Source: Tequatrovirus LF73P3. From it: DNA of 64,000 nucleotides. Position 1 is the stretch's first letter, and the number at the start of each line of letters is the position of its first letter. Where the stretch lies: the sequence record OZ035756.1. One strand, written 5' to 3'. The translations under genes were made by a program, and so were the position numbers. Below are positions 1 to 64,000 of this stretch, one piece after another. The notes beneath the pieces are model-generated. The model was not told where the DNA came from. It saw only the letters and a list, made by a program, of their open reading frames with translations, and ran no database searches.

Positions 1-239
1 ACGAATAGTAGTATCATCATCAATCATCCAAATTCGTTGACCTGCATACATTTCAGTAATTGCTTTGCGAGTGCCAGCAATTCCATTAACATCATCGGGA
101 ATAGTTATAATTTTGGCTCTAGACCCGTAAGCATCATAATAAGCTTTTTCTTCATGTTTACGTACTACAATATGTGGTTCATAATCAGTCGGAAACATAT
201 CAAGGGCAGAAACTGCCCCTACACGTTGATAGCTTGGAA
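1..239 (-). CDS. Partial CDS (N-terminal ~79 aa; rest lies beyond the window start): GT-A type glycosyltransferase, not T4 beta-gt-like
   Basis: Reverse-strand translation from ATG at ~239 reads MIQFVIPSYQR...IWMIDDDTTIR with a DxD motif; sits where T4 has beta-gt, downstream of gene 42. Confidence 0.5.
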
Positions 240-251
240 TTACGAATTGAA

Positions 252-992
252 TCATTTCCACTCACCATTATAATCTTTTTTCGCAATATGAGTTTCACCA
301 GTTTTCCACCAATGGTCAACCAAATAAAAATGACGGGAATACACATGAAGGCTCCCGACATTCCATATAATGGAACCTGCTTTATACTGACGAGTTGAAT
401 CACCTGCATTCAAGTCAGATACTAATTTATCTAGTACGTATTTTTGCCATGCATAATCATTACGGAATCCGAAGACCACGTCATTTGAACGCATGCTTAC
501 TACTGCATTGACTTTCTTATCACGAATCAGGTATTGTACTGTATTCGTACACATGAAATCTGACATACCATCTTTATTGTAGTCAAATTGCATGGATGGA
601 CGAGTATAAATCATGATACCGCGTCGAGAATCAGGATTTTGACCAAGTTCAGCTAAACACATATCATACTGGGCATAGTTATCTTCTGACCAGATGGCCC
701 AACCATAATTCGAGTTAATTTCGCCTTTAGAAGATGCTACCTGTTGCCAAATCTTTGGTGTTTCACCCGGAATATCTTTAACAAACAAACTTTTAGATTT
801 ATACCATTCAAGTTCACGCTGAATGTATTCATCATTAAGAGCGCCAAAAATAAAAGGTTCATCTGCTACAAATGATGCACCAATAATTTCAATAGTTTTA
901 ACACCAGTTTTATCAATTACGAAATCTTTTTCCTTTAATGCAAGACCCAAATCAAGACGGATTTCTTCAACTGTCATATAATCGTTAATCAT
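252..992 (-). CDS. 42: dCMP hydroxymethylase gp42
   Basis: 246-aa ORF; sequence matches T4 gp42 as I recall it (MTVEEIRL...WNVGSLHVYSRHFY); position between the glycosyltransferase and imm. Confidence 0.93.
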   Translation of the reverse strand: MINDYMTVEEIRLDLGLALKEKDFVIDKTGVKTIEIIGASFVADEPFIFGALNDEYIQRELEWYKSKSLFVKDIPGETPKIWQQVASSKGEINSNYGWAIWSEDNYAQYDMCLAELGQNPDSRRGIMIYTRPSMQFDYNKDGMSDFMCTNTVQYLIRDKKVNAVVSMRSNDVVFGFRNDYAWQKYVLDKLVSDLNAGDSTRQYKAGSIIWNVGSLHVYSRHFYLVDHWWKTGETHIAKKDYNGEWK

Positions 993-1145
993 TTAAACCT
1001 CAATTGATGCATTCATATTTAACTTGTAACAGTAATAAACCCCAACCTATAATAAGTGTCGGAATCATAAGAGGAACTGTTACGCTATAGTATATACTTA
1101 TTATAATCATCAAGATTAAAAGCAATACTGCTAAAATTTTGCTTT

Positions 1146-1397
1146 TCATTCCTTCTCTCTGATGATAATTACTTGATTTTGCTGCACAGATTTTTTAGTT
1201 TCACCTGCAATTGACCAAATAAAGGTAATAAACCAACCAATAATTGACCAATTAAACAGTAAAGATGTGAAAAAGATTCCTACTGTCGATTTTGACCCAC
1301 GCATCAAGGCGATGAACCAAGGAAGCATGTATATAATAATAGCCAACACGCCTGAAACTAAAACCATAAAAATTGAACCTGCTACTAAAGTTTCCAT
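1146..1397 (-). CDS. imm: Small membrane protein, probable Imm (superinfection immunity)
   Basis: 83 aa with two hydrophobic helices; same size and position as T4 imm between 42 and 43. Confidence 0.7.
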   Translation of the reverse strand: METLVAGSIFMVLVSGVLAIIIYMLPWFIALMRGSKSTVGIFFTSLLFNWSIIGWFITFIWSIAGETKKSVQQNQVIIIREKE

Positions 1398-1404
1398 GTT
1401 TTCC

Positions 1405-1785
1405 TCACTTAGTCAAATTTTTTACGCATGAATTATAAGAATTCACTACATACTCCATTGGAGCATTTTTACCAGTACGCCATTGGTAATTATTAGCCCA
1501 ATTAGCCCAAAGTTCGGCGCAGTAGTTTTCAATTTTTTCTTCGCGTGTAATTACATCCGAATTACGATATGCTTGGGCAGATTCATCTGGACGAATAGCT
1601 TCATCAAAATTCGCCTGCATTTGTTCTACTGTCTGTTTTGGAGCTTCTTTATAACACTTAACATTAGGATTATAAAATTTGCTTGAACAATTTACAATTT
1701 TTCCTGCATCGGACTGATTTATTACTGGTCCTTGAGCTACACATCCAGTAAGACCCAATGCAATAACCAAAATAGCAATTTTCAT
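1405..1785 (-). CDS. Predicted lipoprotein (126 aa)
   Basis: N-terminal signal peptide with lipobox LTGC (MKIAILVIALGLTGC); immediately upstream of imm in the same operon. Confidence 0.6.
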   Translation of the reverse strand: MKIAILVIALGLTGCVAQGPVINQSDAGKIVNCSSKFYNPNVKCYKEAPKQTVEQMQANFDEAIRPDESAQAYRNSDVITREEKIENYCAELWANWANNYQWRTGKNAPMEYVVNSYNSCVKNLTK

Positions 1786-1795
1786 AATAATTTCC

Positions 1796-2050
1796 TCAAA
1801 TACAAGTAGTAATTACTCCAGTAGTGCTTATACAGGTATTACCTAATTGAACACCAAGCGTTCCATTAGTATTCATATGAAGATTATCATCAATTTTTGT
1901 TGATACTTTACCATTCATGTGAATAACAGTATTAGATTCAATCACATTCTGAGTGTCATTTTCAATATCAATAAATGGAACAGATGCTAATGCAACTAGA
2001 ACAGCTGCTAATGCAACTAAACACGCTGCTAAACAACCATAAACAATTTT
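1796..2050 (-). CDS. Small secreted/membrane protein (~84 aa)
   Basis: Track ORF 1796..2242 trimmed to internal Met (MKIVYGCLAACLVALAAVLVALA...) because the 5' extension overlaps an early promoter and gene 43; hydrophobic signal-like N-terminus. Confidence 0.45.
   Translation of the reverse strand, partial: KIVYGCLAACLVALAAVLVALASVPFIDIENDTQNVIESNTVIHMNGKVSTKIDDNLHMNTNGTLGVQLGNTCISTTGVITTCI
1983..2035. repeat. Short tandem repeat (gctaatgcaacta-like unit, ~2.5 copies) inside the signal-peptide coding region
   Basis: Direct reading: gctaatgcaactagaacagctgctaatgcaactaaacacgctgctaaacaacc; encodes the repeated AAVLVALA segment. Confidence 0.5.
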
Positions 2051-2085
2051 CATTTCATTCTCCAAATCCGTATCAGTTGATAGTT

Positions 2086-2120
2086 GTATAGTACCATGGA
2101 AGAACAGGGATGTAAACAGT
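2086..2120 (-). promoter_or_regulatory. T4-type early (sigma70) promoter
   Basis: Minus strand reads GTTTAC-18 nt-TACTAT with an A/T-rich upstream tract; same ~60-bp element recurs at >10 sites in the window. Confidence 0.6.
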
Positions 2121-2200
2121 TTTGTGAAAAAATTTTTAATGAATTTACAGGACCTAGAATCATCTATTTTTCCTAAGTATAGATTTATATTACTTGTATG

Positions 2201-2222
2201 AAAAAGGGACCCGGAGGTCCCT
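2201..2222 (-). terminator. Intrinsic terminator downstream of gene 43
   Basis: Minus strand: GGGACC-UCCG-GGUCCC hairpin followed by UUUUU. Confidence 0.7.
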
Positions 2223-2234
2223 AGATTTATTCTA

Positions 2235-4931
2235 TCAGCCAAACAGGAAGTCTAACGAAGCTTTTTCCTCATAGTCCATACCTGCCGATTCACACATGCC
2301 CGCAAGCGGTTTAACAAACGATTTTTGGAACAAAGTTGAGTAGTCAATCCAAGACAGTACGTCAGAACGAATTTCTTTTGGAAGTTCTGTGCCTGATGGC
2401 CAAGCAATGCACTTGTCACCAAATGGATTTCCTTCACGTAATGGAAGAACCATTACCTTATTTCCATCCAAAATTGGAGCTACACCTAAACCGCTAACAG
2501 CTCGACGATAAGTTAGCACACCACGAATATGGAACGGACATTTAAATCCTGGCCAACCTTTATCATCATATTTCGCTATATCGTTCGCAGTTTTTACTTC
2601 AGCAATAACTTTATAGTCAAGTTGACGATATTCTTTCTCAAAGTTCTTGTAGTATTCTTGGACAGACTCTTCACCTTCCTGAAGAATACGACGAATACTT
2701 TCTTCGAGAGCTTCTTGTACTGCTTTTGGTGTTGAGCTCTGCTGAGTTTCCATACCCATAATTTTTAGATGCGGTTCGGCAAATCGCTTATCTTCCATAT
2801 CATAAACGTTCAGAGCATAACGTTTTTTCGCTTTCCAAAATCCACCAACACCCTTTGAACCAAGCGGAGGGCAAGAAATAGCTTCACGGTCCATATGCAT
2901 CAGATGCTCGCGGTTATTCATATAATCACATAACTCACGATATGCAACATCAATCATAGGTTCCATCTTTTTCTTACCGAACTGATTCATGAATTCAACT
3001 AAATCATTTTGTTCTTTAAAGCGGTCAAGACCTACTTTTTCAATTACTTTATCTACACAAACATATACCGAATCAGTATCACCTGCTGCGATGAAATCTT
3101 CACCATTAGTTCCACATACTTTATTCAGATATTCATTAATTTTGCGAGCAATCCATTGAATACCGACTTGACCGAAAATTGTGATAGCAGTAGCATTTCG
3201 CAAATCATAGTAGCGGAAATGAATATTACCAAGAGCACCATAAAGACTGTTAATAAGAATTTTACGGTTCAGCTGATTTGTGTTAGCAAGTGTAGCAGCT
3301 TTTTCGCATTCTTCGATCAGACTATTAAGTACAGATTCAGTGTAATTCGATAATTCGTTTAAGAAATCATCACTGAACTTAACATATCGTTCAACTTCTG
3401 GTTTAGTTGAACAAGACCCTGCACCTTTCATAATAATCTTTTTAATAGCTTCGGCATTCATTTCTTCCGCGAACATTTTCTTTTTCCAATCTTTACGCTG
3501 GAAAAATACTTTAGCGATTTCCTTTGGAATGATACCTTCTTGGTGCTTATCATACATCCATCCATTCGGAGAGCAAGAATATTCATCACTTGGCTTAGGA
3601 GCTGTTCCTGCGATATATTCATGAATTGGATGAACTTTAAACTGCCCACGAATAGTCTCAGGACTAATGTTAACCTGACGAATAATGCTAGGATACAGAG
3701 ACGTCAAGTCAAAACTCATAATGTATCGACGAGCAATCGGTTTAGGTTCAAACACAAATGCACCTGGAAAACTCTGTTTAACGTGCGAACCTTGTTGAGG
3801 AATAACCTTATGTTCACCTTTCAGTGAGTTAAAAATAATAGCATCCCAAGTTTTAATAGGACTCATTACACCAGAAAAAGGCATTTTAGCGTAATAAGAC
3901 ATACTTAAAACTAGATCGATAAACCCACGAATTTTATCAATTGCTTGAACTGATTCTACGTCAATGATGTTATAACTAATGTATCGTTGATGATTAGTCT
4001 CACGAAGTTTATTAATAGGACCATCGTACGGCAATTTACCTTTTTTGGTTTCATGTTGAGCAACTGATTCCAAAGAGAACGATGGCAAATTAGTAAATGC
4101 GAATTTCTTGTACAAATCTAAATAATCAAGAATAGATACGCCATCAATAGAATAAATTTCTTTACTACCGTACATATTTTGAATTAGTTTAGATTTTACT
4201 CGACCGATTGGAGAGAAGCGTTTCATACTACGTTCACCGAGAACCATTTTAACACGATTCATGATATACGGAACGTCAAATCCCTCAATATTCCAACCGG
4301 TAAAAATAGCAGGTCGTTTCTGTTCCCAGAGATTAATATATTCCATGAGCATATCACGCTCATTATCAAATGGCATATAAATTACTCGGTCAAGAATTTC
4401 TTGAGGAACTTCATCACCACCTTCACAGTCAAGCTTAGCAGCTAACTTTGCGTCCCATTTTGATACTGAACCGTACATTGAATTCAACAAATCAAAGACG
4501 TAAAAACGATCGTCAATTGAATCATAATGAGTGATAGCATCAATTTCATATTCTGCTTTCATTGGGTCAGGAAATTTATCACCAGTAACCTCAATGTCAC
4601 AGTTAGCTACACGAACAAATTTTCGGTCATAAACAATTTCTGAACCATATGTATCACTGATATAAGCGAGTTTAAAATCGTTCATACCGAGAGCTTCGAG
4701 ACCAATGTCTTCCATTCGTTTCATCCAGTCTCGTGCATCTTTCATTGATGGAAATTTTTGAGGAGCACAATTTTTACCATAAATGTCTTTGTATTTTGAC
4801 TCTTCCTTACAATGCCTAAACATAGTCGGAAGATATTCTACTTCACGGGTACGTTCCTTTCCGTTTTCATCAATATAACGCTCAACAATATTATTTCCGA
4901 CTGTTTCGATAGAGATATAAAATTCTTTCAT
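2235..4931 (-). CDS. 43: DNA polymerase gp43 (family B)
   Basis: 898-aa ORF beginning MKEFYISIETVGNNIVERYIDENGKERTREVEYLPTMF, essentially the T4 gp43 sequence as I recall it; exonuclease and polymerase motifs present (FDIE, YGDTDS). Confidence 0.98.
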   Translation of the reverse strand: MKEFYISIETVGNNIVERYIDENGKERTREVEYLPTMFRHCKEESKYKDIYGKNCAPQKFPSMKDARDWMKRMEDIGLEALGMNDFKLAYISDTYGSEIVYDRKFVRVANCDIEVTGDKFPDPMKAEYEIDAITHYDSIDDRFYVFDLLNSMYGSVSKWDAKLAAKLDCEGGDEVPQEILDRVIYMPFDNERDMLMEYINLWEQKRPAIFTGWNIEGFDVPYIMNRVKMVLGERSMKRFSPIGRVKSKLIQNMYGSKEIYSIDGVSILDYLDLYKKFAFTNLPSFSLESVAQHETKKGKLPYDGPINKLRETNHQRYISYNIIDVESVQAIDKIRGFIDLVLSMSYYAKMPFSGVMSPIKTWDAIIFNSLKGEHKVIPQQGSHVKQSFPGAFVFEPKPIARRYIMSFDLTSLYPSIIRQVNISPETIRGQFKVHPIHEYIAGTAPKPSDEYSCSPNGWMYDKHQEGIIPKEIAKVFFQRKDWKKKMFAEEMNAEAIKKIIMKGAGSCSTKPEVERYVKFSDDFLNELSNYTESVLNSLIEECEKAATLANTNQLNRKILINSLYGALGNIHFRYYDLRNATAITIFGQVGIQWIARKINEYLNKVCGTNGEDFIAAGDTDSVYVCVDKVIEKVGLDRFKEQNDLVEFMNQFGKKKMEPMIDVAYRELCDYMNNREHLMHMDREAISCPPLGSKGVGGFWKAKKRYALNVYDMEDKRFAEPHLKIMGMETQQSSTPKAVQEALEESIRRILQEGEESVQEYYKNFEKEYRQLDYKVIAEVKTANDIAKYDDKGWPGFKCPFHIRGVLTYRRAVSGLGVAPILDGNKVMVLPLREGNPFGDKCIAWPSGTELPKEIRSDVLSWIDYSTLFQKSFVKPLAGMCESAGMDYEEKASLDFLFG

Positions 4932-4975
4932 AGATATTCCTTAGTTTATAGCCCGAGTTATTAGGCTCTTGATAT
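4932..4975 (-). promoter_or_regulatory. Candidate gp43 translational operator (hairpin plus RBS)
   Basis: Minus strand reads GAGCCUAAUAACUCGGGCUAUAAACUAAGGAAUAUCUAUG: hairpin immediately 5' of the Shine-Dalgarno; T4 gp43 is known to autoregulate via such an operator. Confidence 0.5.
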
Positions 4976-4989
4976 ATTATACTCCAAAT

Positions 4990-5009
4990 AAGGGGCCGAA
5001 GCCCCTTGC
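4990..5009 (-). terminator. GC hairpin with UUCG loop after regA
   Basis: Minus strand GGGGCUUCGGCCCC followed by U-rich tract. Confidence 0.55.
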
Positions 5010-5378
5010 TTAATTACCAATCGTATATTTTGGAACGAGTTTCCATTCATGTTTTTGTTTAAAAGAAATAACTCGGAAGTTATTAGTTAAATCTTTCATA
5101 AAAGTTCTTTGACCAGGAACGATTTCAATCAGTCCCCAATCTTCTAACAGCCACGCAATCGAATCACGACGAACTTCATCTTCTTCTGTCATTTCAACCT
5201 GACGGCCATCCATACGAAGCATTTCTTTAAAATGAACGATATAGTATAGTCCTTTTTTCTGAAGAATATGACAGGACTGATACAGAACTTTATCTTTATT
5301 ATTAGCAATTCCCATACGAGTCAAGGTTTCTTTTACTTTCAGAAAATCTTCAGGTTTTTTAAGAGTAATTTCAATCAT
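5010..5378 (-). CDS. regA: RegA translational repressor
   Basis: 122 aa; sequence matches T4 RegA as I recall it (MIEITLKKPEDFLKVKETL...); position directly upstream of 43. Confidence 0.93.
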   Translation of the reverse strand: MIEITLKKPEDFLKVKETLTRMGIANNKDKVLYQSCHILQKKGLYYIVHFKEMLRMDGRQVEMTEEDEVRRDSIAWLLEDWGLIEIVPGQRTFMKDLTNNFRVISFKQKHEWKLVPKYTIGN

Positions 5379-5379
5379 T

Positions 5380-5943
5380 TTACCATTCCAATGCTAGTTT
5401 TTTGAGTTGTTTCTGTTCTTTTACGTTCTTAGTCACTTCTTTCAAAAAATCATCCGTGACTAAACCTTTTAGTTCTTTTAATACTAAAGGAAGTTTTCCA
5501 TTTTTAGTAAGAATTGATTTATAGTTAATTGCATCATTTGTATTAACTTGATACCGCTTAGCAAGTAACTTAATAATCAATACTTCGGTAGAATCTTCGA
5601 CCAGTTTTGCCCATTTACCATATCTTTTACCCCGAGGAACAGCAGCCATCAGATAATTAAAATGGGCTTCATCGCTTAAACCTGATCCAATTAAATTCAT
5701 AGCATATACAGCTGGCATGCATTCAGGAAATTGTGATAATGCATTCTCAACCATGTATTTTGAATAATCTTTTTGAGCAATAGAGCATTTAGTTTTATTA
5801 TTAATAGCTCCAATTATTTCAAAAAATTCATTTTCAGCTTTTTCCTTAAAAGAATCAGCAGCAGATTGGACAGCTGTCCAATCTTTTGAATACCAAGCAA
5901 CTTGATGCTCGTTTAATTGAATATCATCTTCAAATAAGCTCAT
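5380..5943 (-). CDS. 62: Clamp loader small subunit gp62
   Basis: 187 aa; size and synteny (between regA and 44) as in T4. Confidence 0.88.
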
Positions 5944-5944
5944 A

Positions 5945-6904
5945 TCACTTCCACTGCATTTCGCATGCTAATTGAATGAAAAGATATGCTAAATGTAATT
6001 CCGTATTAGCCGCAATTCCATGATACTGGTTATTTTCACCAACAATTTCATACATACGAATAATACTTTGCGGAGTTACACGTGTATAGATTTCTTCGGC
6101 AAGTTTACCTACGAACCACGAATAATCAGCTGCATATTTTGGCGCTAAAGCTCTGAGCTGTTTAACATCTTTATTTTTGAGAGACTCAAGAACATCATCA
6201 ATAGCACCACGATCGTTAGTAACCAGTGATAAAATACCAGCATCCAAAACACCTTTAGATGAATAACTATCGAGCTCACCAATAGTTTTACGAAAATCAG
6301 GAAAATTCTTTTTAACCAAAGCTGCTACAACTTTCATATCAGCTATAGCAATTCCTTCATGCTTGCAGATTTCAGTCAATCGACGAATCATCTGCTTCAT
6401 CATTTCAATTTTATCTTCATCAGTCGGTTGACCGAACGTAATAACTCGGCAGCGTGACTGAAGCGGTTTAATAATACCATCAATATTGTTAGCAGTAATA
6501 ATAATACTGCAGTTTGAACTATAAGCTTCCATAAAGGAACGAAGATGTCGCTGAGACTCTGCTAACCCTGAACGGTCAAATTCATCAATAACGATTACTT
6601 TTTGACGACCATCAAATGAAGCTGCACTAGCAAAATTAGTCAAAGGACCACGAACGAAATCAATTTTACAGTCTGATCCATTCACAAACATCATATCAGC
6701 ATTTACATCATGACACAATGCTTTTGCTACAGTTGTTTTACCTGTTCCTGGAGAAGGAGAATGAAGAATAATATGTGGAATTTTACCTTTACTTGTAATA
6801 GATTTAAAGGTTTCTTTATCAAAGGCGGGAAGAATACATTCATCGATAGTAGATGGACGATATTTCTGTTCAAGAATGTGTTCTTTTTCATTTACAGTAA
6901 TCAT
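5945..6904 (-). CDS. 44: Clamp loader ATPase gp44 (AAA+)
   Basis: Walker A GTGKTT and arginine-finger SRC motif; start likely at internal MITVNEKEH (about 319 aa) rather than the track's longer ORF. Confidence 0.93.
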
Positions 6905-6935
6905 AATTTCCTCATTCAAGTTTTAGTGTAAATTT

Positions 6936-6953
6936 AAGGGCCGAAGCCCTTTA
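6936..6953. other. Intercistronic GC hairpin (GGGCCGAAGCCC) between genes 45 and 44
   Basis: Perfect stem with 4-nt loop; same motif recurs at ~4995, 11650, 12920, 15290, 43010. Confidence 0.5.
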
Positions 6954-7640
6954 TTAAAAGTCGTGGGTAGAATCAGCTTCAAGAGCTACTACATAATTCG
7001 CGTGTTCACCTTCAAATTTAGCAGCACCCTGTTTACCTTTTGCCCAGAGCAGAAGTTTATAATTTCCTGGTTGCATTTTCATATTTGCCATGTTGATAAT
7101 GAAATTAAATGTATTTTCACCATCATAATCACCAAGAGTCAAAGAATATTTAACACGGGTCAAAGCAGAATCTTCTACTTTATTAAAACCGTTAATTACG
7201 ATTTTACCTTCTTTTACTGTGATAGCAATTGTATCAATCTGCAGACCACGAGATACACGCAATAGTTGTTGAAGGTCTTCAGCTTTAATTTCGGTAACAA
7301 CAGATGCTACCGGAAATGGAATTGGTTTATTAGGAGCAACTACTGTACTCGGATCGGCTGCTGGCCAAAAAATTGTTGAACGAGCATCAGCAATTTTAAT
7401 ATTTCCATCTTCTGACTGGGAAATTTCTGCATCATCATTAACTAGAGACAGAATACCGAGAAAACCGTTCAAATCGTAAATCGCTACATCAAAATCAATA
7501 GTGTCGGAAATATTTGCTTCCGCATAAGTTGTACCATTAACTGCGCGAGTCATAATAAATTGACCAGATTTAAGCATAATGCCAGAGTTAATAGTAGCGA
7601 AATTTTTAAGCAGAGCAGTAGTATCTTTAGACAGTTTCAT
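6954..7640 (-). CDS. 45: Sliding clamp gp45
   Basis: 228 aa; size and synteny as T4 gp45 (MKLSKDTTALLKNFATINSGIMLKSGQFIMTRAVNGTTYAEANISD). Confidence 0.9.
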   Translation of the reverse strand: MKLSKDTTALLKNFATINSGIMLKSGQFIMTRAVNGTTYAEANISDTIDFDVAIYDLNGFLGILSLVNDDAEISQSEDGNIKIADARSTIFWPAADPSTVVAPNKPIPFPVASVVTEIKAEDLQQLLRVSRGLQIDTIAITVKEGKIVINGFNKVEDSALTRVKYSLTLGDYDGENTFNFIINMANMKMQPGNYKLLLWAKGKQGAAKFEGEHANYVVALEADSTHDF

Positions 7641-7649
7641 GTAATTTCC

Positions 7650-7678
7650 TTCAATTCAAGTGAGATTTAATTTTATAA
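7650..7678 (-). promoter_or_regulatory. MotA-dependent middle promoter upstream of gene 45
   Basis: Minus strand: TTGCTTTA (MotA box) ~12 nt upstream of TAAAAT. Confidence 0.5.
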
Positions 7679-7695
7679 CTAATTTAATAAAGCAA

Positions 7696-8085
7696 TTAAC
7701 GATTAAAATCGGCAGCAATTGTTTCCGCAACAAGTTGAGCAGCAACAATTAGACGTTCATCTGCATTACCGCAATAATCATCTTCAAGGCGCTCACCACA
7801 TGAAGTCATAATAAATTTAGCACCAGCATTTAAAGATTCTGTCGTATGTTTGCGCATTAGTTCAATCCATTTATTACTTACTTCACGATCGATAGCTTCA
7901 TAATACGCATGACGAGCAGGTGCAGATTTAATTTTGCTCTGAATAACTTCCATCGCGTTATCAGAAAGAGACAAAACCCATGCTCGACGAATTTTATTTT
8001 GGTTTTGTGGATTTGATTCAGAACGCACGTGTTTTGGCTGAATATCTTTTACATCAACAGTATAATTCACAGTAATTTTAGTCAT
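7696..8085 (-). CDS. rpbA: RNA polymerase-binding protein RpbA
   Basis: 129 aa ORF in the T4 rpbA position between 45 and 46. Confidence 0.75.
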
Positions 8086-8094
8086 AATACACCT

Positions 8095-8283
8095 TTAGTC
8101 ATAATAATCAGTAACAGTCCAAGCTTCATTTCTGTTGGACATTATTTTCGTATATTCTGATTTAAATGCATTCTTAAGCATAGATTCAGTAACTATATGC
8201 TCTTCATTAGAAAAATTATTTCTCAGAATATATCGTTTTATTTCAGGAATAGTTAATAGATGCTGTCCAGTTGAATATTCCAT
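8095..8283 (-). CDS. Hypothetical protein (62 aa; T4 45.2 position)
   Basis: Compact ORF with its own RBS; synteny only. Confidence 0.5.
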   Translation of the reverse strand: MEYSTGQHLLTIPEIKRYILRNNFSNEEHIVTESMLKNAFKSEYTKIMSNRNEAWTVTDYYD

Positions 8284-8297
8284 GTTTTTCCTCCATA

Positions 8298-8326
8298 GAG
8301 ATTATACTCTAATAAATTAAAGCATA
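8298..8326 (-). promoter_or_regulatory. MotA-dependent middle promoter
   Basis: Minus strand: TATGCTTTA ~12 nt upstream of TATAAT. Confidence 0.5.
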
Positions 8327-8338
8327 ATCTCTTATAAA

Positions 8339-10021
8339 TTAAACCATTACAGTAAATCGACCAACTTTCTTCATTTGAAGATGCTGACCATATTCTTGCG
8401 GGTCATGGTCTTTATGTGAAATTATAAAAACATTAGTATTTTTCATTGAATTTATAATATTAGCTACACCTTTAATACCTTCGGCATCAAATGATCCATC
8501 AAACACTTCATCAAGAATTAATGTACTAATACTAACACCAGATACGATAGAAGCAATATCACGCCAAGTAAATAAAAGAGCAATATCGATTCGTGCTTTT
8601 TCACCTTCACTAAATGAAGCATAACTAAAATCTTCACGACCGCGGGATTTAATTGTCTCATTAAATTCTTCATCTAATGTAAACACATAATCCGCTTCCA
8701 TTATTTTAAGATAATGGTTAATCTGCTTATTAAATAATGGAATGTACTTTTTAATGATAGCACCTTTAATACCAGAATCTTTGAGCATATCAGTCAAAAT
8801 TCCTCTGTGGTATTTTTCCATTACTAAATTAGTTTTTGTCTTAACAATTTTATCAAGTTCTTCTTGAAGCAGTGCTATTTCATCAGCATGGTCAATAAAC
8901 TCAGATGATGCTTTTTCTATAGCTGCTTTAACTTTTTTAGCTTTATCTACCGTCGTGATTAGAGATTGCTTTTTATTGCGAATATCATTCGCCAACGTCT
9001 GCTGGGTTTTAATATTATCTCGGTATTCATCAACGAGAACTTTTAAATTATCACGATGTGTTGAAAGCTGTTCAAACGAATGCGTGCATTCAGAAACTTT
9101 ATCTTTAATTTTAGAAACAACTTTATCACCGGAACTTAATTGTGACAAACAGGTTGGACATAATCCACCTTCGTGATACATATTAATGACTTTATTATAC
9201 GAGTCAATTTTTGATTTAATTAAAAATGCTTCTTGACCGATTTTATTAAATGCATCAGTTGGGTCTTCATCCAAAACAATATTAACTAATCTTTCATTAG
9301 CTTCTTCTATTTCCGATTTTAACGTTCTAGCTTCTTTCGCCAAATCATCATACATATTCTGCAGACGAGTAAGGTTATCACCAGTTAATTTTTTCTGACG
9401 TTCAACGTTATCATTATATATTTTAATTTGCTGGATAATACTATCTTTTTTAACATCAAGCACTTGGTTTTGTGAATTTAATTCACGTATTAGTGCTTTA
9501 TTAAGCTTATCCATTTCAGCTAATGTTCCTACCTCGAGCAGGTCTTCGACGAGTTTTCTTCTTGCAGGAGTGGATAGGCCCATAAAAGGGGTATACCCTG
9601 CTGTACCAAGGACAACAATCTGTTTGAAACTGGCATATGACATTCCGATAAGCTGTTCAAATTCTGCTTGGAAATCTTTACTGCTGGCAGATTCATTAAG
9701 ACGTGTACCGTTAACGGTGATTTCGAAAACATTCGGTTTTTGTCCTCTTTTGATATAGTACTTTTTCTCATCATATTCCATCCACAGTTCAACTAAAAGT
9801 TCTTTCTTATTTGTGCTGTTTATTAATTGACCTTTCTTTACATCACGAAATGGCTTGCCAAAAAGCCCAAATGTGATGGCTTCTAACATAGTAGACTTAC
9901 CACCGCCATTTCGTCCAGTAATAAGAGTTTTTTGAACCTTATCTAGTTGAATGTCAATAGGATTTCCACCTACTGACATTATATTTTGATACCTAACTCG
10001 GTTTAGTTTAAAATTCTTCAC
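8339..10021 (-). CDS. 46: Recombination nuclease subunit gp46 (Rad50/SbcC-like ATPase)
   Basis: 560 aa; Walker A GRNGGGKST at N-terminus, long coiled coil, CPTC zinc hook-like motif, C-terminal signature/Walker B (LILDEVFDGS). Confidence 0.92.
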   Translation of the reverse strand: MKNFKLNRVRYQNIMSVGGNPIDIQLDKVQKTLITGRNGGGKSTMLEAITFGLFGKPFRDVKKGQLINSTNKKELLVELWMEYDEKKYYIKRGQKPNVFEITVNGTRLNESASSKDFQAEFEQLIGMSYASFKQIVVLGTAGYTPFMGLSTPARRKLVEDLLEVGTLAEMDKLNKALIRELNSQNQVLDVKKDSIIQQIKIYNDNVERQKKLTGDNLTRLQNMYDDLAKEARTLKSEIEEANERLVNIVLDEDPTDAFNKIGQEAFLIKSKIDSYNKVINMYHEGGLCPTCLSQLSSGDKVVSKIKDKVSECTHSFEQLSTHRDNLKVLVDEYRDNIKTQQTLANDIRNKKQSLITTVDKAKKVKAAIEKASSEFIDHADEIALLQEELDKIVKTKTNLVMEKYHRGILTDMLKDSGIKGAIIKKYIPLFNKQINHYLKIMEADYVFTLDEEFNETIKSRGREDFSYASFSEGEKARIDIALLFTWRDIASIVSGVSISTLILDEVFDGSFDAEGIKGVANIINSMKNTNVFIISHKDHDPQEYGQHLQMKKVGRFTVMV

Positions 10022-10281
10022 AAAAGATTCCTTTTAATGTATCTTTTAGACCATTCTATCATATCATCATAATCTAAAAAGTATTCATCAAATTCAGCCA
10101 TGCAAACAACGCCTTGTGCTGCTTTTGATGTGATATAAATTATTCCAACATATCTAGAATCTTCTTCGGTATAATCAATGTTTGCTATGAATTCATCATT
10201 AATGTCAAATGTCGAAAACTTCACAGTATGCATCCTTAATACAAGATACAGCCATATCTTGTAATGATTTAGGTGTGTCAT
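10018..10281 (-). CDS. Hypothetical protein (87 aa; 46.1 position)
   Basis: ORF overlapping stop of upstream gene by 4 nt (operon-style coupling). Confidence 0.45.
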   Translation of the reverse strand: MTHLNHYKIWLYLVLRMHTVKFSTFDINDEFIANIDYTEEDSRYVGIIYITSKAAQGVVCMAEFDEYFLDYDDMIEWSKRYIKRNLL

Positions 10282-10468
10282 TATCTAAAATGTTGAAGTT
10301 AAAAGATACTGCCCAGTCAGTGCAGACCGTAACCTTTTTAATACAATTATCTTCAACCTCTAGCGGTTCAAACCAATATTCAATAATTTCTTTATGCCCA
10401 ATATCATCTTTTACTTCGCATTCAAAATGCTGACTCATCATAACATTTTTAAATTCATCAAAAGTCAT
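10205..10468 (-). CDS. Hypothetical protein (87 aa; start uncertain)
   Basis: ORF in the 46.1/46.2 interval; overlaps neighbour in another frame, so true start may be internal. Confidence 0.35.
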   Translation of the reverse strand: MTFDEFKNVMMSQHFECEVKDDIGHKEIIEYWFEPLEVEDNCIKKVTVCTDWAVSFNFNILDNDTPKSLQDMAVSCIKDAYCEVFDI

Positions 10469-11484
10469 TGTGTTGCCTCTACATATAACTGATTTGCATA
10501 TTGAATAAGTGCTTCGCGATCAGAATCAGTGATGTCTGGAATTGCATTAATGTATTCTTCCATCAACGTCTGAAGAGATTGAACTTCCACTTCTTCGTTA
10601 TCATCTGATTCGACAGAGTTATCAATCTTTGACACAACTCGTAATGAATGCACAACTTTTTCTAGTTCAGATTCGAACTTCGTTAGATTTTTGTCTACCT
10701 CAGTTACTATAACACGTACTGATAGATTTGTAAAATCTTTATAGTCAATTTTTCCCTTAAATGGATATTGAATTCGACGATGCCAGGTAGTGTTGTTTGG
10801 AATAAATTCCATTCGTTCTGTTTCTGTATCAAACATCCAGAACCCACGAGGGTCATTCTCGTCACCTGCAGTTAGTGTCCATGGTGTCCCAATATATCTG
10901 ACGTTAGCAGCCTCAGAGATAGTATGGAAGTGACCAGACCACACTTCTTTATAAGTCTTAAGGAAATCAGGTTCAAGACCATGAGATTTCATTCCTTTAT
11001 AAAAATAAAATCCATTCAGTTCCCAGTGACCAACACAAAAAGAAGCAGATGAAGTTTTGATGTGTTCAAGAATTTCACCAGTATTTTCTTCACACATCCA
11101 AGGAATTAAATCAATCAAACATCCGTCAAAATCTACTGTAGTAGGCTTATCATATACTTTAACATTAGGATATTTAGCCAAAAGTTCAGTAGAAGCATTT
11201 GGATGCATTACATTTTTGTAGTGGAGATCGTGATTTCCTACAATAGTATGTAATGTGATTCCAGCACCATCAAGCATTTGAACTATTTCACGGGCAAACT
11301 CCATAGTTTTATGCGTGATCGCTTTTCGTACATCAAAAATATCACCGTATTGAATCCATACCGTAATTCCATTTTTCTTAGAATATTCTATCGCTTGCTT
11401 AATTCCATCAATTTGAATACCGCGAATCCACTCATCATCAGCTTTAACGCCTAAATGCCAATCACCTAAATTTAAAATTTTCAT
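10465..11484 (-). CDS. 47: Recombination nuclease subunit gp47 (Mre11/SbcD-like phosphoesterase)
   Basis: 339 aa; calcineurin-like phosphoesterase motifs (LGDWHLG, GDIFD, GNHD). Confidence 0.92.
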   Translation of the reverse strand: MKILNLGDWHLGVKADDEWIRGIQIDGIKQAIEYSKKNGITVWIQYGDIFDVRKAITHKTMEFAREIVQMLDGAGITLHTIVGNHDLHYKNVMHPNASTELLAKYPNVKVYDKPTTVDFDGCLIDLIPWMCEENTGEILEHIKTSSASFCVGHWELNGFYFYKGMKSHGLEPDFLKTYKEVWSGHFHTISEAANVRYIGTPWTLTAGDENDPRGFWMFDTETERMEFIPNNTTWHRRIQYPFKGKIDYKDFTNLSVRVIVTEVDKNLTKFESELEKVVHSLRVVSKIDNSVESDDNEEVEVQSLQTLMEEYINAIPDITDSDREALIQYANQLYVEATQ

Positions 11485-11644
11485 ATATCAAGAACCGTCA
11501 TTGAAATGCAAAATAAAATTATTGAAATAAATCCATCTGGAGTGCTAAAGAACCCAATCCAACATGCTCTAGTGAATAGATAAAATGCAAGAAAAAGTAT
11601 CACATATCCAAGAAATATCATTATATCAAACTCCGTATAAAGCT

Positions 11645-11662
11645 AAAGGGCCGAAGCCCTTT
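11645..11662 (-). terminator. GC hairpin (AAAGGGCUUCGGCCCUUU) at 3' end of alpha-gt
   Basis: Perfect stem, UUCG loop, read on minus strand. Confidence 0.5.
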
Positions 11663-12863
11663 ATTTTGTAATAATGTCAAACTGTTCTTTAAAACAGAAG
11701 CTTGAATCTTGATGCTGATACAAAAATTCATATGCTTTTTCTCGCTCACGGTCATAAAGAGCTTGGTCAGATGACAGTTCTTTAATACGTTCAAATGTTG
11801 ATTCCATATCATTTTCATCAAACCAAACGATACCGCTATCATGCGAAATTAGCGGAGTATTATCAACACGGAATTTTAAATTTTCGCCCGTAGATTTCCA
11901 AAATACTGGAATTGTTCCACATGCACCAAGCTCGAGATGAGTATATTCTAAAGAACGTTGTAGATATTTTTTATCTAATTTACTCAGCTGATAACCAAAT
12001 CCGGATTTACTCATGCGTTCAAGCATTTCGCTATTTACATAACGATCAAGAATTTGCGTTGGCAAATTAGGAGCAATTTTAATTTGGTCTACTTGATGAA
12101 GACGATAATACTCATATGGAATTCCTTTTTCTTTAATAGGAATGAACGCAGGAGAACGTTCCAGACCTTCCATAATAGTACTTAGCCCAGCAGGTTTAAG
12201 ATGTTTTTCGTGAAAATCAAACATCTGATAAAAACCTTTCCATGTAGTCGTACGACCAATCCAGCGGTTGATATTCATGTTAATTTCAGAAACATCTTTC
12301 CAGTAGGTTGATCGAACCTTCGCGATATCCATAGGAGGCTGAAAGTTGTATACGGTCGGTGCTTCTTCAATATCATCAAACAGAGAAACAGTTTCTGGAT
12401 ACCATTCTTTCATCAGAACTTTATTAAAATCACCATTATCAGAATGACTAAAAATAACATCAGCTCGACGAACAGTTTCTTCTAATCCCAAATTTCGACG
12501 CAAAGAAAGAGAAGAATGGTCATGTTGATAAACTACAACACGAACAGAAGGTTTAATGTTATCAATAATTTTTTTATAGTTATTAATAGGGTCTTCTTCA
12601 ACCGAAGTAGCAGGAACTGAATTGATAATTAGAATATCACAATCATTTACCAGCTTAAGTGTTTTATCGTATTCTTTTGCCAATAAAACCGGAATTGAAA
12701 ATGATTTATAATCATGTGCACAGTTACGAGTAAATGATTTATCTTTAGCATAAACCAAAGTTACTTCATGACCATTTTTAATAAACCAATCACGCTGCTC
12801 GAGAGAAAATTTAGTTACGCCGCAACCTTCAAGACCTCGAGCCATAAAAATGCATACTTTCAT
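11661..12863 (-). CDS. a-gt: DNA alpha-glucosyltransferase
   Basis: 400 aa, same size and position as T4 alpha-gt downstream of 47; assignment by synteny and length. Confidence 0.75.
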   Translation of the reverse strand: MKVCIFMARGLEGCGVTKFSLEQRDWFIKNGHEVTLVYAKDKSFTRNCAHDYKSFSIPVLLAKEYDKTLKLVNDCDILIINSVPATSVEEDPINNYKKIIDNIKPSVRVVVYQHDHSSLSLRRNLGLEETVRRADVIFSHSDNGDFNKVLMKEWYPETVSLFDDIEEAPTVYNFQPPMDIAKVRSTYWKDVSEINMNINRWIGRTTTWKGFYQMFDFHEKHLKPAGLSTIMEGLERSPAFIPIKEKGIPYEYYRLHQVDQIKIAPNLPTQILDRYVNSEMLERMSKSGFGYQLSKLDKKYLQRSLEYTHLELGACGTIPVFWKSTGENLKFRVDNTPLISHDSGIVWFDENDMESTFERIKELSSDQALYDREREKAYEFLYQHQDSSFCFKEQFDIITK

Positions 12864-12914
12864 TTAATATCCTCATTGTTTTGGTTTATTTTACCAAAAA
12901 TTTATAAAGCAATA

Positions 12915-12932
12915 TAGGAGCCGAAGCTCCTA
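12915..12932 (-). terminator. GC hairpin (UAGGAGCUUCGGCUCCUA) upstream of alpha-gt
   Basis: Stem-loop followed by U-rich tract on minus strand. Confidence 0.45.
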
Positions 12933-13278
12933 TCCGCATAATACACCATACAGAGGCTCATTAGAGCTTCTAAATTTTATACGCTTATATGTTATAGTTC
13001 CTTCCGCTTTAGCTTTATCATGCGCCTCTTTAAAGCGTCTCATCATTTCTACTTTAGAGGAACGAATTTTATTATAATCTATTTCAGAAGTCTGGGTGTT
13101 CATCTTTCACAGTTGCCACCATTTTTTGACTTGATAGGAATCAACCCACACTTTCATATTAGGGTCTGCTCTTACAATAGGAGGATTAACTTCTTTAATT
13201 GAACTATCATGGTATTCTTTTTCAGAAATTTTCACACAAAGATGCCCATTCAAAGATTCAGTAAATCCTGCATTAATT

Positions 13279-13596
13279 TTAAGACGCTTGAATTTTACGT
13301 GTGTAAGCATCAATCATATCCTCAATCTGCGATCTAGTAGTCTTCCAAAGAATACTAATGAGTTCATCGTTATATGGCTGTTTTAGAATATCCCGACTTT
13401 TCTTGATAGCATATTCGTATTGAGCAAAATTATTGTTTTCAGCTGCAATCTGAGCGTGCTTATAAAGACGGTTCAGTTCGCGTTTGTTTTTAGACAATAA
13501 CTTATTTGCTTTTCTTTCTGCTTCAAGACGGTTCTTTTCTTCAATAGAAGAAATAAGCTTTTCCACTTCATCATTAATTTCGGGTTTATCAGTCAT
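13279..13596 (-). CDS. Hypothetical protein (105 aa)
   Basis: ORF with strong coding periodicity; charged, helical. Confidence 0.45.
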   Translation of the reverse strand: MTDKPEINDEVEKLISSIEEKNRLEAERKANKLLSKNKRELNRLYKHAQIAAENNNFAQYEYAIKKSRDILKQPYNDELISILWKTTRSQIEDMIDAYTRKIQAS

Positions 13597-13597
13597 A

Positions 13598-13816
13598 TTA
13601 TTTCTCTAATATAAAATAAAAATCATCATCTGTTAAATGATACCGATAGTTTAATTCTACACCATTAGATTTAAAAGCGGTATCATACGGATTTTCTGGA
13701 TCAATATCAATGTCAAGAGCTAAAACTTCCCTGAGATACATTTTAAGTAAATAGGGAATAGCTTCAACTTCAGGTATTTCTTCCAAGAATCCGGAGAGGT
13801 TAATCGTTAGCCTCAT
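13598..13816 (-). CDS. Hypothetical protein (72 aa)
   Basis: ORF directly upstream of previous; start overlaps gene 55 stop. Confidence 0.45.
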
Positions 13817-14363
13817 ATAAAAAATCCAAACTAGGAGAATCGTCTACAACACTTTTCTTTTCAGCCCCCGGTGTTCTATAGGTTGATTCTTCGTAATGCG
13901 TCATTTTATCGTAGATGTCTTGAATAAAAGTTTCATCTACTAACGCAACCATATCGTCGTCACGACTGTCATAGACATTGTGAACGAAGTAACTATATTT
14001 CTTTGCAACTTCCTTACGTTCTTTTTTAATACGTTGGACGAATGCATTAAAACAAGCTTGAGTTATATATGCATGTGGGTTTTTATATTTCGTTTCATCA
14101 AAATTATGAAGCCCCTTAATAGAAGCTTCTATACCATCTGCAATCATTTCTTGTTTCCAGGATTGGGTGTATCCTGAAAAGTTGAAACGTTTAGATAAGC
14201 CTTCTGCAATAAGCATAATGGCTAATCCGATAGTATCATTCTGACGAACTACTTTATTTGGGTCTTTATTATTTGCTAATTCTGTTTTCCAATCAATAAT
14301 AGCTTGTAAAAGCTCTTTATTGTTTACGTAATTATATTTAGGCTTAGTTTCTGACATTTTCAC
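13800..14363 (-). CDS. 55: Late-transcription sigma factor gp55
   Basis: 187 aa; sequence matches T4 gp55 as I recall it ([26 protein letters not shown]...). Confidence 0.88.
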
Positions 14364-14380
14364 CTCTTAGCTCAATTCAT

Positions 14381-14425
14381 AGATCTATTATATCATAATA
14401 TTTGAAGATCTATCTTAAAGCATAG
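14381..14425. promoter_or_regulatory. Inverted repeat (ATAGATCT ... AGATCTAT, 17-bp spacer) upstream of gene 55
   Basis: Read directly: catagatctattatatcataatatttgaagatctatc; adjacent MotA-box-like TGCTTTA on minus strand. Confidence 0.35.
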
Positions 14426-14435
14426 AGGATATCAG

Positions 14436-14705
14436 TTATCTAAGTAAGCAGTATGCTTGGAACACTTTCTCCATCATCTTTTTAAATTCATGAATATCTA
14501 TGTAATGACTAGTTAAATCAGCATGATATAAAAAGTCTAAAAACTTTTCATGTGTGCTAACATATTCGCTTTCATTTAATTCAGAAACATGGCTTTCCCA
14601 ATATCCAACACCAGTCTTATTTGGGAAAAATGAAATTTTCATATATTGGTCAACATAGAAAATTCCATAATTTTCAATAGTAATAGAAATATTAATAAAT
14701 TTCAT
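14436..14705 (-). CDS. Hypothetical protein (89 aa)
   Basis: ORF in 55-nrdH interval. Confidence 0.4.
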   Translation of the reverse strand: MKFINISITIENYGIFYVDQYMKISFFPNKTGVGYWESHVSELNESEYVSTHEKFLDFLYHADLTSHYIDIHEFKKMMEKVFQAYCLLR

Positions 14706-14917
14706 ACATTCATCAACTTAGCCGCTTCAAGAGCTGCATCTAACGAATCAAATTGGTCGACGTATTCAATCAATTCGCCGTAATTAGCGTATAACCACCA
14801 TTGACTAAATTCATACTCAAGGATGAATCCATTTCCTTCAATTTGAGTTAAACCAATGCCATTTGTATTTACTTCATATCCGGCAAGACGCAAATCGTTA
14901 ATAAGAGCTTCGTTCAT
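14702..14917 (-). CDS. Hypothetical protein (71 aa)
   Basis: ORF in 55-nrdH interval, overlapping stop/start with neighbour. Confidence 0.4.
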   Translation of the reverse strand: MNEALINDLRLAGYEVNTNGIGLTQIEGNGFILEYEFSQWWLYANYGELIEYVDQFDSLDAALEAAKLMNV

Positions 14918-14919
14918 AA

Positions 14920-15246
14920 TTATGCCTTAGTAATTTTCAGGTCAGCAAATTTTTTCTTGCGTTGATTTTTCATACGACGAATAGTTTTATCAGAAATTTC
15001 ATGCTTTTGATAAGCTTTAGATTCTACGCCAAAAGCTTTAACATCAAATTCTGACAAGATATATTGAACCAACAATTCACGGACAGTATTGCGCCCAATT
15101 TTCTGATCATTTTGTTTCATCGTCTGATGAAGCTCTTTTTCCCATTTATCCAAAATTTGAGGAGTTACAATATCGCCTTTTTCTAGCAAAGAAACCACTT
15201 TATCATATGCGTAAGAATTGATGGCGTTTTTAATTTGAATAGTCAT
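14920..15246 (-). CDS. Hypothetical protein (108 aa)
   Basis: ORF in 55-nrdH interval. Confidence 0.4.
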   Translation of the reverse strand: MTIQIKNAINSYAYDKVVSLLEKGDIVTPQILDKWEKELHQTMKQNDQKIGRNTVRELLVQYILSEFDVKAFGVESKAYQKHEISDKTIRRMKNQRKKKFADLKITKA

Positions 15247-15284
15247 ACATTATCCTCAATTGCGTTAAAATTTTATTATCCAAA

Positions 15285-15300
15285 AAGGGCCGAAGCCCTT
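15285..15300 (-). terminator. GC hairpin terminator (AAGGGCUUCGGCCCUUUUUGG)
   Basis: Hairpin plus U-run on minus strand. Confidence 0.6.
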
Positions 15301-15499
15301 AGCTAAACTGTTTGGCGCCCTTCCAGCCTTCGTACATCATTGCGGCTGATATTAATATTGCTCCTGAGCAACTTGAATATTTGTGATTCCAAAACCAGTT
15401 TAGAAAAACTTCGTCATCAATACCTTGGGCTATCATATTTTCAAAGAACTGACGACGAGCTTCAGCAATTCGTTGCGATAATTTAGATTCAGGATTCAT
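15299..15499 (-). CDS. Hypothetical protein (66 aa)
   Basis: ORF in 55-nrdH interval. Confidence 0.35.
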   Translation of the reverse strand: MNPESKLSQRIAEARRQFFENMIAQGIDDEVFLNWFWNHKYSSCSGAILISAAMMYEGWKGAKQFS

Positions 15500-15715
15500 T
15501 TAAATTTTCCAGTTACCATTTTCATCAATAAATTTAATCCAGTCATTTACTGACCACTTGGTCGTATCGCCCTTTGGAGCAACATTTAAAGTGTATAATC
15601 CCTGTTTAAAAAGCATGCGTTTGATATTCATATTTTCCTCAGCTGTAACGATAGCACTCGTTTGATTTACGCTTAGCAACTCGTTGAGAAGTATTATAAT
15701 CAAAATCATCGTCAA
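15500..15715 (-). CDS. Hypothetical protein (71 aa)
   Basis: ORF in 55-nrdH interval. Confidence 0.35.
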   Translation of the reverse strand: MTMILIIILLNELLSVNQTSAIVTAEENMNIKRMLFKQGLYTLNVAPKGDTTKWSVNDWIKFIDENGNWKI

Positions 15716-15925
15716 TGTAAACTGATTTTTTCAACTTTCTTACTTCACCACGTAATTGGCGATTTAGCTCATCTTTAACTTCTGAATCAATGCCTTTCAT
15801 TCTACGCCATTTATCAGAGCGAAAAATGTTTTCGACCATATCTTTATGACTTACACCATCAGGAGCTTTACGCTTTCCGAAATAGTCATAATCACGAACT
15901 TTCAAGTCTTTACGACGATACGTTT
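15639..15925 (-). CDS. Hypothetical highly basic protein (~95 aa from internal Met)
   Basis: Lys/Arg-rich ORF (MGKTYRRKDLKVRDYDYFGKRK...); start trimmed because track ORF 15639..15977 overlaps the next gene. Confidence 0.35.
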
Positions 15926-16107
15926 TACCCATGGAGTTTAATTTCCTTAGCAACTGAACTAAATACAGCACGGTCACAAATCATCTGTTTATGTAACTTG
16001 AGTATAAGATAATAAACTTCAAAACCGTTTACATAAGTAACACGAACAACATTACCATTAATAAAATAATATTGTCCCTTTTTAATTTCTTTATCAACCA
16101 CAACCAT
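15925..16107 (-). CDS. Hypothetical protein (60 aa)
   Basis: ORF directly downstream of early promoter at ~16140. Confidence 0.35.
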   Translation of the reverse strand: MVVVDKEIKKGQYYFINGNVVRVTYVNGFEVYYLILKLHKQMICDRAVFSSVAKEIKLHG

Positions 16108-16136
16108 ATCAAATCCTCAAAGGCAATTCATGTGTT

Positions 16137-16170
16137 AATAATACCACAGTTTGAACTTCTTGTAAACAAC
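16137..16170 (-). promoter_or_regulatory. T4-type early promoter
   Basis: Minus strand GTTTAC-18 nt-TATTAT. Confidence 0.55.
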
Positions 16171-16246
16171 TTTGTGAAAATTATTTTAGGGAATGATAAG
16201 AAGGGAACGATAGCTTAGAATGGTAATATACAGAATGTGAGAAAGA

Positions 16247-16266
16247 AAGGCCCAGAGGGCCCGTCT
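16247..16266 (-). terminator. GC hairpin terminator after nrdH-like gene
   Basis: Minus strand GGGCCCUCUGGGCC followed by UUUCUUUC. Confidence 0.5.
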
Positions 16267-16580
16267 TAGTCTTCTATGATATCTCTATCATATCCAAGTG
16301 AAATGAGAGTTTCTTTGAAGTGTTTAATGTTCTTTTGTCTAGAATCATTAATGAAAATGACTGGATAACGAATGTTAAGAGATGTAAATCCAGCGCGTTT
16401 AGCAAGAGATACAATCAGTGGACGATCATACTCGATCTTACCATTATTTGTAAGAACTTTATAGAAAGTAAAAGGAGCATTGAGCTCCTTTAGAAGTTTT
16501 GTAACTGATTGACATCCAGGACAACGACCAACTTCATCTGGAATTCCATAGACTTCAATCTTATTCTTTAAGTTCGAGTT
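16266..16580 (-). CDS. nrdH: Glutaredoxin-like NrdH-type redoxin (CPGC active site)
   Basis: KIEVYGIPDEVGRCPGCQ... thioredoxin-fold CxxC; start uncertain (track ORF extends to 16718 in overlap with upstream ORF). Confidence 0.55.
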   Translation of the reverse strand, partial: NSNLKNKIEVYGIPDEVGRCPGCQSVTKLLKELNAPFTFYKVLTNNGKIEYDRPLIVSLAKRAGFTSLNIRYPVIFINDSRQKNIKHFKETLISLGYDRDIIED

Positions 16581-16872
16581 TTGTTCCACGAGAAATAATT
16601 CCTTGATAAGCCCAATATGGCGGGTTAACAGAATCATCGCCAGAATTTTCTTCAGGAAAATAAACCTGGATAACAAATCCAGATTCATCAAAGGTAAAAT
16701 AAACCGTAGGTAATTCACCTAACAATTCAGCACGATTATTAATTTCTTCGAGTTCTCGTTCACGTCCGGCCCAAAAACTAGGATTTAGACTACATTCATA
16801 GAAATAATAGTCATTACCGAACATATCAAAACCATTCCAACTCTCTACCACATACCGCTCAAAACTAATCAT
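16561..16872 (-). CDS. Hypothetical protein (103 aa)
   Basis: ORF from the six-frame track; I could not reproduce a clean 103-codon frame when counting bases, so boundaries may be off by one. Confidence 0.35.
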   Translation of the reverse strand: MISFERYVVESWNGFDMFGNDYYFYECSLNPSFWAGRERELEEINNRAELLGELPTVYFTFDESGFVIQVYFPEENSGDDSVNPPYWAYQGIISRGTKLELKE

Positions 16873-16874
16873 AA

Positions 16875-17090
16875 TTAAGCCTTTTTATCAAGAACAGCAT
16901 TCAGTTTGTTAGTAATTTTATCCAGACGCTCATTGAACTCGCTAGAAGACAGTCCTTTTTCTGGAGAAATCAAACTAATCACGAAAAATATAGCAATAAA
17001 AGGAATAAGGAAAATAGCTCCAACTGCCATAAACAGAAAGAATGTTACAGTTGTAAGAAAATCAGCTAAACCTTTGCGAAATTTATACAT
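16875..17090 (-). CDS. Small membrane protein (71 aa)
   Basis: Single long hydrophobic helix (VTFFLFMAVGAIFLIPFIAIFFVISLI). Confidence 0.4.
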   Translation of the reverse strand: MYKFRKGLADFLTTVTFFLFMAVGAIFLIPFIAIFFVISLISPEKGLSSSEFNERLDKITNKLNAVLDKKA

Positions 17091-17205
17091 ATTTTACCCT
17101 TAATTGATTAACCAAGCATTGATAAGCACTAAACTATATTGTGAATAAAATTCTGGACCAAAATGAAAAATCATATCATTTATAGTGTCCATGATATAAT
17201 TCAAT

Positions 17206-17676
17206 TTAATCATGTTTCCACACCCCATCGGTATTTGACCAAAGTCGCTGATTATCTGATCCTCGCCACAGCTTTTTGGTCGGAAGATTTTTCTCATACT
17301 TCCCATCAATAATAACATCAACATATTTAAGCATTTCTAGTTGTTTAATATCTTCAAACTTATATCCTGTCCACACCCAAATGCTTTTATTCGGATAAAG
17401 ATTTTTTACTGTTTGAACAATGCAATGAACAACATCTCGGTTATCAGGATAAAGAGGGTCTCCTCCAGTTATAGTTAATCCTTCTATATAATCATTATTC
17501 AAACATTTAATTAATTGTTCCAGTGTTTCACCAGTGAATGGAACGCCATTTCTAGCATTCCACGTTGATTTATTATAACACCCTTCGCATTTATGCAAAC
17601 AACCTGTAACGAAAAGAACGACCCTGCATCCAGGGCCATTCACAAAATCGCAGGGATAAAATCTATCGTAATTCAT
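17206..17676 (-). CDS. nrdG: Anaerobic ribonucleotide reductase activating protein NrdG (radical SAM)
   Basis: 156 aa with Cys cluster CLHKCEGCYN typical of NrdG activases; overlaps nrdD start. Confidence 0.88.
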   Translation of the reverse strand: MNYDRFYPCDFVNGPGCRVVLFVTGCLHKCEGCYNKSTWNARNGVPFTGETLEQLIKCLNNDYIEGLTITGGDPLYPDNRDVVHCIVQTVKNLYPNKSIWVWTGYKFEDIKQLEMLKYVDVIIDGKYEKNLPTKKLWRGSDNQRLWSNTDGVWKHD

Positions 17677-19490
17677 TGGTGTTTAACCCTATGCATGATT
17701 TCTTTATTTTTGCCGAGATTAAATCCGCGCTCGTTCGGATTTCCCAAATAGCCGCATGTTCTTCTTATTGTGTTCATCTTTTTAGGATCAGTTTCTCCAC
17801 AAATAGAACAAACAAATCCGTTTTCAGTAGGAGTCATTTCATGGGTACTTCCGCATGTAAAACATTTATCTACTGGCATGTTAACACCAAAATAATCTAA
17901 ATGTTGTGCGGCATAATCCCATACAGCCTCAAGACCTTTTAGGTTATTTTTCATATCAGGAAGTTCAACATAAGAAATGTGACCGCCTGTTGCAATGAAA
18001 TGATATGGTGCTTCGCGAGAAATCTTTTCAAACGGAGTAATATTTTCTTCTACTGAAACGTGGAAACTGTTAGTGTACCAGCCTTTATCAGTAACATCCT
18101 TTACACTTCCATATTTTTCGGTATCAAGTTTACAGAAGCGATAGCACAGGTTTTCAGCAGGTGTAGAATACAAACTAAAAGCAAAACCAGTTCTTTCAGT
18201 CCACTGCTTAAGACGAGCATTCATTTTAGTTAAAATTTCCTGTCCAATATCACGACCGACAAGAATATTCAATTCATGAATACCAATGTATCCTAAAGAC
18301 ACCGAACTTCTACCGTTTTTAAATAACTCAATTATGTCGTCATCAGGTTTAAGACGAACCCCGAATGCACCTTCTTGGTAAAGAATAGGAGCTACAGTTG
18401 CTTTAACTCCTTTTAAGGAACTAATTCTACACATCAAAGCTTCAAAACACAGATCCATTCGTTCATTGAACAATTCGGCAAATTTCTGTTCATTGAACTG
18501 TGTTCCAATATAAGAATCTAATGCAATGCGAGGAAGATTCAGTGTTACAACACCAAGATTATTACGTCCATCAAGAATTTCATTACCAGTCGAATCTTTC
18601 CATACACTCAAGAAACTACGACAACCCATTGGAGAAACAGGAATAGATGAACCGGTGATAGCTTTATTGTTCTTAGCCGAAATGATGTCAGGATACATTC
18701 TTTTGCTTGCACACTCTAGAGCAAGCTGCTTAATATCATAGTTTGGATCGTCTTTATAAAGATTAACACCTTCTTCAACGAACATAACAAGCTTAGGGAA
18801 AATAGGAGTTATCCCATCGCGACCAAGGCCTTTAATACGATTTTTCAGAATTGCTTTCTGAATCATTCGTTCAGTCCAGTCAGTTCCCGTACCAAACGTA
18901 ATTGTTACAAAAGGCGTTTGTCCGTTTGAACTAAAGAGAGTATTTACTTCATATTCATAAGCTTGGAATGCATCGTATACGTCTTTTTCTGTTTTAGATT
19001 GGGCATAATTCAATGCATCAGCGATTTGCCATTTTTCTGCATCCTCAATATGTTTTGCATAGGTGCGTTTAACATAAGGAGAAAGTACTTTATCTACATT
19101 CGCAAAAGTCGTTCCGCCATATTGATGGGAAGCAACCTGTGCAGTAATTTGTGCCATAATTGCAGTGGCAACGCCGATTGATTTAGGAGTTTCAATCTGT
19201 GCATTACCTAATTTAAATCCATTCTCAAGCATCCCCTTTAAATCGACTAAACAGCAATTAGTAAATGGAAGAGCAGGAGAATAATCAATATCATGCACGT
19301 GAATGATTCCGCTTTCATGCGCATTCATAATAAAAGACGGGACCATATTTTTGGCAATGTGTTTAGACACAATACCAGCCATAAGGTCCCGTTGAGTTGG
19401 AAAAACACGAGAATCTTTATTAGCATTCTCGTTTAAAAGGTCTTTATTAGTTTTATGAATCAATCCTTCAATTTCTTTTTCAATTGTCAT
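17673..19490 (-). CDS. nrdD: Anaerobic ribonucleoside-triphosphate reductase NrdD (glycyl radical enzyme), uninterrupted
   Basis: 605-aa continuous ORF; C-terminal zinc ribbon (CFTCGSTHEM...CSICGETD) and glycyl radical motif RTCGYLGNP; no intron visible. Confidence 0.93.
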   Translation of the reverse strand: MTIEKEIEGLIHKTNKDLLNENANKDSRVFPTQRDLMAGIVSKHIAKNMVPSFIMNAHESGIIHVHDIDYSPALPFTNCCLVDLKGMLENGFKLGNAQIETPKSIGVATAIMAQITAQVASHQYGGTTFANVDKVLSPYVKRTYAKHIEDAEKWQIADALNYAQSKTEKDVYDAFQAYEYEVNTLFSSNGQTPFVTITFGTGTDWTERMIQKAILKNRIKGLGRDGITPIFPKLVMFVEEGVNLYKDDPNYDIKQLALECASKRMYPDIISAKNNKAITGSSIPVSPMGCRSFLSVWKDSTGNEILDGRNNLGVVTLNLPRIALDSYIGTQFNEQKFAELFNERMDLCFEALMCRISSLKGVKATVAPILYQEGAFGVRLKPDDDIIELFKNGRSSVSLGYIGIHELNILVGRDIGQEILTKMNARLKQWTERTGFAFSLYSTPAENLCYRFCKLDTEKYGSVKDVTDKGWYTNSFHVSVEENITPFEKISREAPYHFIATGGHISYVELPDMKNNLKGLEAVWDYAAQHLDYFGVNMPVDKCFTCGSTHEMTPTENGFVCSICGETDPKKMNTIRRTCGYLGNPNERGFNLGKNKEIMHRVKHQ

Positions 19491-19960
19491 TTTAAACTCT
19501 TTCTAAGCTGCTTCTTAAATGAAGCTATTAATTGTGTTTTGGTGTCAGATTCATTATATTCAAATCCTCTTTGAAGCATCTCAGCCATCATTTCCTCTTT
19601 TCCTAAACGAGAAAATTCCTTTGATTTATCTCCAACGAAGTTAGGGTGAATATTATTTTGGGTGTAATCGGATTTTAAATAAGTAAGTAAATTTTCTAAC
19701 CATTCAAGATAATCAACACCTTGTCCCTTTAAGCCAGAACGATTAAATTTGTGCTTCATTTGACCTTCCGCAGCATTGCAAAGATTACAGAGCAATCCAC
19801 GTACCTTTCCTGCTTTTGGTCCATTTAATTCGTGGTCATGGTCGAGGTGATTAGCTTGAACATCAGGATTTAGTTCTCGTTGGCAAATTAAGCATTTACC
19901 ATTTTGCGCATTATAAAATTTTTGTTTTTCTTCTTTGTATAATTTGCCAGTCAATAACAT
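19487..19960 (-). CDS. 49: Endonuclease VII (Holliday junction resolvase) gp49
   Basis: 157 aa; sequence matches T4 gp49 as I recall it (zinc-binding CLICQRE...HLDHDHELNG...CNLCN). Confidence 0.93.
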   Translation of the reverse strand: MLLTGKLYKEEKQKFYNAQNGKCLICQRELNPDVQANHLDHDHELNGPKAGKVRGLLCNLCNAAEGQMKHKFNRSGLKGQGVDYLEWLENLLTYLKSDYTQNNIHPNFVGDKSKEFSRLGKEEMMAEMLQRGFEYNESDTKTQLIASFKKQLRKSLK

Positions 19961-20178
19961 AATAAAACCCTTACCTTAAATAGATAAGGGTATTTATTAT
20001 TTTCAAGTATTGTAAAACATTCGATGCAATCGCTTATATTGCCGAATCATCTTTTTAGTAGGTCGAACATAAGTTCCTACACAAGTGGTCATATTAGAGT
20101 CGGTAGGACTTCCTTTAATAAAAAGTTTCCAAACCTTACCACCATTTAACTTTTCAGTATAAATTAATTCGGTTTTCA

Positions 20179-20643
20179 TTAAAACGCTCGGTCAGAAAAA
20201 GAATTTTGAGTTTCAAGCCATTCAATATATTCTGCCGCAGCTTGCATTAAATTTCCTTCATAACCATCGTTATTTTCTTGTGCAGCTAATTTAGCCAATG
20301 CGTATGAAATACGTTCACCCTGAAAAGCGGCTTTAGGTTTATGAATAGCTTGATCAACTCGTTCTACAACTTCTTCAATTTCGCCATTTTCTACTGATTC
20401 AGTATTCCACAAGCACCAATACGTAATTGGCTTATCATAGATGTTAATAACCTTTCCGTCAGAAAGTTCAATTTCAATAATTCCAGTATCAGGTTCTATG
20501 TCATCTTCACATTCTTTTGCAAGTTCACGAACTTTAAATACAGTACCTGCACTAAGTTCCGGCCAGTAATTACACAGCCCTTTATCAGCACGATTAATTC
20601 TAAACCACTTATCTACTGCAATCATGTCCCATCTCCATATCAA
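20179..20643 (-). CDS. Hypothetical protein (154 aa; in the position of T4 pin, the Lon protease inhibitor)
   Basis: Synteny only (between 49 and nrdC); sequence not independently recognised. Confidence 0.4.
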   Translation of the reverse strand: MIWRWDMIAVDKWFRINRADKGLCNYWPELSAGTVFKVRELAKECEDDIEPDTGIIEIELSDGKVINIYDKPITYWCLWNTESVENGEIEEVVERVDQAIHKPKAAFQGERISYALAKLAAQENNDGYEGNLMQAAAEYIEWLETQNSFSDRAF

Positions 20644-20748
20644 TTATGTCATTTATCGTTGGTTCATTATATACTGTTTCTTCATCAGTGTAAACCGGTT
20701 CTTCCGGCTCTGGCTCTACAGTTTCCCATCTAGCCGCCCACCAAGGTT

Positions 20749-21096
20749 TTATAGCGTAATCCATTCTCGTACTGTCTGAGTTACTACGCGTTCACGGGGC
20801 TCGACTAGTTCAACAGTTGGAACTGCATAATACCAGTCAGAATGGTAAGAACCTGAGCGAGTTTCATTTACAGACACATGAACGTTATGTTTTGGACTAA
20901 AATAAACACACTGACGATATTGGCATTTGCCATCTTGTACCCAATCTTCTATTTCGACAGGTTTAAGATAATCCGAAAAATCGAAATCATAATTTTCTGA
21001 AAATCCATCATGGTCTTCGATGATTTCGCTCAGAACTGCATCAACATCGTAAATCATATTTACCCCAGTTTGACCATACAATCGCCATATTTCCAT
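20749..21096 (-). CDS. Hypothetical protein (115 aa)
   Basis: ORF in 49-nrdC interval. Confidence 0.4.
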   Translation of the reverse strand: MEIWRLYGQTGVNMIYDVDAVLSEIIEDHDGFSENYDFDFSDYLKPVEIEDWVQDGKCQYRQCVYFSPKHNVHVSVNETRSGSYHSDWYYAVPTVELVEPRERVVTQTVREWITL

Positions 21097-21275
21097 TTAG
21101 AAATAGACTTTTCACCATTAGAATAATAAACTTCGAGTTTAGCACGATTATTTTTAATTTGAATAACTTTGGCTGTCATCAAAGTTCCATACCCATAGTA
21201 AACTGCAACCTCATCACCTACATATACCGCGCTTCCGCGGTAGTCATGGATATAATCAGTTCCTTCGAGCATCAT
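21060..21275 (-). CDS. Hypothetical protein (71 aa)
   Basis: ORF in 49-nrdC interval. Confidence 0.35.
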   Translation of the reverse strand: MMLEGTDYIHDYRGSAVYVGDEVAVYYGYGTLMTAKVIQIKNNRAKLEVYYSNGEKSISKWKYGDCMVKLG

Positions 21276-21535
21276 TTAAAGTATTCCCGCAATTGGTCAA
21301 ATCCACCAATATGACTTCCATCAGAAGCAAATACTTGTGGCATCGTCAAACCAATTTGAGTATCACGACCCAGTTTCGTTAGAAGCTCAGCGATTTTCTC
21401 ATCATCAAAAACACCTTTTTCCGGCATAATGTTGATAAATTCAAACGGCTGTTTCTTCACAGTCAAAAGACGTTTTGCATTATCACAATACACGCATTTA
21501 TGAATGTTGCTATCATAACCATATACTTTAAACAT
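21272..21535 (-). CDS. nrdC: Phage thioredoxin/glutaredoxin NrdC
   Basis: 87 aa with CVYC redox motif; matches T4 NrdC as I recall it (MFKVYGYDSNIHKCVYCDNAKRLL...). Confidence 0.9.
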   Translation of the reverse strand: MFKVYGYDSNIHKCVYCDNAKRLLTVKKQPFEFINIMPEKGVFDDEKIAELLTKLGRDTQIGLTMPQVFASDGSHIGGFDQLREYFK

Positions 21536-21536
21536 A

Positions 21537-21794
21537 TTATTCCTTAATTCCTAGTACTTGTTTAAAAGTCTCGTCGTAATCAAGACTTTGGCCAGTTTGT
21601 TCTTTATGTTTGTATATAATATCACTTACTTCTGATAGCATATTTTTATATGAACGGGTTAAAGCAGATTTAAGCACGCTGTATCTATCAGGAAATTTAC
21701 CATGTTCATTATAATACGCTATTGCTAATTCACGGACTGCCTTTTCAGCAGTCTCCATATATTCTTTACGCTTTGTCATTTTCTTCTCGGTCAA
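21537..21794 (-). CDS. Hypothetical protein (85 aa)
   Basis: ORF, nrdC.x region. Confidence 0.4.
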
Positions 21795-22083
21795 ATCGGT
21801 GTTTGCAATGACGGCATTTATAACGAAGATTACTAGTCTGCCAATGAATTAATTGAACCTGTTCAGTACCGCATTCAGGACAATTAGGAACGTTTTTAGA
21901 AGCCCTTTCGCGACGTTCAACCATAACCATAATAGCATCCCAGGCTGGAGGTTTAAAATCTAAATCATCACAACCATGAATCTTTCCACGCATTTCCAGA
22001 TCGTCTTCTTCACCAGCCATAATAATTTTAATTAGACTGGAATTACTTGAAGCTGCAATATCTTCTAATAGACGCTTTTTCAT
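21766..22083 (-). CDS. Zinc-ribbon protein (105 aa)
   Basis: CPECG...CRHCKH four-Cys zinc ribbon. Confidence 0.45.
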
Positions 22084-23006
22084 TTCAGCACCTCAATAGC
22101 ATTACGTAAACCATTTGCTTTGGCGGTTAAAGCCTTAAGAACTTTAGTATGATCTTCAATCTGTTTTTCAACTTCAATTAAGCGTGTATTAAGATATTCG
22201 CGTTCTTCGCTCAGATTATCAGCCTTTTCTGCTTTAGGTTCTTTTACAACTGGCTTATATGTATTAGGGTTCTTCAGTTTAATTAGAATGCGTGAACTGT
22301 ATAACATTGAACCATTATCTTCGGTTTCGTCATACATTTCCACTACGTCCATCATCTCCACCATCGTGCAGAGTTTATAAGACAACGAACGAATAGTTTT
22401 GTTATGCTTATTAATTTCTCTAGCTGTCATGGTGCCGAGATTACGTGAGTAATAATAAGGAACCTGGATATTAATTAATACTGATGAACCACCTGGCTTG
22501 TGTGTTACTTCATCAGCAATAACCCAATCCTTAACATGAACTGTATTTGTACGGTCATCACCCGCGGTAAATAGTTTGCGAGCATGCTTAAAAAGCATAT
22601 TCACTTGGTCATTGAATTGACAAGCAAATTTATCAGCAAATTTAGTTTCAGGAATGGTAGATAACCAATCAGCCAAGTGGGTCTTTTTAACATCGTTAAC
22701 AATAGTAAATTCAACCAAATCAGTTATAGATGTCGCAGATTTAATGAAGCTCGGCTTCATAAAGTTTTCAATGTTATCACGAGCTATCACAGAAGATAGT
22801 AATCGGGAACGTTTGAACCACTCTAGCAAAGAACCAAGAGAATGTGAATATGCATTTTGTGTATCTTTACAAATATGGTTTTCCCATCCAATATAGTCTA
22901 AAAAATCACGAAGAATATTATTGATTACTTCTCTGTGTCCGATCTGATAATTGCGGTGTTTAGTAATAAGACTGTCAAAATAATCAATATAATGTTTACG
23001 AGTCAT
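22080..23006 (-). CDS. Hypothetical protein (~308 aa) with C-terminal coiled coil
   Basis: Start trimmed to MTRKHYIDYF preceded by GAGGAG RBS because the track's upstream extension overlaps an early promoter. Confidence 0.5.
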   Translation of the reverse strand: MTRKHYIDYFDSLITKHRNYQIGHREVINNILRDFLDYIGWENHICKDTQNAYSHSLGSLLEWFKRSRLLSSVIARDNIENFMKPSFIKSATSITDLVEFTIVNDVKKTHLADWLSTIPETKFADKFACQFNDQVNMLFKHARKLFTAGDDRTNTVHVKDWVIADEVTHKPGGSSVLINIQVPYYYSRNLGTMTAREINKHNKTIRSLSYKLCTMVEMMDVVEMYDETEDNGSMLYSSRILIKLKNPNTYKPVVKEPKAEKADNLSEEREYLNTRLIEVEKQIEDHTKVLKALTAKANGLRNAIEVLK

Positions 23007-23033
23007 ATTAATCTCCTCAGTAGAAAGTAAGAA

Positions 23034-23066
23034 CATTATACCACATCCTTGTGGCAAAGTAAACTA
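23034..23066 (-). promoter_or_regulatory. T4-type early promoter
   Basis: Minus strand GTTTAC-18 nt-TATAAT. Confidence 0.6.
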
Positions 23067-24083
23067 GTTTAGTGCATTTAGTGCATTGTTCAGTTTAGAA
23101 CGTTGCTTCGTAAGATTTTTGACTTTTTCTTGAGCTTTTTCTAGCATCTTTTCAGCTTCTAACACTTCATTAGTTGCTTTAACGAGTTCATCATCTACTG
23201 CCTTGATAGACTTCTCAATCGCATCCGCGTGCCATTTTTCAACAGGTTTAAGACTCGGATTTTCAACAGGAAGAAAATTCACTTTATTGAATTTCCATGC
23301 ATCATTATTACCTGAACTATACATCCAAAATTTAGGATCGTTTGATGAGCAATTGGATAAATTTAAGTTATCTTGCACTTCCTGCTTTTTCTCTTGCGGG
23401 ACTTCGTCCTTTCTCAAAAAATCGTATTTAAATGAAACGATCATATCAAGTTCATACGTTGTTGTATGTTCCCAATTTCGCTCAAAATGAGGTAAAATCT
23501 TAGACTGAACAGCGGCAACAACATCCATATACTTAAATGCTTCTGTCAACTGTGATTTAAGGCATTCGCAAATTGAAAGAGAATTTTTTGTATTAGGTTT
23601 AAAGCTAATTCGCGCAGTTCTGTTATTTTCTTTTAATGGTCTTACTTCCATCTGAAGAGTATAACCATCAAATTTCAGATTCTTTAAGTTAATATCAGAA
23701 CCTTTTAATCGACTCGCAATTGATAAAATTTGTTTTAATTGTTTACGGAATAGAGCAATAAATCTCCATTCAATACGATAATGATTTGGATTGAAAAATC
23801 CAGATGATAAATCGACCTTACTTTGACCAACGCCTTGAACAAATAGAGGATTTTTATAATCAATAGTTTTACAGAAATCGGTGAGCTGCTCACGAGCCGT
23901 CATTTGCGTAATATACCCTGCTTCGCTAAAATTACGCACCCATTCACTGCTATTCGTATATTTAAAATGAATATCACTATTAACTTTATCAGGGTCTAAA
24001 TTATTTTGGCATAAAAATGTCATAACATCACGAGTATAGCTGGCATTACGAACCATATCTTCAATTTGAGAACGAGTTTTCAT
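23064..24083 (-). CDS. Hypothetical protein (339 aa) with C-terminal coiled coil
   Basis: Long ORF; C-terminal heptad-rich region. Confidence 0.5.
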   Translation of the reverse strand: MKTRSQIEDMVRNASYTRDVMTFLCQNNLDPDKVNSDIHFKYTNSSEWVRNFSEAGYITQMTAREQLTDFCKTIDYKNPLFVQGVGQSKVDLSSGFFNPNHYRIEWRFIALFRKQLKQILSIASRLKGSDINLKNLKFDGYTLQMEVRPLKENNRTARISFKPNTKNSLSICECLKSQLTEAFKYMDVVAAVQSKILPHFERNWEHTTTYELDMIVSFKYDFLRKDEVPQEKKQEVQDNLNLSNCSSNDPKFWMYSSGNNDAWKFNKVNFLPVENPSLKPVEKWHADAIEKSIKAVDDELVKATNEVLEAEKMLEKAQEKVKNLTKQRSKLNNALNALN

Positions 24084-24091
24084 GGTATTCC

Positions 24092-24994
24092 TTAAGATTT
24101 AAGTAAATCGACAATTTTAATTAACTTTTCACGCTCAGATTTAGCTTTACTACTCAGTCCAGATAGTCTGAAAATTTCATCATCATATTGTTGAATAGAA
24201 ATATTCAGCTCTTCAATCTGTTTATTAAAATAATCAATTTGTTCAGAATGTTTTTCGTTACTACGAACTGGCACAGGTTTCGTAGGCAATGTAGTTGAAC
24301 TGGATTCATTCGGGCGATAAATTAAAATACAACTTGAACCGATAGGGCATTTTGCACCAGATGAATATTCTAATGTTCCAGCTTCTTTTAAAATTTCAAA
24401 AGCTAAACAGAGATGATGCCCCATATTGACATAATCTGTAGAGCGAGCTCTGATATAATAATCAATGCCACGAGTACTAAATTTAAAGCATTTAAGGTCT
24501 TCTGTATTATTGGTCTTAAAAATCATTTGTTTATCTAGACCTTTAGCTAATCGAGCGCCCAATGCTAATAATCGTCGTTGATTTTCCCACAAATCCGTAA
24601 TCATTTGATCGAATGATAATTTTGGCATTAGTCGACCATAAAGGTCATATCCTTTATTATAATTACGAAGGATTTCACTCGCGTTAATACGAGACAATGC
24701 TCCAATTTTATTAAGGGCTTTCATAATGCGATTAGATAAAAGCATTCCAGACCCGTTTGTTCGCTGTAAATGTTTTTCTAATCCAAATCCAATATCAACT
24801 TTAAACTTATCTAAAATTTCGGCATGAACATCTTTATCAATAACATTCAAATCCAAAGTTGGGTTAAATCTATGAAAAAATTTATCTGGCTCTCCACGAC
24901 GAAGTACAGTCCATTCGTTCGATTTTTTATTAACTAAAGATTTAATTACTGCATTGACATTATTAATTACTACTGACATATTTTCCTCACTCAA
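24092..24994 (-). CDS. Hypothetical protein (300 aa) with C-terminal coiled coil
   Basis: Long ORF; C-terminal heptad-rich region. Confidence 0.5.
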   Translation of the reverse strand: MSEENMSVVINNVNAVIKSLVNKKSNEWTVLRRGEPDKFFHRFNPTLDLNVIDKDVHAEILDKFKVDIGFGLEKHLQRTNGSGMLLSNRIMKALNKIGALSRINASEILRNYNKGYDLYGRLMPKLSFDQMITDLWENQRRLLALGARLAKGLDKQMIFKTNNTEDLKCFKFSTRGIDYYIRARSTDYVNMGHHLCLAFEILKEAGTLEYSSGAKCPIGSSCILIYRPNESSSTTLPTKPVPVRSNEKHSEQIDYFNKQIEELNISIQQYDDEIFRLSGLSSKAKSEREKLIKIVDLLKS

Positions 24995-25388
24995 TTTTAC
25001 TGATTATGCGGAATAAGATTGAACAGACTATATAAGTACCACACACAGATTGAACTAATACCATTCCAAAGAACCAAACAATATTATCAAACCATGTCTG
25101 TTTTACGTCGAAAGGACGTAAACTTACAGTAATATTATCGCCTTTTTCTATTGATGAATACATCTCTGGGGAAATATATTCACTAAATCTATAACCGTCT
25201 TTGAGTTCATATACAGCAATAAACGATAAACTAGACCCTTTTCCTTGAGTTCCTGTAAGGGTATTAACTACAGTAACATCATAATCTTTATAATGCATAT
25301 AATCATTAATTGCGTAATAACCATATGCAACTACTACACATAAACAACATATCAATAAATTCAATCTTTTAATTATCAACTGTTTCAT
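24987..25388 (-). CDS. Membrane protein (133 aa)
   Basis: Two hydrophobic helices (LLICCLCVVVAYGYYAI; VWFFGMVLVQSV). Confidence 0.45.
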   Translation of the reverse strand: MKQLIIKRLNLLICCLCVVVAYGYYAINDYMHYKDYDVTVVNTLTGTQGKGSSLSFIAVYELKDGYRFSEYISPEMYSSIEKGDNITVSLRPFDVKQTWFDNIVWFFGMVLVQSVCGTYIVCSILFRIISKIE

Positions 25389-25443
25389 AATAATCTCAAT
25401 TAAAAGGGCTTAGAACCATTATACCATCCTTGGTATAAAGCGG

Positions 25444-25971
25444 TTATGCGAGTACCGTCTTTAACCGTTCTTCAAACTTCCGAAGAGTATTTTGGCGTTC
25501 AGCTCTTTGCTTTTTGTAAGTTTCAATACGCTCTGAAATGAGAGAATATCGTTCATTTATTGATTCTTTCATAAAATCAGGAATTTCACGAGAAGCTTTA
25601 ATCTCGTCAAATTTATCAATAACAGCTTGCTCTTCAGCAATTAAGTTATCATACATTAAAATATCTTTCTTGATGAACTCAATATCTTCTTGAGTTACAC
25701 GAGATAATTTAGATGCTTTATCCTTTTTGTACTGTTCATTAGTATCACGAGACCAGTGTAATGTACGATTTTTATTCGTATTTTTGTAAATTTCTACAAT
25801 ACCGATCTCATCAATAATAACGATCCAATTCCAACGGGATTTGTAAATTTGTCCTCCATCAACAGTGATTTCACCTCCGATTGAGATGTCGTTAAAGAAC
25901 TTGCTTTGTGCTTCAGATTTAAATTTACCATCGTTGTAATTTACCAAGTTGAAAATATCTTTAGCGTTCAT
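25444..25971 (-). CDS. Hypothetical protein (175 aa)
   Basis: ORF directly downstream of early promoter at ~26000. Confidence 0.45.
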   Translation of the reverse strand: MNAKDIFNLVNYNDGKFKSEAQSKFFNDISIGGEITVDGGQIYKSRWNWIVIIDEIGIVEIYKNTNKNRTLHWSRDTNEQYKKDKASKLSRVTQEDIEFIKKDILMYDNLIAEEQAVIDKFDEIKASREIPDFMKESINERYSLISERIETYKKQRAERQNTLRKFEERLKTVLA

Positions 25972-25997
25972 TTTCTGTTCCTCCGTAGTTGATAGTT

Positions 25998-26032
25998 GTA
26001 TAGTACCACAGAGGAACAGTCTTGTAAACCAC
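25998..26032 (-). promoter_or_regulatory. T4-type early promoter
   Basis: Minus strand GTTTAC-18 nt-TACTAT. Confidence 0.6.
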
Positions 26033-26346
26033 TAAAAGAAACTTCTTTCACAATTTTTTCCACTGAACCAGGCGCTCACTGCTTTCTTAGTCTCAGGAGC
26101 AGTGTTATCCATAAACCATTCAAAGGCAGCCTTTTTATGATTCTGGAGGGCTTCTCGGGCTTTAATCTGCTCACGGTCTATTAACACTAACATATGAGCC
26201 TTTCTTGTCACCATGGGCTTCTTATGATTTTTTGAATACTCCCAGTCATTTGTCCATCGCATTGTCGTTGCGAACTGAAATACTGCTTCTTTAATTTTAG
26301 TTTCGTAAATTTCACGAGCCTTTGAGTATAACATCACTACCTCCAT
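26032..26346 (-). CDS. Hypothetical protein (104 aa)
   Basis: ORF. Confidence 0.4.
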   Translation of the reverse strand: MEVVMLYSKAREIYETKIKEAVFQFATTMRWTNDWEYSKNHKKPMVTRKAHMLVLIDREQIKAREALQNHKKAAFEWFMDNTAPETKKAVSAWFSGKNCERSFF

Positions 26347-26436
26347 TCACCAGTTTAATTCTAGTCATCTTTTTGATGGCAGTCCATATAATCTATTTCT
26401 GAACTGCCTTTTTGTCTTAGAAGGCCTCTTATGAAT

Positions 26437-27423
26437 TTATTTCAGAAGAGTAACCTCAGCGATTTCTTGCCAACCGTTTTTGTCGGTCATAATAAAGTCA
26501 GCAAGATAAAGAGCAGTACGCAGTGAAACATTGCGTAAACGATTAACATTAACTTTCATCCATGATAATGCTTTATAAGTTTCTTCATCAGAAAGACCGC
26601 GCTTTTGCATCATGTCAGTTGAAAGAATAACATCTTCAACCCTGACCATAATTTCTTCATTAGTGTGAACACCCAAATCCAAATAAACCGAGCGGGACAC
26701 TAATGCTTGTAAATGTGGAGCAAGTTTAGTACCACGGTCTAATTCGCGGTCAATGTCAACGTTTGTGATAAAAACAATCGTTCCTTTAAATTCAAACTCA
26801 CGGTCAATGCCTTTTTCTTCTAAGTAAGAAGATGCAGTGCTCCAGCAGACTTTACGGGTCTCTCCAGTGTCCAGAGCAGCTTTTAGAAGATTAAGAATGT
26901 CCATATCAGAGAAAACATCCACATCATCAATCAAAAGGACAGAATTCTCTTCACGATTATTCCAAAGCTGCTCATAAAGACCAATACCAGAGATTTTACC
27001 ATTAATGCTTTTATATTCAATGTATCCGTTATCATTTGCTTTATTTAAAGCTTTATCTAAAGAATACGTTTTACCAATACCTGCTGCGCCAGAGATAATT
27101 AATGAACGAATATTTCCATTAATAATACCATTCGTCATCATTCCCATAACATTAAATCTTTTATTAATGCGGGTTTTCATATCTTCATATGATTCTTTAA
27201 CTTCTTCAACTTTTACACCATCATATGAAATATCTGATTTGTAAACCCAAACACCGCGACGTTTACCGTCAATTTCAACAAAAACTTTACCATCTCCTTG
27301 TGCATCTACCGGAGCATTATCTGGGAACCATTCGCCTAAGAGCTCAAAAGTTCCAGAGATTTCTTTACCGAAGTAGATACCCTTATTGATAGTTACAGTT
27401 TTCATTTTATTCTCCAATTTCAC
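26437..27423 (-). CDS. P-loop NTPase (328 aa)
   Basis: Walker A GAAGIGKT and Walker B-like VLLIDDVD. Confidence 0.55.
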   Translation of the reverse strand: MKLENKMKTVTINKGIYFGKEISGTFELLGEWFPDNAPVDAQGDGKVFVEIDGKRRGVWVYKSDISYDGVKVEEVKESYEDMKTRINKRFNVMGMMTNGIINGNIRSLIISGAAGIGKTYSLDKALNKANDNGYIEYKSINGKISGIGLYEQLWNNREENSVLLIDDVDVFSDMDILNLLKAALDTGETRKVCWSTASSYLEEKGIDREFEFKGTIVFITNVDIDRELDRGTKLAPHLQALVSRSVYLDLGVHTNEEIMVRVEDVILSTDMMQKRGLSDEETYKALSWMKVNVNRLRNVSLRTALYLADFIMTDKNGWQEIAEVTLLK

Positions 27424-27440
27424 ATTTGTTTTGATAGGGT

Positions 27441-27473
27441 AATAGTATCACACTACTACCCTACTGTAAACAA
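27441..27473 (-). promoter_or_regulatory. T4-type early promoter
   Basis: Minus strand GTTTAC-18 nt-TACTAT. Confidence 0.55.
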
Positions 27474-27474
27474 T

Positions 27475-27738
27475 TTATTTTAATGTTTGCCAAATTTTTA
27501 CTGCTTCGCGACGAGATACTTCTACAGCTCCAAGTTCTACGGCTTTTTGGCGTCGGCGAGCATGTAAGTCATAATGTTTAATGCGTTTATCTTGAAACCA
27601 AGAACGTTTCATTCCTATTGCTTCTGCCATTTTATGAAGCTCTTCAATATCTCCATCAGTGAACATATGACAATTTTTAGTTGGATGACCGCGAAGTTTC
27701 CATCCATGATTCATTAAAACATCTACGTAAACTGTCAT
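27475..27738 (-). CDS. Small conserved phage protein (87 aa), DUF4031-like by recollection
   Basis: MTVYVDVLMNHGW...HMFTD...ELH.MA.AIG pattern; family assignment from memory only. Confidence 0.35.
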   Translation of the reverse strand: MTVYVDVLMNHGWKLRGHPTKNCHMFTDGDIEELHKMAEAIGMKRSWFQDKRIKHYDLHARRRQKAVELGAVEVSRREAVKIWQTLK

Positions 27739-27929
27739 TGATTCTGCTCCAAATATGTTTCTATAATTTTCTGAGCGAGATAAACTGCGTTATCTTCAGT
27801 TGCATCTTCTAAGAAATTTTCAAAATAAGCTGAAATTTCTTCTGTGTCAATCAACTTTTTTACTTCAATTAACGTAGTTTTCATTTTATTCCCCCAAATC
27901 CGTATCAGTTGATAGTTGTATAGTACCAC
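27735..27929 (-). CDS. Hypothetical acidic protein (64 aa)
   Basis: ORF immediately downstream of early promoter at ~27930. Confidence 0.4.
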   Translation of the reverse strand: MVLYNYQLIRIWGNKMKTTLIEVKKLIDTEEISAYFENFLEDATEDNAVYLAQKIIETYLEQNQ

Positions 27930-27951
27930 AGTATGCTTTGGTTGTAAACCG
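27919..27951 (-). promoter_or_regulatory. T4-type early promoter
   Basis: Minus strand GTTTAC-18 nt-TACTAT. Confidence 0.6.
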
Positions 27952-27970
27952 TTTTGTGAAAAAAATTTTG

Positions 27971-27996
27971 AAATAAAAAAGGGGACCTTAGAGGTC
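27971..27996 (-). terminator. Intrinsic terminator
   Basis: Minus strand GGGGACC-UCUAA-GGUCCCC followed by UUUUUU. Confidence 0.7.
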
Positions 27997-28009
27997 CCCT
28001 TGCGTTAGT

Positions 28010-28495
28010 TTATACCATTTCTATTATGTGCATATTCTTTTTGCTGTCAAAATATATGCTTTTAACTGTTAACTCAGAATTAATTGGCAGTAAAAACTCT
28101 CTTTCATAATCTACCATACAAAGATTATCATAAAGTTTGTTAAGCTTATCATCATCAGTTTGACCAGATTCTTCAATTGCGATTAAATTTTCTAAAATGT
28201 CAATCATGGCAGTCGAATAGTCAAAAACGTTTGCATTTTTTAACACTACTAAAACATTAGTCATATAGCGTTCTGCAGCAAACGTTTCAGCTATATGAGA
28301 CTCACTGCTAAAGGAAGTTATTCTTTTAAATTTGATTCTCCTATTAACTTCAAACTTATAAGATAGCACTTCCTCTATTGTAAGTCCTCTAAAAAGTATG
28401 TCTTTAATCTCAAGTTTGTCTTTAATGTAATCATTAACACGCTTATGATTAAAATCATTAATTTTGTTGCCAAGGCATTGCATTAAAATATGCAT
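28010..28495 (-). CDS. Candidate mini ADP-ribosyltransferase (R-S-E type), 161 aa
   Basis: Motif triad in ART-like spacing: LFRG (R36), YSTA (S94-T95), EREFLLP (E131/E133); single-gene unit between promoter and terminator. Confidence 0.4.
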   Translation of the reverse strand: MHILMQCLGNKINDFNHKRVNDYIKDKLEIKDILFRGLTIEEVLSYKFEVNRRIKFKRITSFSSESHIAETFAAERYMTNVLVVLKNANVFDYSTAMIDILENLIAIEESGQTDDDKLNKLYDNLCMVDYEREFLLPINSELTVKSIYFDSKKNMHIIEMV

Positions 28496-28539
28496 TGTAT
28501 TTTCCTCAATTTTTAAAGAACAATTAACTAACTTACAAA

Positions 28540-28574
28540 TATATTATAATATGCTTTGCGGTAGAAGTAAACAA
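28540..28574 (-). promoter_or_regulatory. T4-type early promoter driving the ART-like gene
   Basis: Minus strand GTTTAC-17 nt-TTATAAT. Confidence 0.6.
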
Positions 28575-28600
28575 CTTTGTGAAAAAATTTTGAAATAAAA

Positions 28601-28620
28601 AGGGAGCCCGAAGGCTCCCT
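28601..28620 (-). terminator. Intrinsic terminator
   Basis: Minus strand AGGGAGCC-UUCG-GGCUCCCU followed by UUUUAUUUC. Confidence 0.7.
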
Positions 28621-28621
28621 A

Positions 28622-29635
28622 TCATTTATAATAACTTCGATGGTTTTCAAGATAAACCCTCTCAAGGAAGTCATCCCAGAAACCCATGTCTACTTTTTGC
28701 TGCATACCGTTCTTAGAAGCTTCAATGGATGCTGCTTCTACTTGATCGACCACATCTTCCAAAAACTCTTGAACAGTTTTAAATGGATGTTTACCCAACT
28801 TCACGTCGAGAATAAATGGAGCGTCTTGAAGTGGATAGACTAAGTCACCAGTTTTGTAAATTTCCAATAGTTGGAGTCCACCACGGCAAGCATGACTCAG
28901 AGCTTTCCAGTCAATGCCCTCATTCGCTTCAGCCTTACGAGCACGTTCGCCGTATTCAGCATCAAGTTTATTCAAAGATTGCTTAAGCTCGATAAGAGAA
29001 AGCGTTGTCTGATATTTACGACCCAACACAGTGTAGAACGTTTGTGGACCTGTTTTCTCATGATTATGGAACACCCATTCACAGAATTCGTTCTCTGGAA
29101 GACGATGCTTAATATCTTCAATCTTAGTTCGACGTTGCTTAATGGAACCGTCTTCTTGATAATCAACCCACTGATCAGGGATTTGATTAACTACTTTCAA
29201 TACATCACGTAATGCGGCCAAACGAGAACCCTTAACACCGTATTTAGAAGCTTGCTTGCGAACATATCCTAAGTAGGATTTCATGTTAGTCGTATAAAAA
29301 CGAGAACGATTGTCTTGAATAAACTTCCATACATCAGGCAAATCAGATTTAACTACCAGTTCAGGTGGAGTGTGGAGCATATCCAATGCTACAGTTTCAC
29401 CATCTGCTGCTAATTTAAAGAAATACTTAAGACTGTATAGTTCATGGTCAATATCATCTTTAGTGTTTTTAGATGATGTGTTGTTAGTGTTTTTACTCAT
29501 ATGCTCTTTAACATTTCCGATAAGAATATCACGAGCAGGAGGAACAAAGATTTCTTTAAAATCTACATCAGATTCTGGAGTAGAAGTTCCATAAAGATGA
29601 CTACCAAAATAGCTTTTCATTACTGTTTTCATCAT
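28622..29635 (-). CDS. Minimal nucleotidyltransferase (MNT/ANT-type) with C-terminal helical domain, 337 aa
   Basis: N-terminal signature GSHLYGTSTPESDVDF (GS-x3-G-x5-SD-V-D) plus downstream acidic LDMLH. Confidence 0.6.
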   Translation of the reverse strand: MMKTVMKSYFGSHLYGTSTPESDVDFKEIFVPPARDILIGNVKEHMSKNTNNTSSKNTKDDIDHELYSLKYFFKLAADGETVALDMLHTPPELVVKSDLPDVWKFIQDNRSRFYTTNMKSYLGYVRKQASKYGVKGSRLAALRDVLKVVNQIPDQWVDYQEDGSIKQRRTKIEDIKHRLPENEFCEWVFHNHEKTGPQTFYTVLGRKYQTTLSLIELKQSLNKLDAEYGERARKAEANEGIDWKALSHACRGGLQLLEIYKTGDLVYPLQDAPFILDVKLGKHPFKTVQEFLEDVVDQVEAASIEASKNGMQQKVDMGFWDDFLERVYLENHRSYYK

Positions 29636-30117
29636 TCAGCCTTATATTCAATAACAGGACATACTTTAGCTTTACGCGCTTTTAAAAATTCGACGATAAT
29701 AGATTTCTTGGGTTGAATAGGCTCAAGTCCATTTTTGATTCGTTCTTCGTTTTGTACAATGAGCTCAATTTCTTTATTGAGCTTTCGGTCGTTATATTTG
29801 TCTAACAACCAGGAAGGACCAATTACCGCCCCGACAGCAATAAGAACCATGACCGATAATGCTAAAATGCCTATACCAATTGAAGCTGGAATTAATGTCC
29901 ATAGACTACTAAAGACAAAGAATTTAATTAAAATTTCTTGGCCAATTATTGCAGCACCTGTTAAAGTTGCAAATCCAACAATTGAAACCGCTAATACCGG
30001 GAGAAACGTTTTCCAAAAATAAGCACATAACGTTTTTGGACGATTCCATGTGCTGTTAAATGCCGAGTAAATTTTAAAGTGCCAAGAGTTTTCATTAATA
30101 ATCATAATTATAATCAT
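29632..30117 (-). CDS. Membrane protein (161 aa), translationally coupled to the nucleotidyltransferase
   Basis: Several hydrophobic helices (FLPVLAVSIVGFATLTGAAIIG; IGILALSVMVLIAVGAVIG); stop overlaps NTase start. Confidence 0.5.
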   Translation of the reverse strand: MIIIMIINENSWHFKIYSAFNSTWNRPKTLCAYFWKTFLPVLAVSIVGFATLTGAAIIGQEILIKFFVFSSLWTLIPASIGIGILALSVMVLIAVGAVIGPSWLLDKYNDRKLNKEIELIVQNEERIKNGLEPIQPKKSIIVEFLKARKAKVCPVIEYKAE

Positions 30118-30635
30118 CCTTTCATTGAAGGTGTAACAGTTGTTAAATACTTAATCATAGCTTCAGCTTCTGATTTTGATAATGAAATTTCTCCATTGTT
30201 TTGACGAATAGAAATAAAATCCGGATGACGGTCACCACCAGCTTTTAAAACACACATATAAGTATCAGTTTCATCTTCAATATCTGAAATGATTGAAGCA
30301 GTTCCACATGAATGTGGTTTTTGATAAATCAATACAGCTTTTCTTCCACCGTTTGACTGCTCATAAACTTTTAACACATCAAACAAATCACTTCTTTTAT
30401 CAATAGCTAAGATGTTGTTTTCATCTTCAATGTTAAATCCTTCGGATACTTCATAAAGTGTCACCCATAAATCACCAATATCAATAACAGCGTTCACTTT
30501 TCCATGACTTTCAAGAGCATTACAAATTTTCTTAATTTCATCATAACTCATTTTAATAATATCATCTCCTTGAATAAAGAAGATGTCATTTTTAAATTCA
30601 ACGCGAATTAAACCACTTTCACTTGAAATAAACAT
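30114..30635 (-). CDS. Hypothetical protein (173 aa), weak paralog of upstream gene
   Basis: C-terminus SKSEAEAMIKYLTTVTPSM resembles TKDEAIALKTYLDSVIPTM of the 30642..31199 product. Confidence 0.45.
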   Translation of the reverse strand: MFISSESGLIRVEFKNDIFFIQGDDIIKMSYDEIKKICNALESHGKVNAVIDIGDLWVTLYEVSEGFNIEDENNILAIDKRSDLFDVLKVYEQSNGGRKAVLIYQKPHSCGTASIISDIEDETDTYMCVLKAGGDRHPDFISIRQNNGEISLSKSEAEAMIKYLTTVTPSMKG

Positions 30636-30641
30636 ATTTCC

Positions 30642-31199
30642 TCACTTTGAAATCATAGTTGGAATGACAGAATCAAGATAAGTCTTTAGCGCAATAGCTT
30701 CGTCTTTGGTAAATGTGACAATATATGAACGAAAATCATCAATTTGACGAATAGTTAAGACATCTCCATCTTCATAACATTTTGATACATTTAAAACAGT
30801 TTCATCATTTTGATTGCAAGCGTTAGTAATAATAGCATTGCAATTTTTGAGCCATTTTAAACTATGTTTTCTTTCATTAGAATAATAAAAATATTTAATC
30901 TTATCTATAAAACTATCCCAATGGATAACTGATAAACACATTGACTCACTTTTAATATTAAATCCTGGGCATGAAGAATAAAAATGAATTTTGTGCTCAT
31001 CATTGATGCTTACTATTTTATCAGTATAAGGATATTCTATTTGGATTAAATGAATGATTTCACTAGGCGTAAAATATAGCATATCGTCTTCTTGCGTCAA
31101 ACGATACATGTTATTTACTTTTTCTATAGCCAATTCACCAAAAAGCGGACTAACTTCTAATACTAATCGTTTCATATTGATTCTCTTCGACTCACTCAC
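30642..31199 (-). CDS. Hypothetical protein (185 aa); apparent GTG start
   Basis: First gene of a four-gene early operon; AGGAG RBS upstream of GTG. Confidence 0.45.
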   Translation of the reverse strand: MSESKRINMKRLVLEVSPLFGELAIEKVNNMYRLTQEDDMLYFTPSEIIHLIQIEYPYTDKIVSINDEHKIHFYSSCPGFNIKSESMCLSVIHWDSFIDKIKYFYYSNERKHSLKWLKNCNAIITNACNQNDETVLNVSKCYEDGDVLTIRQIDDFRSYIVTFTKDEAIALKTYLDSVIPTMISK

Positions 31200-31333
31200 A
31201 ATTACATACTCCTTTGAATAATATCAATAATGTTGTTCACCAGATTATAAGTAAACATTGGATAATTATATTGAATCATCACATACACAACAAACAAAAC
31301 TTTCATTCTCTTCTCCTTGGCAGTTGACAAGAT

Positions 31334-31366
31334 TACTATATCATAACCTTGCCAACTTGTAAACCA
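31334..31366 (-). promoter_or_regulatory. T4-type early promoter (operon 31199..28622)
   Basis: Minus strand GTTTAC-18 nt-TATAGT. Confidence 0.5.
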
Positions 31367-31529
31367 TTAAATGACGTTTTCAATAAAATTCTGAAGCTTT
31401 GTGTGAGCATCAACCATGATTTTCATTTCTTCCTTTGCGAAAGCTGTACCTCTTTCTCGAGCAGAATACTCATAGTCAGAAACTGCATTAGCATATTCTT
31501 CAATTAGCTTCATTAAAAACATCTGCTTT

Positions 31530-31724
31530 TCAGTTTTCATTATTCCACCTAATCATTTCAAGATATTGAACTAACTTAGCTTTGGATTTATCCAAATCCT
31601 TTTTAGCTGCTTCTATACCATCGTATGAGTATCCTTCACAATGCTCAACTGCTAATTGATATGAATCTATTTCAACATCACGTGCTAATTTAATAATTTT
31701 TTCAAACTGTTCACATGTTAGCAT
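31530..31724 (-). CDS. Hypothetical protein (64 aa)
   Basis: Small acidic ORF. Confidence 0.35.
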   Translation of the reverse strand: MLTCEQFEKIIKLARDVEIDSYQLAVEHCEGYSYDGIEAAKKDLDKSKAKLVQYLEMIRWNNEN

Positions 31725-31726
31725 AC

Positions 31727-31966
31727 TTAAACTCTCGTATTATGATCGATAATTTCATCAAGAAACATATCTAAAGCTTCTACAGCATTATCAACTTTAG
31801 CTTCAAATTTTTCAATACCTTTATTTGCAATGCCTGCCGAAAACCAAGCAAAGTCACTAAGTTCCTCATCTGCTTTGCGAATTAAAGCTACCAATTCTTT
31901 AATTTTATCTGCTTGTTCAATTCTAGTCATTATTCCACCACATATGAAAGAGAGAATATTGCACAC
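31727..31966 (-). CDS. Hypothetical protein (79 aa)
   Basis: Small ORF. Confidence 0.35.
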
Positions 31967-32118
31967 GCCATATGAGTTGCAGCTTCATCACACATATCAT
32001 AACGTTTCTTAAGAAGTTCTACAAGTTCTTCACTAGTAACTTCATCCATGTCGACGAAAAAATCACCATTAATGATGACGTAGATATTTCCTTCTTGATT
32101 GAGTGCTTCAATTTTCAT
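31930..32118 (-). CDS. Hypothetical protein (~62 aa)
   Basis: Start trimmed to [10 protein letters not shown] with AGGAGAA RBS; the track's 5' extension overlaps a promoter. Confidence 0.35.
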
Positions 32119-32145
32119 GATGTTCTCCTCTTTATCCGATGGTTG

Positions 32146-32178
32146 TATAGTATCACGGCTCAAATTGAAAGTAAACTG
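32146..32178 (-). promoter_or_regulatory. T4-type early promoter
   Basis: Minus strand GTTTAC-18 nt-TACTAT. Confidence 0.55.
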
Positions 32179-32192
32179 GTAAAATGAAAAAA

Positions 32193-32210
32193 GTCTCCCG
32201 AAGGAGACTA
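32193..32210 (-). terminator. Intrinsic terminator
   Basis: Minus strand AGUCUCC-UUCG-GGAGACU followed by UUUUUU. Confidence 0.7.
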
Positions 32211-32213
32211 ATG

Positions 32214-32600
32214 TTATTCGAGGGAAAGAAGATATTTGCTCTGGTAAAACATCCCAGTAATATCATCTATCGTGCTTTGAATGGCTGGAGGCATTTCTTT
32301 ATAAATGCTGTTAGATTGGTCTAGTATGTGATCAATCATTTTAATTGTATCGGTAGGAAGTTTACTGGCATCTGGAATAGAAGGCGTGTATTTTCTACCA
32401 GAATACCCTAAATATTGCTCACCAAATTTATCAATCAAATCTGGCAATTCAGAGAAAATAAAATCGTATGCTTTGTGTCTAGCATAACTTTTAGTTTCAA
32501 AATGTGCAGAATGAAAATAAGCTTGTGCAGCCATTAATAAACCTAAGTATTCATCTGCCTTTGAAGGTTTTCCACTTTGTGAAAAGTCGCTGAATTTCAT
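32214..32600 (-). CDS. Hypothetical protein (128 aa; T4 rI.-1 position)
   Basis: Synteny immediately downstream of rI. Confidence 0.45.
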
Positions 32601-32890
32601 TCAGTCTCCAATTTAATGTTCATAATTCTAGCGTATGATTGTGCCATCTCCGCGCCTCGCTCTATACATTCAAAATCGGAAGAGCACGGGTCATTTTTAT
32701 AAGTCGTTCGCATAAAACTATAGAACTGTTCAGATGATTCTACGCTTTTATTTTCAAAAAGCATATAAACGTGTCTAATACCAGATTCCATAAATTTATC
32801 AAAATGAGGATCGACATTCGCTTCAATTGGTGGAGATAAAGCAAACGCTAATCCTAGCATGGCAAATAGTGCCGTTGCTTTTAAGGCCAT
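32597..32890 (-). CDS. rI: Lysis-inhibition regulator RI
   Basis: 97 aa with N-terminal signal-anchor (MALKATALFAMLGLAFALSPPIEA); size and position as T4 rI upstream of tk. Confidence 0.8.
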   Translation of the reverse strand: MALKATALFAMLGLAFALSPPIEANVDPHFDKFMESGIRHVYMLFENKSVESSEQFYSFMRTTYKNDPCSSDFECIERGAEMAQSYARIMNIKLETE

Positions 32891-32902
32891 AAAGGCCTCC
32901 TA

Positions 32903-33115
32903 TCATTTTTGTCCTGTATTTACTTTATGCCGATGCACGGCCTTAACTTTATCAAGGTATTTTTCAAAATTTCGCAATCTAGTATAGTCTGCCGGAGATT
33001 GGTTGAGTGATACTTCTCGACGCAAAGCTGAAATGATATTTCCAACTTCCCTACGAATTTCATCTAATTGAAGAACAGTAAGATTGCGAAGTTGCTTTTC
33101 AGTTAATTGTAGCAT
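32903..33115 (-). CDS. Hypothetical protein (70 aa)
   Basis: ORF between rI and tk. Confidence 0.4.
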
Positions 33116-33157
33116 ATATACCCCTTTAGTTAGATAAACCTATTTATAACTTTTGCA

Positions 33158-33739
33158 CTAACCAAGCTTTTTAGTTAATTCATTCCAATGTTTTCTACAC
33201 AAAGAAACATAAATTTCATCACCAATACAGATTTGATTACCTTCTTTAACTGGCGTTCCATCTTCCATTAATCGAGCTGTCATAATAGCTTTTTTACCAC
33301 AATGACAAACTGCTTTTAGTTCAATAAGTTTATCTGCAATCGCCAAAAGTTCTTTAGAACCTTCAAATAATTTTCCAGCGAAATCAGTCCTTAGTCCATA
33401 AGCCATAACAGGAACATTATATGTATCAACAATTCGGCTTAATTGATGCACCTGTTCAGTTTTTAAAAACTGGGCTTCATCTACAAATACACAATGAATA
33501 TCCTTTTGTGCTTCAGCCCATTTATAGAACTCAAAAATATCCATATCATCCGTAATAATATTCGCTTCCTGCTTAATTCCAATGCGAGAAACGACTTCAC
33601 AGACAGAATCACGAGTATCAATAGCAGGCTTAAGAACTAATACACCCATTCCGCGTTCTTTATAATTATGCGCAGCAGTCAAAAGAGAAGCAGATTTTCC
33701 AGCATTCATTGTTGCGTAAGTAAAAATTAAACTCGCCAT
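33158..33739 (-). CDS. tk: Thymidine kinase
   Basis: 193 aa; P-loop MNAGKSASLL and zinc-ribbon CHCGKKA...CRKHW typical of type II thymidine kinases. Confidence 0.93.
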   Translation of the reverse strand: MASLIFTYATMNAGKSASLLTAAHNYKERGMGVLVLKPAIDTRDSVCEVVSRIGIKQEANIITDDMDIFEFYKWAEAQKDIHCVFVDEAQFLKTEQVHQLSRIVDTYNVPVMAYGLRTDFAGKLFEGSKELLAIADKLIELKAVCHCGKKAIMTARLMEDGTPVKEGNQICIGDEIYVSLCRKHWNELTKKLG

Positions 33740-33748
33740 ATCACCTTC

Positions 33749-33934
33749 TTAAAGCGTATTCACATAAGCTATTAATTCGTTTTCTTTCTTATCAAACCGA
33801 TCAGCAAATTCTTCTTGTTGATCGGGAGATAGCGGGCCGTATTCATCATAAAAGGTGTTTGCTTCTGTATGCTCATCTAGAAGTTCATGGATAAGCTCAA
33901 ACAATTTATCTTTTTGTTCTTTACTCAGACTCAT
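33749..33934 (-). CDS. Hypothetical acidic protein (61 aa)
   Basis: ORF. Confidence 0.35.
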   Translation of the reverse strand: MSLSKEQKDKLFELIHELLDEHTEANTFYDEYGPLSPDQQEEFADRFDKKENELIAYVNTL

Positions 33935-34100
33935 ATATTAATTTCCAGGAGTTTTAAAATAATTCGCTTTTGCTTAAATATTTCCATAGTTAAATGACCA
34001 GTATCTTTTTGACCGATTCCAATGGCAAAACCTTTATTGACAGCGAGTTCAATTAAATTATCAAGCTCACGTAACACTTCATATTGTAACTCAAAACTAT

Positions 34101-34328
34101 TCATTTCGGTTTACCTTCTTTAACGAAATCGGGATAAGGATAAAATCCTGAATAAAATCCTTCACCTTTATGATTGATGCATCCTTTATTAGAACAATAG
34201 CACCAATAATCGAAATCACAAGCCATTTCATCATTACATAAAGCAAAAACAACTGGCCATTCACACTTTTCGCAGTGGGCATTTTTAAGAATACTTGTTT
34301 GGCTCATAACCATGTAACCTTTAAACAA
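34101..34328 (-). CDS. Cys-rich small protein (75 aa)
   Basis: Multiple Cys pairs (CEKCEW...CNDEMACDFDYWCYCSNKGC). Confidence 0.4.
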   Translation of the reverse strand: MFKGYMVMSQTSILKNAHCEKCEWPVVFALCNDEMACDFDYWCYCSNKGCINHKGEGFYSGFYPYPDFVKEGKPK

Positions 34329-34516
34329 TATTCTTCTACGTGTTGTTTACGACCTTTCTTATCAATAAAGGTATATTCAACGAATGTTCCAATATAGTCT
34401 TTATCTACACCATGTGGACTATTAATTGGGCATTTAGTACGGCAAATGCGTTCCCATTGACGAATAATTTCCACTTTGTTTTTAGGATCAAACGGATGCG
34501 GGTAATGTACTTTCAT
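34304..34516 (-). CDS. Hypothetical protein (70 aa)
   Basis: ORF. Confidence 0.35.
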   Translation of the reverse strand: MKVHYPHPFDPKNKVEIIRQWERICRTKCPINSPHGVDKDYIGTFVEYTFIDKKGRKQHVEEYCLKVTWL

Positions 34517-34967
34517 AATCCACCACTATTAAATCAATATCAGGAGTAAACATGTCGATTAATTTAGAAACCTTATCCCAATCGCCGCCAGCAATACCGC
34601 AACCTATACGTGGAATGTAAATTACTGGTTTAAACAAAAGGGTTTCTGCCTGTAGATTTAATTCTATCATGCAGTTTACTAAAGCACCATAATCAAGATT
34701 AGGACCCGGTTCGTATTGTGTATACAGGTTATAGCATATACCAAATCCCGTAGGACTATGTTTAAAAACAATAGACATATCGCCTAATTTATCACGAGAA
34801 CCGTACTCGGTAGTGGTTTTATCTATTTCTAAAATTTTGGGATAGGCTCTTGCTAATTGACCCGCTACGCCAGAGCCCATTGTGTGGAAGCAATTGCACC
34901 CGTGCGCAATAATATTACCTTGAAGAAATAGGGCGACAATATCGCCCTTGATATATTTTACAATCAT
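34488..34967 (-). CDS. Macro-domain protein (candidate ADP-ribose binding/hydrolase), 159 aa
   Basis: Macro-domain-like motifs GNIIAHGCNCFHTMGSGVAGQLA and IPRIGCGIAGGDWD. Confidence 0.5.
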   Translation of the reverse strand: MIVKYIKGDIVALFLQGNIIAHGCNCFHTMGSGVAGQLARAYPKILEIDKTTTEYGSRDKLGDMSIVFKHSPTGFGICYNLYTQYEPGPNLDYGALVNCMIELNLQAETLLFKPVIYIPRIGCGIAGGDWDKVSKLIDMFTPDIDLIVVDYESTLPASV

Positions 34968-35311
34968 CTAGTACTCAATCCTCGATTATAAGAATCTACT
35001 AAACGGTCAACCATTGAATGACAAGCGGCTTTATCTTTCTCCTCCGCAACTGAACATTCTAAGGTATTCCACTTTTTAGCATATCGTTTTAACAATGTAT
35101 CATTTTTGTATCTGCTTGATTTATCTCTTTCTCCGTCTTTATATGCATATATTAATTTCTGCGCAAATTCAGCTTGGCATGCTTTATTTTTCCCACAATA
35201 ATCCGCGGCAGTACGGTTTACATACTCTCTAATTTCAGTATATGATGTATCTGCTAACGCAGAAGCAGAAAATGAAATTAATCCTATACATAAAACCAAA
35301 ATTTTAGTCAT
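34964..35311 (-). CDS. vs: Secreted protein (115 aa) in the position of T4 vs
   Basis: Signal peptide MTKILVLCIGLISFSASALA; size and synteny as T4 vs. Confidence 0.55.
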   Translation of the reverse strand: MTKILVLCIGLISFSASALADTSYTEIREYVNRTAADYCGKNKACQAEFAQKLIYAYKDGERDKSSRYKNDTLLKRYAKKWNTLECSVAEEKDKAACHSMVDRLVDSYNRGLSTR

Positions 35312-35849
35312 TTACTATTTCCAAAAGTTTATTATTTTTAAGGTAATTAGCCTTTTCTAGGACTTCAGAAGCATATTTAGAACCTGCTTTAACATTCCAT
35401 CCCGAATTATAAGAGGATATCGCCTTTCTTATATCGCCCTTATGTATATTTAACCAATAAGAAAGTTCAATGTACGCCCAGGAAGCTGAATTGGACCGTT
35501 TATTCAACATTCTTTTTATTTCAGCATCGGTCATATTATAACCAAGTTCCTTAACTCTTGCTCGCATAGTAGGCAAATAATTTTGGAACATTCCATAGGC
35601 ATGATGCTTTGGTTTAGATTTTAAATTAACTCCGGCAGAGCTTTCTTGCCATAAAATAGCAGCCATTATATGACCCAATCCGCTCTTGTGGATATTTTTG
35701 TGTGTTTTATATTTTCCATCCTTAGAAAATTGTTCCCCGAATTGATACGCGTAACGCATGTTATCGAGTTGGACATTACTGAAAGTATGCTCGGAGCTAT
35801 GTGCCATCATTGAAATGGCCAATAGACCAGCGAGTAGTGCTTTTCTCAT
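35304..35849 (-). CDS. Periplasmic lysozyme/transglycosylase-like protein (181 aa)
   Basis: Signal peptide; region AAILWQESSAGVNLKS resembles SLT-family catalytic E-S motif. Confidence 0.45.
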   Translation of the reverse strand: MRKALLAGLLAISMMAHSSEHTFSNVQLDNMRYAYQFGEQFSKDGKYKTHKNIHKSGLGHIMAAILWQESSAGVNLKSKPKHHAYGMFQNYLPTMRARVKELGYNMTDAEIKRMLNKRSNSASWAYIELSYWLNIHKGDIRKAISSYNSGWNVKAGSKYASEVLEKANYLKNNKLLEIVND

Positions 35850-35856
35850 GCTTACC

Positions 35857-36318
35857 TCATTGAGTTTTAATTACTGCTTTAGAAGCCTTTCCTGGTAAAC
35901 GACGGCTGTTGATAATTGCCATTCTACACTGAAGTGACGGGTCTTTGAACTTCGCATTAGGTTTACAAACTGTAAATCCAAGCCAAAGATTTCCATCTGT
36001 GATTTCTAAACGCCCAGGACGATATTCAACCCCATCAATAAAATCTTCGTCAATATCAGGGCGTGGAGGCATACTCAGGAATTCATTAACTTCTAAAACA
36101 TGGTCTTTTATTTTGTGGAATAATTCAAAAACATATGTCTCATCAATCTCCCGTTGAATTGCACGATCAAGAAGATGCTGAGAATATTTTAGATGAAACG
36201 ATGAGACCCCTGCTGCTTTTGATGCCTCACGAATCTCATTGTTAATTTGACGAAACTCCGACTCAAAGTGACGACGAAGCTTATTTCGACGGATAAAAAC
36301 TTCTGTGTTGATAGTCAT
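35857..36318 (-). CDS. regB: RegB sequence-specific endoribonuclease
   Basis: 153 aa; size and position as T4 regB with its own early promoter just upstream. Confidence 0.75.
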   Translation of the reverse strand: MTINTEVFIRRNKLRRHFESEFRQINNEIREASKAAGVSSFHLKYSQHLLDRAIQREIDETYVFELFHKIKDHVLEVNEFLSMPPRPDIDEDFIDGVEYRPGRLEITDGNLWLGFTVCKPNAKFKDPSLQCRMAIINSRRLPGKASKAVIKTQ

Positions 36319-36344
36319 GTTATTCTCCTCTTAACTGATAGAAA

Positions 36345-36376
36345 AATTATACCACAGTCAAGAGGAAAAGTAAACA
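36345..36376 (-). promoter_or_regulatory. T4-type early promoter upstream of regB
   Basis: Minus strand TTGTTTAC-18 nt-TATAAT. Confidence 0.65.
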
Positions 36377-36377
36377 A

Positions 36378-36698
36378 TTATTCTTTAAATCTAATCAATT
36401 TATTCATAGACTTTGAAACTTCTGCACGGACCTCATGTAGGTTTTTGAGCTGTTCAAGACGCTGCTCATAGTAAGCAATTTCATCTTCTTCGAGACAGTC
36501 CTGTGAATCTTCTTTAAGATAACTTGCATAGTCCTGGAAAGCTTTACGGACTACTTCTTGGAAGTCATCAAGACTTTGAATTTTCTTAGGAGCAACAGAT
36601 ACACGACGAGGGGCAGTATAATACTCATAACCAAACCCTGCGCTTAATTGAGCCATTAATATTTTTCCTCTGGTTGGAACACAGCACGACAAGCCCAC
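36378..36698 (-). CDS. Hypothetical protein (106 aa; vs.3 position)
   Basis: ORF. Confidence 0.4.
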
Positions 36699-36922
36699 AT
36701 ACTGGCTTCTTTGAGTTTCGTTTTAGCAATAGTTAACTGATCGAGACTTTCAGCATAATTCTTCGCGAATTCACAGTCTTCACAATTATCTAGCGCTTCC
36801 CAGAACTCATCATATAAAGCATCAAAGATAAGTCCTAAACGAACTTCAGCATCTTTGATAGCATTCACTTTACTGATTTTATCGTCAGTATGTGGCTTAT
36901 AACCTTTAATGTCTTCAATCAT
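36656..36922 (-). CDS. Hypothetical protein (88 aa; vs.4 position, candidate Acb2-like)
   Basis: Assignment by gene order only (fourth ORF after vs, counting regB); sequence not independently recognised. Confidence 0.3.
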
Positions 36923-37136
36923 ATTTTACTTCCTCACCTGTTTCCAAATCATATTCAACTAAACGAATAGGTTCATGAATGCCATATCCTTGAACAGAAA
37001 TTTCTGTCGTAGGATAAATTCCATTAATATCACCCATGTTCCACGCTTCATTAAATTGCTGTTCGCCTGAATTACTAAACCACTCGGCGAAAGCATTTAG
37101 CACATCTTCAGAACCTTCAATAATTATCTTTGCCAT
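36915..37136 (-). CDS. Hypothetical acidic protein (73 aa)
   Basis: ORF. Confidence 0.4.
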   Translation of the reverse strand: MAKIIIEGSEDVLNAFAEWFSNSGEQQFNEAWNMGDINGIYPTTEISVQGYGIHEPIRLVEYDLETGEEVKYD

Positions 37137-37498
37137 TACAAACTCTCGGTAAAGGTACGAGCGATAACGTCGCGCTGCTGTTCCGGAGTCAGAGAGTTAA
37201 AGCGAACTGCATAACCGGATACACGGATGGTCAGCTGCGGATATTTTTCCGGATGCTTAACTGCATCTTCCAGAGTTTCGCGACGCAGAACGTTAACGTT
37301 CAGGTGTTGACCACCCTCGATTTTAACTGTAGGTTGTGTTTCAATTTCAATTTCACGGGCATGCAAACCATAGAAAATTTCTGGGTCTACAAAAGAGTCC
37401 TCTTTAAAAGTTTTAGAGACAATAATTCGTGCTTGAATACCATCTTCAAAATAAATAGTACCTTTATGCGTGCCTTCAAGAATTTGATATGCTTTCAT
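37136..37498 (-). CDS. Glycyl-radical cofactor protein (GrcA/YfiD-like)
   Basis: C-terminal ~60 aa identical, as far as I recall, to E. coli GrcA including the radical motif RVSGYAV; this half is GC-rich unlike the AT-rich phage N-terminus. Confidence 0.9.
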
Positions 37499-37504
37499 AT
37501 AACC

Positions 37505-37885
37505 TCAATTAGAAAATAAATTTATCCAAGATTGTTCTTTAATTAAAAATGGCTCAGAATCATATGCCATTAAACTTTGGGTGATTAGTCCTTTAAAAGG
37601 TCCATCAATAAATTCCATGGTAAAATATGGAATTTTATTCATTAATCTTGCATTAGGAGCAGTGCACAAAACTCTGCATCCTTTGAATACACCTTTTTGT
37701 AATTTGTATTGCTTAGGATAAAATTCGCTCAAGACGTTGTTATTTGCCAAAATTTCAAAATGATTCACCAATTTATTTTTAACAGTTTTTGGCGAAAAAT
37801 AAAGATATTCGAAAAGTTGCGTGTCTGTCATCATTGCATTCCGATTATGAAAAACTGTGGACGAGTAATACCACCAATGCAGCAT
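37505..37885 (-). CDS. Hypothetical protein (126 aa)
   Basis: ORF. Confidence 0.4.
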   Translation of the reverse strand: MLHWWYYSSTVFHNRNAMMTDTQLFEYLYFSPKTVKNKLVNHFEILANNNVLSEFYPKQYKLQKGVFKGCRVLCTAPNARLMNKIPYFTMEFIDGPFKGLITQSLMAYDSEPFLIKEQSWINLFSN

Positions 37886-38421
37886 TTACTATTGCAACAG
37901 TGGTGCACAGTTTCAATATGAATATCGTAAATTTTATCCATATCAGGAGATTTAACAGGCTCATCAATTATATACAAAATTCGTGAAAGCGATAAACCTC
38001 TGAACTTGCTACCTCTATTTCCAACAAAACTACGGACAGAATCAGTAAATAAACGGAATCGAATATCATCACTAGAATAACGAGAAAATTCTTTTTTAAT
38101 GTGTCCCGCAGAAATTTTAGCGTAAGCTGAAGTATTAGAAAGAACAATAACTGTTCCACCGTCATACAACCAATTAGCGGCAAAATTAGTTACTGCAGCT
38201 GATTTACCGGATTGTCTGCCACCATCTAAACGAAGTGTACAATATTCTTTAAATAAATGCGACGAATCAGGTACATAAAATCCACTATTACAAATTTCTT
38301 CTACTCTAGCATCAGAATGGTGTGTAAAAGCATTCATCAGGGATAGATAAGGACCAGTTAAAAATGTTCTCATTTTATTCTCTCTAAATTTGGGCCATTC
38401 CATGGCGCATGAATTGTCCAT
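37831..38421 (-). CDS. P-loop protein (196 aa)
   Basis: Walker A-like GGRQSGKS. Confidence 0.45.
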   Translation of the reverse strand: MDNSCAMEWPKFRENKMRTFLTGPYLSLMNAFTHHSDARVEEICNSGFYVPDSSHLFKEYCTLRLDGGRQSGKSAAVTNFAANWLYDGGTVIVLSNTSAYAKISAGHIKKEFSRYSSDDIRFRLFTDSVRSFVGNRGSKFRGLSLSRILYIIDEPVKSPDMDKIYDIHIETVHHCCNSKCCIGGITRPQFFIIGMQ

Positions 38422-38550
38422 TTCTGTATTTACCCATTACCGCACTTGGGCTCGACCTTATTACAGGTTGGCGGGAATCCCTCATAGAATCATGAGGTCC
38501 AGCTTGTTCCCATGTTATTTGAATGTAAATAGGCCTAAGTATCGGACTTA

Positions 38551-39129
38551 TTAATTACCACGGGCTGCATTAGCAACGGCGTAAGCATACTGAACATTAG
38601 CGTCTTTAAACGTACCTTTAGAGGTATCTATTTCTGCCTTAAAGCCGCCTTTAGCCATAACATCAGCAAATTCTTTACGGAAAGCCATTGCATCAAGACC
38701 TTTCCATGATGATTTATGCTTGGCAAATTCAAGACCGGCGAAGTTGACAGCCTTAGCCAATTTATTGTCAATAACCCATTTACCAGCTTTAGGCACAAAC
38801 ACCGGGCCTTTCTGCTTAGAGAATAGTTTTAAATTCCAGCGACGAAGGTCACTGTCAGCTTTAACAAAAGCTGCGTCCAAGTTACTAGCAACAACATCTT
38901 GAATATGGCCAAATTTAAGCCCATCAACTTCAATATTTAGATCGGTACGCCAGCGAAGTCCTTCCCAAGCGAAGGCTTTAAAATCAGAAGCTTTTGTGGC
39001 TAGATATCGTTCAAGTGGAGCAGTTTTAGGGTCAAAGCCGTTTCCGCCACGATAAGTCCACTCGTCCTTATTAATGCCTTGAGCTTTTCCTGCAAAGGCC
39101 TCGGCGATAAATTCTTTATACGTTTTCAT
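38551..39129 (-). CDS. Internal-protein-like head protein with capsid targeting sequence (IPIII-sized, 192 aa)
   Basis: N-terminus MKTYKEFIAE matches the T4 internal-protein targeting consensus, with prohead protease-type site after FIAE. Confidence 0.6.
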   Translation of the reverse strand: MKTYKEFIAEAFAGKAQGINKDEWTYRGGNGFDPKTAPLERYLATKASDFKAFAWEGLRWRTDLNIEVDGLKFGHIQDVVASNLDAAFVKADSDLRRWNLKLFSKQKGPVFVPKAGKWVIDNKLAKAVNFAGLEFAKHKSSWKGLDAMAFRKEFADVMAKGGFKAEIDTSKGTFKDANVQYAYAVANAARGN

Positions 39130-39157
39130 GTGTTTCCTTGTTTGTTTTGATAGAGTA

Positions 39158-39190
39158 ATTATACCATATTAATACTTAAGCGTAAACTGT
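39158..39190 (-). promoter_or_regulatory. T4-type early promoter
   Basis: Minus strand GTTTAC-18 nt-TATAAT. Confidence 0.55.
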
Positions 39191-39418
39191 TTAAGCTTTA
39201 CCGCCAGAAATAATTCCGAAGTTGTTAAAATCGTATCCAATATCGTCAACATCTACTTTAGGGCTTGCTACAACATAAGCAATTTCACTACGTTTTGCAT
39301 AGGTGTTTATTTCTTTACCATTGCCGCCTAAGAAAGAATACCCATTACGTTTTAATGAGCCAAAATCTTCGGCATCACCAATGAAAGCTTTAACTTTAAA
39401 TTTGGGGGCCTTTGGCAT
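39191..39418 (-). CDS. Hypothetical protein (~75 aa)
   Basis: Track ORF 39191..39517 trimmed to internal Met to avoid overlap with denV. Confidence 0.3.
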   Translation of the reverse strand: MPKAPKFKVKAFIGDAEDFGSLKRNGYSFLGGNGKEINTYAKRSEIAYVVASPKVDVDDIGYDFNNFGIISGGKA

Positions 39419-39458
39419 CTGCTTCAGCGATAAATTCTTGATACATTTTAATTTTTCC

Positions 39459-39872
39459 TTAGTAAATTGATTTACCATAGTATTTGTACCAAGTAGGACG
39501 TTGAGCAATTTTTTCATCTAAGCGTGCTTGACTTATCGCAATGGACGCTTCGTCCGGGACATAATTATTACGAAATTCGGCAGGGATGTCGGAAATATCC
39601 TGGACAGTCGTGTCCTTGATTTTGAAACCACGTTTCAAGCATTCAGCGATTAGCTCGATTTGACGTAAACGTAAAAATTCGAGCTTGTCGTAAAAGAATG
39701 TTACGTGACCTGTGCCTAATATAAATGTTGGAGAGATTTTAAAATCCTTTACACATTTACCGTTTTGAACATGTTTACGGACTGCACCAAATACGCGTGG
39801 TAATTCACGATACTCTGCCATAAGATGTTGGTCGGTCAGTTCAGAAACAAGTGTTAAATTGATACGGGTCAT
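39459..39872 (-). CDS. denV: Endonuclease V (pyrimidine-dimer DNA glycosylase)
   Basis: [12 protein letters not shown]...[12 protein letters not shown]... closely matches T4 DenV as I recall it; start at MTRINL. Confidence 0.93.
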
Positions 39873-39898
39873 AATTTCCTCCAAGTAGTTGATGAATG

Positions 39899-39930
39899 TA
39901 TAGTATCAAAACCCTTGGAGGAAGTAAACA

Positions 39931-39931
<1 letters not shown>
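39899..39931 (-). promoter_or_regulatory. T4-type early promoter upstream of denV
   Basis: Minus strand GTTTAC-18 nt-TACTAT. Confidence 0.55.
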
Positions 39932-40733
<802 letters not shown>

Positions 40734-41189
40734 TTAAAAGAGGTTGTTCATTATTCGGTAAAGTGAAGGACCCATCACATATTGCCACTGAGTACGAGGA
40801 ATAAGAGCAAAAGCATCCATCTCTGGAATCATAACGCCATCTTTATTTTCAAAATAAGACTCGCAGCGGCAATTTCTAAACATCTCATGCTCTACTGGAA
40901 CCGTATAATAAAATAACTGTAAGTCTTTATTACTAGAATATTTAAATACACCTAGGTCTTCTAGAAGGTCTGGATTATAATTGCTAAAGCCAGTCTCTTC
41001 TAAGCATTCTCTTCGTGCTGCGTCTAGTGCGCTTAAATCAGAATTTTCTATACGGCCCTTTGGAATATCCCAGCGATGTGCCATCATTCCAGGTTTACGA
41101 GAACCGGTAACTCGTCCCATAAATAAATCTTTATCTTCTGTCATAAAGATAATACCAGCTGATAATGTTTTCATTTTAATTTCCTGCAT
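40734..41189 (-). CDS. nudE: Nudix hydrolase NudE
   Basis: Nudix box GRIENSDLSALDAARRECLEETGF (GX5EX7REUXEEXGU). Confidence 0.85.
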   Translation of the reverse strand: MQEIKMKTLSAGIIFMTEDKDLFMGRVTGSRKPGMMAHRWDIPKGRIENSDLSALDAARRECLEETGFSNYNPDLLEDLGVFKYSSNKDLQLFYYTVPVEHEMFRNCRCESYFENKDGVMIPEMDAFALIPRTQWQYVMGPSLYRIMNNLF

Positions 41190-41659
41190 TCAGTGATAAA
41201 ATTATTTAAATTTTGAGCATATTTCTTTTCATCAAAAATCTTTTGTTGTCTGCGCATCCGCCATGGCATTTCAATGAACATGTACCATATTCCTGATAAT
41301 ATTGATGCTGTAAAAATATTAACAAGTATGGTTAAAAGAATCCAATCTCCTATTCTGTCCATTGGATTTTTTATAAAAAAGTAAAATACGAATGATGACA
41401 CAGGAAGACTAATGATATACCACAGAATCATAATCTTATCTGTGAACCATTCAGCATTCGTTAACTTAGCACGACCATTATGAATACACACGAATTTATC
41501 ATCTGTTACAGTAGATGGCTTAACTGCTTGATATCCCATTCTAAACTCCCTAATTAATCGTTTCTTTGTATCTTCAGAACAGCCGCTCCAGTCAACTCTA
41601 TCAACTGAAATGCCATCGTCCCCATCATCTAAATCATACCAGCGAGTTTTTAAAATCAT
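41171..41659 (-). CDS. Membrane protein (162 aa), member of a three-gene paralog array
   Basis: Two TM helices; C-terminal tail KKYAQNLNNFITECRKLK shared with the next two ORFs. Confidence 0.45.
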   Translation of the reverse strand: MILKTRWYDLDDGDDGISVDRVDWSGCSEDTKKRLIREFRMGYQAVKPSTVTDDKFVCIHNGRAKLTNAEWFTDKIMILWYIISLPVSSFVFYFFIKNPMDRIGDWILLTILVNIFTASILSGIWYMFIEMPWRMRRQQKIFDEKKYAQNLNNFITECRKLK

Positions 41660-42030
41660 TTAATTTTCCTACAATCACTCACAAACTCTTCCATTGATTC
41701 TTTTTCAATATAAGACATATAGCTATTATATTCCTTTAATTGTATTTTGTAATTCTTTTTTCTTTGCCAATTTATTTTAAAATTATCATAATGAAAATAT
41801 AACATGGTACCAAAGAATGAAAATAATGAAATTGCTATAGTATAATGAAGTTCACTCCAAACTTCTATTATATCTACTATACCGCTGACGTTACTGCGGA
41901 TGTTTAAAATAAAACAGTCAATTAACAATCCAATAAAACTACCCGCAAGAGCTGCAGCCAATGCCACAGCAAAAATTAAAAATGACTCAGAAAAAGAATA
42001 TTTGACTTTATTTAGTCTTGGCTTTTGCAT
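41656..42030 (-). CDS. Membrane protein (124 aa), paralog array
   Basis: TM helices; C-terminal tail SYIEKESMEEFVSDCRKIK. Confidence 0.45.
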   Translation of the reverse strand: MQKPRLNKVKYSFSESFLIFAVALAAALAGSFIGLLIDCFILNIRSNVSGIVDIIEVWSELHYTIAISLFSFFGTMLYFHYDNFKINWQRKKNYKIQLKEYNSYMSYIEKESMEEFVSDCRKIK

Positions 42031-42425
42031 CGTGATTCCTTAACAAATTTCATAATTTCATTAAATTCATACTTAGCAAGTTTAATCTGGTGTTCCTTTT
42101 TAATCTTTTTACACTGGGCTTTCCAATCACGTACGCGTTTACGATAATGTCTTCCTTGATACCAGTATCCTACCCAATTTACGGGTACTAATAAAAGTGG
42201 AACTACCAATGGAAGAATTAGCATTAACACAAGTATTTCGCCAGAATCAATATCAGTCATAACATCTAAAACACCTCCAATAATCAATAGAATTACAAAT
42301 GATATAAGTATAACAGGACCTATTAATACATCGGTAGAAATTATCTGGTGCTTTGATTCATACTTCACAGGTTTACTTGGAAGGTATAGTGATGGCTTTG
42401 ACATATTCTCTACATTCCTTAACAA
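42012..42425 (-). CDS. Membrane protein (137 aa), paralog array
   Basis: TM helices; C-terminal tail AKYEFNEIMKFVKESRCK. Confidence 0.45.
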   Translation of the reverse strand: MLRNVENMSKPSLYLPSKPVKYESKHQIISTDVLIGPVILISFVILLIIGGVLDVMTDIDSGEILVLMLILPLVVPLLLVPVNWVGYWYQGRHYRKRVRDWKAQCKKIKKEHQIKLAKYEFNEIMKFVKESRCKSQD

Positions 42426-42987
42426 ATTTTTCTAATAATAAATCGCTTTCAAAATTGGGATTTTCCACGAATTTATCAAAAAGATCATCAACAATAGTTA
42501 AGATATTCTTTTTACTAAGAATACGCTTATTTTCATGCTTCGTTTCAGAATCAACTATAAGAGTAAAGAAATATTTCTTTCCCTGAAATTTTACCGTAGT
42601 ATCAATATAAAATAAATTTGACTTTTGTAAATTACGTTTAAACCATGCGTCACTTAAACTATAAACGCCAAGATAATCATAATCGTCATTTAAATAACAA
42701 ACTGTCCATTCAGGAGAAATGAAATCAGTAAATTCAACATCAAAATCACATGTCAATGAATGAATTGATTCAATACTTTTAATGAGTATTCCAGGACGTA
42801 TTAAAGACTTTTTACCTCTACAAAATCTTCCAGAAAGACTTTCATCAGTTTCATATGAAGACCCCCAATAATAATTACGTCCTTCTGCCATACGTTTAAG
42901 AGCATTTAGTAATTGGTCTGGAACATCAACCTGTCTTTGGAACTCTTCAAACATTGAATTGAAATCACTTTGCATTTTCATTTTCAT
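42373..42987 (-). CDS. Hypothetical protein (204 aa)
   Basis: ORF. Confidence 0.45.
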   Translation of the reverse strand: MKMKMQSDFNSMFEEFQRQVDVPDQLLNALKRMAEGRNYYWGSSYETDESLSGRFCRGKKSLIRPGILIKSIESIHSLTCDFDVEFTDFISPEWTVCYLNDDYDYLGVYSLSDAWFKRNLQKSNLFYIDTTVKFQGKKYFFTLIVDSETKHENKRILSKKNILTIVDDLFDKFVENPNFESDLLLEKFVKECREYVKAITIPSK

Positions 42988-43006
42988 TCCTATTTACTCC
43001 AAGTAA

Positions 43007-43024
43007 TAGGGGCCGAAGCCCCTT
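43007..43024 (-). terminator. Intercistronic GC hairpin (GGGGCUUCGGCCCC)
   Basis: Perfect hairpin with UUCG loop on minus strand. Confidence 0.45.
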
Positions 43025-43028
43025 ATCA

Positions 43029-43622
43029 TTATTTCAGAGAATTAATGTATTCCTGGACATCGGCAGAGGTAGTTTCAACCCCGGAAATATTACCGTTAAA
43101 GGTTTCAACTCGAGCAAGAGTATCTTCAATATCAACCTTAGTCAGCGCTGCAATTTCAACTACATCATCAGCAGTACTAATTCCAAGGGCATTTGCTGCG
43201 CGAGTTTCACGGATATATTCCAATTTAACTGCAAGTTCTTGCCGAGCATCATCTAACTCAACTACTTTCTTGGCGATTTCAATTCGCATTTCAGCATAAC
43301 CATCAGCTTTAGTAGTCAACTGTTCAGCTGTTCGACGATATAGCAAGCCGAGTTTAGCGTGCATTGTTACATCTTGACCTTCAGAAAGAAGTTTACGAAT
43401 TTCACGCTCTTTTGATTCGGCCTGTCGATTCTTTTCGATAACAAGTTCACGAATACGCTTTTCTTCATTAATAGATTTAACAGAAGCAGTTTTTAGATCT
43501 TTAATTTTATCAAGTAGTTTTGCTGCTGCAGCAGTATACTGTTCTTCAACAGATAAATTTTTAGCCATAGCAGAACCAAGTTTAGTGCGAATAAACTCAA
43601 CAATTTTCTTCAGTGTGTTCAT
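43029..43622 (-). CDS. Coiled-coil protein (197 aa), possibly PspA/IM30-like
   Basis: Long amphipathic helices with charge periodicity; resemblance to PspA is impressionistic. Confidence 0.35.
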
Positions 43623-43664
43623 AGTATTTCCTTAGGTTGATTAAAAATAAAATCTGTGGAAGAA

Positions 43665-44210
43665 TTATATCATACTATTTAAGAGATGTAAACTATTTTT
43701 AATTTTACAAATTCGTTCAGCTTCTTCAACAGCGGCGGCGATAATGCTTTTAGCTATAGGAGTATTAATACTAGTAGCTTTTACACTTAACACGATTTCT
43801 TTATCTTTACTAGGCCAACCCCACGATTTTTCACCATGAGTGCCTTTAATTACAGCAGACACCTCAAGTGAGCATCCATTATCACATGTTTTTACATTAA
43901 CAACCCAAGGATCACTTTTCTCAACCGGTTTATCAAACGGTTTATCCCAGTAAATATTAAGAATACGTGGGACATCAAATACAGCAGGACAAATCTTAAC
44001 TGTAAGACCTTCGCTTTCTAGCCAATTAATAAGAGGGCGTTCATACATGCGGCGATGTGGGCTTCGGACTCGACAAGCCTTGTGCCCATTGCTTGCGGCT
44101 TCACTAAGCTGTTCTAATACCTGCTTTTGCATTATTGATAAGATACCATCAAAAGATTTTTCGGAAGTTTCATTCAGTTCTGTATAAAGAGACATAACAG
44201 TTTTCCTCAA
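43665..44210 (-). CDS. Hypothetical protein (181 aa)
   Basis: ORF. Confidence 0.45.
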   Translation of the reverse strand: MRKTVMSLYTELNETSEKSFDGILSIMQKQVLEQLSEAASNGHKACRVRSPHRRMYERPLINWLESEGLTVKICPAVFDVPRILNIYWDKPFDKPVEKSDPWVVNVKTCDNGCSLEVSAVIKGTHGEKSWGWPSKDKEIVLSVKATSINTPIAKSIIAAAVEEAERICKIKNSLHLLNSMI

Positions 44211-44251
44211 GTTATAGGCTCATAATATCTCAATCATGAGCCTATGTAAAC

Positions 44252-44527
44252 TTATTTCATATTATTGAAATATTCTTCTGCGATTTCGTCGTTATCGTGG
44301 TAAACTTTAGAAGACAGTTTAACATAACCTTCTGCCGTGAACATATTAATCACAACCTTTACAGTATACCACTGACCGTCTTCATTACCCATTACTGCGT
44401 AAGTTTCAAACATCGGATGATCAGGACCGATAACTTTAATATCATTCACTGTACGACCGAAATCTTCTGAAACACATTTCATAAAGAAGTTGAACAGTTC
44501 GCCGTAATTATCCATTTTATTCTCCAA
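44252..44527 (-). CDS. Hypothetical protein (91 aa)
   Basis: ORF directly downstream of early promoter at ~44570. Confidence 0.45.
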   Translation of the reverse strand: MENKMDNYGELFNFFMKCVSEDFGRTVNDIKVIGPDHPMFETYAVMGNEDGQWYTVKVVINMFTAEGYVKLSSKVYHDNDEIAEEYFNNMK

Positions 44528-44557
44528 GTTGTTTTCTGTATCAGTAGTTGATAGTTG

Positions 44558-44590
44558 TATAGTACCATGGAAGAACAGGGATGTAAACCA
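44558..44590 (-). promoter_or_regulatory. T4-type early promoter
   Basis: Minus strand GTTTAC-18 nt-TACTAT; near-identical to the element at ~2090. Confidence 0.6.
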
Positions 44591-44715
44591 TTTTGTGAAA
44601 AAAATTTTTAAAAGTTTTAGGGAATTCTAGGGAGGGAAGGGGCGATTAAAGGATAGGATAATATATTATAAAGGGTAGAAACTAAATGATGCCTAGAGAG
44701 GTCCAGAAAGGTCTA

Positions 44716-44740
44716 GATACCAAAAAGCCCTATCATTTAG
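44716..44740 (-). terminator. Intrinsic terminator downstream of the 187-aa targeting-sequence gene
   Basis: Minus strand CCCUAUC-UAAAU-GAUAGGG followed by CUUUUU. Confidence 0.6.
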
Positions 44741-44754
44741 ATAGGGATTTAAAA

Positions 44755-45318
44755 TTATTTATCTAGTTTAGTTATTATAGCTTCGGCAGCAGCTTTTAGC
44801 TTAGATGCGGTGTTAATACGATTTTTAATTTCAGTATACGCATCGCCAAGAACGTCGAGGCTATCAGAATAAACACTTACACTATTGCGTTCGCTATTTG
44901 AAATAGAACCTTTAGTTTTACGATCAAAATCAGTGTACACGTCTTGAAGATCACGGGCTGCCTTCTTTGCATCATCCAATGCATCAAGAGCTTTATTCAA
45001 AGCATTAACGTATTTTTTAGTGTCGAACATATTCTTAGAAATTTTAACAGGTGCACGTTCAGGAGTAGCTAAGGCAGATTTAGGAACCTGAGCGCCTGAT
45101 GCTAATTTCTTAGAAATTTTGAAAAATGCTTTATTGAATTTATTTTCTTGACTCATCGTAAAAGAACTATTATCAATGTTATACATTTCAATAGCTTTAG
45201 CTTTCCACTTAAGAAAATCGCCACGGTCTTTTGGGTCCAATTGGAAGAATACTTTAGTAAGATCTGCTTCAGATGGTAATTTTGCTGCTTCGGTTAAAAA
45301 TTCGGCATAGGTTTTCAT
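44755..45318 (-). CDS. Additional internal-protein-like gene with capsid targeting sequence (187 aa)
   Basis: N-terminus MKTYAEFLTE|AAK carries the targeting consensus and a protease-type LTE site; bracketed by terminators at ~45412 and ~44716. Confidence 0.55.
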   Translation of the reverse strand: MKTYAEFLTEAAKLPSEADLTKVFFQLDPKDRGDFLKWKAKAIEMYNIDNSSFTMSQENKFNKAFFKISKKLASGAQVPKSALATPERAPVKISKNMFDTKKYVNALNKALDALDDAKKAARDLQDVYTDFDRKTKGSISNSERNSVSVYSDSLDVLGDAYTEIKNRINTASKLKAAAEAIITKLDK

Positions 45319-45411
45319 TTAAAATCCTTGAAATAATTTATCGGTTGGTTATTAATTATTTATTACTTTGTTATTATCCGTAACAGCATTCTCTATGTGA
45401 TTCAAACTAAA

Positions 45412-45440
45412 AAGCCCCAACCTTTCGGTCGGGGCTAAGC
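45412..45440 (-). terminator. Intrinsic terminator downstream of the stable-RNA region
   Basis: Minus strand CCCCGACC-GAAA-GGUUGGGG followed by CUUUUU. Confidence 0.7.
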
Positions 45441-45742
45441 CTTGCGGCAACCTTGTCGGGGTTCCACCTGCTAAGGCAAGTGTTTGTACGAAACGCCGGG
45501 ATTCGAACCCGGTTATTAAGCAGTTGACGCTACTCAATATTTTTAAAAGGCCATATCTCGACCATATCCGAACGTTCCGTCAAAAACGCTACTCGGCTTA
45601 CGGCAAAGATATTTCCTCGAATCGATAATTCGATGCGCCGTTTCTGCTGTGATAGTAAAGAATCAGAACACAGTAAAACTGTGGGAGAAACTATACTCCA
45701 GGGAACATCAGTCCGACGACTTACCGGTAGCGACCCGGTTTC
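45441..45742 (-). ncRNA. Structured small stable RNA region (candidate equivalents of T4 species 1/species 2 RNAs, rnaC/rnaD)
   Basis: No convincing ORF on the transcribed strand; tRNA-like T-arm (CCGGGTTCGAATCCCGG), several hairpins, repeated GAGTAGCGT motif; lies downstream of tRNA-Arg as in T4. Confidence 0.4.
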
Positions 45743-46093
45743 TTAATATTCTTTTAAAGCATCAATCTGTTCACGACGTTTACGCCATAAATCAATTGCT
45801 TCATACGCAGATTCAGCATTTCGAATTGGACGGCATTTATATAAAGACTTGTGATTTTGATATTGTGTAGATAATGGAATTTTATCTAAAAGGTCTTTAC
45901 GTTCAAAGTATTCGTAACCATCTAAACCAAATGAACGATTTTTGAGAAATTGCCAATGACCATATTCATTTTCGACATAAACATAATCCGCGTGTTGATA
46001 AAGCAAATTAATTACACGTTCAGAAATAACAGTGTCATTGTGATTAAAATAAAATGTTAAATCATGAACTACTAAATAAACATTACCTTTCAT
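45743..46093 (-). CDS. Hypothetical protein (116 aa) between tRNA-Arg and the stable-RNA region
   Basis: Good RBS (GAGGAAAAT-ATG) 17 nt downstream of tRNA-Arg 3' end. Confidence 0.5.
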   Translation of the reverse strand: MKGNVYLVVHDLTFYFNHNDTVISERVINLLYQHADYVYVENEYGHWQFLKNRSFGLDGYEYFERKDLLDKIPLSTQYQNHKSLYKCRPIRNAESAYEAIDLWRKRREQIDALKEY

Positions 46094-46109
46094 ATTTTCC
46101 TCACTTAAT

Positions 46110-46186
46110 TGGTCGAGGCAGTAGGGATCGAACCTACGACCTAGGACTTAGAAGGTCCTTGCTCTTCCTTCTGAGCTATGCCTCGT
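46110..46186 (-). tRNA. tRNA-Arg (anticodon UCU)
   Basis: Manual fold: acceptor CGAGGCA/UGCCUCG, anticodon loop CUUCUAA, T-arm GGUUCGAUCC, encoded CCA. Confidence 0.8.
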
Positions 46187-46188
46187 AG

Positions 46189-46854
46189 TTAAAATTTCAT
46201 TTTTCGACCTTTAAACCATCCTTCTGGAATTGGGTCAGTTTTCTTAATACGTTTAGAAACTTTTTCATCTAATGAATGAATCCACATCATACCAAATTGG
46301 GAATTCTTTTCACCTTTTTGGTGATTATTTTTAGCGTGAATTTCTTTCATTTTATTAATAGTTTCAAGAGTATGATGCTTATTTAAAAATCGGCTATTAT
46401 TTAAAAATTTTTCTTTGTATTCAGGAGTTGACCACAAACGTTTAAATACATTTGAACCATTTTTACGATATTTTTCTTGAAGTAAAATATCATTTTTAAA
46501 ACGTGACTTAAACGATTTAGCTCCTTTTAAACTAGCGTCTTTCTTCTGATTTAGCATCTCAGGAATATTTATATGATCCCATCCACCTTCACCGCCAAGT
46601 TTTAAATTATACACATCAGGTCTATTTAAAAACTCTTCTGTGACAATATTTTTCTCGGCTTCAAGCATAGATTCTTTATCGTCAAAATATTCTAATATTT
46701 CTTTAGAAAAATTTTCTATACCATACCTGTCTTGGGCTCTTTTTAATAATTTACCAGAACCCATATATCCATCATCTAAATTTTCGGTAGAATGCACACC
46801 AATATAAATTTTATTATTAATTTTATTTGTTATTTTATAAAGATAAAAATGCAT
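46189..46854 (-). CDS. segB: GIY-YIG homing endonuclease SegB
   Basis: GIY-YIG module (FYLYKITN...KIYIGVH); lies between tRNA-Arg and the main tRNA cluster as T4 segB does; start set at MHFYLYK to avoid overlapping the adjacent tRNA. Confidence 0.75.
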   Translation of the reverse strand: MHFYLYKITNKINNKIYIGVHSTENLDDGYMGSGKLLKRAQDRYGIENFSKEILEYFDDKESMLEAEKNIVTEEFLNRPDVYNLKLGGEGGWDHINIPEMLNQKKDASLKGAKSFKSRFKNDILLQEKYRKNGSNVFKRLWSTPEYKEKFLNNSRFLNKHHTLETINKMKEIHAKNNHQKGEKNSQFGMMWIHSLDEKVSKRIKKTDPIPEGWFKGRKMKF

Positions 46855-46900
46855 ATCAGTCCCTAATAAAGAACTGAGCGTCTCACGACGAGTCATAAAT

Positions 46901-46987
46901 TGGTGGGGAGTGATGGAGTCGAACCACCCGAGTCGCAATGACAATGGATTTACAGTCCACACCGCTACCTCTACGGGATAACTCCCC
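46901..46987 (-). tRNA. Type II tRNA-like gene, anticodon apparently GUA (Tyr)
   Basis: Manual fold: perfect acceptor GGGGAGU/ACUCCCC, anticodon loop CUGUAAA, long variable arm resembling E. coli tRNA-Tyr, T-arm GGUUCGACUCC, encoded CCA; D-arm pairing ambiguous. Confidence 0.55.
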
Positions 46988-46996
46988 TAATTAATT

Positions 46997-47073
46997 TGGT
47001 GACCCAGACCAGATTTGAACTGGTAACCTTTCCCTTATGAGGGGACTGCTGCTAACCATTGAGCTACAGGGCC
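46997..47073 (-). tRNA. tRNA-Ile (anticodon CAU)
   Basis: Anticodon loop CUCAUAA, T-arm ACCAGUUCAAAUCUGGU, encoded CCA; D-stem weak. Confidence 0.7.
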
Positions 47074-47074
47074 T

Positions 47075-47150
47075 TGGTGCTGATTGACGGAATCGAACCG
47101 CCGACATCCTCATTACAAGTGAGGCGCTCTACCTACTGAGCTAAATCAGC
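47075..47150 (-). tRNA. tRNA-Thr (anticodon UGU)
   Basis: Acceptor GCUGAUU/AAUCAGC, anticodon loop CUUGUAA, T-arm GGUUCGAUUCC, CCA. Confidence 0.85.
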
Positions 47151-47152
47151 AA

Positions 47153-47239
47153 CGGAGGCGATAGGATTTGAACCTATGAGTCGCCGGAGCGACTGCCGGT
47201 TTTCAAGACCGGTGCATTAAACCACTCTGCCACGCCTCC
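47153..47239 (-). tRNA. tRNA-Ser (anticodon UGA), CCA not encoded
   Basis: Begins GGAGGCGUGGCAGAG..., anticodon loop CUUGAAA, long variable arm; matches T4 tRNA-Ser as I recall it. Confidence 0.85.
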
Positions 47240-47241
47240 AG

Positions 47242-47315
47242 TCTCCGCGGCAGGATTTGAACCTGCGACATTCTGCTCCCAAAGCAGACACTCTACCAAA
47301 CTGAGCTACACGGAG
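47242..47315 (-). tRNA. tRNA-Pro (anticodon UGG), CCA not encoded
   Basis: Anticodon stem-loop UCUGC-UUUGGGA-GCAGA; separated by ~2 nt from tRNA-Ser (dimeric precursor arrangement). Confidence 0.8.
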
Positions 47316-47325
47316 TAAATTAAAT

Positions 47326-47399
<74 letters not shown>

Positions 47400-47404
47400 A
47401 AATT

Positions 47405-47491
47405 TGGTGCGAGAAGTGGGACTCGAACCCACAAGGAAATCATTCCGCAGCATTTTAAGTGCTGTGTCTTTACCAATTTGACCATTCTCGC
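47405..47491 (-). tRNA. tRNA-Leu (anticodon UAA)
   Basis: GCGAGAAUGGUCAAAUUGGUAAAG..., anticodon loop ACUUAAAAU region, long variable arm, CCA. Confidence 0.85.
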
Positions 47492-47492
47492 G

Positions 47493-47565
47493 CTGGGAAT
47501 AAAGGACTCGAACCTTTGCATCTAGCAGTCAAAGTGCTATGCCTTACCAACTTGGCTAATTCCCA
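47493..47565 (-). tRNA. tRNA-Gln (anticodon UUG), CCA apparently not encoded
   Basis: Acceptor UGGGAAU/AUUCCCA, anticodon stem-loop UAGCA-CUUUGAC-UGCUA; abuts tRNA-Leu. Confidence 0.8.
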
Positions 47566-47662
47566 ATTATTAACAAAGGCTCTCTAACAAGAACCCTTGA
47601 TGATAGAGGGTATTAATCAGTGCGATATGAGTTAATAATAACAAATAATTCTTAAAGCATAT

Positions 47663-47950
47663 TTACCATTTATGATAATACATATTTACGATGCATTCAA
47701 GACCCAAAGGATTCTTGAAAATATCATATTCAAGAGGACCTTTTTCTGTTTCAATAAAGAAATCAAAATTTACTGTATTAAATTTACGGTCTTCCTTTAC
47801 TAATTTAACTTGAGAAGATGAACGGTCAGTGTAAACCTTTTCAACTTCAAAACATGTTAAAATGCCATAATCATCAATCAAGGCTTTAGCTGCTTCTTGA
47901 TCATATTTATATCCATTTTCAATGGATGATACTTTCGCATAAAGAATCAT
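47663..47950 (-). CDS. Hypothetical protein (95 aa)
   Basis: ORF downstream of tRNA cluster. Confidence 0.4.
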   Translation of the reverse strand: MILYAKVSSIENGYKYDQEAAKALIDDYGILTCFEVEKVYTDRSSSQVKLVKEDRKFNTVNFDFFIETEKGPLEYDIFKNPLGLECIVNMYYHKW

Positions 47951-47952
47951 TA

Positions 47953-48357
47953 TTAACCTTTATCAACAATAGTATGTGTATGGGCATTTACGATTTGCCA
48001 CCAATCGAAACTATCGCCAAATCGTTTTGATTTATTGTCTTCAATAATTTGGCGTAATTCATCTTCTGTTTCAGCATACGCAATCAAATCATCATATCCA
48101 CCGCAAGGATAGTAATTATCGCCTGCGAACAAAAGAAAATTTACTTTAGATGGGTCTACATAATAATGCTCTTTAGGATATTTAGTTCCTCTCCAATCAG
48201 TTACTTCAACATAACGATAAGAAAATCCATTTTTACTTTCAATCCAACTCCACGCTTCAAAAGGAGTATTAAAAACTTTATCAGGTATTAAATTACCTTC
48301 AAAATGAGAAGGATTTGCATAATCCCCGGCATAAACATAATATTCGTTAATACTCAT
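47953..48357 (-). CDS. Hypothetical protein (134 aa)
   Basis: ORF. Confidence 0.4.
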   Translation of the reverse strand: MSINEYYVYAGDYANPSHFEGNLIPDKVFNTPFEAWSWIESKNGFSYRYVEVTDWRGTKYPKEHYYVDPSKVNFLLFAGDNYYPCGGYDDLIAYAETEDELRQIIEDNKSKRFGDSFDWWQIVNAHTHTIVDKG

Positions 48358-48582
48358 TTATTCACCTTTAGAAATTTTATCCATAACGATAGCGATTAAA
48401 CCAATTAAAAATGCTACTACAAGTGAAAACACATTTTCTGCTGTAGTTAATAATCCGCATATAAATCCAACAAACATTGAAAAACTAAAAGCAGAAGCAG
48501 AAACTGCAATAGCAACATTTCGAATTAATTCACAACGTTTCATTTTTATTCTCCTCAGTAGTTGATAGGGTAATAATATCAC
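48358..48582 (-). CDS. Small membrane protein (74 aa)
   Basis: Two hydrophobic helices. Confidence 0.4.
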   Translation of the reverse strand: MILLPYQLLRRIKMKRCELIRNVAIAVSASAFSFSMFVGFICGLLTTAENVFSLVVAFLIGLIAIVMDKISKGE

Positions 48583-48604
48583 TACCCCATCTAAAAGTAA
48601 ACGG
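48572..48604 (-). promoter_or_regulatory. T4-type early promoter
   Basis: Minus strand GTTTAC-18 nt-TATTAT. Confidence 0.55.
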
Positions 48605-48612
48605 TTTATAAA

Positions 48613-48921
48613 CTATTTTATTCCGCGTGATGCAATTGTGTTCTGCCGTTTAACACCAGTTTGTTTAAAGTCATGATTGTCGATTTGATCGGTACGAGCA
48701 ACTCCGAATGATGATTTGATCTTAGCTTTAGATCCTTTAGTTATAGAAATAAACATCTCGGAAGCCCCTTTCTTAAAGTCCGAAGCGATTACTTCAACGC
48801 CGTTCTTAGCAAGTGACTTCAGAATTGCCTCTGCATACTCATCGTCAAGACTCGTCTGAGTATTAATAACGAATGTCTTTGGCGCAGCCGCTTCATTGAT
48901 AAATTCTTTAAATGTTTTCAT
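48613..48921 (-). CDS. Internal-protein-like head protein with capsid targeting sequence (102 aa; ipI position upstream of 57B)
   Basis: N-terminus MKTFKEFINE|AAA (targeting consensus); located where T4 ipI sits. Confidence 0.55.
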   Translation of the reverse strand: MKTFKEFINEAAAPKTFVINTQTSLDDEYAEAILKSLAKNGVEVIASDFKKGASEMFISITKGSKAKIKSSFGVARTDQIDNHDFKQTGVKRQNTIASRGIK

Positions 48922-48950
48922 TTTATTTTCCTAATTAATTTTGATGAGAT

Positions 48951-48983
48951 AATAGTATCACTACCTCATCAGCATGTAAACAA
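48951..48983 (-). promoter_or_regulatory. T4-type early promoter
   Basis: Minus strand GTTTAC-18 nt-TACTAT. Confidence 0.55.
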
Positions 48984-48993
48984 CTTTGTGAAA

Positions 48994-49690
<697 letters not shown>

Positions 49691-49691
<1 letters not shown>

Positions 49692-50416
49692 TATAGTACC
49701 TTTAGTATATTTTTAATTTTAGAAAAAAGTTCTTCAAGAGAACCATCGTTTGTAATTACTAAATCGCCATCACGAATTGGCAATCCAGCTTCTGTAATAT
49801 GAGTATCATTGGATTTTTGACCAGGACGAACTACATGAATTACTGTAGCACCCATCGCCCTAGCCGCATCCATTTCATGATCTTGACGAGTATCAGGAAC
49901 GATATAATAATCATAACCTGAGTTAAATTTATCAAGATAATCTAAAGCAAATAATTTTACCCAATACATGCGGTCGAAGTTATTAACAATCAAATCCGTA
50001 CCTAGGGCTTGCATCAGACGACGGACTGACCATTGATCTTCAATATTATTTATAACGTCAATAATCTTGTTACATGCTACGGAATCAACTGATTCTTGTC
50101 CTTCGTCCTCAAAAACACACACACCCTTAATTGGGCTTTTACTATTAAGATAGCAAAATGCTTGTTCCATAATCGTGATTACTTCTGATTTAGTCAGATT
50201 TAAATTAGTCTCACGATCATAGTCAATTCCTTCAAACTCTTTACGAGTTAAGCAAGGATAGTCAGTGTTTTCTGCAAATACGCCCCACGCATAAGCCAAT
50301 GCATCCTTAATAGGACCAGCAAGTTGGTATTTAACTGCAGAATAATTGCTCATGATAAAATCAGCAGTAGTATCTTTTCCACTACGCTTTACACCGCTTA
50401 AAAAGATTAGTTTCAT
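49691..50416 (-). CDS. 1: Deoxynucleoside monophosphate kinase gp1
   Basis: 241 aa with P-loop GVKRSGKDT; matches T4 gp1 as I recall it. Confidence 0.9.
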
Positions 50417-50465
50417 ATGTTTCTCCTCAAATTTAGTTAAGATTATAACACATGAAACTGAAGCA

Positions 50466-50996
50466 TTAAACTTCTGCTATAATTTTGCCATCTTTTTCTA
50501 CTTGAAAATACGTATAAGGAATCGTTGCTGTGCATACTAAGGCTGGGTCTGAATCTTCTGTGTAGCTAAATTCTACTTCAGACAGGTCAGAAACCCAAGG
50601 CTTATAAAAGTTTATTGACATCACGATTTCAGTTTTACTATTATCTAAAATGTAAAGCGTAATGTATTCAGGACCTGTTTTTTGGGCAGTATTTTCACCT
50701 GTAAGATAGTTACTAGTTCCTAGCATCCATTCATACATTCCTATCCACGACTTAAGCTCTTCATCAACTATAAATCTCACGATGAGTGGATCGTACTCAA
50801 ATGTAACTCCTGGACGTTGTGCTCTGCCTAGTCCAAACGGCCCAGTCACGGTATCAGTAACAGGTATCCTAATTCCTGGAATAGGAACTGACTGAGCATT
50901 TAAAGTAAAAGCAGATGTAGTATTACTATGCGGTATTGATACTACAAAGTTAGTTGTATTTGCTTGGTTAAAAATTTGTTGCAGTGCTTGCGACAT
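50466..50996 (-). CDS. 3: Tail completion/sheath stabiliser gp3
   Basis: Synteny (1-3-2-4); start trimmed to internal Met MSQALQQIF giving ~176 aa, the T4 gp3 length. Confidence 0.6.
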   Translation of the reverse strand: MSQALQQIFNQANTTNFVVSIPHSNTTSAFTLNAQSVPIPGIRIPVTDTVTGPFGLGRAQRPGVTFEYDPLIVRFIVDEELKSWIGMYEWMLGTSNYLTGENTAQKTGPEYITLYILDNSKTEIVMSINFYKPWVSDLSEVEFSYTEDSDPALVCTATIPYTYFQVEKDGKIIAEV

Positions 50997-51102
50997 ATAT
51001 TCCTCATAATGCTTTATAAATGTTGGTGGTATAATGGGTCTAAGTCCCTTCCATTCAATTCCAATTAGAACAAACAATAGAAAAGAATGGAAGATAATAG
51101 AA

Positions 51103-51927
51103 TTAGATATTTGACCAGACTTTGTTTGCAGAGAAACGTTTTCCTTTGGAGTAGAAGCTTTGGAGTGGCATTAACACAACGTTCGCCCAGTCTTTCGGGG
51201 CGATTTCAACAAGGCTACCCATAATATTACCAGGTATATATGCCTTAATCATTTGGTCTGCACCCCTAAATCCTTTCACTTGACTCCAATCAATTTTTAA
51301 TTTCGTTTTATTAGTAATAGTAGGTGTATTTGAATATTGCTTTAAAAGCTCTTCTAGAAATTGCTGACGAGCTTTAGGTGGAATATAGTGCAAGTTCAAT
51401 CCGTACATTAAATTATGTTTACCTAAACCAAGGTAAATTATCAAAGGAAATTTATCCCAGTAAGGAAGAGTTTCCTTGTGTTTAGCATCATAAGCAAAAG
51501 CATATATTCGTCCCGGCTGCGGGCGAACAACTTTATGTCCTTTTACTTGCTTAATAGTTTCAGCAAACCACTTTCTGGTTTTATTATTAATTGCTGCGCC
51601 TTCATTACGAATTTTATCACGCAATGTTTGCCTGAATGAATTTATCATAAGCAGTTGTCTTTCTTGCTTATTGAGTTTATTCATTGGTTTTGATTCAAGC
51701 TTTTGAATCTTTTCAGCTGTTTTAATTCCTGAAGCATATTTTGACATTGCTGAAGTAAACGTAGAGTATTTGATTCCTCTTTCTTCAGCAAATTGCTTTC
51801 CTGTCATTCCTTTTGCTTTGGCCTTTTTGTATTCAAGACCTATCTGAATCCATTTCTTTTCGTTTAATGATTGCTTAACCTTTGGAACTTGGGGAGTGCT
51901 TTCATTAATTATTTGAAAAATAGCCAT
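51103..51927 (-). CDS. 2: DNA end-protector protein gp2
   Basis: 274 aa; size and synteny as T4 gp2. Confidence 0.75.
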
Positions 51928-52379
51928 TATGCCCCCTTAAAGCCAAGAGCTCGTAATCCATCTTCTGTTAGAATTCTAAATTTTATTCCACGCTTTTCAG
52001 CTAAAGATTGCGCTGCTTTCCATTTGTCAGTATTAACGGAATATGTATAAATTTCATTCATAAATCTTTTCTTCGCTGCAGTTGTTAGATGTGCCGGTTT
52101 AACTGGTGGTTGTGTTTCTTTTTTAGGTTTTATTTCAATAAAAAATTCTTGTCCAGAAGAATCTTTCATCCAAATATCCATGAAGTATCTACGTTTTTTC
52201 CCTTCTGCATTACAAAAATAAGGAATTACTGCTGTTTCACTACCCCATGCAATAATTTCTGGATTTTTATCTAACCATTCAAAAAAGAATTTTTCCCAAT
52301 TTGATCTATACGTAATTTTTTTAGGGTCACCTCTATATTTTGATATATTTTTAGGAACCCATTTTCCAGAATATGCCAT
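51927..52379 (-). CDS. 4: Head completion protein gp4
   Basis: 150 aa; size and synteny as T4 gp4. Confidence 0.75.
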
Positions 52380-52390
52380 TGGATTCTCCT

Positions 52391-52398
52391 TATAAATA
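52391..52398 (+). promoter_or_regulatory. Late promoter (TATAAATA) for gene 53
   Basis: Exact TATAAATA about 29 nt upstream of the gene 53 ATG. Confidence 0.7.
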
Positions 52399-52406
52399 GA
52401 TAATAT

Positions 52407-52414
52407 ATTTATAA
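52407..52414 (-). promoter_or_regulatory. Late promoter (TATAAATA on minus strand) for gene 4
   Basis: Plus strand tatttata, divergent from the gene 53 promoter. Confidence 0.55.
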
Positions 52415-52426
52415 ACAGGAGGGCCC

Positions 52427-53017
52427 ATGCTCTTTACATTTTTTGATCCGATTGAATATGCGGCCAAAACGGTGAATAAAAACGCGCCGACTATTCCTAT
52501 GACAGATATTTTTAGAAACTATAAAGACTATTTCAAACGTGCTCTTGCGGGATACCGCTTACGTACTTATTGTATTAAAGGTTCACCACGCCCGGAAGAA
52601 TTAGCAAATGCTATATATGGAAATCCGCAGTTGTATTGGGTTTTATTGATGTGTAATGATAATTATGATCCGTATTATGGATGGATTACTTCGCAAGAAG
52701 CTGCTTATCAAGCATCTATACAAAAATACAAAAACGTAGGTGGAGACCAAATAGTATATCATGTGAATGAGAACGGTGAAAAATTTTATAATTTAATATC
52801 ATACGATGATAATCCATATGTTTGGTATGACAAAGGCGATAAAGCTAGAAAATATCCTCAATATGAAGGAGCACTTGCTGCGGTCGATACGTATGAAGCT
52901 GCTGTTCTTGAAAATGAAAAACTTCGTCAAATAAAAATAATAGCAAAATCAGACATCAATTCATTTATGAACGACCTTATACGTATAATGGAGAAATCTT
53001 ATGGAAATGATAAGTAA
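52427..53017 (+). CDS. 53: Baseplate wedge protein gp53
   Basis: 196 aa; size and synteny as T4 gp53. Confidence 0.8.
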   Translation: MLFTFFDPIEYAAKTVNKNAPTIPMTDIFRNYKDYFKRALAGYRLRTYCIKGSPRPEELANAIYGNPQLYWVLLMCNDNYDPYYGWITSQEAAYQASIQKYKNVGGDQIVYHVNENGEKFYNLISYDDNPYVWYDKGDKARKYPQYEGALAAVDTYEAAVLENEKLRQIKIIAKSDINSFMNDLIRIMEKSYGNDK

Positions 53018-54731
53018 TAACCTTAATTGGTTTGTTGGTGTTGTTGAAGATAGAATGGACCCATTAAAATTAGGTCGTGTTCGTGTTCGTGTAGTTGGTC
53101 TGCATCCACCTCAAAGAGCACAAGGCGACGTAATGGGTATTCCAACTGATAAATTACCATGGATGTCAGTTATTCAACCTATAACTTCTGCAGCAATGTC
53201 TGGAATTGGAGGCTCCGTTACTGGTCCGGTAGAAGGAACTAGAGTTTATGGTCATTTTTTAGACAAATGGAAAACTAACGGAATTGTCCTTGGCACTTAT
53301 GGTGGAATAGTTCGCGAAAAACCGAATAGACTTGAAGGATTTTCTGACCCGACTGGACAGTATCCTAGACGTCTAGGAAATGATACTAACGTATTAAACC
53401 AAGGCGGAGAAGTAGGATATGATTCGTCTTCTAATATTATCCAAGATAGTAATCTAGACACCGCAATAAATCCCGATGATAGACCGTTATCAGAAATTCC
53501 AACCGATGATAATCCAAATATGTCAATGGCTGAAATGCTTCGCCGTGATGAAGGATTAAGACTAAAAGTCTATTGGGATACAGAAGGATATCCGACAATT
53601 GGTATTGGTCATCTTATCATGAAGCAGCCAGTTCGTGATATGACCCAAATTAATAAAGTTTTATCAAAACAAGTTGGTCGTGAAATTACCGGAAATCCAG
53701 GTTCTATTACAATGGAAGAAGCGGTAACTTTATTTGAACGCGATTTGGCTGATATGCAACGTGACATTAAATCACATTCTAAAGTTGGCCCAGTTTGGCA
53801 AGCAGTTAATCGTTCCCGTCAAATGGCATTAGAAAATATGGCATTTCAGATGGGTGTTGGCGGTGTAGCTAAATTTAACACAATGTTAACAGCTATGTTA
53901 GCCGGAGATTGGGAAAAGGCATATAAAGCTGGTCGTGATTCATTGTGGTATCAACAAACAAAAGGCCGTGCATCCCGTGTTACCATGATTATTCTTACAG
54001 GGAATTTGGAATCATATGGTATTGAAGTGAAAACACCAGCTAGGTCTTTGTCAGCAATGGCTGCTACTGTAGCAAAGTCTTCTGATCCAGCTGACCCTCC
54101 TATTCCGAATGATTCGAGAATTTTATTTAAAGAACCTGTTTCTTCATATAAAGGTGAATATCCGTATGTTCACACAATGGAAACTGAAAGCGGTCATATT
54201 CAGGAATTTGATGATACCCCTGGGCAAGAACGATACAGATTAGTTCATCCGACTGGAACATATGAGGAAGTATCACCCTCAGGAAGAAGAACAAGAAAAA
54301 CTGTTGATAATTTGTATGATATAACAAATGCTGACGGTAATTTTTTGGTAGCCGGCGATAAAAAGACTAACGTCGGTGGATCAGAAATTTACTACAACAT
54401 GGATAATCGTCTTCACCAAATAGATGGAAGCAACACAATATTTGTCCGTGGCGATGAAACTAAGACAGTTGAAGGTAATGGAACTATCCTAGTTAAAGGT
54501 AATGTTACTATTGTAGTCGAAGGTAATGCTGACATTACAGTTAAAGGAGATGCTACCACTTTAGTTGAAGGAAATCAGACTAATACAGTAAATGGAAATC
54601 TTTCTTGGAAAGTTGCTGGGACAGTTGATTGGGACGTTGGTGGTGATTGGACGGAAAAAATGGCATCTATGAGTTCTATTTCATCTGGTCAATACACAAT
54701 TGATGGTAGCCGTATAGACGTAGGTTTATAA
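53001..54731 (+). CDS. 5: Baseplate hub / cell-puncturing protein gp5 with lysozyme domain
   Basis: N-terminus MEMISNNLNWFVGVVED...; internal lysozyme domain paralogous to e (MAEMLRRDEGLRLKVYWDTEGYPTIGIGHL); C-terminal VxGxxxxx beta-helix repeats. Confidence 0.95.
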   Translation: MEMISNNLNWFVGVVEDRMDPLKLGRVRVRVVGLHPPQRAQGDVMGIPTDKLPWMSVIQPITSAAMSGIGGSVTGPVEGTRVYGHFLDKWKTNGIVLGTYGGIVREKPNRLEGFSDPTGQYPRRLGNDTNVLNQGGEVGYDSSSNIIQDSNLDTAINPDDRPLSEIPTDDNPNMSMAEMLRRDEGLRLKVYWDTEGYPTIGIGHLIMKQPVRDMTQINKVLSKQVGREITGNPGSITMEEAVTLFERDLADMQRDIKSHSKVGPVWQAVNRSRQMALENMAFQMGVGGVAKFNTMLTAMLAGDWEKAYKAGRDSLWYQQTKGRASRVTMIILTGNLESYGIEVKTPARSLSAMAATVAKSSDPADPPIPNDSRILFKEPVSSYKGEYPYVHTMETESGHIQEFDDTPGQERYRLVHPTGTYEEVSPSGRRTRKTVDNLYDITNADGNFLVAGDKKTNVGGSEIYYNMDNRLHQIDGSNTIFVRGDETKTVEGNGTILVKGNVTIVVEGNADITVKGDATTLVEGNQTNTVNGNLSWKVAGTVDWDVGGDWTEKMASMSSISSGQYTIDGSRIDVGL

Positions 54732-54757
54732 ATTTACATCATTAGAGAATTCAACAA

Positions 54758-55294
54758 TTGGCTAATATACTTCCAATGAGCGCTGATTTAGGAGAATCCA
54801 TGGAAGGTTCTTCTATCGACGTCACCTTTACCGCTCAATTAGAAACAGGTGAAACGTTAGTATCTATAAATATAACTAGTTACGAAGAAACTCCTGGGGT
54901 TTTAGTAGAAGAAAATCGTTTATATGGAACGTATGAATCTGTGTTTGGATTTGGAAATGATGCGTTGAAATATCGTTTAGATAATGAATTTAAAACTGCT
55001 GCTTCATGGGAAGACCTTCCAACTGATTCTAATACCCAATTGTATTTATGGAAAGCTCCTCAGAACCTCCAGAAGACATTCACTTACGAAGTAACATTAA
55101 TATATGACTACCAAGAACAAAGTGAATCTGGAGGTTCTGGTAGTAATTCTAGGTCATCTTCTGATACCACTGAACCAACTGATCCTCCAGCTCCAATAAG
55201 AAAAACTCTTGTTAAAAATTATACAAAAACTATAGTTGGAAATTGGAGTCGTTGGGCTGATAAATTAAGAAGCTACGTATATGAGAGGCAATAA
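54758..55294 (+). CDS. Hypothetical protein (178 aa; T4 5.1 position)
   Basis: Synteny between 5 and 5.4. Confidence 0.55.
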
Positions 55295-55587
55295 TGTCAG
55301 GATTAAGTTATGATAAGTGTGTTACTGCTGGCCATGAAGCGTGGCCTCCAACAGTTGTGAATGCTACACAAAGTAAAGTATTCACTGGAGGAATTGCTGT
55401 TCTCGTAGCAGGTGATCCAATTACAGAACATACAGAAATTAAAAAGCCATATGAAACACATGGCGGAGTGACACAACCTAGAACTTCTAAGGTATATGTC
55501 ACTGGAAAGAAAGCTGTTCAAATGGCTGATCCAATATCATGTGGTGATACTGTGGCTCAGGCATCATCTAAAGTATTCATTAAATAG
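55294..55587 (+). CDS. 5.4: PAAR-repeat spike-tip protein gp5.4
   Basis: 97 aa; PAAR-like motifs ([19 protein letters not shown]); directly follows 5.1. Confidence 0.8.
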
Positions 55588-55595
55588 GATTTAAA

Positions 55596-57578
55596 ATGGC
55601 AAATACCCCTGTAAATTATCAATTAACACGAACAGCAAATGCTATTCCCGAGATATTCGTCGGGGGTACATTTGCTGAAATAAAACAAAACCTCATTGAA
55701 TGGCTTAATGGCCAAAATGAATTTTTGGATTATGATTTTGAAGGCTCAAGATTAAACGTTCTGTGTGACCTTTTGGCTTATAATACATTGTACATTCAGC
55801 AGTTTGGTAATGCTGCCTTGTATGAAAGCTTTATGCGTACTGCTAATTTACGTAGTTCAGTAGTTCAAGCTGCACAAGATAATGGATATTTACCTACTTC
55901 AAAATCAGCTGCTCAAACTGAAATTATGCTAACTTGTACAGACGCATTGAATAGAAATTATATTACTATTCCTCGTGGTACTCGCTTTTTAGCATATGCA
56001 AAAGATACTTCCGTTAATCCTTACAACTTTGTATCTACCGAAGATGTTATTGCTATTCGTGATAAAAATAACCAATATTTTCCGCGTTTAAAATTAGCCC
56101 AGGGGCGTATAGTAAGAACTGAAATCATCTATGATAAATTAACACCTATTATCATTTATGACAAAAATATAGATAGAAATCAAGTTAAACTATACGTTGA
56201 TGGAGCAGAATGGATTAACTGGACAAGAAAGTCAATGGTTCATGCTGGTTCTACATCAACAATTTACTACATGCGTGAAACTATTGATGGAAATACTGAG
56301 TTTTATTTTGGTGAAGGAGAGATTTCTGTTAATGCGGCAGAAGGAGCATTGACCGCTAATTATATTGGAGGTCTTAAACCTACCCAGAACTCTACGATTG
56401 TTATTGAGTACATCAGTACTAACGGTGCAGATGCGAATGGCGCAGTCGGATTTTCATATGCAGATACATTAACAAATATAACTGTCATCAACATTAATGA
56501 AAATCCAAACGATGACCCAGATTTTGTTGGGGCAGATGGCGGCGGTGATCCAGAAGATATTGAACGTATTCGTGAATTGGGTACTATTAAACGCGAGACC
56601 CAGCAACGCTGCGTAACTGCGACGGATTATGATACATTCGTTTCAGAGAGATTTGGTTCTATTATTCAAGCAGTTCAGACTTTCACTGATTCTACTAAAC
56701 CTGGTTATGCATTTATTGCTGCTAAACCTAAATCAGGACTATATTTAACTACTGTACAGCGCGAAGATATTAAAAATTATCTCAAAGACTATAATTTAGC
56801 TCCTATTACGCCATCAATTATTTCTCCTAATTACCTTTTTATTAAGACTAATTTAAAAGTCACATATGCTTTAAATAAGCTGCAAGAATCCGAACAGTGG
56901 CTCGAAGGTCAAATAATTGATAAAATTGATCGTTATTATACTGAAGATGTAGAAATTTTTAACTCGTCTTTCGCTAAATCTAAGATGTTGACATATGTAG
57001 ATGATGCAGATCATTCTATCATTGGCTCATCCGCGACAATTCAAATTGTTCGTGAAGTACAAAACTTCTATAAAACGCCTGAAGCAGGTATTAAATACAA
57101 TAATCAAATAAAAGATCGTTCTATGGAATCTAATACGTTTTCATTTAATTCTGGACGAAAGGTTGTAAATCCTGATACTGGTTTAGAAGAAGATGTGTTA
57201 TATGACGTTCGCATAGTATCAACAGACCGAAATTCTAAAGGAATTGGTAAAGTTATTATTGGTCCATTTGCTTCTGGCGATGTTACAGAAAATAAAAACA
57301 TTCGTCCATATACAGGCAACGATTTTAATAAATTAGCAAATTCTAGTGGACGCGACAAATACTATGTTATCGGTGAAATAAATTATCCAGCTGATGTGAT
57401 TTATTGGAATATCGCTAAAATTAATTTAACATCTGAAAAATTTGAAGTTCAGACTATTGAATTATATTCTGACCCAACCGATGATGTTATCTTTACTCGC
57501 GATGGTTCACTGATTGTATTTGAAAATGACTTACGTCCACAATACTTAACTATCGATTTGGAGCCTATATCACAATGA
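55596..57578 (+). CDS. 6: Baseplate wedge protein gp6
   Basis: 660 aa; size and synteny as T4 gp6. Confidence 0.85.
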   Translation: MANTPVNYQLTRTANAIPEIFVGGTFAEIKQNLIEWLNGQNEFLDYDFEGSRLNVLCDLLAYNTLYIQQFGNAALYESFMRTANLRSSVVQAAQDNGYLPTSKSAAQTEIMLTCTDALNRNYITIPRGTRFLAYAKDTSVNPYNFVSTEDVIAIRDKNNQYFPRLKLAQGRIVRTEIIYDKLTPIIIYDKNIDRNQVKLYVDGAEWINWTRKSMVHAGSTSTIYYMRETIDGNTEFYFGEGEISVNAAEGALTANYIGGLKPTQNSTIVIEYISTNGADANGAVGFSYADTLTNITVININENPNDDPDFVGADGGGDPEDIERIRELGTIKRETQQRCVTATDYDTFVSERFGSIIQAVQTFTDSTKPGYAFIAAKPKSGLYLTTVQREDIKNYLKDYNLAPITPSIISPNYLFIKTNLKVTYALNKLQESEQWLEGQIIDKIDRYYTEDVEIFNSSFAKSKMLTYVDDADHSIIGSSATIQIVREVQNFYKTPEAGIKYNNQIKDRSMESNTFSFNSGRKVVNPDTGLEEDVLYDVRIVSTDRNSKGIGKVIIGPFASGDVTENKNIRPYTGNDFNKLANSSGRDKYYVIGEINYPADVIYWNIAKINLTSEKFEVQTIELYSDPTDDVIFTRDGSLIVFENDLRPQYLTIDLEPISQ

Positions 57579-60500
57579 CAGTAAAAGCACCTTCAGTCAC
57601 TAGTCTCAGAATTTCCAAGTTATCCGCAAATCAGGTGCAAGTACGCTGGGATGACGTTGGTGCTAATTTCTACTATTTTGTAGAAATCGCTGAGACAAAA
57701 ACAAACTCGGGGGGAAATCTCCCGAGTAATCAATACCAATGGATTAACTTAGGATATACTGCAAATAACAGCTTCTTTTTTGATAATGCTAATCCATTGA
57801 CATCGTACATTATTAGAGTAGCTACAGCTGCACAGGATTTTGAGCAGTCTGATTGGATTTATACCGAAGAGTTTGAAACTTTTGCTACAAACGCTTATAC
57901 ATTTCAAAACATGATTGAAATGCAATTAGCTAATAAATTCATTCAGGAAAAATTTACTCTTAATAATTCTGACTATGTTAATTTTAATAATGACACTATA
58001 ATGGCTGCATTGATGAATGAATCATTCCAATTCAGCCCATCATATGCTGATGTTTCATCAATAAGTAATTTTATTATTGGTGAAAATGAGTATCATGAAA
58101 TACAAGGTTCTATTCAGCAAGTATGTAAGGATATTAACCGAGTTTATTTGATGGAATCAGAAGGGATTCTATATCTTTTTGAGCGCTATCAGCCTGTAGT
58201 TAAAGTATCCAATGATAAAGGACAAACCTGGAAAGCTGTAAAGCTCTTCAATGACCGTGTAGGATATCCTTTATCTAAGACTGTATATTACCAATCTGCG
58301 AGCACAACATACGTTCTAGGATACGACAAGATTTTCTATGGCCGCAAATCTACTGATGTTAGATGGTCAGCTGATGATGTCAGATTTAGTTCGCAGGACA
58401 TAACATTCGCTAAACTTGGTGATCAACTTCATTTGGGATTTGATGTTGAAATCTTTGGTACTTATGCTACATTACCTGCAAATGTGTATCGTATAGCTGA
58501 AGCTATTACTTGCACTGATGATTACATTTACGTTGTCGCCAGAGACAAAGTTAGATACATAAAAACGAGTAATGCACCTATAGATTCTGACCCATTATCT
58601 CCAACATATTCGGAAAGGCTATTTGAACCTGATACGATGACTATAACCGGAAATCCTAAAGCAGTATGTTATAAAATGGATTCTATTGGTGATAAAGTTT
58701 TTGCTCTTATTGTTGGAGAAGTTGAAACATTAAATGCTAATCCTAGAACATCAAAAATAATTGATTCTGCCGATAAAGGAATATATGTTTTAAATCATGA
58801 CACAAAAACGTGGAAAAGAGTTTTTGGCAACACTGAAGAAGAAAGAAGACGTATTCAACCTGGATATGCGAATATGTCAACTGACGGTAAATTAGTTTCT
58901 CTATCTTCGAGTAATTTTAAATTTTTAAGTGATAACATTGTTAATGACCCTGAAACTGCAGCGAAATATCAGTTAATCAGTGCTATTAAATATGAATTTC
59001 CTCGTGAATGGTTAGCTGATAAGCATTATCATATGATGGCATTTATAGCAGATGAAAAATCTGATTGGGAAACTTTTACACCTCAGCCGATGAAATACTA
59101 TGCAGAACCATTCTTTAACTGGTCTAAAAAATCTAACACACGCTGTTGGATAAACAACTCTGATAGAGCTGTAGTAGTTTATGCTGATTTAAAATACACC
59201 AAAGTTATAGAAAATATTCCGGAAACATCGCCAGATAGATTAGTTCATGAATACTGGGATGATGGTGATTGTACGATAGTAATGCCAAATGTTAAATTCA
59301 CGGGATTTAAAAAATACGCGTCTGGGATGCTTTTTTATAAATCTTCTGGTGAAATAATTTCTTACTATGATTTTAACTATCGAGTGAGAGACACTGTCGA
59401 AATAATTTGGAAGCCAACTGGAATATTTTTAAAAGCATTTTTACAAAACCAAGAGCATGAGACTCCTTGGTCGCCAGAAGAAGAGCATGGATTAGCTGAC
59501 CCTGATTTAAGACCATTAATTGGCACAATGATGCCTGATTCTTATTTGTTGCAGGATTCGAATTTTGAGGCATTTTGTGAAGCATATATTCAATATCTTT
59601 CTGACGGATACGGAACTCAGTATAATAATTTACGAAATTTAATTCGTAATCAGTATCCACGAGAAGAGCATGCGTGGGAATATTTGTGGTCAGAGATATA
59701 TAAAAGAAACATTTATTTAAATGCTGACAAACGTGATGCTGTTGTAAGATTTTTTGAATCACGTAGTTATGATTTTTATTCTACTAAAGGAATTGAAGCA
59801 TCATACAAATTTCTTTTTAAAGTTCTTTATAATGAAGAAGTTGAAATTGAAATTGAATCTGGGGCTGGTACTGAATATGACATAATCGTTCAATCTGATT
59901 CTTTGACTGAAGATTTAGTAGGACAAACGATTTATACAGCCACAGGAAGATGTAATGTTACTTATATAGAAAGAAGTTATTCTAACGGTAAATTGCAATG
60001 GACCGTAACTATTCATAATCTTTTGGGAAGATTAATTGCTGGTCAAGAAGTTAAAGCAGAAAGACTCCCTAGTTTTGAAGGCGAAATTATTCGTGGAGTT
60101 AAAGGAAAGGATTTGCTTCAAAACAATATAGACTATATTAATAGAAGTAGATCATACTATGTAATGAAAATTAAATCCAATTTACCTTCTTCCCGCTGGA
60201 AATCTGACGTTATTCGTTTTGTTCATCCAGTAGGATTTGGATTTATAGCAATTACCCTTTTAACGATGTTTATTAATGTTGGTTTAACTCTTAAACATAC
60301 AGAGACTATAATTAATAAATACAAAAACTATAAATGGGATTCTGGATTGCCTACTGAATATGCTGATAGAGTAGCTAAATTAACTCCAACCGGTGAAATT
60401 GAGTATGATTCAGTAACAGGCGAAGCAATTTATGAGCCTGGCCCAATGGCTGGTGTAGAATATCCTCTTCCTGATGACTATAATGCTGAAAATAATAATT

Positions 60501-60673
60501 CAATATTTCAAGGTCAATTGCCGTCTGAACGACGTAAATTAATGAGTCCCCTATTTGATGCTTCTGGAACAACATTTGCGCAATTTAGGGATTTAGTTAA
60601 TAAACGTCTAAAAGATAATATAGGAAATCCAAGAGACCCTGAAAATCCAACACAGGTTAAAATAGATGAATGA
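57575..60673 (+). CDS. 7: Baseplate wedge protein gp7
   Basis: 1032 aa; size and synteny as T4 gp7. Confidence 0.85.
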   Translation: MTVKAPSVTSLRISKLSANQVQVRWDDVGANFYYFVEIAETKTNSGGNLPSNQYQWINLGYTANNSFFFDNANPLTSYIIRVATAAQDFEQSDWIYTEEFETFATNAYTFQNMIEMQLANKFIQEKFTLNNSDYVNFNNDTIMAALMNESFQFSPSYADVSSISNFIIGENEYHEIQGSIQQVCKDINRVYLMESEGILYLFERYQPVVKVSNDKGQTWKAVKLFNDRVGYPLSKTVYYQSASTTYVLGYDKIFYGRKSTDVRWSADDVRFSSQDITFAKLGDQLHLGFDVEIFGTYATLPANVYRIAEAITCTDDYIYVVARDKVRYIKTSNAPIDSDPLSPTYSERLFEPDTMTITGNPKAVCYKMDSIGDKVFALIVGEVETLNANPRTSKIIDSADKGIYVLNHDTKTWKRVFGNTEEERRRIQPGYANMSTDGKLVSLSSSNFKFLSDNIVNDPETAAKYQLISAIKYEFPREWLADKHYHMMAFIADEKSDWETFTPQPMKYYAEPFFNWSKKSNTRCWINNSDRAVVVYADLKYTKVIENIPETSPDRLVHEYWDDGDCTIVMPNVKFTGFKKYASGMLFYKSSGEIISYYDFNYRVRDTVEIIWKPTGIFLKAFLQNQEHETPWSPEEEHGLADPDLRPLIGTMMPDSYLLQDSNFEAFCEAYIQYLSDGYGTQYNNLRNLIRNQYPREEHAWEYLWSEIYKRNIYLNADKRDAVVRFFESRSYDFYSTKGIEASYKFLFKVLYNEEVEIEIESGAGTEYDIIVQSDSLTEDLVGQTIYTATGRCNVTYIERSYSNGKLQWTVTIHNLLGRLIAGQEVKAERLPSFEGEIIRGVKGKDLLQNNIDYINRSRSYYVMKIKSNLPSSRWKSDVIRFVHPVGFGFIAITLLTMFINVGLTLKHTETIINKYKNYKWDSGLPTEYADRVAKLTPTGEIEYDSVTGEAIYEPGPMAGVEYPLPDDYNAENNNSIFQGQLPSERRKLMSPLFDASGTTFAQFRDLVNKRLKDNIGNPRDPENPTQVKIDE

Positions 60674-61670
60674 TTCAAGTGTTATCTATCGTGCGATAGT
60701 TACTTCAAAATTTAGAACAGAAAAAATGCTGAATTTTTATAATTCAATTGGAAGTGGTCCGGATAAAAACACTATCTTTATCACATTTGGAAGATCAGAA
60801 CCGTGGTCATCAAATGAAAATGAGGTGGGCTTTGCCCCACCTTATCCAACCGATTCTGTATTAGGCGTAACTGACATGTGGACGCATATGATGGGAACAG
60901 TAAAAGTTCTTCCATCAATGCTTGATGCTGTTATTCCTCGCAGAGATTGGGGAGATACTAGATATCCGGATCCATACACATTTAGAATTAACGATATTGT
61001 AGTGTGTAACTCAGCTCCTTACAACGCTACTGAATCAGGCGCAGGCTGGTTAGTATATCGTTGTTTAGATGTTCCTGATACCGGAATGTGTTCAATAGCA
61101 TCTTTAACTAATAAGGATGAATGCCTCAAATTAGGCGGAAAATGGACTCCTTCTGTTAGGTCAATGACTCCTCCTGAAGGTCGAGGAGATGCGGAAGGAA
61201 CAATCGAACCTGGAGACGGATATGTTTGGGAATATCTTTTTGAGATTCCGCCCGATGTATCTATAAATAGATGCACAAATGAATATATCGTAGTTCCTTG
61301 GCCTGAGGAATTAAAAGAAGACCCAACTAGATGGGGGTATGAAGATAATCTCACTTGGCAACAAGATGATTTTGGATTAATTTATCGCGTTAAGGCAAAC
61401 ACTATACGTTTTAAAGCATATTTAGATTCAGTTTACTTTCCTGATGCTGCATTACCGGGAAATAAAGGATTTAGACAAATATCAATAATCACCAATCCTC
61501 TTGAAGCTAAAGTTCATCCAAATGACCCAAACGTTAAAGCTGAAAAGGATTATTATGATCCGGAAGATTTAATGAGGCATTCGGGTGAAATGATTTATAT
61601 GGAAAATAGGCCACCTATTATCATGGCAATGGATCAAACAGAAGAAATCAATATTCTGTTTACATTTTAA
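60666..61670 (+). CDS. 8: Baseplate wedge protein gp8
   Basis: 334 aa; size and synteny as T4 gp8. Confidence 0.85.
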   Translation: MNDSSVIYRAIVTSKFRTEKMLNFYNSIGSGPDKNTIFITFGRSEPWSSNENEVGFAPPYPTDSVLGVTDMWTHMMGTVKVLPSMLDAVIPRRDWGDTRYPDPYTFRINDIVVCNSAPYNATESGAGWLVYRCLDVPDTGMCSIASLTNKDECLKLGGKWTPSVRSMTPPEGRGDAEGTIEPGDGYVWEYLFEIPPDVSINRCTNEYIVVPWPEELKEDPTRWGYEDNLTWQQDDFGLIYRVKANTIRFKAYLDSVYFPDAALPGNKGFRQISIITNPLEAKVHPNDPNVKAEKDYYDPEDLMRHSGEMIYMENRPPIIMAMDQTEEINILFTF

Positions 61671-61673
61671 ATT

Positions 61674-61697
61674 AAGGGAGCCCATGGGCTCCCTTTT
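61674..61697 (+). terminator. Intrinsic terminator after gene 8
   Basis: AAGGGAGCCCAUGGGCUCCCUUUUUC: palindromic stem plus U-run. Confidence 0.7.
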
Positions 61698-61701
61698 TCT
61701 T

Positions 61702-61709
61702 TATAAATA
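61702..61709 (+). promoter_or_regulatory. Late promoter (TATAAATA) for gene 9
   Basis: Exact TATAAATA about 25 nt upstream of the gene 9 ATG. Confidence 0.7.
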
Positions 61710-61733
61710 CTATAAACTCATAAGGAAACCGCT

Positions 61734-62600
61734 ATGTTCATTCAAGAACCAAAGAAATTGATTGATACCGGCGAAATTGGTAACGCTTCTACTGGTGATA
61801 TCTTATTCGACGGTGGTAATAAAATTAATAGTGATTTTAACGCAATTTATAATGCGTTTGGCGATCAGCGCAAAATGGCAGTAGCAAATGGCACTGGAGC
61901 AAATGGCCAAATTATCCATGCTACTGGATATTATCAAAAGCACTCTATAGCAGAGTACGCAACTCCAGTAAAAGTTGGCACTAGACATGATATTGATACC
62001 TCTACTGTAGGTGTTAAAGTTATCATTGAAAAAGGCGAACTTGGCGACTGTGTTGAATTTATTAACTCAAATGGATCAATATCAGTTACTAATCCTTTAA
62101 CAATTCAGGCTATTGATTCAATCAAAGGTGTTTCGGGTAATTTGGTAGTAACTAGCCCATATAGTAAAGTTACTTTACGATGTATTTCATCTGATAATTC
62201 TACATCTGTTTGGAATTATTCTATTGAAAGTATGTTTGGACAAAAGGAATCACCAGCTGAAGGTACATGGAATATTTCTACATCTGGATCAGTTGACATT
62301 CCACTATTTCACCGTACTGAATATAACATGGCTAAATTGTTAGTTACGTGCCAATCGATAGATGGAAGAAAAATTAAAACAGCAGAAATAAATATTCTTG
62401 TGGATAATGCTAATTCAGAGGTCATTTCTTCTGAATATGCTGTCATGCGAGTTGGGAATGAAACTGAAGAAGACGAAATCGCTAATATTGCATTTAGTAT
62501 TAAAACAAATTATGTAACAGCGACTATAAGTTCTTCAACTGTCGGTATGAGAGCAGCAGTTAAAGTTATCGCTACGCAGAAAATCGGGGTGGCTCAATAA
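61734..62600 (+). CDS. 9: Baseplate protein gp9 (long tail fiber socket)
   Basis: 288 aa; size and synteny as T4 gp9. Confidence 0.85.
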   Translation: MFIQEPKKLIDTGEIGNASTGDILFDGGNKINSDFNAIYNAFGDQRKMAVANGTGANGQIIHATGYYQKHSIAEYATPVKVGTRHDIDTSTVGVKVIIEKGELGDCVEFINSNGSISVTNPLTIQAIDSIKGVSGNLVVTSPYSKVTLRCISSDNSTSVWNYSIESMFGQKESPAEGTWNISTSGSVDIPLFHRTEYNMAKLLVTCQSIDGRKIKTAEINILVDNANSEVISSEYAVMRVGNETEEDEIANIAFSIKTNYVTATISSSTVGMRAAVKVIATQKIGVAQ

Positions 62601-64000
62601 TGAAACAAAATATTAATATCGGTAATGTTGTTGATGATGGTACCGGTGACTACCTGCGTAAAGGTGGTATAAAAATAAATGAAAACTTTGATGAACTTTA
62701 TTATGAACTTGGTGATGGAGATGTTCCATATTCAGCCGGTGCCTGGAAAACTTATAATGCTTCATCTGGACAAACACTAACGGCAGAATGGGGAAAATCA
62801 TATGCCATTAATACTTCGTCTGGAAGAGTAACTCTACAACTTCCTAAAGGAACTGTTAATGATTACAACAAGGTAATTAGAGCTAGAGACGTATTCGCTA
62901 CATGGAACATCAATCCAGTTACTTTAGTAGCTGCTTCCGGAGATACAATTAAAGGGTCGTCATCATCGGTTGAAATTAATGTTCAATTTAGTGATTTAGA
63001 GCTCGTTTATTGCGCACCAGGACGTTGGGAGTATGTCAAAAACAAACAAATTGATAAAATTATTAGTTCAGATATTAGTAATGTAGCTCGCAAAGAATTT
63101 TTAGTAGAAGTTCAAGGACAAACTGACTTTTTAGATGTTTTCCATGGAACTAGTTATAATGTCAATAACATCAGAGTAAAACACCGCGGTAACGAATTAT
63201 ATTACGGCGATGTATTTAGTGAAAACAGTGACTTTGGCTCTCCGGGGGAAAATGAAGGAGAATTAATTCCTCTTGATGGATTTAATATTAGGTTAAGACA
63301 GCCTTGTAATATTGGCGACACTGTTCAAATTGAAACGTTTATGGATGGTGTATCACAATGGAGAAGTTCATATACAAGACGCCAAATAAAAGTACTAGAT
63401 TCAAAACTAACATCAAAGACTTCTTTAGAAGGAAGCATTTATGTTACTGATTTATCGGCGATGAAATCAATTCCATTCTCTGCGTTTGGATTAATTCCTG
63501 GCGAACCCATTAATCCTAATTCTCTCGAGGTTCGTTTTAATGGAATTTTACAGCAACAGGCTGGAACAGCTGGGTATCCTCTGTTTTTGTGCGAAGGCGC
63601 TAATTCAGATACGCAAGAAGGATGTATATCTCTTGGTGGCGAATGGAAAGAATCAAACACAGATTATTCTATAGAATATGAAGATGGAAAACCTACCAGT
63701 CTTTTATTTGATAGAAAATTTGAATCAGGCGATATAATCGTTATAACGTGGTTCAATAATGATTTAGGAACTCTTTTAGAAAAAGATGACATCATTGAAT
63801 TAACGGATGACCGTTATGTTAGTAAAGGATCATCTACCGAAGTTACTGGTGATGTAGCCTTAACGGATTTTGATAAAATCGGTTGGCCAAATGTTGAAAA
63901 AGTTGATTCTTATACTAGAACGTATAATTCAATATCATCTATTTTCGATAGCATTTATCCTGTAGGTTCAATTTATGAAAATGCTATAAACCCAAATAAT
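62600..64000 (+). CDS. 10: Baseplate wedge protein gp10 (partial, continues beyond window end)
   Basis: ATG overlaps the gene 9 stop (TAATG); open frame reads MKQNINIGNVVDDGTGDYLRKGG... to the window end; not in the track because it is unterminated. Confidence 0.8.
   Translation, partial: MKQNINIGNVVDDGTGDYLRKGGIKINENFDELYYELGDGDVPYSAGAWKTYNASSGQTLTAEWGKSYAINTSSGRVTLQLPKGTVNDYNKVIRARDVFATWNINPVTLVAASGDTIKGSSSSVEINVQFSDLELVYCAPGRWEYVKNKQIDKIISSDISNVARKEFLVEVQGQTDFLDVFHGTSYNVNNIRVKHRGNELYYGDVFSENSDFGSPGENEGELIPLDGFNIRLRQPCNIGDTVQIETFMDGVSQWRSSYTRRQIKVLDSKLTSKTSLEGSIYVTDLSAMKSIPFSAFGLIPGEPINPNSLEVRFNGILQQQAGTAGYPLFLCEGANSDTQEGCISLGGEWKESNTDYSIEYEDGKPTSLLFDRKFESGDIIVITWFNNDLGTLLEKDDIIELTDDRYVSKGSSTEVTGDVALTDFDKIGWPNVEKVDSYTRTYNSISSIFDSIYPVGSIYENAINPNN

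Follow-up and report, generated by a model that had tools for sequence, protein, structure and literature searches.

The partial glycosyltransferase gene after gene 42 of a Tequatrovirus genome is very probably of the T2/T6 type

The enzyme of the T2/T6 type, from which glucosylated phage DNA receives a second glucose, is already known, its activity having been described in the 1960s. It acts on 5-hydroxymethylcytosine (hmC) that is already alpha-glucosylated, giving gentiobiosyl-hmC, and this beta-glucosyl-HMC-alpha-glucosyltransferase belongs to the TET-associated glycosyltransferase family (TAGT, PF20691), which has a GT-A fold (PMC13216743). Tequatrovirus phages that possess an alpha-glucosyltransferase (alpha-GT) and TAGT, and no beta-glucosyltransferase (beta-GT), contain alpha-glucosyl-hmC and alpha-gentiobiosyl-hmC and no beta-glucosyl-hmC, as determined by HPLC/MS; diglucosylation is about 5% in T2 versus 72% in T6, and wild phages with this pair of enzymes show a 2:2:1 pattern or about two-thirds gentiobiosyl (PMC13390438). 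The TAGT gene of the wild phages is found in a position syntenic with the beta-GT gene of T4 (PMC13390438), a phage that is unusual in its glucosyltransferase content (PMC13216743, PMC13390438). Alpha-GT and beta-GT occur together in only six of 753 phage genomes that bear glucosyltransferases, and only one encodes all three glucosyltransferase types (PMC13216743). Existing papers thus already cover the family along with its fold and distribution (PMC13216743, PMC13390438), and the assignment made here is routine annotation and no discovery.

The window analysed, a stretch of 64,000 nucleotides of Tequatrovirus LF73P3 (OZ035756.1), begins inside a gene on the minus strand, and contains the following features of the glucosylation system.

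1-255, minus strand: partial glucosyltransferase gene, MIQFVIPSYQRVGAVSALDMFPTDYEPHIVVRKHEEKAYYDAYGSRAKIITIPDDVNGIAGTRKAITEMYAGQRIWMIDDDTTIR
13..21, minus strand: DDD (gatgatgat), codons 79-81, the DxD motif at the end of strand 4; D79, D80 and D81 invariant
223..240, minus strand: IPSYQR, codons 6-11, an N-terminal strand-loop motif; I6, P7, S8, Y9 and R11 invariant in an 11-sequence alignment
252..992, minus strand: gene 42, dCMP hydroxymethylase, 246 aa; DNA 97-98% identical to records so annotated
11661..12863, minus strand: intact alpha-glucosyltransferase gene a-gt, 400 aa; 778.9 bits in Pfam AGT (PF11440)

The partial gene is open for 85 codons up to the window edge, and these are the first 85 of approximately 280 codons, about 30% of the gene, the rest of which lies beyond the window. 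The peptide given for it in the initial annotation, MIQFVIPSYQR...IWMIDDDTTIR, is exact, but the extent given there as 1-239 has to be corrected to 1-255, the start codon being at 255 and not 239. The ATG (255..253) overlaps the TGA of gene 42 (254..252) as ATGA at 252..255 on the minus strand, with GGTGAG located 6 nt upstream of the start, and the overlap is likely to be a site of translational coupling. The same junction sequence is found in T2, T6, PP01 and sb3, and the 4-nt overlap with gene 42 is annotated in T2, PP01 and sb3. Two plus-strand open reading frames (37-273 and 174-398) were rejected as antisense shadows of two well-supported minus-strand genes.

The window fragment is identical at 83 of its 85 residues to annotated 280-aa proteins of PP01 and sb3 (tblastn E 4e-52), at 82 of 85 to the T2 enzyme (LC348380), and at 80 of 85 to that of T6 (MH550421), for which a stop codon is counted among the mismatches. 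At the DNA level, the 255-nt segment is 98.4% identical to sb3 and 92.5% identical to G3F9. In Pfam, the fragment scores 28.1 bits against TAGT, for which the cut-off is 27.5, and the full-length sb3 protein scores 38.3 bits, aligned to positions 2-205 of the 205-position profile; the 0.6-bit margin of the fragment is immaterial because of its near-identity to annotated proteins. NCBIfam contains no useful family for either TAGT or T4 beta-gt. Because of the match to the 280-aa proteins and the TAGT score above the cut-off, the 85-codon frame is not a chance one, and it is very probably the 5' third of a T2/T6-type beta-glucosyl-HMC-alpha-glucosyltransferase gene, whose product would make gentiobiosyl-hmC. 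The claim that the glucosylation system is T2/T6-like is borne out by the identities to both enzymes, by the shared slot after gene 42 and by the intact alpha-gt. Across the 85 N-terminal residues compared, the window differs from both T2 and T6 in having K33 for E and E68 for D, which are conservative substitutions; it also keeps the consensus R11, which is replaced by H in T2.

The surroundings of the gene are those of its relatives. Over its first kilobase the window matches numerous Escherichia and Shigella phage records at 97-98% identity, and the matching region is annotated there as dCMP hydroxymethylase (gene 42) and a glucosyltransferase. On the minus strand of PP01 the order is 43, a small ORF, imm.1, imm, 42, 'b-gt: beta-glucosyl-HMC-alpha-glucosyl-transferase' (280 aa), uvsX, 40 and 41; sb3, T2 and T6 share this layout, and the succession of gene 42, TAGT and uvsX is common to all four. 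T4 instead has beta-gt (351 aa) in the slot between gene 42 and uvsX, with a 23-nt spacer in front of it rather than the ATGA overlap and the homing endonuclease gene segA behind it. The partner gene a-gt, which had been noted as intact, is indeed a complete 400-codon frame, its product being 90.5% identical to the a-gt product of T4 and 90.75% identical to that of T6 over 400 aa.

Two small open reading frames were observed farther along the same strand. A strongly hydrophobic 49-codon ORF, MKSKILAVLLLILMIIISIYYSVTVPLMIPTLIIGWGLLLLQVKYECIN (1000-1149, minus strand), fills the apparent gap between imm and gene 42, with its ATG overlapping the imm stop codon as ATGA; T4, T2, T6, PP01 and sb3 have it as a conserved open frame that is unannotated, and it appears in G3F9 as a hypothetical protein. 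This ORF is probably an overlooked gene for a small membrane protein. A variable ORF (1796-2242, minus strand) lies between imm.1 and gene 43. It is listed as 148 aa from a TTG codon, but the internal MKIVYGCLAACLVALAAV... is the more likely start, and the product would be a small membrane protein. Short hypothetical genes are annotated at this position in PP01 and T2, whereas T4 has only a gap of 183 nt.

Conservation within the family was assessed with 11 full-length relatives, 31-98% identical to the first, that were collected with the full-length sb3 protein as query. All 16 invariant columns of the alignment (I6, P7, S8, Y9, R11, V31, R32, Y39, I59, T62, R63, I66, M77, D79, D80 and D81) lie no farther than residue 81 from the N-terminus, and at none of the 16 does the window depart from the consensus. 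The IPSYQR motif resembles the nucleotide-sugar-binding motif 'IPxYN' of GT2 enzymes. By analogy with the GT-A family, DDD would bind metal and nucleotide sugar, with D79 and D81 as putative metal ligands, and a nearly invariant E174-D175 pair outside the window is a candidate for the catalytic base.

An AlphaFold2 model was made of a full-length relative (P0005) that is 98% identical to the window fragment. In this model (mean pLDDT 78.8, pTM 0.81) strands and helices alternate, strand 1 consists of residues 3-7, and DDD directly follows the strand 74-77, with pLDDT of about 92 there. Its structural relatives include WrtF (9omh, 14.3), RmlT (8bz4, 13.0), cellulose synthase (9fmv, 12.9) and TarP (6h1j, 12.6). 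The glucosyltransferase is therefore predicted to have a GT-A fold with a conserved DxD and not a two-domain GT-B fold, and the description of its N-terminus as GT-A/DxD-type agrees with this model and with the invariance of D79, D80 and D81. A sequence search of the PDB returned no solved structure of the TAGT family, only chance matches (E of at least 0.75), and the fold is accordingly a predicted one. The cellular GT2-family inverting GT-A enzymes (WrtF 9omh, RmlT 8bz4, TarP 6h1j and BcsA) differ from TAGT in that identity is only 8-15%, their acceptor is a glycan, lipid or teichoic acid whereas that of TAGT is a sugar on DNA, and TAGT constitutes a separate Pfam family.

The gene identity, its family, the fold of a close full-length relative, the synteny and the presence of the partner alpha-GT were computed here, and a three-step pathway can be proposed. 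Gene 42 would supply hmdCMP, so that hmC is present in phage DNA; the alpha-glucosyltransferase (11661-12863) would attach an alpha-linked glucose to hmC; and the GT-A, DxD-dependent TAGT enzyme would add a second glucose from a UDP-glucose donor, in beta-1,6 linkage to the alpha-glucose, to give gentiobiosyl-hmC. Since alpha-gt is intact and the gene after 42 is of the T2/T6 type, chemistry like that of T2 and T6 is predicted, with alpha-glucosyl-hmC extended to beta-1,6-gentiobiosyl-hmC. The GT2-like GT-A fold suggests that catalysis depends on a metal and proceeds with inversion, in keeping with the formation of a beta-1,6 linkage from UDP-alpha-glucose. How mono- and diglucosylated hmC are apportioned is not readable from sequence; near-identical enzymes give widely different extents of diglucosylation among phages.

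The laboratory records of T2 and T6, which share with the window the slot after gene 42, the ATGA junction, the IPSYQR and DDD motifs and the alpha-GT partner, carry lesions that the window copy lacks. In T6 MH550421 (stretch L005, 4924-4980, minus strand) there is a TAG at codon 10, and the CDS is annotated from Met20; the 71-nt sequence bearing this TAG is found in one of 442 matching records. In T6 NC_054907/AP018814 (stretch L007, 912-1751, plus strand) DDD is short by one Asp (IWMIDDTTIR), giving 279 aa, and this protein has served as the TAGT reference (PMC13216743). T2 LC348380 (stretch L006, 2295-3137, minus strand) has R11H at a family-invariant position. These lesions may be mutations of the stocks, sequencing errors, or tied to the difference between 5% and 72% gentiobiosylation, and on account of them carriage of TAGT does not guarantee activity.

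A third arrangement is found in 12 near-clonal Tequatrovirus records (the G3F9 group), in which gene 42 is followed by TAGT, a divergent PF09198 beta-GT and uvsX. The alpha-gt gene was looked for in one record of this group, G3F9.

Stretch L008, 2345-4269, minus strand: TAGT and beta-GT genes of G3F9 (MZ234037); beta-GT of 358 aa, 207 bits in PF09198
Stretch L009, 4634-5836, plus strand: alpha-gt of G3F9, which gives this phage all three hmC glucosyltransferases

Three other explanations of the partial gene were weighed against the T2/T6-type assignment. That it might encode a T4-type GT-B beta-glucosyltransferase with a diverged N-terminus is suggested by its location in the same slot downstream of gene 42 and by the names 'b-gt' or 'beta-glucosyltransferase' that TAGT bears in some records, but this is so improbable as to be practically excluded: it is refuted by BLASTP, in which the full-length PP01 relative has no similarity to T4 beta-gt (best E=3.3), by the Pfam families, T4 beta-gt scoring 325 bits in PF09198, which neither the window fragment nor the full-length sb3 relative matches, and by the GT-A fold. 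As a tblastn query, T4 beta-gt had no match anywhere in the window. The comparison with the T2/T6 enzyme and T4 beta-gt that the initial annotation had proposed thus agrees with T2/T6 and not with T4; its statement that the protein is not T4 beta-gt-like holds, and MKIAIINMG, the start it had given for T4 beta-gt, is right when checked against the T4 sequence. The two enzymes are alike in using a UDP-glucose donor, forming a beta linkage and taking modified phage DNA as substrate. They are unrelated in sequence and differ in fold, T4 beta-gt being GT-B (PDB 1JG7 and others), and according to the literature they differ in acceptor, which is the hydroxymethyl of hmC for T4 beta-gt and the glucose of alpha-glucosyl-hmC for TAGT.

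The two remaining explanations accept a TAGT gene and concern what lies beyond the window edge. It is very unlikely that the copy is dead or crippled, truncated or mutated outside the window, so that the phage would make only alpha-monoglucosylated and unmodified hmC. Only 30% of the gene falls within the window, with the conserved ED pair outside, and laboratory T6 and T2 records demonstrate an amber codon, a missing Asp and a changed invariant residue; however, the 85 codons in the window are open with every invariant family residue present, neither the start codon nor the coupling to gene 42 is disrupted, and among the closely related records examined (at least 92% identical) all but one T6 stock have an intact, full-length TAGT. 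We infer that the copy of the window phage is full length and active. There is an equally slight chance that the phage belongs to, or is a recombinant of, the rare three-enzyme group, with a divergent T4-family beta-GT directly downstream of TAGT, beyond window base 1. The window ends inside TAGT, so the position of such a gene falls outside it, and the 12 G3F9-group records do carry a PF09198 beta-GT there; yet they make up only 12 of the roughly 475 records of close relatives that bear TAGT, the window segment is nearer to sb3 than to G3F9, sb3 lacks the extra beta-GT, and uvsX directly follows TAGT in sb3, PP01, T2 and T6. An extra beta-GT is therefore probably absent downstream of TAGT in the window phage. 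If it were present, beta-glucosyl-hmC would also be made, and the DNA would contain a mixture of alpha-glucosyl, beta-glucosyl and gentiobiosyl hmC that is not purely T2/T6-like. To our knowledge, the mixed pattern of three-enzyme phages has had no chemical characterisation so far.

With the T2/T6-type assignment preferred, the locus of the window phage is far from exceptional. Its 255-nt segment is held by 674 phage records, about 475 of them at 90% identity or higher, whereas T4 beta-gt DNA is found in 81 records, 29 of them at 95% identity or higher, many of which are T4 or T4 derivatives. From 674 records against 29, together with the scarcity of genomes that combine alpha-GT with beta-GT, the TAGT arrangement is the norm and T4 the outlier: TAGT after gene 42 is the commonest arrangement in Tequatrovirus and not an unusual one.

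The labels attached to this locus are inconsistent. TAGT genes are recorded as ba-gt, as ggt, or mislabelled 'b-gt' (PP01 and T2); the product is called 'beta-glucosyltransferase' in SH7, 'alpha-glucosyl-transferase' in Ge15 and hypothetical in many other records, and in RB55 a T4-type beta-gt is labelled 'beta-glucosyl-HMC-alpha-glucosyl-transferase'. Surveys of phage glucosylation types that rely on gene names would therefore be misled.

Which host defences can act against a phage depends on the pattern of sugars that its hmC bears. Defences sensitive to these sugars include McrBC and McrA, the type IV enzymes of the GmrSD family, and Brig1, a glycosylase with specificity for alpha-glucosyl-hmC. 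The combination of alpha-GT and TAGT predicts that the DNA of this phage would be gentiobiosyl- and alpha-glucosyl-modified, rather than bearing the mixture of alpha and beta glucosylation found in T4.

What the first reader, a model, noticed from the sequence alone, without database searches (positions are those of the whole stretch)
1405..2120. Early envelope module upstream of imm: lipoprotein plus a secreted peptide with an in-frame tandem repeat
A single early promoter (~2100) drives a small signal-peptide protein (1796..2050) containing a ~2.5-copy tandem DNA repeat, then a lipoprotein with lipobox LTGC (1405..1785), then imm. Phage lipoproteins next to immunity genes often block the phage's own receptor, so this looks like a three-gene superinfection-exclusion module. 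The tandem repeat could allow length variation.
Basis: partly seen in the sequence, partly recalled or inferred. Interest (0 to 1): 0.48.

Follow-up and report, generated by a model that had tools for sequence, protein, structure and literature searches.

The report
T-even imm operon with lipoprotein partner
This is the ordinary superinfection-immunity (imm) locus of a T4-like phage, whose already catalogued but uncharacterised lipoprotein gene imm.1 lies next to imm in every T4-like genus examined, suggesting it works with Imm rather than masking a receptor.

Summary
OrfA carries an in-frame 21-bp, 2.6-copy repeat. Next come a lipobox lipoprotein (1405..1785) and imm (1146..1397).

The lipoprotein is T4 Imm.1 (Pfam DUF5481, phrog_1754), 97-98% identical in T4, T2 and T6. 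Its function is unknown.

- **Receptor masking is unlikely.** Imm.1 is nearly invariant among phages that use different receptors.
- **The link to imm is strong.** A phrog_1754 lipoprotein flanks imm in 24 of 24 T4-like loci, covering eight genera with three different gene orders.
- **orfA is an optional cassette.** It is absent in T4 and T6, replaced by an unrelated ORF in T2, and lies 34 kb from imm in Dhakavirus.
- **The repeat does vary.** It duplicates seven residues inside orfA's hydrophobic N-terminus (78-aa versus 85-aa alleles). That segment looks more like a membrane anchor than a cleaved signal peptide.

A fourth gene belongs to the operon: a 49-codon membrane ORF (1000..1149) overlapping the imm stop. 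It is intact but unannotated in the T4 reference.

The genes are known and the mechanism is inferred, so interest is modest.

The parts
2205..2222 (-). Intrinsic terminator after gene 43 (DNA polymerase, 2235..4931). It marks the upstream boundary of the unit.
   Evidence: 7-bp stem with 5 GC pairs, followed by TTTTTCAT. Conserved in T4, T2 and T6.
2088..2117 (-). T4-type early (sigma-70) promoter: -35 GTTTAC at 2117..2112 and extended -10 TGGTACTAT at 2096..2088, with an A/T-rich tract upstream.
   Evidence: exact match to GTTTAC-N15-TGGTANNAT, with 14 hits in the window, all on the minus strand, against 0.09 expected; conserved in T4 and T6, where it directly precedes imm.1; the same site is annotated as an early promoter in phage SA20RB.
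1796..2053 (-). orfA, 85 aa (phrog_4189, unknown function). It has an N-terminal 26-residue apolar segment, a low-confidence linker, and a roughly 45-residue beta-rich C-terminal domain with a Cys pair (C74, C84). It is an optional cassette.
   Evidence: ATG at 2053, GGAG at 2063..2060. (phrog_4189, E = 2.3e-29). (AlphaFold2, pLDDT 70). (dN/dS 0.15-0.7). (absent in T4 and T6, replaced in T2).
1978..2032 (-). In-frame 21-bp tandem repeat, 2.6 copies, encoding LVALAAV / LVALASV inside the orfA hydrophobic segment.
   Evidence: score 87, 91% match; one-copy (78 aa) and two-copy (85 aa) alleles occur in two sequence backgrounds, and one-copy alleles have TTAGCA at both ends of the unit.
1405..1785 (-). 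imm.1, 126 aa: the T4 Imm.1 / DUF5481 / phrog_1754 lipoprotein. Lipobox LTGC with Cys15 and Val at +2. The model has a low-confidence stretch over residues 16-50 and a confident helical hairpin over residues 81-125 containing the conserved C89 and C120.
   Evidence: PF17578, E = 4.7e-71.. (lipobox and C89/C120 conservation). (AlphaFold2). (dN/dS 0.01-0.06).
1146..1397 (-). imm, 83 aa: superinfection immunity inner-membrane protein.
   Evidence: PF14373, E = 7.8e-16. (phrog_1039). (100% identical copies in other Tequatrovirus phages).
1000..1149 (-). orfD, 49 aa (phrog_3610): a small protein with two hydrophobic segments. Its start overlaps the imm stop (ATGA). It is part of the operon and is unannotated in the T4 reference.
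   Evidence: intact in T4 and T6, found with the same ATGA overlap after imm in Gaprivervirus and Dhakavirus-like loci, conserved motif P.MIPTLI.GW, pN/pS about 0.2-0.3.
252..992 (-). Gene 42 (dCMP hydroxymethylase), the downstream neighbour. Context only.
   Evidence: Annotations.

Best explanation
This is the imm locus of a Tequatrovirus (T4-like) phage.

Shown by sequence:
- After the gene 43 terminator, a T4-type early promoter heads four envelope genes in a row: orfA, imm.1, imm and orfD.
- The genes are packed so tightly that each stop codon overlaps or abuts the next ribosome-binding site or start codon (TGAGGAAA twice, ATGA once).
- Imm.1 has a canonical lipoprotein signal (lipobox LTGC, Cys15).
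- An Imm.1-family (phrog_1754) lipoprotein gene lies beside imm in every T4-like genus examined.

Inferred:
- Imm.1 is exported, lipid-modified and, because residue +2 is Val rather than Asp, sorted to the outer membrane facing the periplasm.
- Its mature part is a flexible tether of about 35 residues followed by a helical hairpin. C89 and C120 sit in the two helices and could form a disulfide.
- Imm.1 is a working partner of the inner-membrane protein Imm. It may reach across the periplasm to position or complete the block that keeps the DNA of a superinfecting T-even phage from crossing the inner membrane. OrfD may be a third membrane subunit.
- It does not mask a receptor.
- OrfA is a separate, exchangeable early accessory gene. 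It encodes an N-terminally anchored inner-membrane protein with a small periplasmic beta domain. A 21-bp duplication lengthens its anchor from 19 to 26 apolar residues, which should favour membrane retention over release.
For: - Family assignments.
- Promoter.
- Gene packing.
- Lipobox conservation down to 31-36% identity, with one family member (P0015) carrying a signal-peptidase-I type signal instead. That pattern is consistent with a periplasmic location.
- Strong purifying selection on imm.1 (dN/dS 0.01-0.06).
- Synteny with imm: RB69 has imm.1-imm-sp at a different genome position. Gelderlandvirus and Jiaodavirus have 43-lipoprotein-imm-42. Dhakavirus and Gaprivervirus have imm-(orfD)-lipoprotein.
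- 24 of 24 T4-like IMG/VR loci have a same-strand lipobox ORF within 400 nt of imm, against 5 of 56 non-T4-like Imm-domain loci. Only 2 lipobox-like ORFs occur in the whole 64-kb window.
- All these lipoproteins fall in phrog_1754. Pairwise phmmer on mature sequences reaches 3.7e-7. The third fold hit among viral models is the Moonvirus lipoprotein.
- Against receptor masking: Imm.1 is 97-98% identical in T4, T2 and T6.
- orfA as an optional cassette.
- Repeat alleles.
- Anchor energetics.
Against: - No experiment bears on Imm.1 function.
- Knock-down of imm.1 in T4 gave no fitness effect in a single-phage laboratory screen, where the gene is listed as function unknown (PMC11879866, supplementary files 8 and 15). 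That fits an exclusion role but does not demonstrate one.
- From my own knowledge (Lu and Henning 1989), plasmid-borne imm alone confers immunity, so Imm.1 cannot be strictly required.
- Imm-domain proteins outside Tevenvirinae usually lack a neighbouring lipoprotein.
- The 24 loci are not phylogenetically independent. They represent roughly seven lineages.
- The Imm.1 model is weak (pLDDT 65, built from 6 sequences), and the 'tether' is simply its low-confidence region.
- Fold searches gave nothing informative.
- Synteny could reflect shared early expression of envelope proteins rather than a shared machine.
- OrfA topology rests on a crude hydrophobicity sum using scale values recalled from memory.
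Confidence: 0.5

Rival explanations
1. One reading: Imm.1 is an Llp/Cor-like exclusion lipoprotein that binds and masks the phage's own outer-membrane receptor, preventing adsorption or triggering of superinfecting phage.
For: Imm.1 is an early-expressed lipoprotein, predicted to go to the outer membrane, and lies next to an exclusion gene. Phage lipoproteins Llp (T5) and Cor are known to block FhuA (PMC9586334, listed; also mentioned in PMC12373910).
Against: - Imm.1 is 97-98% identical in T4, T2 and T6, which use different receptors (established knowledge: OmpC/LPS, FadL/OmpF, Tsx). A receptor mask should co-vary with receptor specificity.
- The gene lies between the DNA polymerase and dCMP hydroxymethylase genes, or next to sp in RB69, and not beside receptor-binding genes.
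- The Pfam, PHROG and PADLOC scans and the PDB fold search returned no known exclusion lipoprotein.
- By established knowledge, T-even-infected cells still adsorb secondary phage. Lysis inhibition and superinfection breakdown both depend on that.
Confidence: 0.08
2. Imm.1 (and orfD) are early envelope proteins with a job unrelated to Imm. Candidates include stabilising the envelope against lysis from without, taking part in lysis-inhibition signalling, or altering host outer-membrane or peptidoglycan functions. On this view adjacency to imm reflects only shared early expression.
For: - Strong purifying selection with no laboratory fitness effect fits any conditionally useful envelope function.
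- Imm domains occur without a lipoprotein outside Tevenvirinae.
- imm alone is reported to give immunity (own knowledge).
- The review PMC6832632 notes that the action of Imm is itself poorly understood and may touch lysis inhibition.
Against: The pairing survives relocation of the locus (RB69) and inversion of gene order (lipoprotein upstream in five genera, downstream in three). That is hard to explain by co-expression alone.
Confidence: 0.3
3. orfA, imm.1 and imm form one three-part exclusion machine, and the repeat in orfA tunes its function.
For: orfA shares the promoter and is translationally coupled to imm.1 in this window. Its C-terminal domain carries a Cys pair, consistent with a periplasmic location.
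Against: - orfA is missing from T4 and T6, where the promoter and leader join imm.1 directly.
- An unrelated 83-aa ORF without a signal sequence fills the slot in T2.
- orfA is found in 325 phage records against 656 with Imm.1.
- In Dhakavirus its homologue lies 34 kb from imm, among unrelated hypothetical genes.
- It evolves five to thirty times faster than imm.1 by dN/dS.
Confidence: 0.1

Closest known systems
T4 imm.1 (NP_049661; Pfam DUF5481 / PF17578; phrog_1754)
   Same: The window protein is an orthologue: 98% identical, with the same position upstream of imm and the same promoter.
   Different: Nothing substantive. T4 Imm.1 has 125 residues against 126 here. Its function is unknown in T4 too, and the RefSeq product name 'iduronate sulfatase' has no support here.
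T4 Imm / Sp superinfection exclusion
   Same: imm itself is present (PF14373). In RB69, imm.1, imm and sp are contiguous. All are early envelope proteins.
   Different: Imm.1 and orfD are not part of the described two-protein picture (Imm blocks DNA entry; Sp inhibits the gp5 lysozyme, PMC7677548). Any role for them is inferred here from synteny only.
T5 Llp and lambdoid Cor (receptor-blocking exclusion lipoproteins)
   Same: Small phage-encoded lipoproteins, expressed after infection or from a prophage, that act in the envelope against superinfection.
   Different: No search here returned them. Imm.1 is not linked to a receptor-binding gene and is invariant across phages with different receptors. 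Imm.1 therefore probably does not work like Llp or Cor.
Outer-membrane lipoproteins with long disordered linkers that reach inner-membrane partners (for example LpoA/LpoB; comparison from memory)
   Same: Predicted architecture: lipid anchor, an unstructured segment of about 35 residues, and a small folded domain.
   Different: This is an analogy of layout only. There is no sequence or fold similarity, and the 'linker' is merely the low-confidence part of a weak model.
Promoter-cassette modular shuffling in T4-type genomes (Arbiol et al. 2010; recalled, not read here)
   Same: The orfA slot lies directly behind an early promoter plus leader that recurs nearly identically at 44559..44588. The slot is empty, filled with orfA, or filled with another ORF in different phages.
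   Different: I did not test whether the recurrent cassette has the defining stem-loop. The indel boundaries here are the short repeat ATGAAAAT(T/C)G at the two start codons.

Membership tests
DUF5481 / T4 Imm.1 (PF17578, phrog_1754) | Sequence match above the curated threshold | tested here: met
   236 bits against a cut-off of 27, E = 4.7e-71, covering the full profile (positions 1-103); phrog_1754, E = 7.1e-43.
DUF5481 / T4 Imm.1 (PF17578, phrog_1754) | Position next to imm | tested here: met
   directly upstream of imm in T4, T2, T6, RB69 and this window.
Bacterial lipoprotein (Lgt/LspA substrate) | Basic n-region, uncharged h-region, and lipobox [LVI][ASTVI][GAS]C with the Cys at about position 15-35 | tested here: met
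   MK-IAILVIALG-LTGC, Cys15. It passes a rule modelled from memory on PROSITE PS51257; only 2 ORFs in the 64 kb pass. The Pfam LPAM_1 match is below threshold (E = 0.44). No LipoP or SignalP was available.
Bacterial lipoprotein (Lgt/LspA substrate) | Lipobox Cys conserved among homologues | tested here: met
   conserved in Tequatro-, Mosig-, Gelderland-, Jiaoda-, Dhaka-, Gapriver- and Moonvirus proteins. One metagenomic member (P0015) has an AHA|S signal-peptidase-I site instead.
Bacterial lipoprotein (Lgt/LspA substrate) | Actual lipid modification and outer-membrane sorting | not testable with these tools
   Outer-membrane sorting is inferred from a non-Asp residue at +2 (V, G, A, Q or S) using the E. 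coli +2 rule (established knowledge).
Llp/Cor-type receptor-blocking exclusion lipoproteins | Sequence or fold relationship to Llp or Cor | tested here: not met
Llp/Cor-type receptor-blocking exclusion lipoproteins | Specificity that tracks the phage's receptor, and linkage to the receptor-binding gene | tested here: not met
   97-98% identity among T4, T2 and T6; the gene lies between genes 43 and 42.
Llp/Cor-type receptor-blocking exclusion lipoproteins | Blocks adsorption or receptor function when expressed | not testable with these tools
   Needs adsorption and plating assays.
Imm superinfection immunity protein (PF14373) | Pfam match and two hydrophobic segments | tested here: met
   (58 bits against a cut-off of 27.9). 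(hydropathy). (100% identical to Imm of other Tequatrovirus phages).
Cleavable Sec signal peptide (claimed for orfA) | Short h-region (about 7-15 residues) followed by an A-x-A cleavage site | tested here: inconclusive
   An ALA|S motif is present, but the apolar run is 26 residues here and 19 in one-copy alleles. The rough insertion energy is -2.6 kcal/mol, against +3 to +4 for the Imm.1 and Sp signal peptides. This favours a signal anchor. No dedicated predictor was available.
In-frame variable tandem repeat (contingency-type locus) | Unit length a multiple of three, and copy number varying among close relatives | tested here: met
   the 21-bp unit is present in one or two copies. The two-copy state occurs in two different sequence backgrounds.
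In-frame variable tandem repeat (contingency-type locus) | Many copies with frequent slippage (hypervariable array) | tested here: not met
   Only one-copy and two-copy alleles were seen in 11 protein clusters and 10 loci. It is a duplication polymorphism and not a long array.

The most novel reading that the evidence does not exclude
Imm.1-family lipoproteins, Imm and the unannotated 49-residue OrfD form a conserved envelope-spanning complex in Tevenvirinae. The complex plugs or mis-routes the genome-injection path of superinfecting T-even phages. The lipoprotein would be the overlooked component that explains how an 83-residue inner-membrane protein can stop DNA entry.
Probability: 0.3. Interest if true: 0.65.

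Novelty: new member of a known kind. Interest (0 to 1): 0.38.

Why it matters
How T4 Imm stops incoming DNA has been unclear since the gene was identified. The 2019 review PMC6832632 still calls its action less easily understood than that of Sp. If the neighbouring lipoprotein and the small unannotated membrane ORF are partners of Imm, the question becomes testable with three small deletions and co-expression assays in T4 itself. The negative result matters as well: the receptor-mask idea, natural by analogy with T5 Llp, does not fit a protein that is invariant across T2, T4 and T6. The orfA slot is a compact example of promoter-proximal cassette exchange and of a duplication that changes the length of a membrane anchor. 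Otherwise the locus is a standard part of T-even genomes.

Tried and rejected
- **Literature.** Searches for 'DUF5481', 'imm.1' with several partner terms, and spackle/lipoprotein/superinfection exclusion found no paper on Imm.1 function. 'imm.1' mostly matched journal abbreviations. The original imm papers (PMC250924, PMC237878) are not held.
- **Other libraries.** PADLOC, NCBIfam and Rfam gave nothing meaningful.
- **Profile-profile comparison.** hhalign of Imm.1 against the longer lipoproteins gave 97% probability, but only over the signal peptide plus about 20 residues. With signal peptides removed it was not significant. Homology instead rests on intermediate sequences and on the shared phrog_1754 assignment.
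- **First homologue search for Imm.1.** The word-indexed search returned only 3 clusters. The exhaustive representative search showed the family really is small, with 6 clusters at 50% identity.
- **OrfA as a lipoprotein.** Rejected for this window. LAAC places the Cys at residue 11, which is too early. Only the HY01/ZN18 allele gains a well-placed LAAC at Cys18.
- **Weak motif hits.** The promoter-like site inside imm.1 (1697..1669) and the terminator-like hairpin inside the repeat (2019..2002) are at chance level and were disregarded.

Full report
**Setting.** The window comes from a T4-like phage (Tequatrovirus). The 898-aa ORF at 2235..4931 on the minus strand is the gene 43 DNA polymerase, and 252..992 is gene 42. 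The 1.35 kb between them matches 536 phage records at 90-98% identity. Everything discussed here is on the minus strand.

**Checking the observation.**
- An intrinsic terminator (2205..2222) follows gene 43.
- At 2088..2117 lies GTTTAC-N15-TGGTACTAT, an exact match to a T4 early-promoter pattern. That pattern occurs 14 times in the window, always on the minus strand, against 0.09 expected from shuffles.
- The same promoter and leader are conserved in T4, T2 and T6, and the site is annotated as an early promoter in phage SA20RB.
- The small ORF starts at the ATG at 2053..2051, eight bases after GGAG (2063..2060). Its span is therefore 1796..2053 (85 aa).
- Tandem Repeats Finder reports a 21-bp unit, 2.6 copies, 91% match, at 1978..2032. 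The only other array in the 64 kb is the known beta-helix repeat of gp5.
- The repeat is in frame and encodes LVALAAV / LVALASV inside the N-terminal hydrophobic stretch.
- ORF 1405..1785 begins MKIAILVIALGLTGC, a canonical lipobox with Cys15.
- ORF 1146..1397 is Imm (PF14373, E = 7.8e-16).

**What the genes are.** The lipoprotein is T4 Imm.1. It matches Pfam DUF5481 at E = 4.7e-71 and phrog_1754, and is 98% identical to T4 and T6 Imm.1 and 97% identical to T2 Imm.1.
- The family is small. An exhaustive search of 1.8 billion representative proteins found six clusters, and tblastn found it in 656 phage records.
- A lipobox cysteine is kept in RB69 (36% identity) and in three of the four divergent metagenomic members. 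The fourth, P0015, has a signal-peptidase-I type signal (AHA|S) instead. Both forms are consistent with a periplasmic location.
- Two cysteines, C89 and C120, are invariant across the family.
- AlphaFold2 gave a weak model (pLDDT 65). Residues 1-50 are low confidence and residues 81-125 form a confident helical hairpin that places C89 and C120 in the two helices.
- Residue +2 is never Asp. By the E. coli +2 rule this suggests outer-membrane sorting; that step is an inference.
- dN/dS within Tequatrovirus is 0.01-0.06, so the protein is under strong constraint.
- In a T4 CRISPRi-ART screen, imm.1 knock-down had no fitness effect and the gene is listed as function unknown (PMC11879866, supplementary files 8 and 15).
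- I found no paper on its function.

**The link between imm.1 and imm.** This is the strongest new evidence.
- In RB69 (Mosigvirus) imm is at a different place in the genome, and imm.1 has moved with it: 61.4-imm.1-imm-sp.
- In Gelderlandvirus (STML-198) and Jiaodavirus (JIPh_Kp122, KPV15) a 147-148 aa lipobox protein lies between gene 43 and imm.
- In Dhakavirus (dhabil) and Gaprivervirus (TH44) a 166-167 aa lipobox protein lies just downstream of imm.
- Moonvirus has an upstream lipoprotein, whose homologues are also found in Karamvirus.
- All four of these longer proteins match phrog_1754, the PHROG of Imm.1, with a best E-value of 2e-52.
- With signal peptides removed, phmmer links them to DUF5481 through metagenomic intermediates, with P0018 against TH44 reaching 3.7e-7.
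- They share a post-Cys motif, G-[DE]-v-V-p-A-s-E-v-G-K, and the two C-terminal cysteines.
- The third hit in the viral fold library is the Moonvirus lipoprotein.
- In a systematic scan, 24 of 24 T4-like IMG/VR loci containing imm had a same-strand lipobox ORF within 400 nt. The figure was 5 of 56 for Imm-domain loci in other phages. The same rule finds only two ORFs in the whole 64-kb window.
- The 24 loci are not independent, but they cover about seven lineages and three gene orders.

**Against receptor masking.** T4, T2 and T6 use different receptors (established knowledge), yet their Imm.1 proteins are 97-98% identical. The gene lies among replication genes and not next to receptor-binding genes. 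No library or structure search returned a known exclusion lipoprotein such as Llp or Cor. T-even-infected cells are known to keep adsorbing secondary phage. Imm.1 therefore more likely acts at a step common to all T-even phages, in the periplasm or at the inner membrane together with Imm.

**orfA.** It belongs to phrog_4189, of unknown function, and is confined to T4-like phages.
- It is optional. In T4 and T6 the same promoter and leader run straight into imm.1. The indel is bounded by ATGAAAAT(T/C)G, which begins both ORFs.
- In T2 the slot holds an unrelated 83-aa ORF with no hydrophobic N-terminus.
- orfA is found in 325 phage records against 656 for Imm.1.
- In Dhakavirus its homologue lies 34 kb from imm.
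- Its dN/dS is 0.15-0.7.
- The model shows an N-terminal helix, a poorly predicted linker and a six-strand beta domain of about 45 residues with a conserved Cys pair. No fold match was found.
- The apolar run is 26 residues here and 19 in one-copy alleles. A rough insertion-energy sum gives -2.6 kcal/mol here, -0.2 to -1.4 for one-copy alleles, and +3 to +4 for the Imm.1 and Sp signal peptides (scale values recalled from memory). I therefore favour a signal anchor over a cleaved signal peptide, without proof.

**The repeat.**
- One-copy alleles (78 aa) carry TTAGCA at both ends of the 21-bp unit. Two-copy alleles (85 aa) are duplications in that register.
- Two-copy alleles occur in two different sequence backgrounds, the IDIEND and VSVEND lineages.
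- One 89-aa allele has an extra IDID.
- No allele has more than two copies, so this is a recurrent duplication polymorphism and not a hypervariable array.
- In the HY01/ZN18 allele the second copy keeps its cysteine and creates a well-placed LAAC lipobox at Cys18. This is probably why a UniRef cluster is named 'Lipoprotein'. In this window that residue is Val.

**A fourth gene.**
- ORF 1000..1149 (49 aa, phrog_3610) starts inside the imm stop codon (ATGA).
- It is intact in T4 and T6 but not annotated in the T4 reference, where the span appears as a 153-nt gap.
- The same overlap and a conserved P.MIPTLI.GW motif are found after imm in Gaprivervirus and Dhakavirus-like loci.
- pN/pS is about 0.2-0.3.
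- It overlaps the site that SA20RB annotates as the gene 42 middle promoter.

**Verdict.** The locus is the ordinary T-even imm operon, and its genes are already catalogued. The receptor-mask mechanism and the three-gene module are not supported. What is worth keeping is the inference that an Imm.1-family lipoprotein, and perhaps OrfD, is a conserved partner of Imm. This can be tested directly in T4.

Noticed in passing
window 1000..1149 (-): A 49-codon ORF with two hydrophobic segments overlaps the imm stop codon (ATGA). It is intact in T4 and T6 but unannotated in the T4 reference NC_000866. The same overlap occurs after imm in Gaprivervirus and Dhakavirus-like loci. It also overlaps the site annotated in SA20RB as the gene 42 middle promoter.
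   Followed up: partly
window 2088..2117 and 44559..44588 (-): Two identical 30-nt early promoters. Near-identity extends over about 100 nt, through the A/T tract, the leader and the ribosome-binding site up to the ATG. The second copy precedes a 91-aa ORF ending at 44252. Such repeated promoter-leader cassettes could mediate the gene-cassette exchange seen at the orfA slot.
   Followed up: partly
whole window, - strand: GTTTAC-N15-TGGTANNAT (allowing one mismatch) occurs 14 times, all on the minus strand, against 0.09 expected by chance. This gives a ready map of early promoters in the window.
   Followed up: no
L007 737..988 (T2); L004 5015..5197 (T4); L006 820..1000 (T6): The slot between the early promoter and imm.1 is polymorphic. 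It is empty in T4 and T6, holds orfA in about 320 Tequatrovirus genomes, and holds an unrelated 83-aa ORF (no Pfam or NCBIfam hit) in T2.
   Followed up: partly
L005 1195..2230 (RB69): In RB69, imm.1, imm and sp (spackle) are contiguous. This brings the two known exclusion genes and the lipoprotein together in one cluster.
   Followed up: partly
L009 / L021 (Yersinia phage ZN18); protein P0001: In this orfA allele the 21-bp duplication keeps a cysteine and creates a canonical LAAC lipobox at Cys18. A UniRef cluster is named 'Lipoprotein'. The duplication may switch the protein between a helix anchor and a lipid anchor.
   Followed up: no
protein P0015 (metagenomic DUF5481 member): This family member lacks the lipobox cysteine and has a signal-peptidase-I type site (AHA|S) instead. 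It is probably a soluble periplasmic version of Imm.1.
   Followed up: no
L004 (T4 RefSeq NC_000866.4) 4637..5014 and 3480..4220: RefSeq names imm.1 'iduronate sulfatase' and gene 42 'thymidylate synthase'. The first name has no support in any search here. The second is a family-level name for dCMP hydroxymethylase.
   Followed up: no
window 54465..54599 (+), within ORF 53001..54731: The only other tandem-repeat array in the window (24/48-bp units) lies in a 576-aa ORF that I recognise from its sequence (not searched here) as gp5, the baseplate hub/tail lysozyme; the array would be its known C-terminal beta-helix repeat. gp5 is the target of Spackle.
   Followed up: partly
window 1..273 (-): The gene downstream of gene 42 begins MIQFVIPSYQRVG and is not the T4 beta-glucosyltransferase. 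By position it may be the beta-glucosyl-HMC-alpha-glucosyltransferase of T2/T6-like phages. This was not tested.
   Followed up: no

Follow-up and report, generated by a model that had tools for sequence, protein, structure and literature searches.

An uninterrupted, T2-type nrdD gene without a group I intron in Tequatrovirus LF73P3

The stretch of DNA analysed here (the window) comprises 64,000 nucleotides of Tequatrovirus LF73P3 (OZ035756.1). Overall it is of Tequatrovirus type, with gene 42/43 towards one end and the baseplate wedge genes towards the other. The best matches to the region as a whole are about 96–97% identical (KNP1, 97.4%; P922, 96.5%; sb3, approximately 97%), and no record in the collection matches a 25-kb window query as a whole at 99% identity or more.

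The nrdD gene (17673..19490, minus strand) encodes the large subunit of the class III (anaerobic) ribonucleoside-triphosphate reductase. In the ORF list of the window, the gene is an uninterrupted frame of 605 codons, which begins with ATG, contains a single terminal stop and yields a protein of 605 aa. The Pfam family NRDD (PF13597) matches residues 21–604 in one stretch that covers profile positions 1–562 of 562 (571 bits, E=3e-171). A Gly_radical domain (PF01228, 90.5 bits) was found at residues 481–586, and the glycyl-radical motif, RRTCGYLG, includes Gly580. The zinc cysteines of a Cys4 site are located at positions 543/546/561/564, with CxxC pairs at 543 and 561. The full-length family profile, the glycyl-radical domain with the Cys4 zinc site and the adjacent radical-SAM activase gene nrdG place the protein in the NrdD class. 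Judged from its sequence, the product is a complete class III ribonucleotide reductase. Its transcript would be translated directly, and the glycyl-radical enzyme so made is predicted to be functional.

Two genes on the same strand flank nrdD. Downstream, nrdG (17206..17676, minus strand) encodes the radical-SAM activase of NrdD, which is recognised in Pfam by Fer4_12 (165 bits) and Radical_SAM matches. Upstream, gene 49 (19487..19960, minus strand) encodes endonuclease VII, as identified with Pfam. Both junctions are 4-nt ATGA overlaps, of the nrdG ATG with the nrdD stop and of the gene 49 stop with the nrdD start. Because nrdG starts within the stop codon of nrdD, there is no room between them for mobC or a segH-type gene, endonuclease genes that occupy this junction in T4 and other phages, and mobC, the gene of the T4 junction, is absent from the window. 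The overlap of the gene 49 stop with the nrdD start likewise leaves the 49/nrdD junction without an inserted endonuclease gene. The two ATGA overlaps probably couple the translation of nrdD to that of gene 49 on its upstream side and of the activase gene on its downstream side.

Some neighbouring regions differ from T4 in gene content. Between the nrdH-like and 55.8-like genes there is an additional ORF of 103 aa (16561-16872, minus strand), which has no Pfam match, is absent from T4 and is annotated in phage IME537. In place of the 115-bp spacer of T4, the interval between the nrdC.10-like and nrdC.11-like genes contains two ORFs at 27475-28495 (minus strand): one of 87 aa with a DUF4031 domain (77 bits) and one of 161 aa without a Pfam match. 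Tandem paralogous genes at 30114-31199 (minus strand; 173 and 185 aa), both of which match the N-/C-terminal domains of T4 y05I-like putative transcription factors, occupy the place of mobD and its neighbours in T4.

The nrdD of T4 (NC_000866 43535-46385), annotated as a join of two pieces that enclose I-TevII, was used as the reference for the intron. Both exons align with the window gene without an indel, and the sole gap is a clean 1033 columns after coding nt 538. The empty insertion site is thus located between 18953 and 18952 (minus strand), at coding nt 538/539, after the first base of codon Tyr180. Between T4 and the window, 97 of 1818 exon nt (94.7% identity) and five amino acids differ. 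The sequence features of an intron-containing gene of the T4 sunY type, namely an insertion of about 1 kb after nt 538 and a group I catalytic core, were not found in the window nrdD. Neither was a GIY-YIG endonuclease ORF (I-TevII) found inside the gene, where the NrdD frame is continuous and no additional ORF occurs. The earlier note had described nrdD as uninterrupted, in a single 605-codon frame, and the phage as an intron-minus relative of T4. The ORF, the full-profile Pfam match and the gap-free exon alignment confirm the first statement, and the gap, which falls exactly at the T4 exon junction, confirms the second. The alignment to the T4 exon junctions and insertion site that the note had proposed as a check revealed gap-free exons and no cryptic intron.

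Searches with Rfam gave a concordant result. No group I intron was detected in the whole window at the gathering score, nine tRNAs being the sole Rfam matches, and 16000-21000 gave no Rfam match at E≤1, the group I intron model RF00028 included. As a positive control, the T4 intron scores 105 bits with RF00028, which together with the T4 annotation supports the statement in the earlier note that T4 nrdD carries a group I intron encoding I-TevII. RF00028 misses the divergent nrdD intron of the IME537 type even at E≤1. The Rfam negative is therefore supporting evidence only, and the continuous frame with the gap-free exon alignment is the decisive evidence against an intron. A rival reading is that the continuous frame conceals an intein, or an intron in cryptic or degenerate form. 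Nothing was found in its favour, the only caveat being that the Rfam negative by itself is weak. The window NrdD has the length of the spliced T4 product (605 aa) and is identical to it at 600 of 605 residues with no indel, and the NRDD match spans the entire profile in one stretch. A concealed element of this kind can be regarded as practically excluded. Selfish endonuclease genes are known to enter this locus at three points, the 49/nrdD junction, the intron site at codon 180 and the nrdD/nrdG junction, and all three are empty in this phage.

Elsewhere in the window, a single homing endonuclease gene was identified. The segB-like gene (46189..46854, minus strand) encodes a GIY-YIG protein of 221 aa, counted from an MHFYLYKIT start, that scores 25.7 bits against the Pfam GIY-YIG cut-off of 22.6, and it lies between tRNA-Arg and tRNA-Tyr. 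No other homing endonuclease gene was found with Pfam among 30 window ORFs, in a scan of ORFs of at least 70 aa. In addition, the positions that mobB (alpha-gt/alpha-gt.2), mobC, mobD (after nrdC.11), segC (5.1/5.3) and I-TevII hold in T4 (Table 1 of PMC2988022) are unoccupied in the window. For ORFs of this size, the vacant positions and the 30-ORF scan agree with the earlier note, in which segB is the only homing endonuclease seen in the window. The tRNA cluster (46110-47565, minus strand) contains nine genes, and its tRNA-Tyr(gta) gene directly adjoins the segB-like gene. T4 is not known to have a tRNA-Tyr. SegB and tRNA-Tyr of T6 were linked in 2026 to escape from Septu defence (PMC13096335).

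The counterpart of the 30-bp I-TevII homing site is located at 18933..18962 (minus strand), which we take to be the extent of the recognition site. The spliced T4 junction reads GCTTATGAGT before and ATGAAGTGAACACGTTATTC after the insertion point, compared with GCTTATGAAT and ATGAAGTAAATACTCTCTTT in the window. Of these 30 positions, 23 match and seven differ, all synonymously, with the differences concentrated at +8 to +20. I-TevII presumably cleaves 13-15 nt 3´ of the insertion site (+13/+15), inside the divergent stretch. The window haplotype is of the T2 type: the contiguous junction is identical to that of T2 in comparisons over 66 nt and 71 nt, and the gene order is 49-nrdD-nrdG without mobC. 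In total, 142 records, T2 among them, share all 71 nt around the empty site, and of the alleles in 20 intron-less IMG/VR contigs the window junction is the most frequent. Beside the site, seven silent differences between the window and T4 fall within 22 nt, versus a mean of 1.6 per 30 nt. An exceptional clustering at the insertion site was considered and rejected, since another stretch of nrdD, at approximately nt 1012, has eight differences in 30 nt.

Both intron lineages have G at -2, which pairs in the predicted P1 helix (UAUGAGU/GCUCAUG) with a C belonging to the internal guide sequence; empty alleles mostly have A at this position. Codon 179 is GAA in 22 of 22 empty alleles in one comparison. 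A strict link between GAA at codon 179 and the absence of the intron was nevertheless rejected on account of Salmonella phage SG1 (MF001354 156010-156680), in which an intron-less nrdD combines GAG with a T4-type site, the junction reading GAGT before and ATGAAGTGAACACGTTATTC after the insertion point. With its T4-type site and no intron, SG1 shows that the haplotype of the site does not strictly go with the presence of an intron. It is also the best match to an uninterrupted T4 spliced-junction haplotype, for which no record exceeds 93% identity. The SG1 junction is either a cognate empty I-TevII target or the product of precise intron loss.

The intron-less state is common. Of 1320 phage records matched by a 400-nt query with the insertion site at its centre, 1064 gave a contiguous match across the site and about 71 a match split into two places. 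About nine in ten T4-like phages (approximately 90%), T2 included, have no nrdD intron. At least 80% of the T4 nrdD intron is covered in 69 records. Twenty-five of these match it at 99% identity or more and are mostly re-sequenced T4, together with Yersinia phage fPS-2; the other approximately 44 match it at about 66% and are of the IME537/F2/SP1 type. That the three T4 introns occur patchily in T-even phages has been known since the late 1980s (reviewed in PMC2988022), and it was this variable occurrence that first suggested their mobility. T4 itself has been called an oddity for its load of 15 homing endonucleases (PMC2988022). An intron-less T2-type nrdD in a phage poor in homing endonucleases is therefore an ordinary and already known state, and nothing new. 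The intron-minus reading in the earlier note was right yet unremarkable, and two points can be added to it: intron-minus is the majority state, and mobC beside nrdD is missing as well.

The history of the allele is a separate matter, which we infer from the flanks of the empty site and from intron-containing relatives. Yersinia phage fPS-2 (LR215722 42858-47090) carries a T4-type intron with only three differences in 1033 nt, in exons that differ from those of T4 at 168 of 1818 nt. These exons are identical to T4 over nt 493-572, an interval that covers all seven of the site differences between the window and T4. The pattern looks like that left by homing with co-conversion of a short tract of roughly 80 nt. 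A T4-type flank that travels with the intron by co-conversion would account for the position of the silent differences just 3´ of the insertion site. Homing endonuclease genes are also annotated in fPS-2 on either side of nrdD, at the 49/nrdD junction and downstream of the gene, which brings the insertion hot spots of the locus to three.

The window carries the common haplotype of intron-less genomes and not the T4-type flank, which points to a lineage that was most likely never invaded, or that regained the empty allele by recombination, rather than to the precise loss of a T4-type intron. A continuous gene would also result if a T4-type or IME537-type intron had been lost precisely, for instance through recombination with cDNA of the spliced mRNA. 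Intron loss belongs to the life cycle that has been proposed for homing endonuclease genes (PMC2988022), and SG1 provides an existing intron-less gene with T4-type flanks. Such a loss, however, is expected to leave GAG at codon 179 together with the 3´ flank of the donor, and the flanks in the window match neither intron-plus haplotype and are identical to the commonest empty-site haplotype. Precise loss is accordingly a very improbable origin for this allele, although the SG1 case leaves some probability to precise loss with a subsequent recombination. We are nearly certain that the gene is an ordinary intron-less Tequatrovirus nrdD allele of the same type as T2, whose lineage would either have escaped invasion or have regained the empty allele. 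The contrary points concern this history only; none contradicts the main statement that nrdD is intron-less.

The divergence of the empty site also raises the question of whether I-TevII could act on it, and here we infer from sequence comparison. The presumed cleavage positions and the -2 base, which P1 pairing requires, are among the seven silent changes, and these might block I-TevII cleavage, or efficient splicing once the intron had inserted, and make the site a homing-resistant allele. Their number and their concentration at +8 to +20 fit this proposal, as does the rarity of a contiguous T4 spliced-junction haplotype (none above 93% identity), and A at -2 would give an A-C mismatch beside the splice-site U-G pair in P1. 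On the other hand, co-conversion replaces the flanks anyway, as in fPS-2, and hence the -2 base would be no barrier, and the density of differences within nrdD is statistically unexceptional. GIY-YIG endonucleases in general tolerate many substitutions in their sites, as known from work on I-TevI, which also counts against resistance. The proposal is consequently judged unlikely, although it is less so than precise loss. It is doubtful, in other words, that the T2-type empty site, which this phage has in common with at least 142 sequenced relatives, is refractory to I-TevII. If it were, target-site immunity, and not lack of opportunity, would confine the T4-type nrdD intron to about 25 records, mostly T4. 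The preferred reading remains that of an ordinary empty allele, and the phage is a potential recipient in homing crosses. For annotation, nrdD in this phage is a single intact gene and no join is needed.

Among the closest known systems is the nrdD of T2 (AP018813 40833-42650; PV958097). It is likewise an uninterrupted gene of 1818 nt in the order 49-nrdD-nrdG with 4-nt overlaps and no mobC, and it has the same 71 nt around the insertion site; overall, the window represents a different phage. T4 nrdD (sunY) has the same neighbours, 49 and nrdG. Unlike the window, T4 contains a 1033-nt group I intron after nt 538, which encodes the GIY-YIG endonuclease I-TevII, and has an HNH gene, mobC, at its nrdD/nrdG junction. 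The fPS-2 locus differs from the window by the endonuclease gene inserted at its 49/nrdD junction. The exons of the IME537/F2/SP1 type are 96.6% identical to those of the window (61 of 1818 nt differ), but the intron that separates them, at the position it has in T4, belongs to a second and divergent lineage. This lineage was observed in about 44 records, including Escherichia phage IME537 (MT179807, about 2549-3593 of the extracted locus), F2, SP1, PNJ-6 and vB_EcoM_FN, and their GenBank records annotate nrdD as two fragments. Compared with T4, the IME537-type intron is approximately 66% identical at the nucleotide level, its endonuclease is 56% identical to I-TevII, and of 55 predicted core pairs, 13 differ by compensatory changes between the two lineages. 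This second lineage, which Rfam misses, and the short co-conversion tract of fPS-2 are modestly useful for annotation pipelines.

Follow-up and report, generated by a model that had tools for sequence, protein, structure and literature searches.

The window analysed here, a 64,000-nucleotide stretch of Tequatrovirus LF73P3 (sequence record OZ035756.1), encodes a short protein of the Mod family of R-S-E ADP-ribosyltransferases (ARTs; PF26816, PHROG 832). The gene is a Mod paralogue and not an orthologue of modA or modB, and its product brings the number of ARTs to four in phages with Alt, ModA and ModB. The explanation that we favour as a whole, with a probability of about 0.8, is a third, shortened T4-type Mod paralogue that sits on an accessory cassette bounded by promoter-early stem-loop (PeSL) elements, is expressed early and uses NAD+. 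An R-S-E ART had already been proposed in the initial annotation, and homology, profile matches, predicted fold and residue conservation all agree with it.

The open reading frame exists where it had been placed (28010-28495, 161 aa) and lies on the minus strand; it begins with ATG, with a GAGG Shine-Dalgarno sequence 8 nt upstream. Its neighbours are homologues of nrdC.10, encoding an AAA-type ATPase, and of nrdC.11, encoding an RlaP-type nucleotidyltransferase. The 2.3 kb around the gene are 93-94% identical to Tequatrovirus 215Ecol030PP, vB_EcoM_ACG-C40 and G29 and in part to T2, and the window is that of a T2/ACG-C40-like Tequatrovirus and not T4. The genome had been taken as T4, in which the ART gene is absent and nrdC.11 and nrdC.10 are instead adjacent, separated by a 114-bp spacer with no gene inside.

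A toxin-immunity pair was rejected, since there is no second credible ORF within the cassette. Small ORFs over the cassette flanks (28528-28674 in the window; a 102-nt CDS annotated in T2) span the terminator and promoter and are probably spurious. A candidate second ART at window positions 48376-48570, matched weakly by tblastn with ModB (E 0.037), was dismissed as chance: the ORF at this place is hydrophobic and 74 aa long, and ModA matches in a different register from ModB.

A short member of the Mod family

In BLASTP comparisons the protein shares 30% identity over 159 columns with T4 ModB (E 3e-15) and 28% identity with T4 ModA (E 4e-10). It is matched by PHROG 832, 'RNA polymerase ADP-ribosylase' (E 5.8e-24), and a precomputed match to Pfam PF26816 (Mod_ADP_RT) is stored for its homologues at 53-93% identity. 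An exhaustive profile HMM search of 1.84 billion representatives yielded 30 proteins at E<=0.001, including the representative of the ModB cluster (P0005), and the R-S-ExE residues are present in every match that was retrieved and aligned. With only 30 matches, the retrieved and aligned ones bearing the same motifs, the Mod family appears small and phage-restricted. A word-indexed protein search, even with a profile, recovered only 3-4 close homologues; the alignment gathered for modelling (22 sequences) was obtained with a mixed profile that included ModA and ModB.

Searched singly, the protein had no ART match in local Pfam-A, NCBIfam or PDB sequence searches. The Pfam null carries no information, as the authentic T4 proteins ModA and ModB also score nothing in that copy; it is an artefact of the age of the library, which is without the Mod_ADP_RT model. 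The sole PDB sequence match, to a segment of METTL21A, is marginal (E 0.52) and was dismissed as chance. When a profile was run against the PDB sequences, nothing came up apart from a marginal resemblance between the ExE segment and XopAI; thus no solved Mod-family structure was found by sequence.

Conservation of the catalytic motif was scored on an alignment of 53 Mod-family sequences, in all of which R36, G37, S61, E131 and E133 are invariant. The initial annotation had read the motif as LFRG (R36), YSTA (S94-T95) and EREFLLP (E131/E133). These residue numbers are literally correct, and the conservation among homologues that it proposed to check for R36, S94 and E133 does extend to R36 and both glutamates. 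Its Ser-Thr motif is mis-assigned, because S94 and T95 are not conserved (present in 13 and 3 of the 53 sequences, respectively, with smaller alignments in agreement) and S61 is invariant. The motif serine of the Mod family is S61, within R-x-T-S-F-S. In the structural model S61 lies on beta-strand 60-63, followed by helix 66-76, which is the canonical place of the ART 'STS' element; S94 is the start of a helix. The spacing given earlier, 58 and 39 residues and likened to C3/iota toxins, has to be replaced by 25 from the arginine to the serine and 72 from the serine to the second glutamate. This resembles ModB (R73, S99, E171/E173; 26 and 74) and ModA (R72, S96, E163/E165; 24 and 69). E-x-E, unlike Q-x-E, is a signature of arginine-specific enzymes in this ART clade. 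R36 aligns with ModB R73, and the substitution R73A in ModB abolishes both ADP-ribosylation and RNAylation (PMC10468400).

The AlphaFold2 model, built on 21 sequences, has a mean pLDDT of 92.3 and a pTM of 0.84 and is compact, with ends that are not disordered. It predicts the split beta-sandwich fold of ARTs, with two helices (residues 93-131) inserted between the central strand and the ExE. A Foldseek search of the model against the PDB agrees with an ART fold. The structural comparison with ModA and ModB suggested in the initial annotation came out likewise, predicted viral ModA/ModB models matching at TMq 0.78-0.86.

Orthologues of T4 modA and modB can be recognised by the srd-modA-modB-modA.2 locus and by clustering in the tree, and the short ART gene shows neither. 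In a neighbor-joining (NJ) tree, the window protein groups with P0001-P0004, which are 53-93% identical to it, in a clade of their own, apart from the ModA and ModB clades; a group of proteins of 175-189 aa (P0024-P0028) is sister to this clade. At the srd-modA-modB locus ACG-C40 encodes ModA (200 aa) and ModB (207 aa), both intact, and it also has the short ART gene between nrdC.11 and nrdC.10, so that the view taken in the initial annotation, with the known T4 ARTs elsewhere in the genome and this ART as an addition, is upheld for ModA and ModB by a phage with all three. Because both locus and clade differ from those of modA and modB, the GenBank labels 'ModB' and 'modA_2' can be read at the family level only. 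The pI of the short ART is acidic (5.4), as for ModA and ModB. As a hint of RNA binding, pI was dropped because it does not separate ModA-like from ModB-like proteins.

The ModA/ModB architecture comprises about 200 aa with about 70 residues before the catalytic arginine; here the length is 161 aa and the arginine is at position 36. The compactness remarked upon earlier is real, with about 37 N-terminal residues fewer than in ModA/ModB, and the same short architecture is kept among the homologues at 53-93% identity (158-162 aa, after discounting a mis-called start in P0002). Other Mod-family members of 148-189 aa exist, and the long N-terminus characterises the ModA and ModB orthologue groups rather than the catalytic domain. 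Loss of this N-terminal part could compromise folding partners or the docking of substrates; the structural model bears on the fold and not on activity.

A promoter-terminator cassette

Table 1. Features of the short ART locus in window coordinates. Promoter and terminator entries are consensus matches only.
Feature	Position	Strand	Description
nrdC.10 homologue	26437-27423		AAA-type ATPase
Downstream PeSL core and early promoter	27920..27978	-	tract TTTTATTTCAAAATTTTTTTCACAAA (~25 nt), GTTTACA -35, extended -10 TGGTACTAT
Downstream PeSL stem-loop	27979..28001	-	AAGGGGACCTCTAAGGTCCCCTT + T-run; 10 pairs, 6 G-C; predicted terminator of the ART gene
Short Mod-family ADP-ribosyltransferase CDS	28010..28495	-	161 aa; R36 (LFRG), S61 (TSFS), E131-x-E133 (EREF)
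5' untranslated leader	28496..28542	-	read from sequence; putative transcription start placed from the -10 position
Early promoter of the ART cassette	28543..28572	-	GTTTACT -35, 17-nt spacer, TATAAT -10; 10/12 matches in promoter scan
A/T-rich UP-like tract	28573-28600	-	5' of the ART cassette promoter
Upstream PeSL stem-loop	28601..28620	-	AGGGAGCCTTCGGGCTCCCT + T-run; 8 pairs, 6 G-C (terminator scan)
nrdC.11 homologue	28622-29635		RlaP-type nucleotidyltransferase

The initial annotation described an insulated unit with its own early promoter and terminators on both sides. This description fits the locus, which has predicted hairpins at 28620-28601 and 28001-27979 and a GTTTACT/TATAAT promoter whose -35 hexamer runs from 28571 and whose -10 ends at 28543. 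In the region, four terminator-like hairpins are found on the two strands, against 0.6 expected. The upstream hairpin, just beyond the nrdC.11 stop codon at 28622, is the predicted nrdC.11 terminator and is identical to the stem-loop of the T4 nrdC.11/nrdC.10 spacer. The downstream promoter (-35 at 27948) precedes the next cassette, made up of a small ORF and a DUF4031 gene, which it probably drives.

The T4 early-promoter consensus has GTTTAC at -36 to -31 and an A-rich tract in the -40s (PMC1524935), and that of PeSL promoters in the T4/PST group is TTTACW-N17-TAYWAT (PMC4122927). PeSL elements were described by Arbiol et al. 2010 and Comeau et al. 2014, and PeSL-mediated shuffling has been published (PMC2839356, PMC4122927). 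A stem-loop followed by an early promoter is found on both flanks of the ART gene, and by sequence both flanks can be assigned to these published elements. The words 'nrdC' and 'ADP-ribos' do not occur in the 2014 PeSL paper (PMC4122927), and the ART locus was not found among its examples.

The two flanks share a direct repeat (family D1; 27944-27978 and 28567-28601) and a common core of about 25 nt, TTTTATTTCAAAATTTTTT(T)CACAAA, the 17-nt centre of which is exact at these two sites only within the 64-kb window. The T4 spacer is a chimera in which the core connects the upstream flank's stem-loop with the downstream flank's promoter and leader. It would be the exact product of recombination between the two PeSLs or, conversely, the empty insertion site. 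T2 has the ART cassette alone, and the window and ACG-C40 have the ART cassette plus the second one with the small ORF and DUF4031; together with T4 they display the indel polymorphism of PeSL cassettes, with the junction inside the element.

Copies of the gene at >=90% identity occur in about 43 records, T2, Moon and STML-198 among them, from phages of Escherichia, Shigella, Salmonella and Citrobacter. The 2.3-kb region is shared, at least in part, by about 700 records. Homologues of the short ART occupy at least three genomic contexts. P0002 is encoded between regA and the DNA polymerase gene. P0003 is encoded downstream of an RlaP nucleotidyltransferase gene, a neighbourhood like that of the window, with two small ORFs in between and a full stem-loop and promoter upstream. 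P0004 adjoins Y16F/Y16D-like genes in a third neighbourhood. The flanks were read for P0002 and P0003, and in each case an early-type promoter precedes the gene and a terminator hairpin follows it.

Proposed mechanism and alternatives

In the scheme that we favour, transcription of the gene by unmodified host RNA polymerase would begin at the gene's own T4-type early promoter, during the first minutes of infection, and stop at the gene's own terminator. By analogy with the family, the protein would bind NAD+ in the canonical R-S-E pocket, where R36 and S61 would hold the NAD+, E133 would serve as the catalytic glutamate and E131, the first glutamate of E-x-E, would be the mark of arginine specificity. 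ADP-ribose would then be transferred to one or more arginines of host proteins and possibly of phage proteins; this specificity is likewise extended to the short ART from its relatives. The targets are probably other than RNA polymerase alpha, the target of ModA, and S1, EF-Tu and trigger factor, those of ModB. The stretch before E-x-E is conserved within the short clade as V-D-Y-E-[RK]-E, and in other R-S-E ARTs the region just before E-x-E contributes to substrate recognition. Different targets are a reasonable inference because the N-terminal ~37 residues are absent and the V-D-Y before E-x-E is clade-specific. The cassette may be gained and lost by recombination inside the ~25-nt core common to the two PeSLs, which would account for the patchy distribution of the gene.

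The possibility that the motifs match by chance, in some small phage protein unrelated to ARTs, is excluded. The S94-T95 pair is indeed a coincidence and the local Pfam, NCBIfam and PDB sequence searches are without an ART match, but the Pfam copy misses the authentic T4 proteins as well, and homology, profile, fold and residue conservation agree. Nor is the gene at all likely to be a decaying remnant of a truncated Mod, that is, a non-catalytic pseudo-enzyme or a gene being lost. Its shorter N-terminus and its absence from T4 and most relatives would fit such decay, as would the match in phage BW-1, which is split in two pieces annotated as two CDSs. Mod genes can decay: in two independent genome records, T2 modB has a frameshift ahead of the ExE motif. 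Against this, the ORF is intact and retains all five residues of the catalytic motif, the short architecture is kept among homologues, the predicted fold is confident and compact with no disordered ends, and the gene has its own promoter, Shine-Dalgarno sequence and terminator. Because of this conservation a pseudo-enzyme is unlikely. The pN/pS of the window copy against the ACG-C40 and T2 copies is 0.12-0.15, from which the gene appears to be under purifying selection; the ACG-C40 and T2 copies differ from each other by 7.5 nonsynonymous and 0.5 synonymous differences, counts that are too small to interpret and show no constraint.

The other alternatives concern what the enzyme acts on. As an accessory ART it might ADP-ribosylate and inactivate a protein of host immunity or a toxin that only some strains possess; its patchy, cassette-borne distribution would then be accounted for. 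The location of a mobile PeSL cassette in a hyperplastic region, the roughly 43 records with a close copy, against some 700 sharing at least part of the region, and the three or more contexts of the short ARTs are in keeping with counter-defence, as are the proposal that accessory genes of hyperplastic regions are host-adaptive (PMC4122927) and the existence of phage ARTs that disable defences, such as AcrIF11 (PMC12421852). The cassette has no linked partner gene, however, and PADLOC gave no defence-system match for the ART or its neighbours. We regard this as possible but doubtful, and it is compatible with the favoured Mod paralogue, since the two readings differ in target and not in chemistry. 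Less probable, and in our judgement unlikely, is a ModB-like RNAylating enzyme that would go beyond plain ADP-ribosylation, taking NAD-capped RNA as its substrate and linking RNA chains to host proteins. ModB is both the T4 protein closest to the short ART, with a lower E value than ModA, and the one T4 ART shown to RNAylate efficiently (PMC10468400), and an action on RNA, or by RNAylation, is a speculation of Iyer et al. for some Mod-like ARTs (PMC9503650). Yet the protein falls outside the ModB clade and is only 30% identical to ModB, the reason why only ModB RNAylates 'is not understood' (PMC10468400), and an acidic pI common to all three proteins is uninformative.

Also conceivable, though less likely than not, is the idea that the short Mods form a functionally distinct third lineage, carried on a mobile early-expression cassette and directed at something other than the ModA and ModB targets, such as a defence protein of particular strains, or RNA by way of NAD-capped transcripts. 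In T2, the short ART gene is intact and modB is frameshifted; therefore the short enzyme may substitute for ModB or differ measurably from it. Take-over of housekeeping functions, RNAylation and counter-defence are all variants of the same basic chemistry and are not separable on the present sequence and model evidence.

Significance and comparison with known systems

Alt, ModA and ModB of T4 are textbook examples of viral rewiring of host transcription and translation via ADP-ribosylation, and ModB has recently been shown to attach whole RNA chains to ribosomal proteins. The short ART adds a minimal fourth Mod enzyme, which T4 lacks but classic phages such as T2 possess. Its compact catalytic core should be useful for structure-function work, no solved Mod structure having been found by PDB sequence search, and it offers a simple comparative system for what sets target choice and RNAylation. 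It is also a clean example of an enzyme gene borne on a PeSL promoter-terminator cassette. The novelty implied in the initial annotation does not hold. The exact protein is present in NCBI, ENA and Logan, and its cluster mates, including those of T2 and ACG-C40, bear the GenBank, RefSeq or UniProt names 'ADP-ribosylase', 'RNA polymerase ADP-ribosylase', 'NAD--protein ADP-ribosyltransferase', 'ModB' and 'modA_2'; PHROG 832 and PF26816 cover the family. Recognition of the gene as an ART is already known, and the orthologue labels are loose, the protein being neither ModA nor ModB. A literature search on ModA/ModB, PeSL, T-even paralogues and nrdC.10/nrdC.11 found no paper on the short ART paralogue, and in a review of viral NAD+ systems the 'Mod family of the RSE clade' is dealt with only as a whole (PMC9503650). 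The value of the finding is practical and not conceptual, and current understanding is unchanged, because the gene is already catalogued as an ADP-ribosylase.

Among known systems ModB is the closest. It is an NAD--protein ADP-ribosyltransferase of 207 aa that targets S1, EF-Tu and trigger factor and RNAylates S1 and L2. The short ART has equivalent R-S-ExE columns, near-equal spacing and the same predicted fold, and differs from ModB in being without the first ~37 and the ~9 C-terminal residues and in having VDYERE in place of IVREQE before and into the E-x-E. It also differs in location, the short ART gene being in the nrdC.10-nrdC.11 hyperplastic region and modB in the srd-modA-modB-modA.2 locus, as well as in clade. 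modB is expressed from a promoter of the prereplicative period; the short ART gene has in common with it a promoter of the prereplicative type, in its case a consensus match only. ModA (200 aa), which ADP-ribosylates Arg265 of both RNA polymerase alpha subunits, has the same catalytic residues at like spacing and belongs to the same family (PHROG 832, PF26816); it is more distant from the short ART than ModB is, with the same differences in length, locus and clade. Both T4 proteins, ModA and ModB, are reported to be toxic.

The nearest outgroup is formed by the single Mod proteins of distant T4-like phages (P0024-P0028; E 1e-17 to 1e-23 in the exhaustive search). Like the short ART they have N-termini shorter than those of ModA and ModB, but they are 14-28 residues longer than the window protein, and the gene of P0025, the only one with a readable context, is in the canonical soc...mod...dda locus and not on a separate cassette. 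Bacterial toxin and effector ARTs are far more remote. C3, iota/VIP2/CPILE-a, ExoS, Tre1, HopU1 and XopAI are 8-20% identical to the short ART in structural alignments and share with it only the fold and the class of chemistry. Neither the sequence of C3/iota-like toxins nor their spacing of about 40 + 40 around S-T-S is found in the protein; in iota Ia, for instance, the residues are R295, S338 and E380, with a spacing of about 43 and 42. Unlike the bacterial R-S-E toxins, the short ART would be neither secreted nor injected, being expressed inside the infected cell. In its genetic setting the locus corresponds to published PeSL cassettes without essential difference: in both, a G+C-rich stem-loop, a T-run and then an early promoter lie on either side of an accessory ORF in a hyperplastic region, and the cassette is present or absent among close relatives with the junction inside the element.

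Neighbourhood of the ADP-ribosyltransferase cassette

The cassette encoding the 161-aa ADP-ribosyltransferase (ART) is flanked by homologues of nrdC.11 and nrdC.10, both of which are conserved T4 ORFs. Neither homologue matched any of the PADLOC defence models. Upstream of nrdC.11, the window encodes two further proteins: one, also of 161 aa, is a predicted membrane protein without a family match; the other, of 173 aa, resembles y05I and is a putative transcription factor (Pfam T4_y05I_N/C, E 2.7e-33 and 2.1e-23). At this position T4 instead carries the homing endonuclease gene mobD, and the site is therefore another indel in the hyperplastic region. Elsewhere in the window, a tRNA cluster is the counterpart of the T4-type tRNA region. 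Coordinates are summarized in the table.

Features of the window and of the retrieved loci (L006, L011, L012 and L017)
Feature	Location	Strand	Basis or remark
nrdC.10 homologue, AAA/STAND-like ATPase	window 26437-27423	minus	sub-threshold matches only
Second PeSL-bounded cassette, small ORF and DUF4031 protein	window 27475-27929	minus	directly downstream of ART
nrdC.11 homologue, RlaP-family nucleotidyltransferase (RNA-repair-associated, pol-beta type)	window 28622-29635	minus	Pfam E 3.4e-11
Two genes upstream of nrdC.11	window 29632-30635	minus	Pfam match for the y05I-like protein
Nine tRNA genes (Arg, Tyr, Met, Thr, Ser, Pro, Gly, Leu, Gln)	window 46110-47565	minus	ARAGORN, confirmed by Rfam
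ART homologue P0002, 181-aa gene call	L012:4001-4546		
Mod-family ART, then immediately Dmd homologue (Klebsiella phage kv_tblp5)	L006:1411-2273		
Split modB, T2 LC348380	L011:3152-3773		frameshift
Split modB, T2 PV958097	L017:2091-2712		frameshift

The second cassette, likewise bounded by a terminator stem-loop and early promoter (PeSL), is found in the window and in phage ACG-C40 and is missing from T2 and T4. Its DUF4031 protein is 87 aa long (Pfam E 1.6e-21). Its small ORF probably begins with an ATG at position 27887 and has 49 aa, in line with the ACG-C40 annotation, rather than being the 64-aa frame with a GTG start.

Gene calls of the homologues

The closest copy of the ART gene (H26, 99.4% identity) is in Escherichia phage BW-1 (OR125554.1:147328-147809), where the match falls in two pieces and the annotation has two CDSs, both named 'RNA polymerase ADP-ribosylase'; this suggests a frameshift or sequencing error in that record. 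In the divergent homologue P0002, the annotated ATG start falls within what appears to be the gene's own early promoter (AAAAATGTGTACTTT...TACTATAAT); the true start is probably the methionine of MHILM, 24 codons downstream, giving a 157-aa protein like the other homologues.

Mod-family genes in T2 and Klebsiella phages

In two independent T2 genome records, a frameshift at about residue 135 splits modB into ORFs of 142 aa and 42 aa, so that the catalytic ExE motif is out of frame. The short Mod paralogue of T2, the homologue of the window's ART, is intact. T2 may be a naturally ModB-null phage in which this additional short Mod ART is retained.

Mod-like ART and Dmd genes in Klebsiella phages have been proposed to form a toxin-antitoxin-like pair (Iyer et al. 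2022, PMC9503650). The ART of kv_tblp5 adjoins a Dmd homologue in the arrangement of that proposed pairing. No Dmd-like gene lies beside the window's ART.
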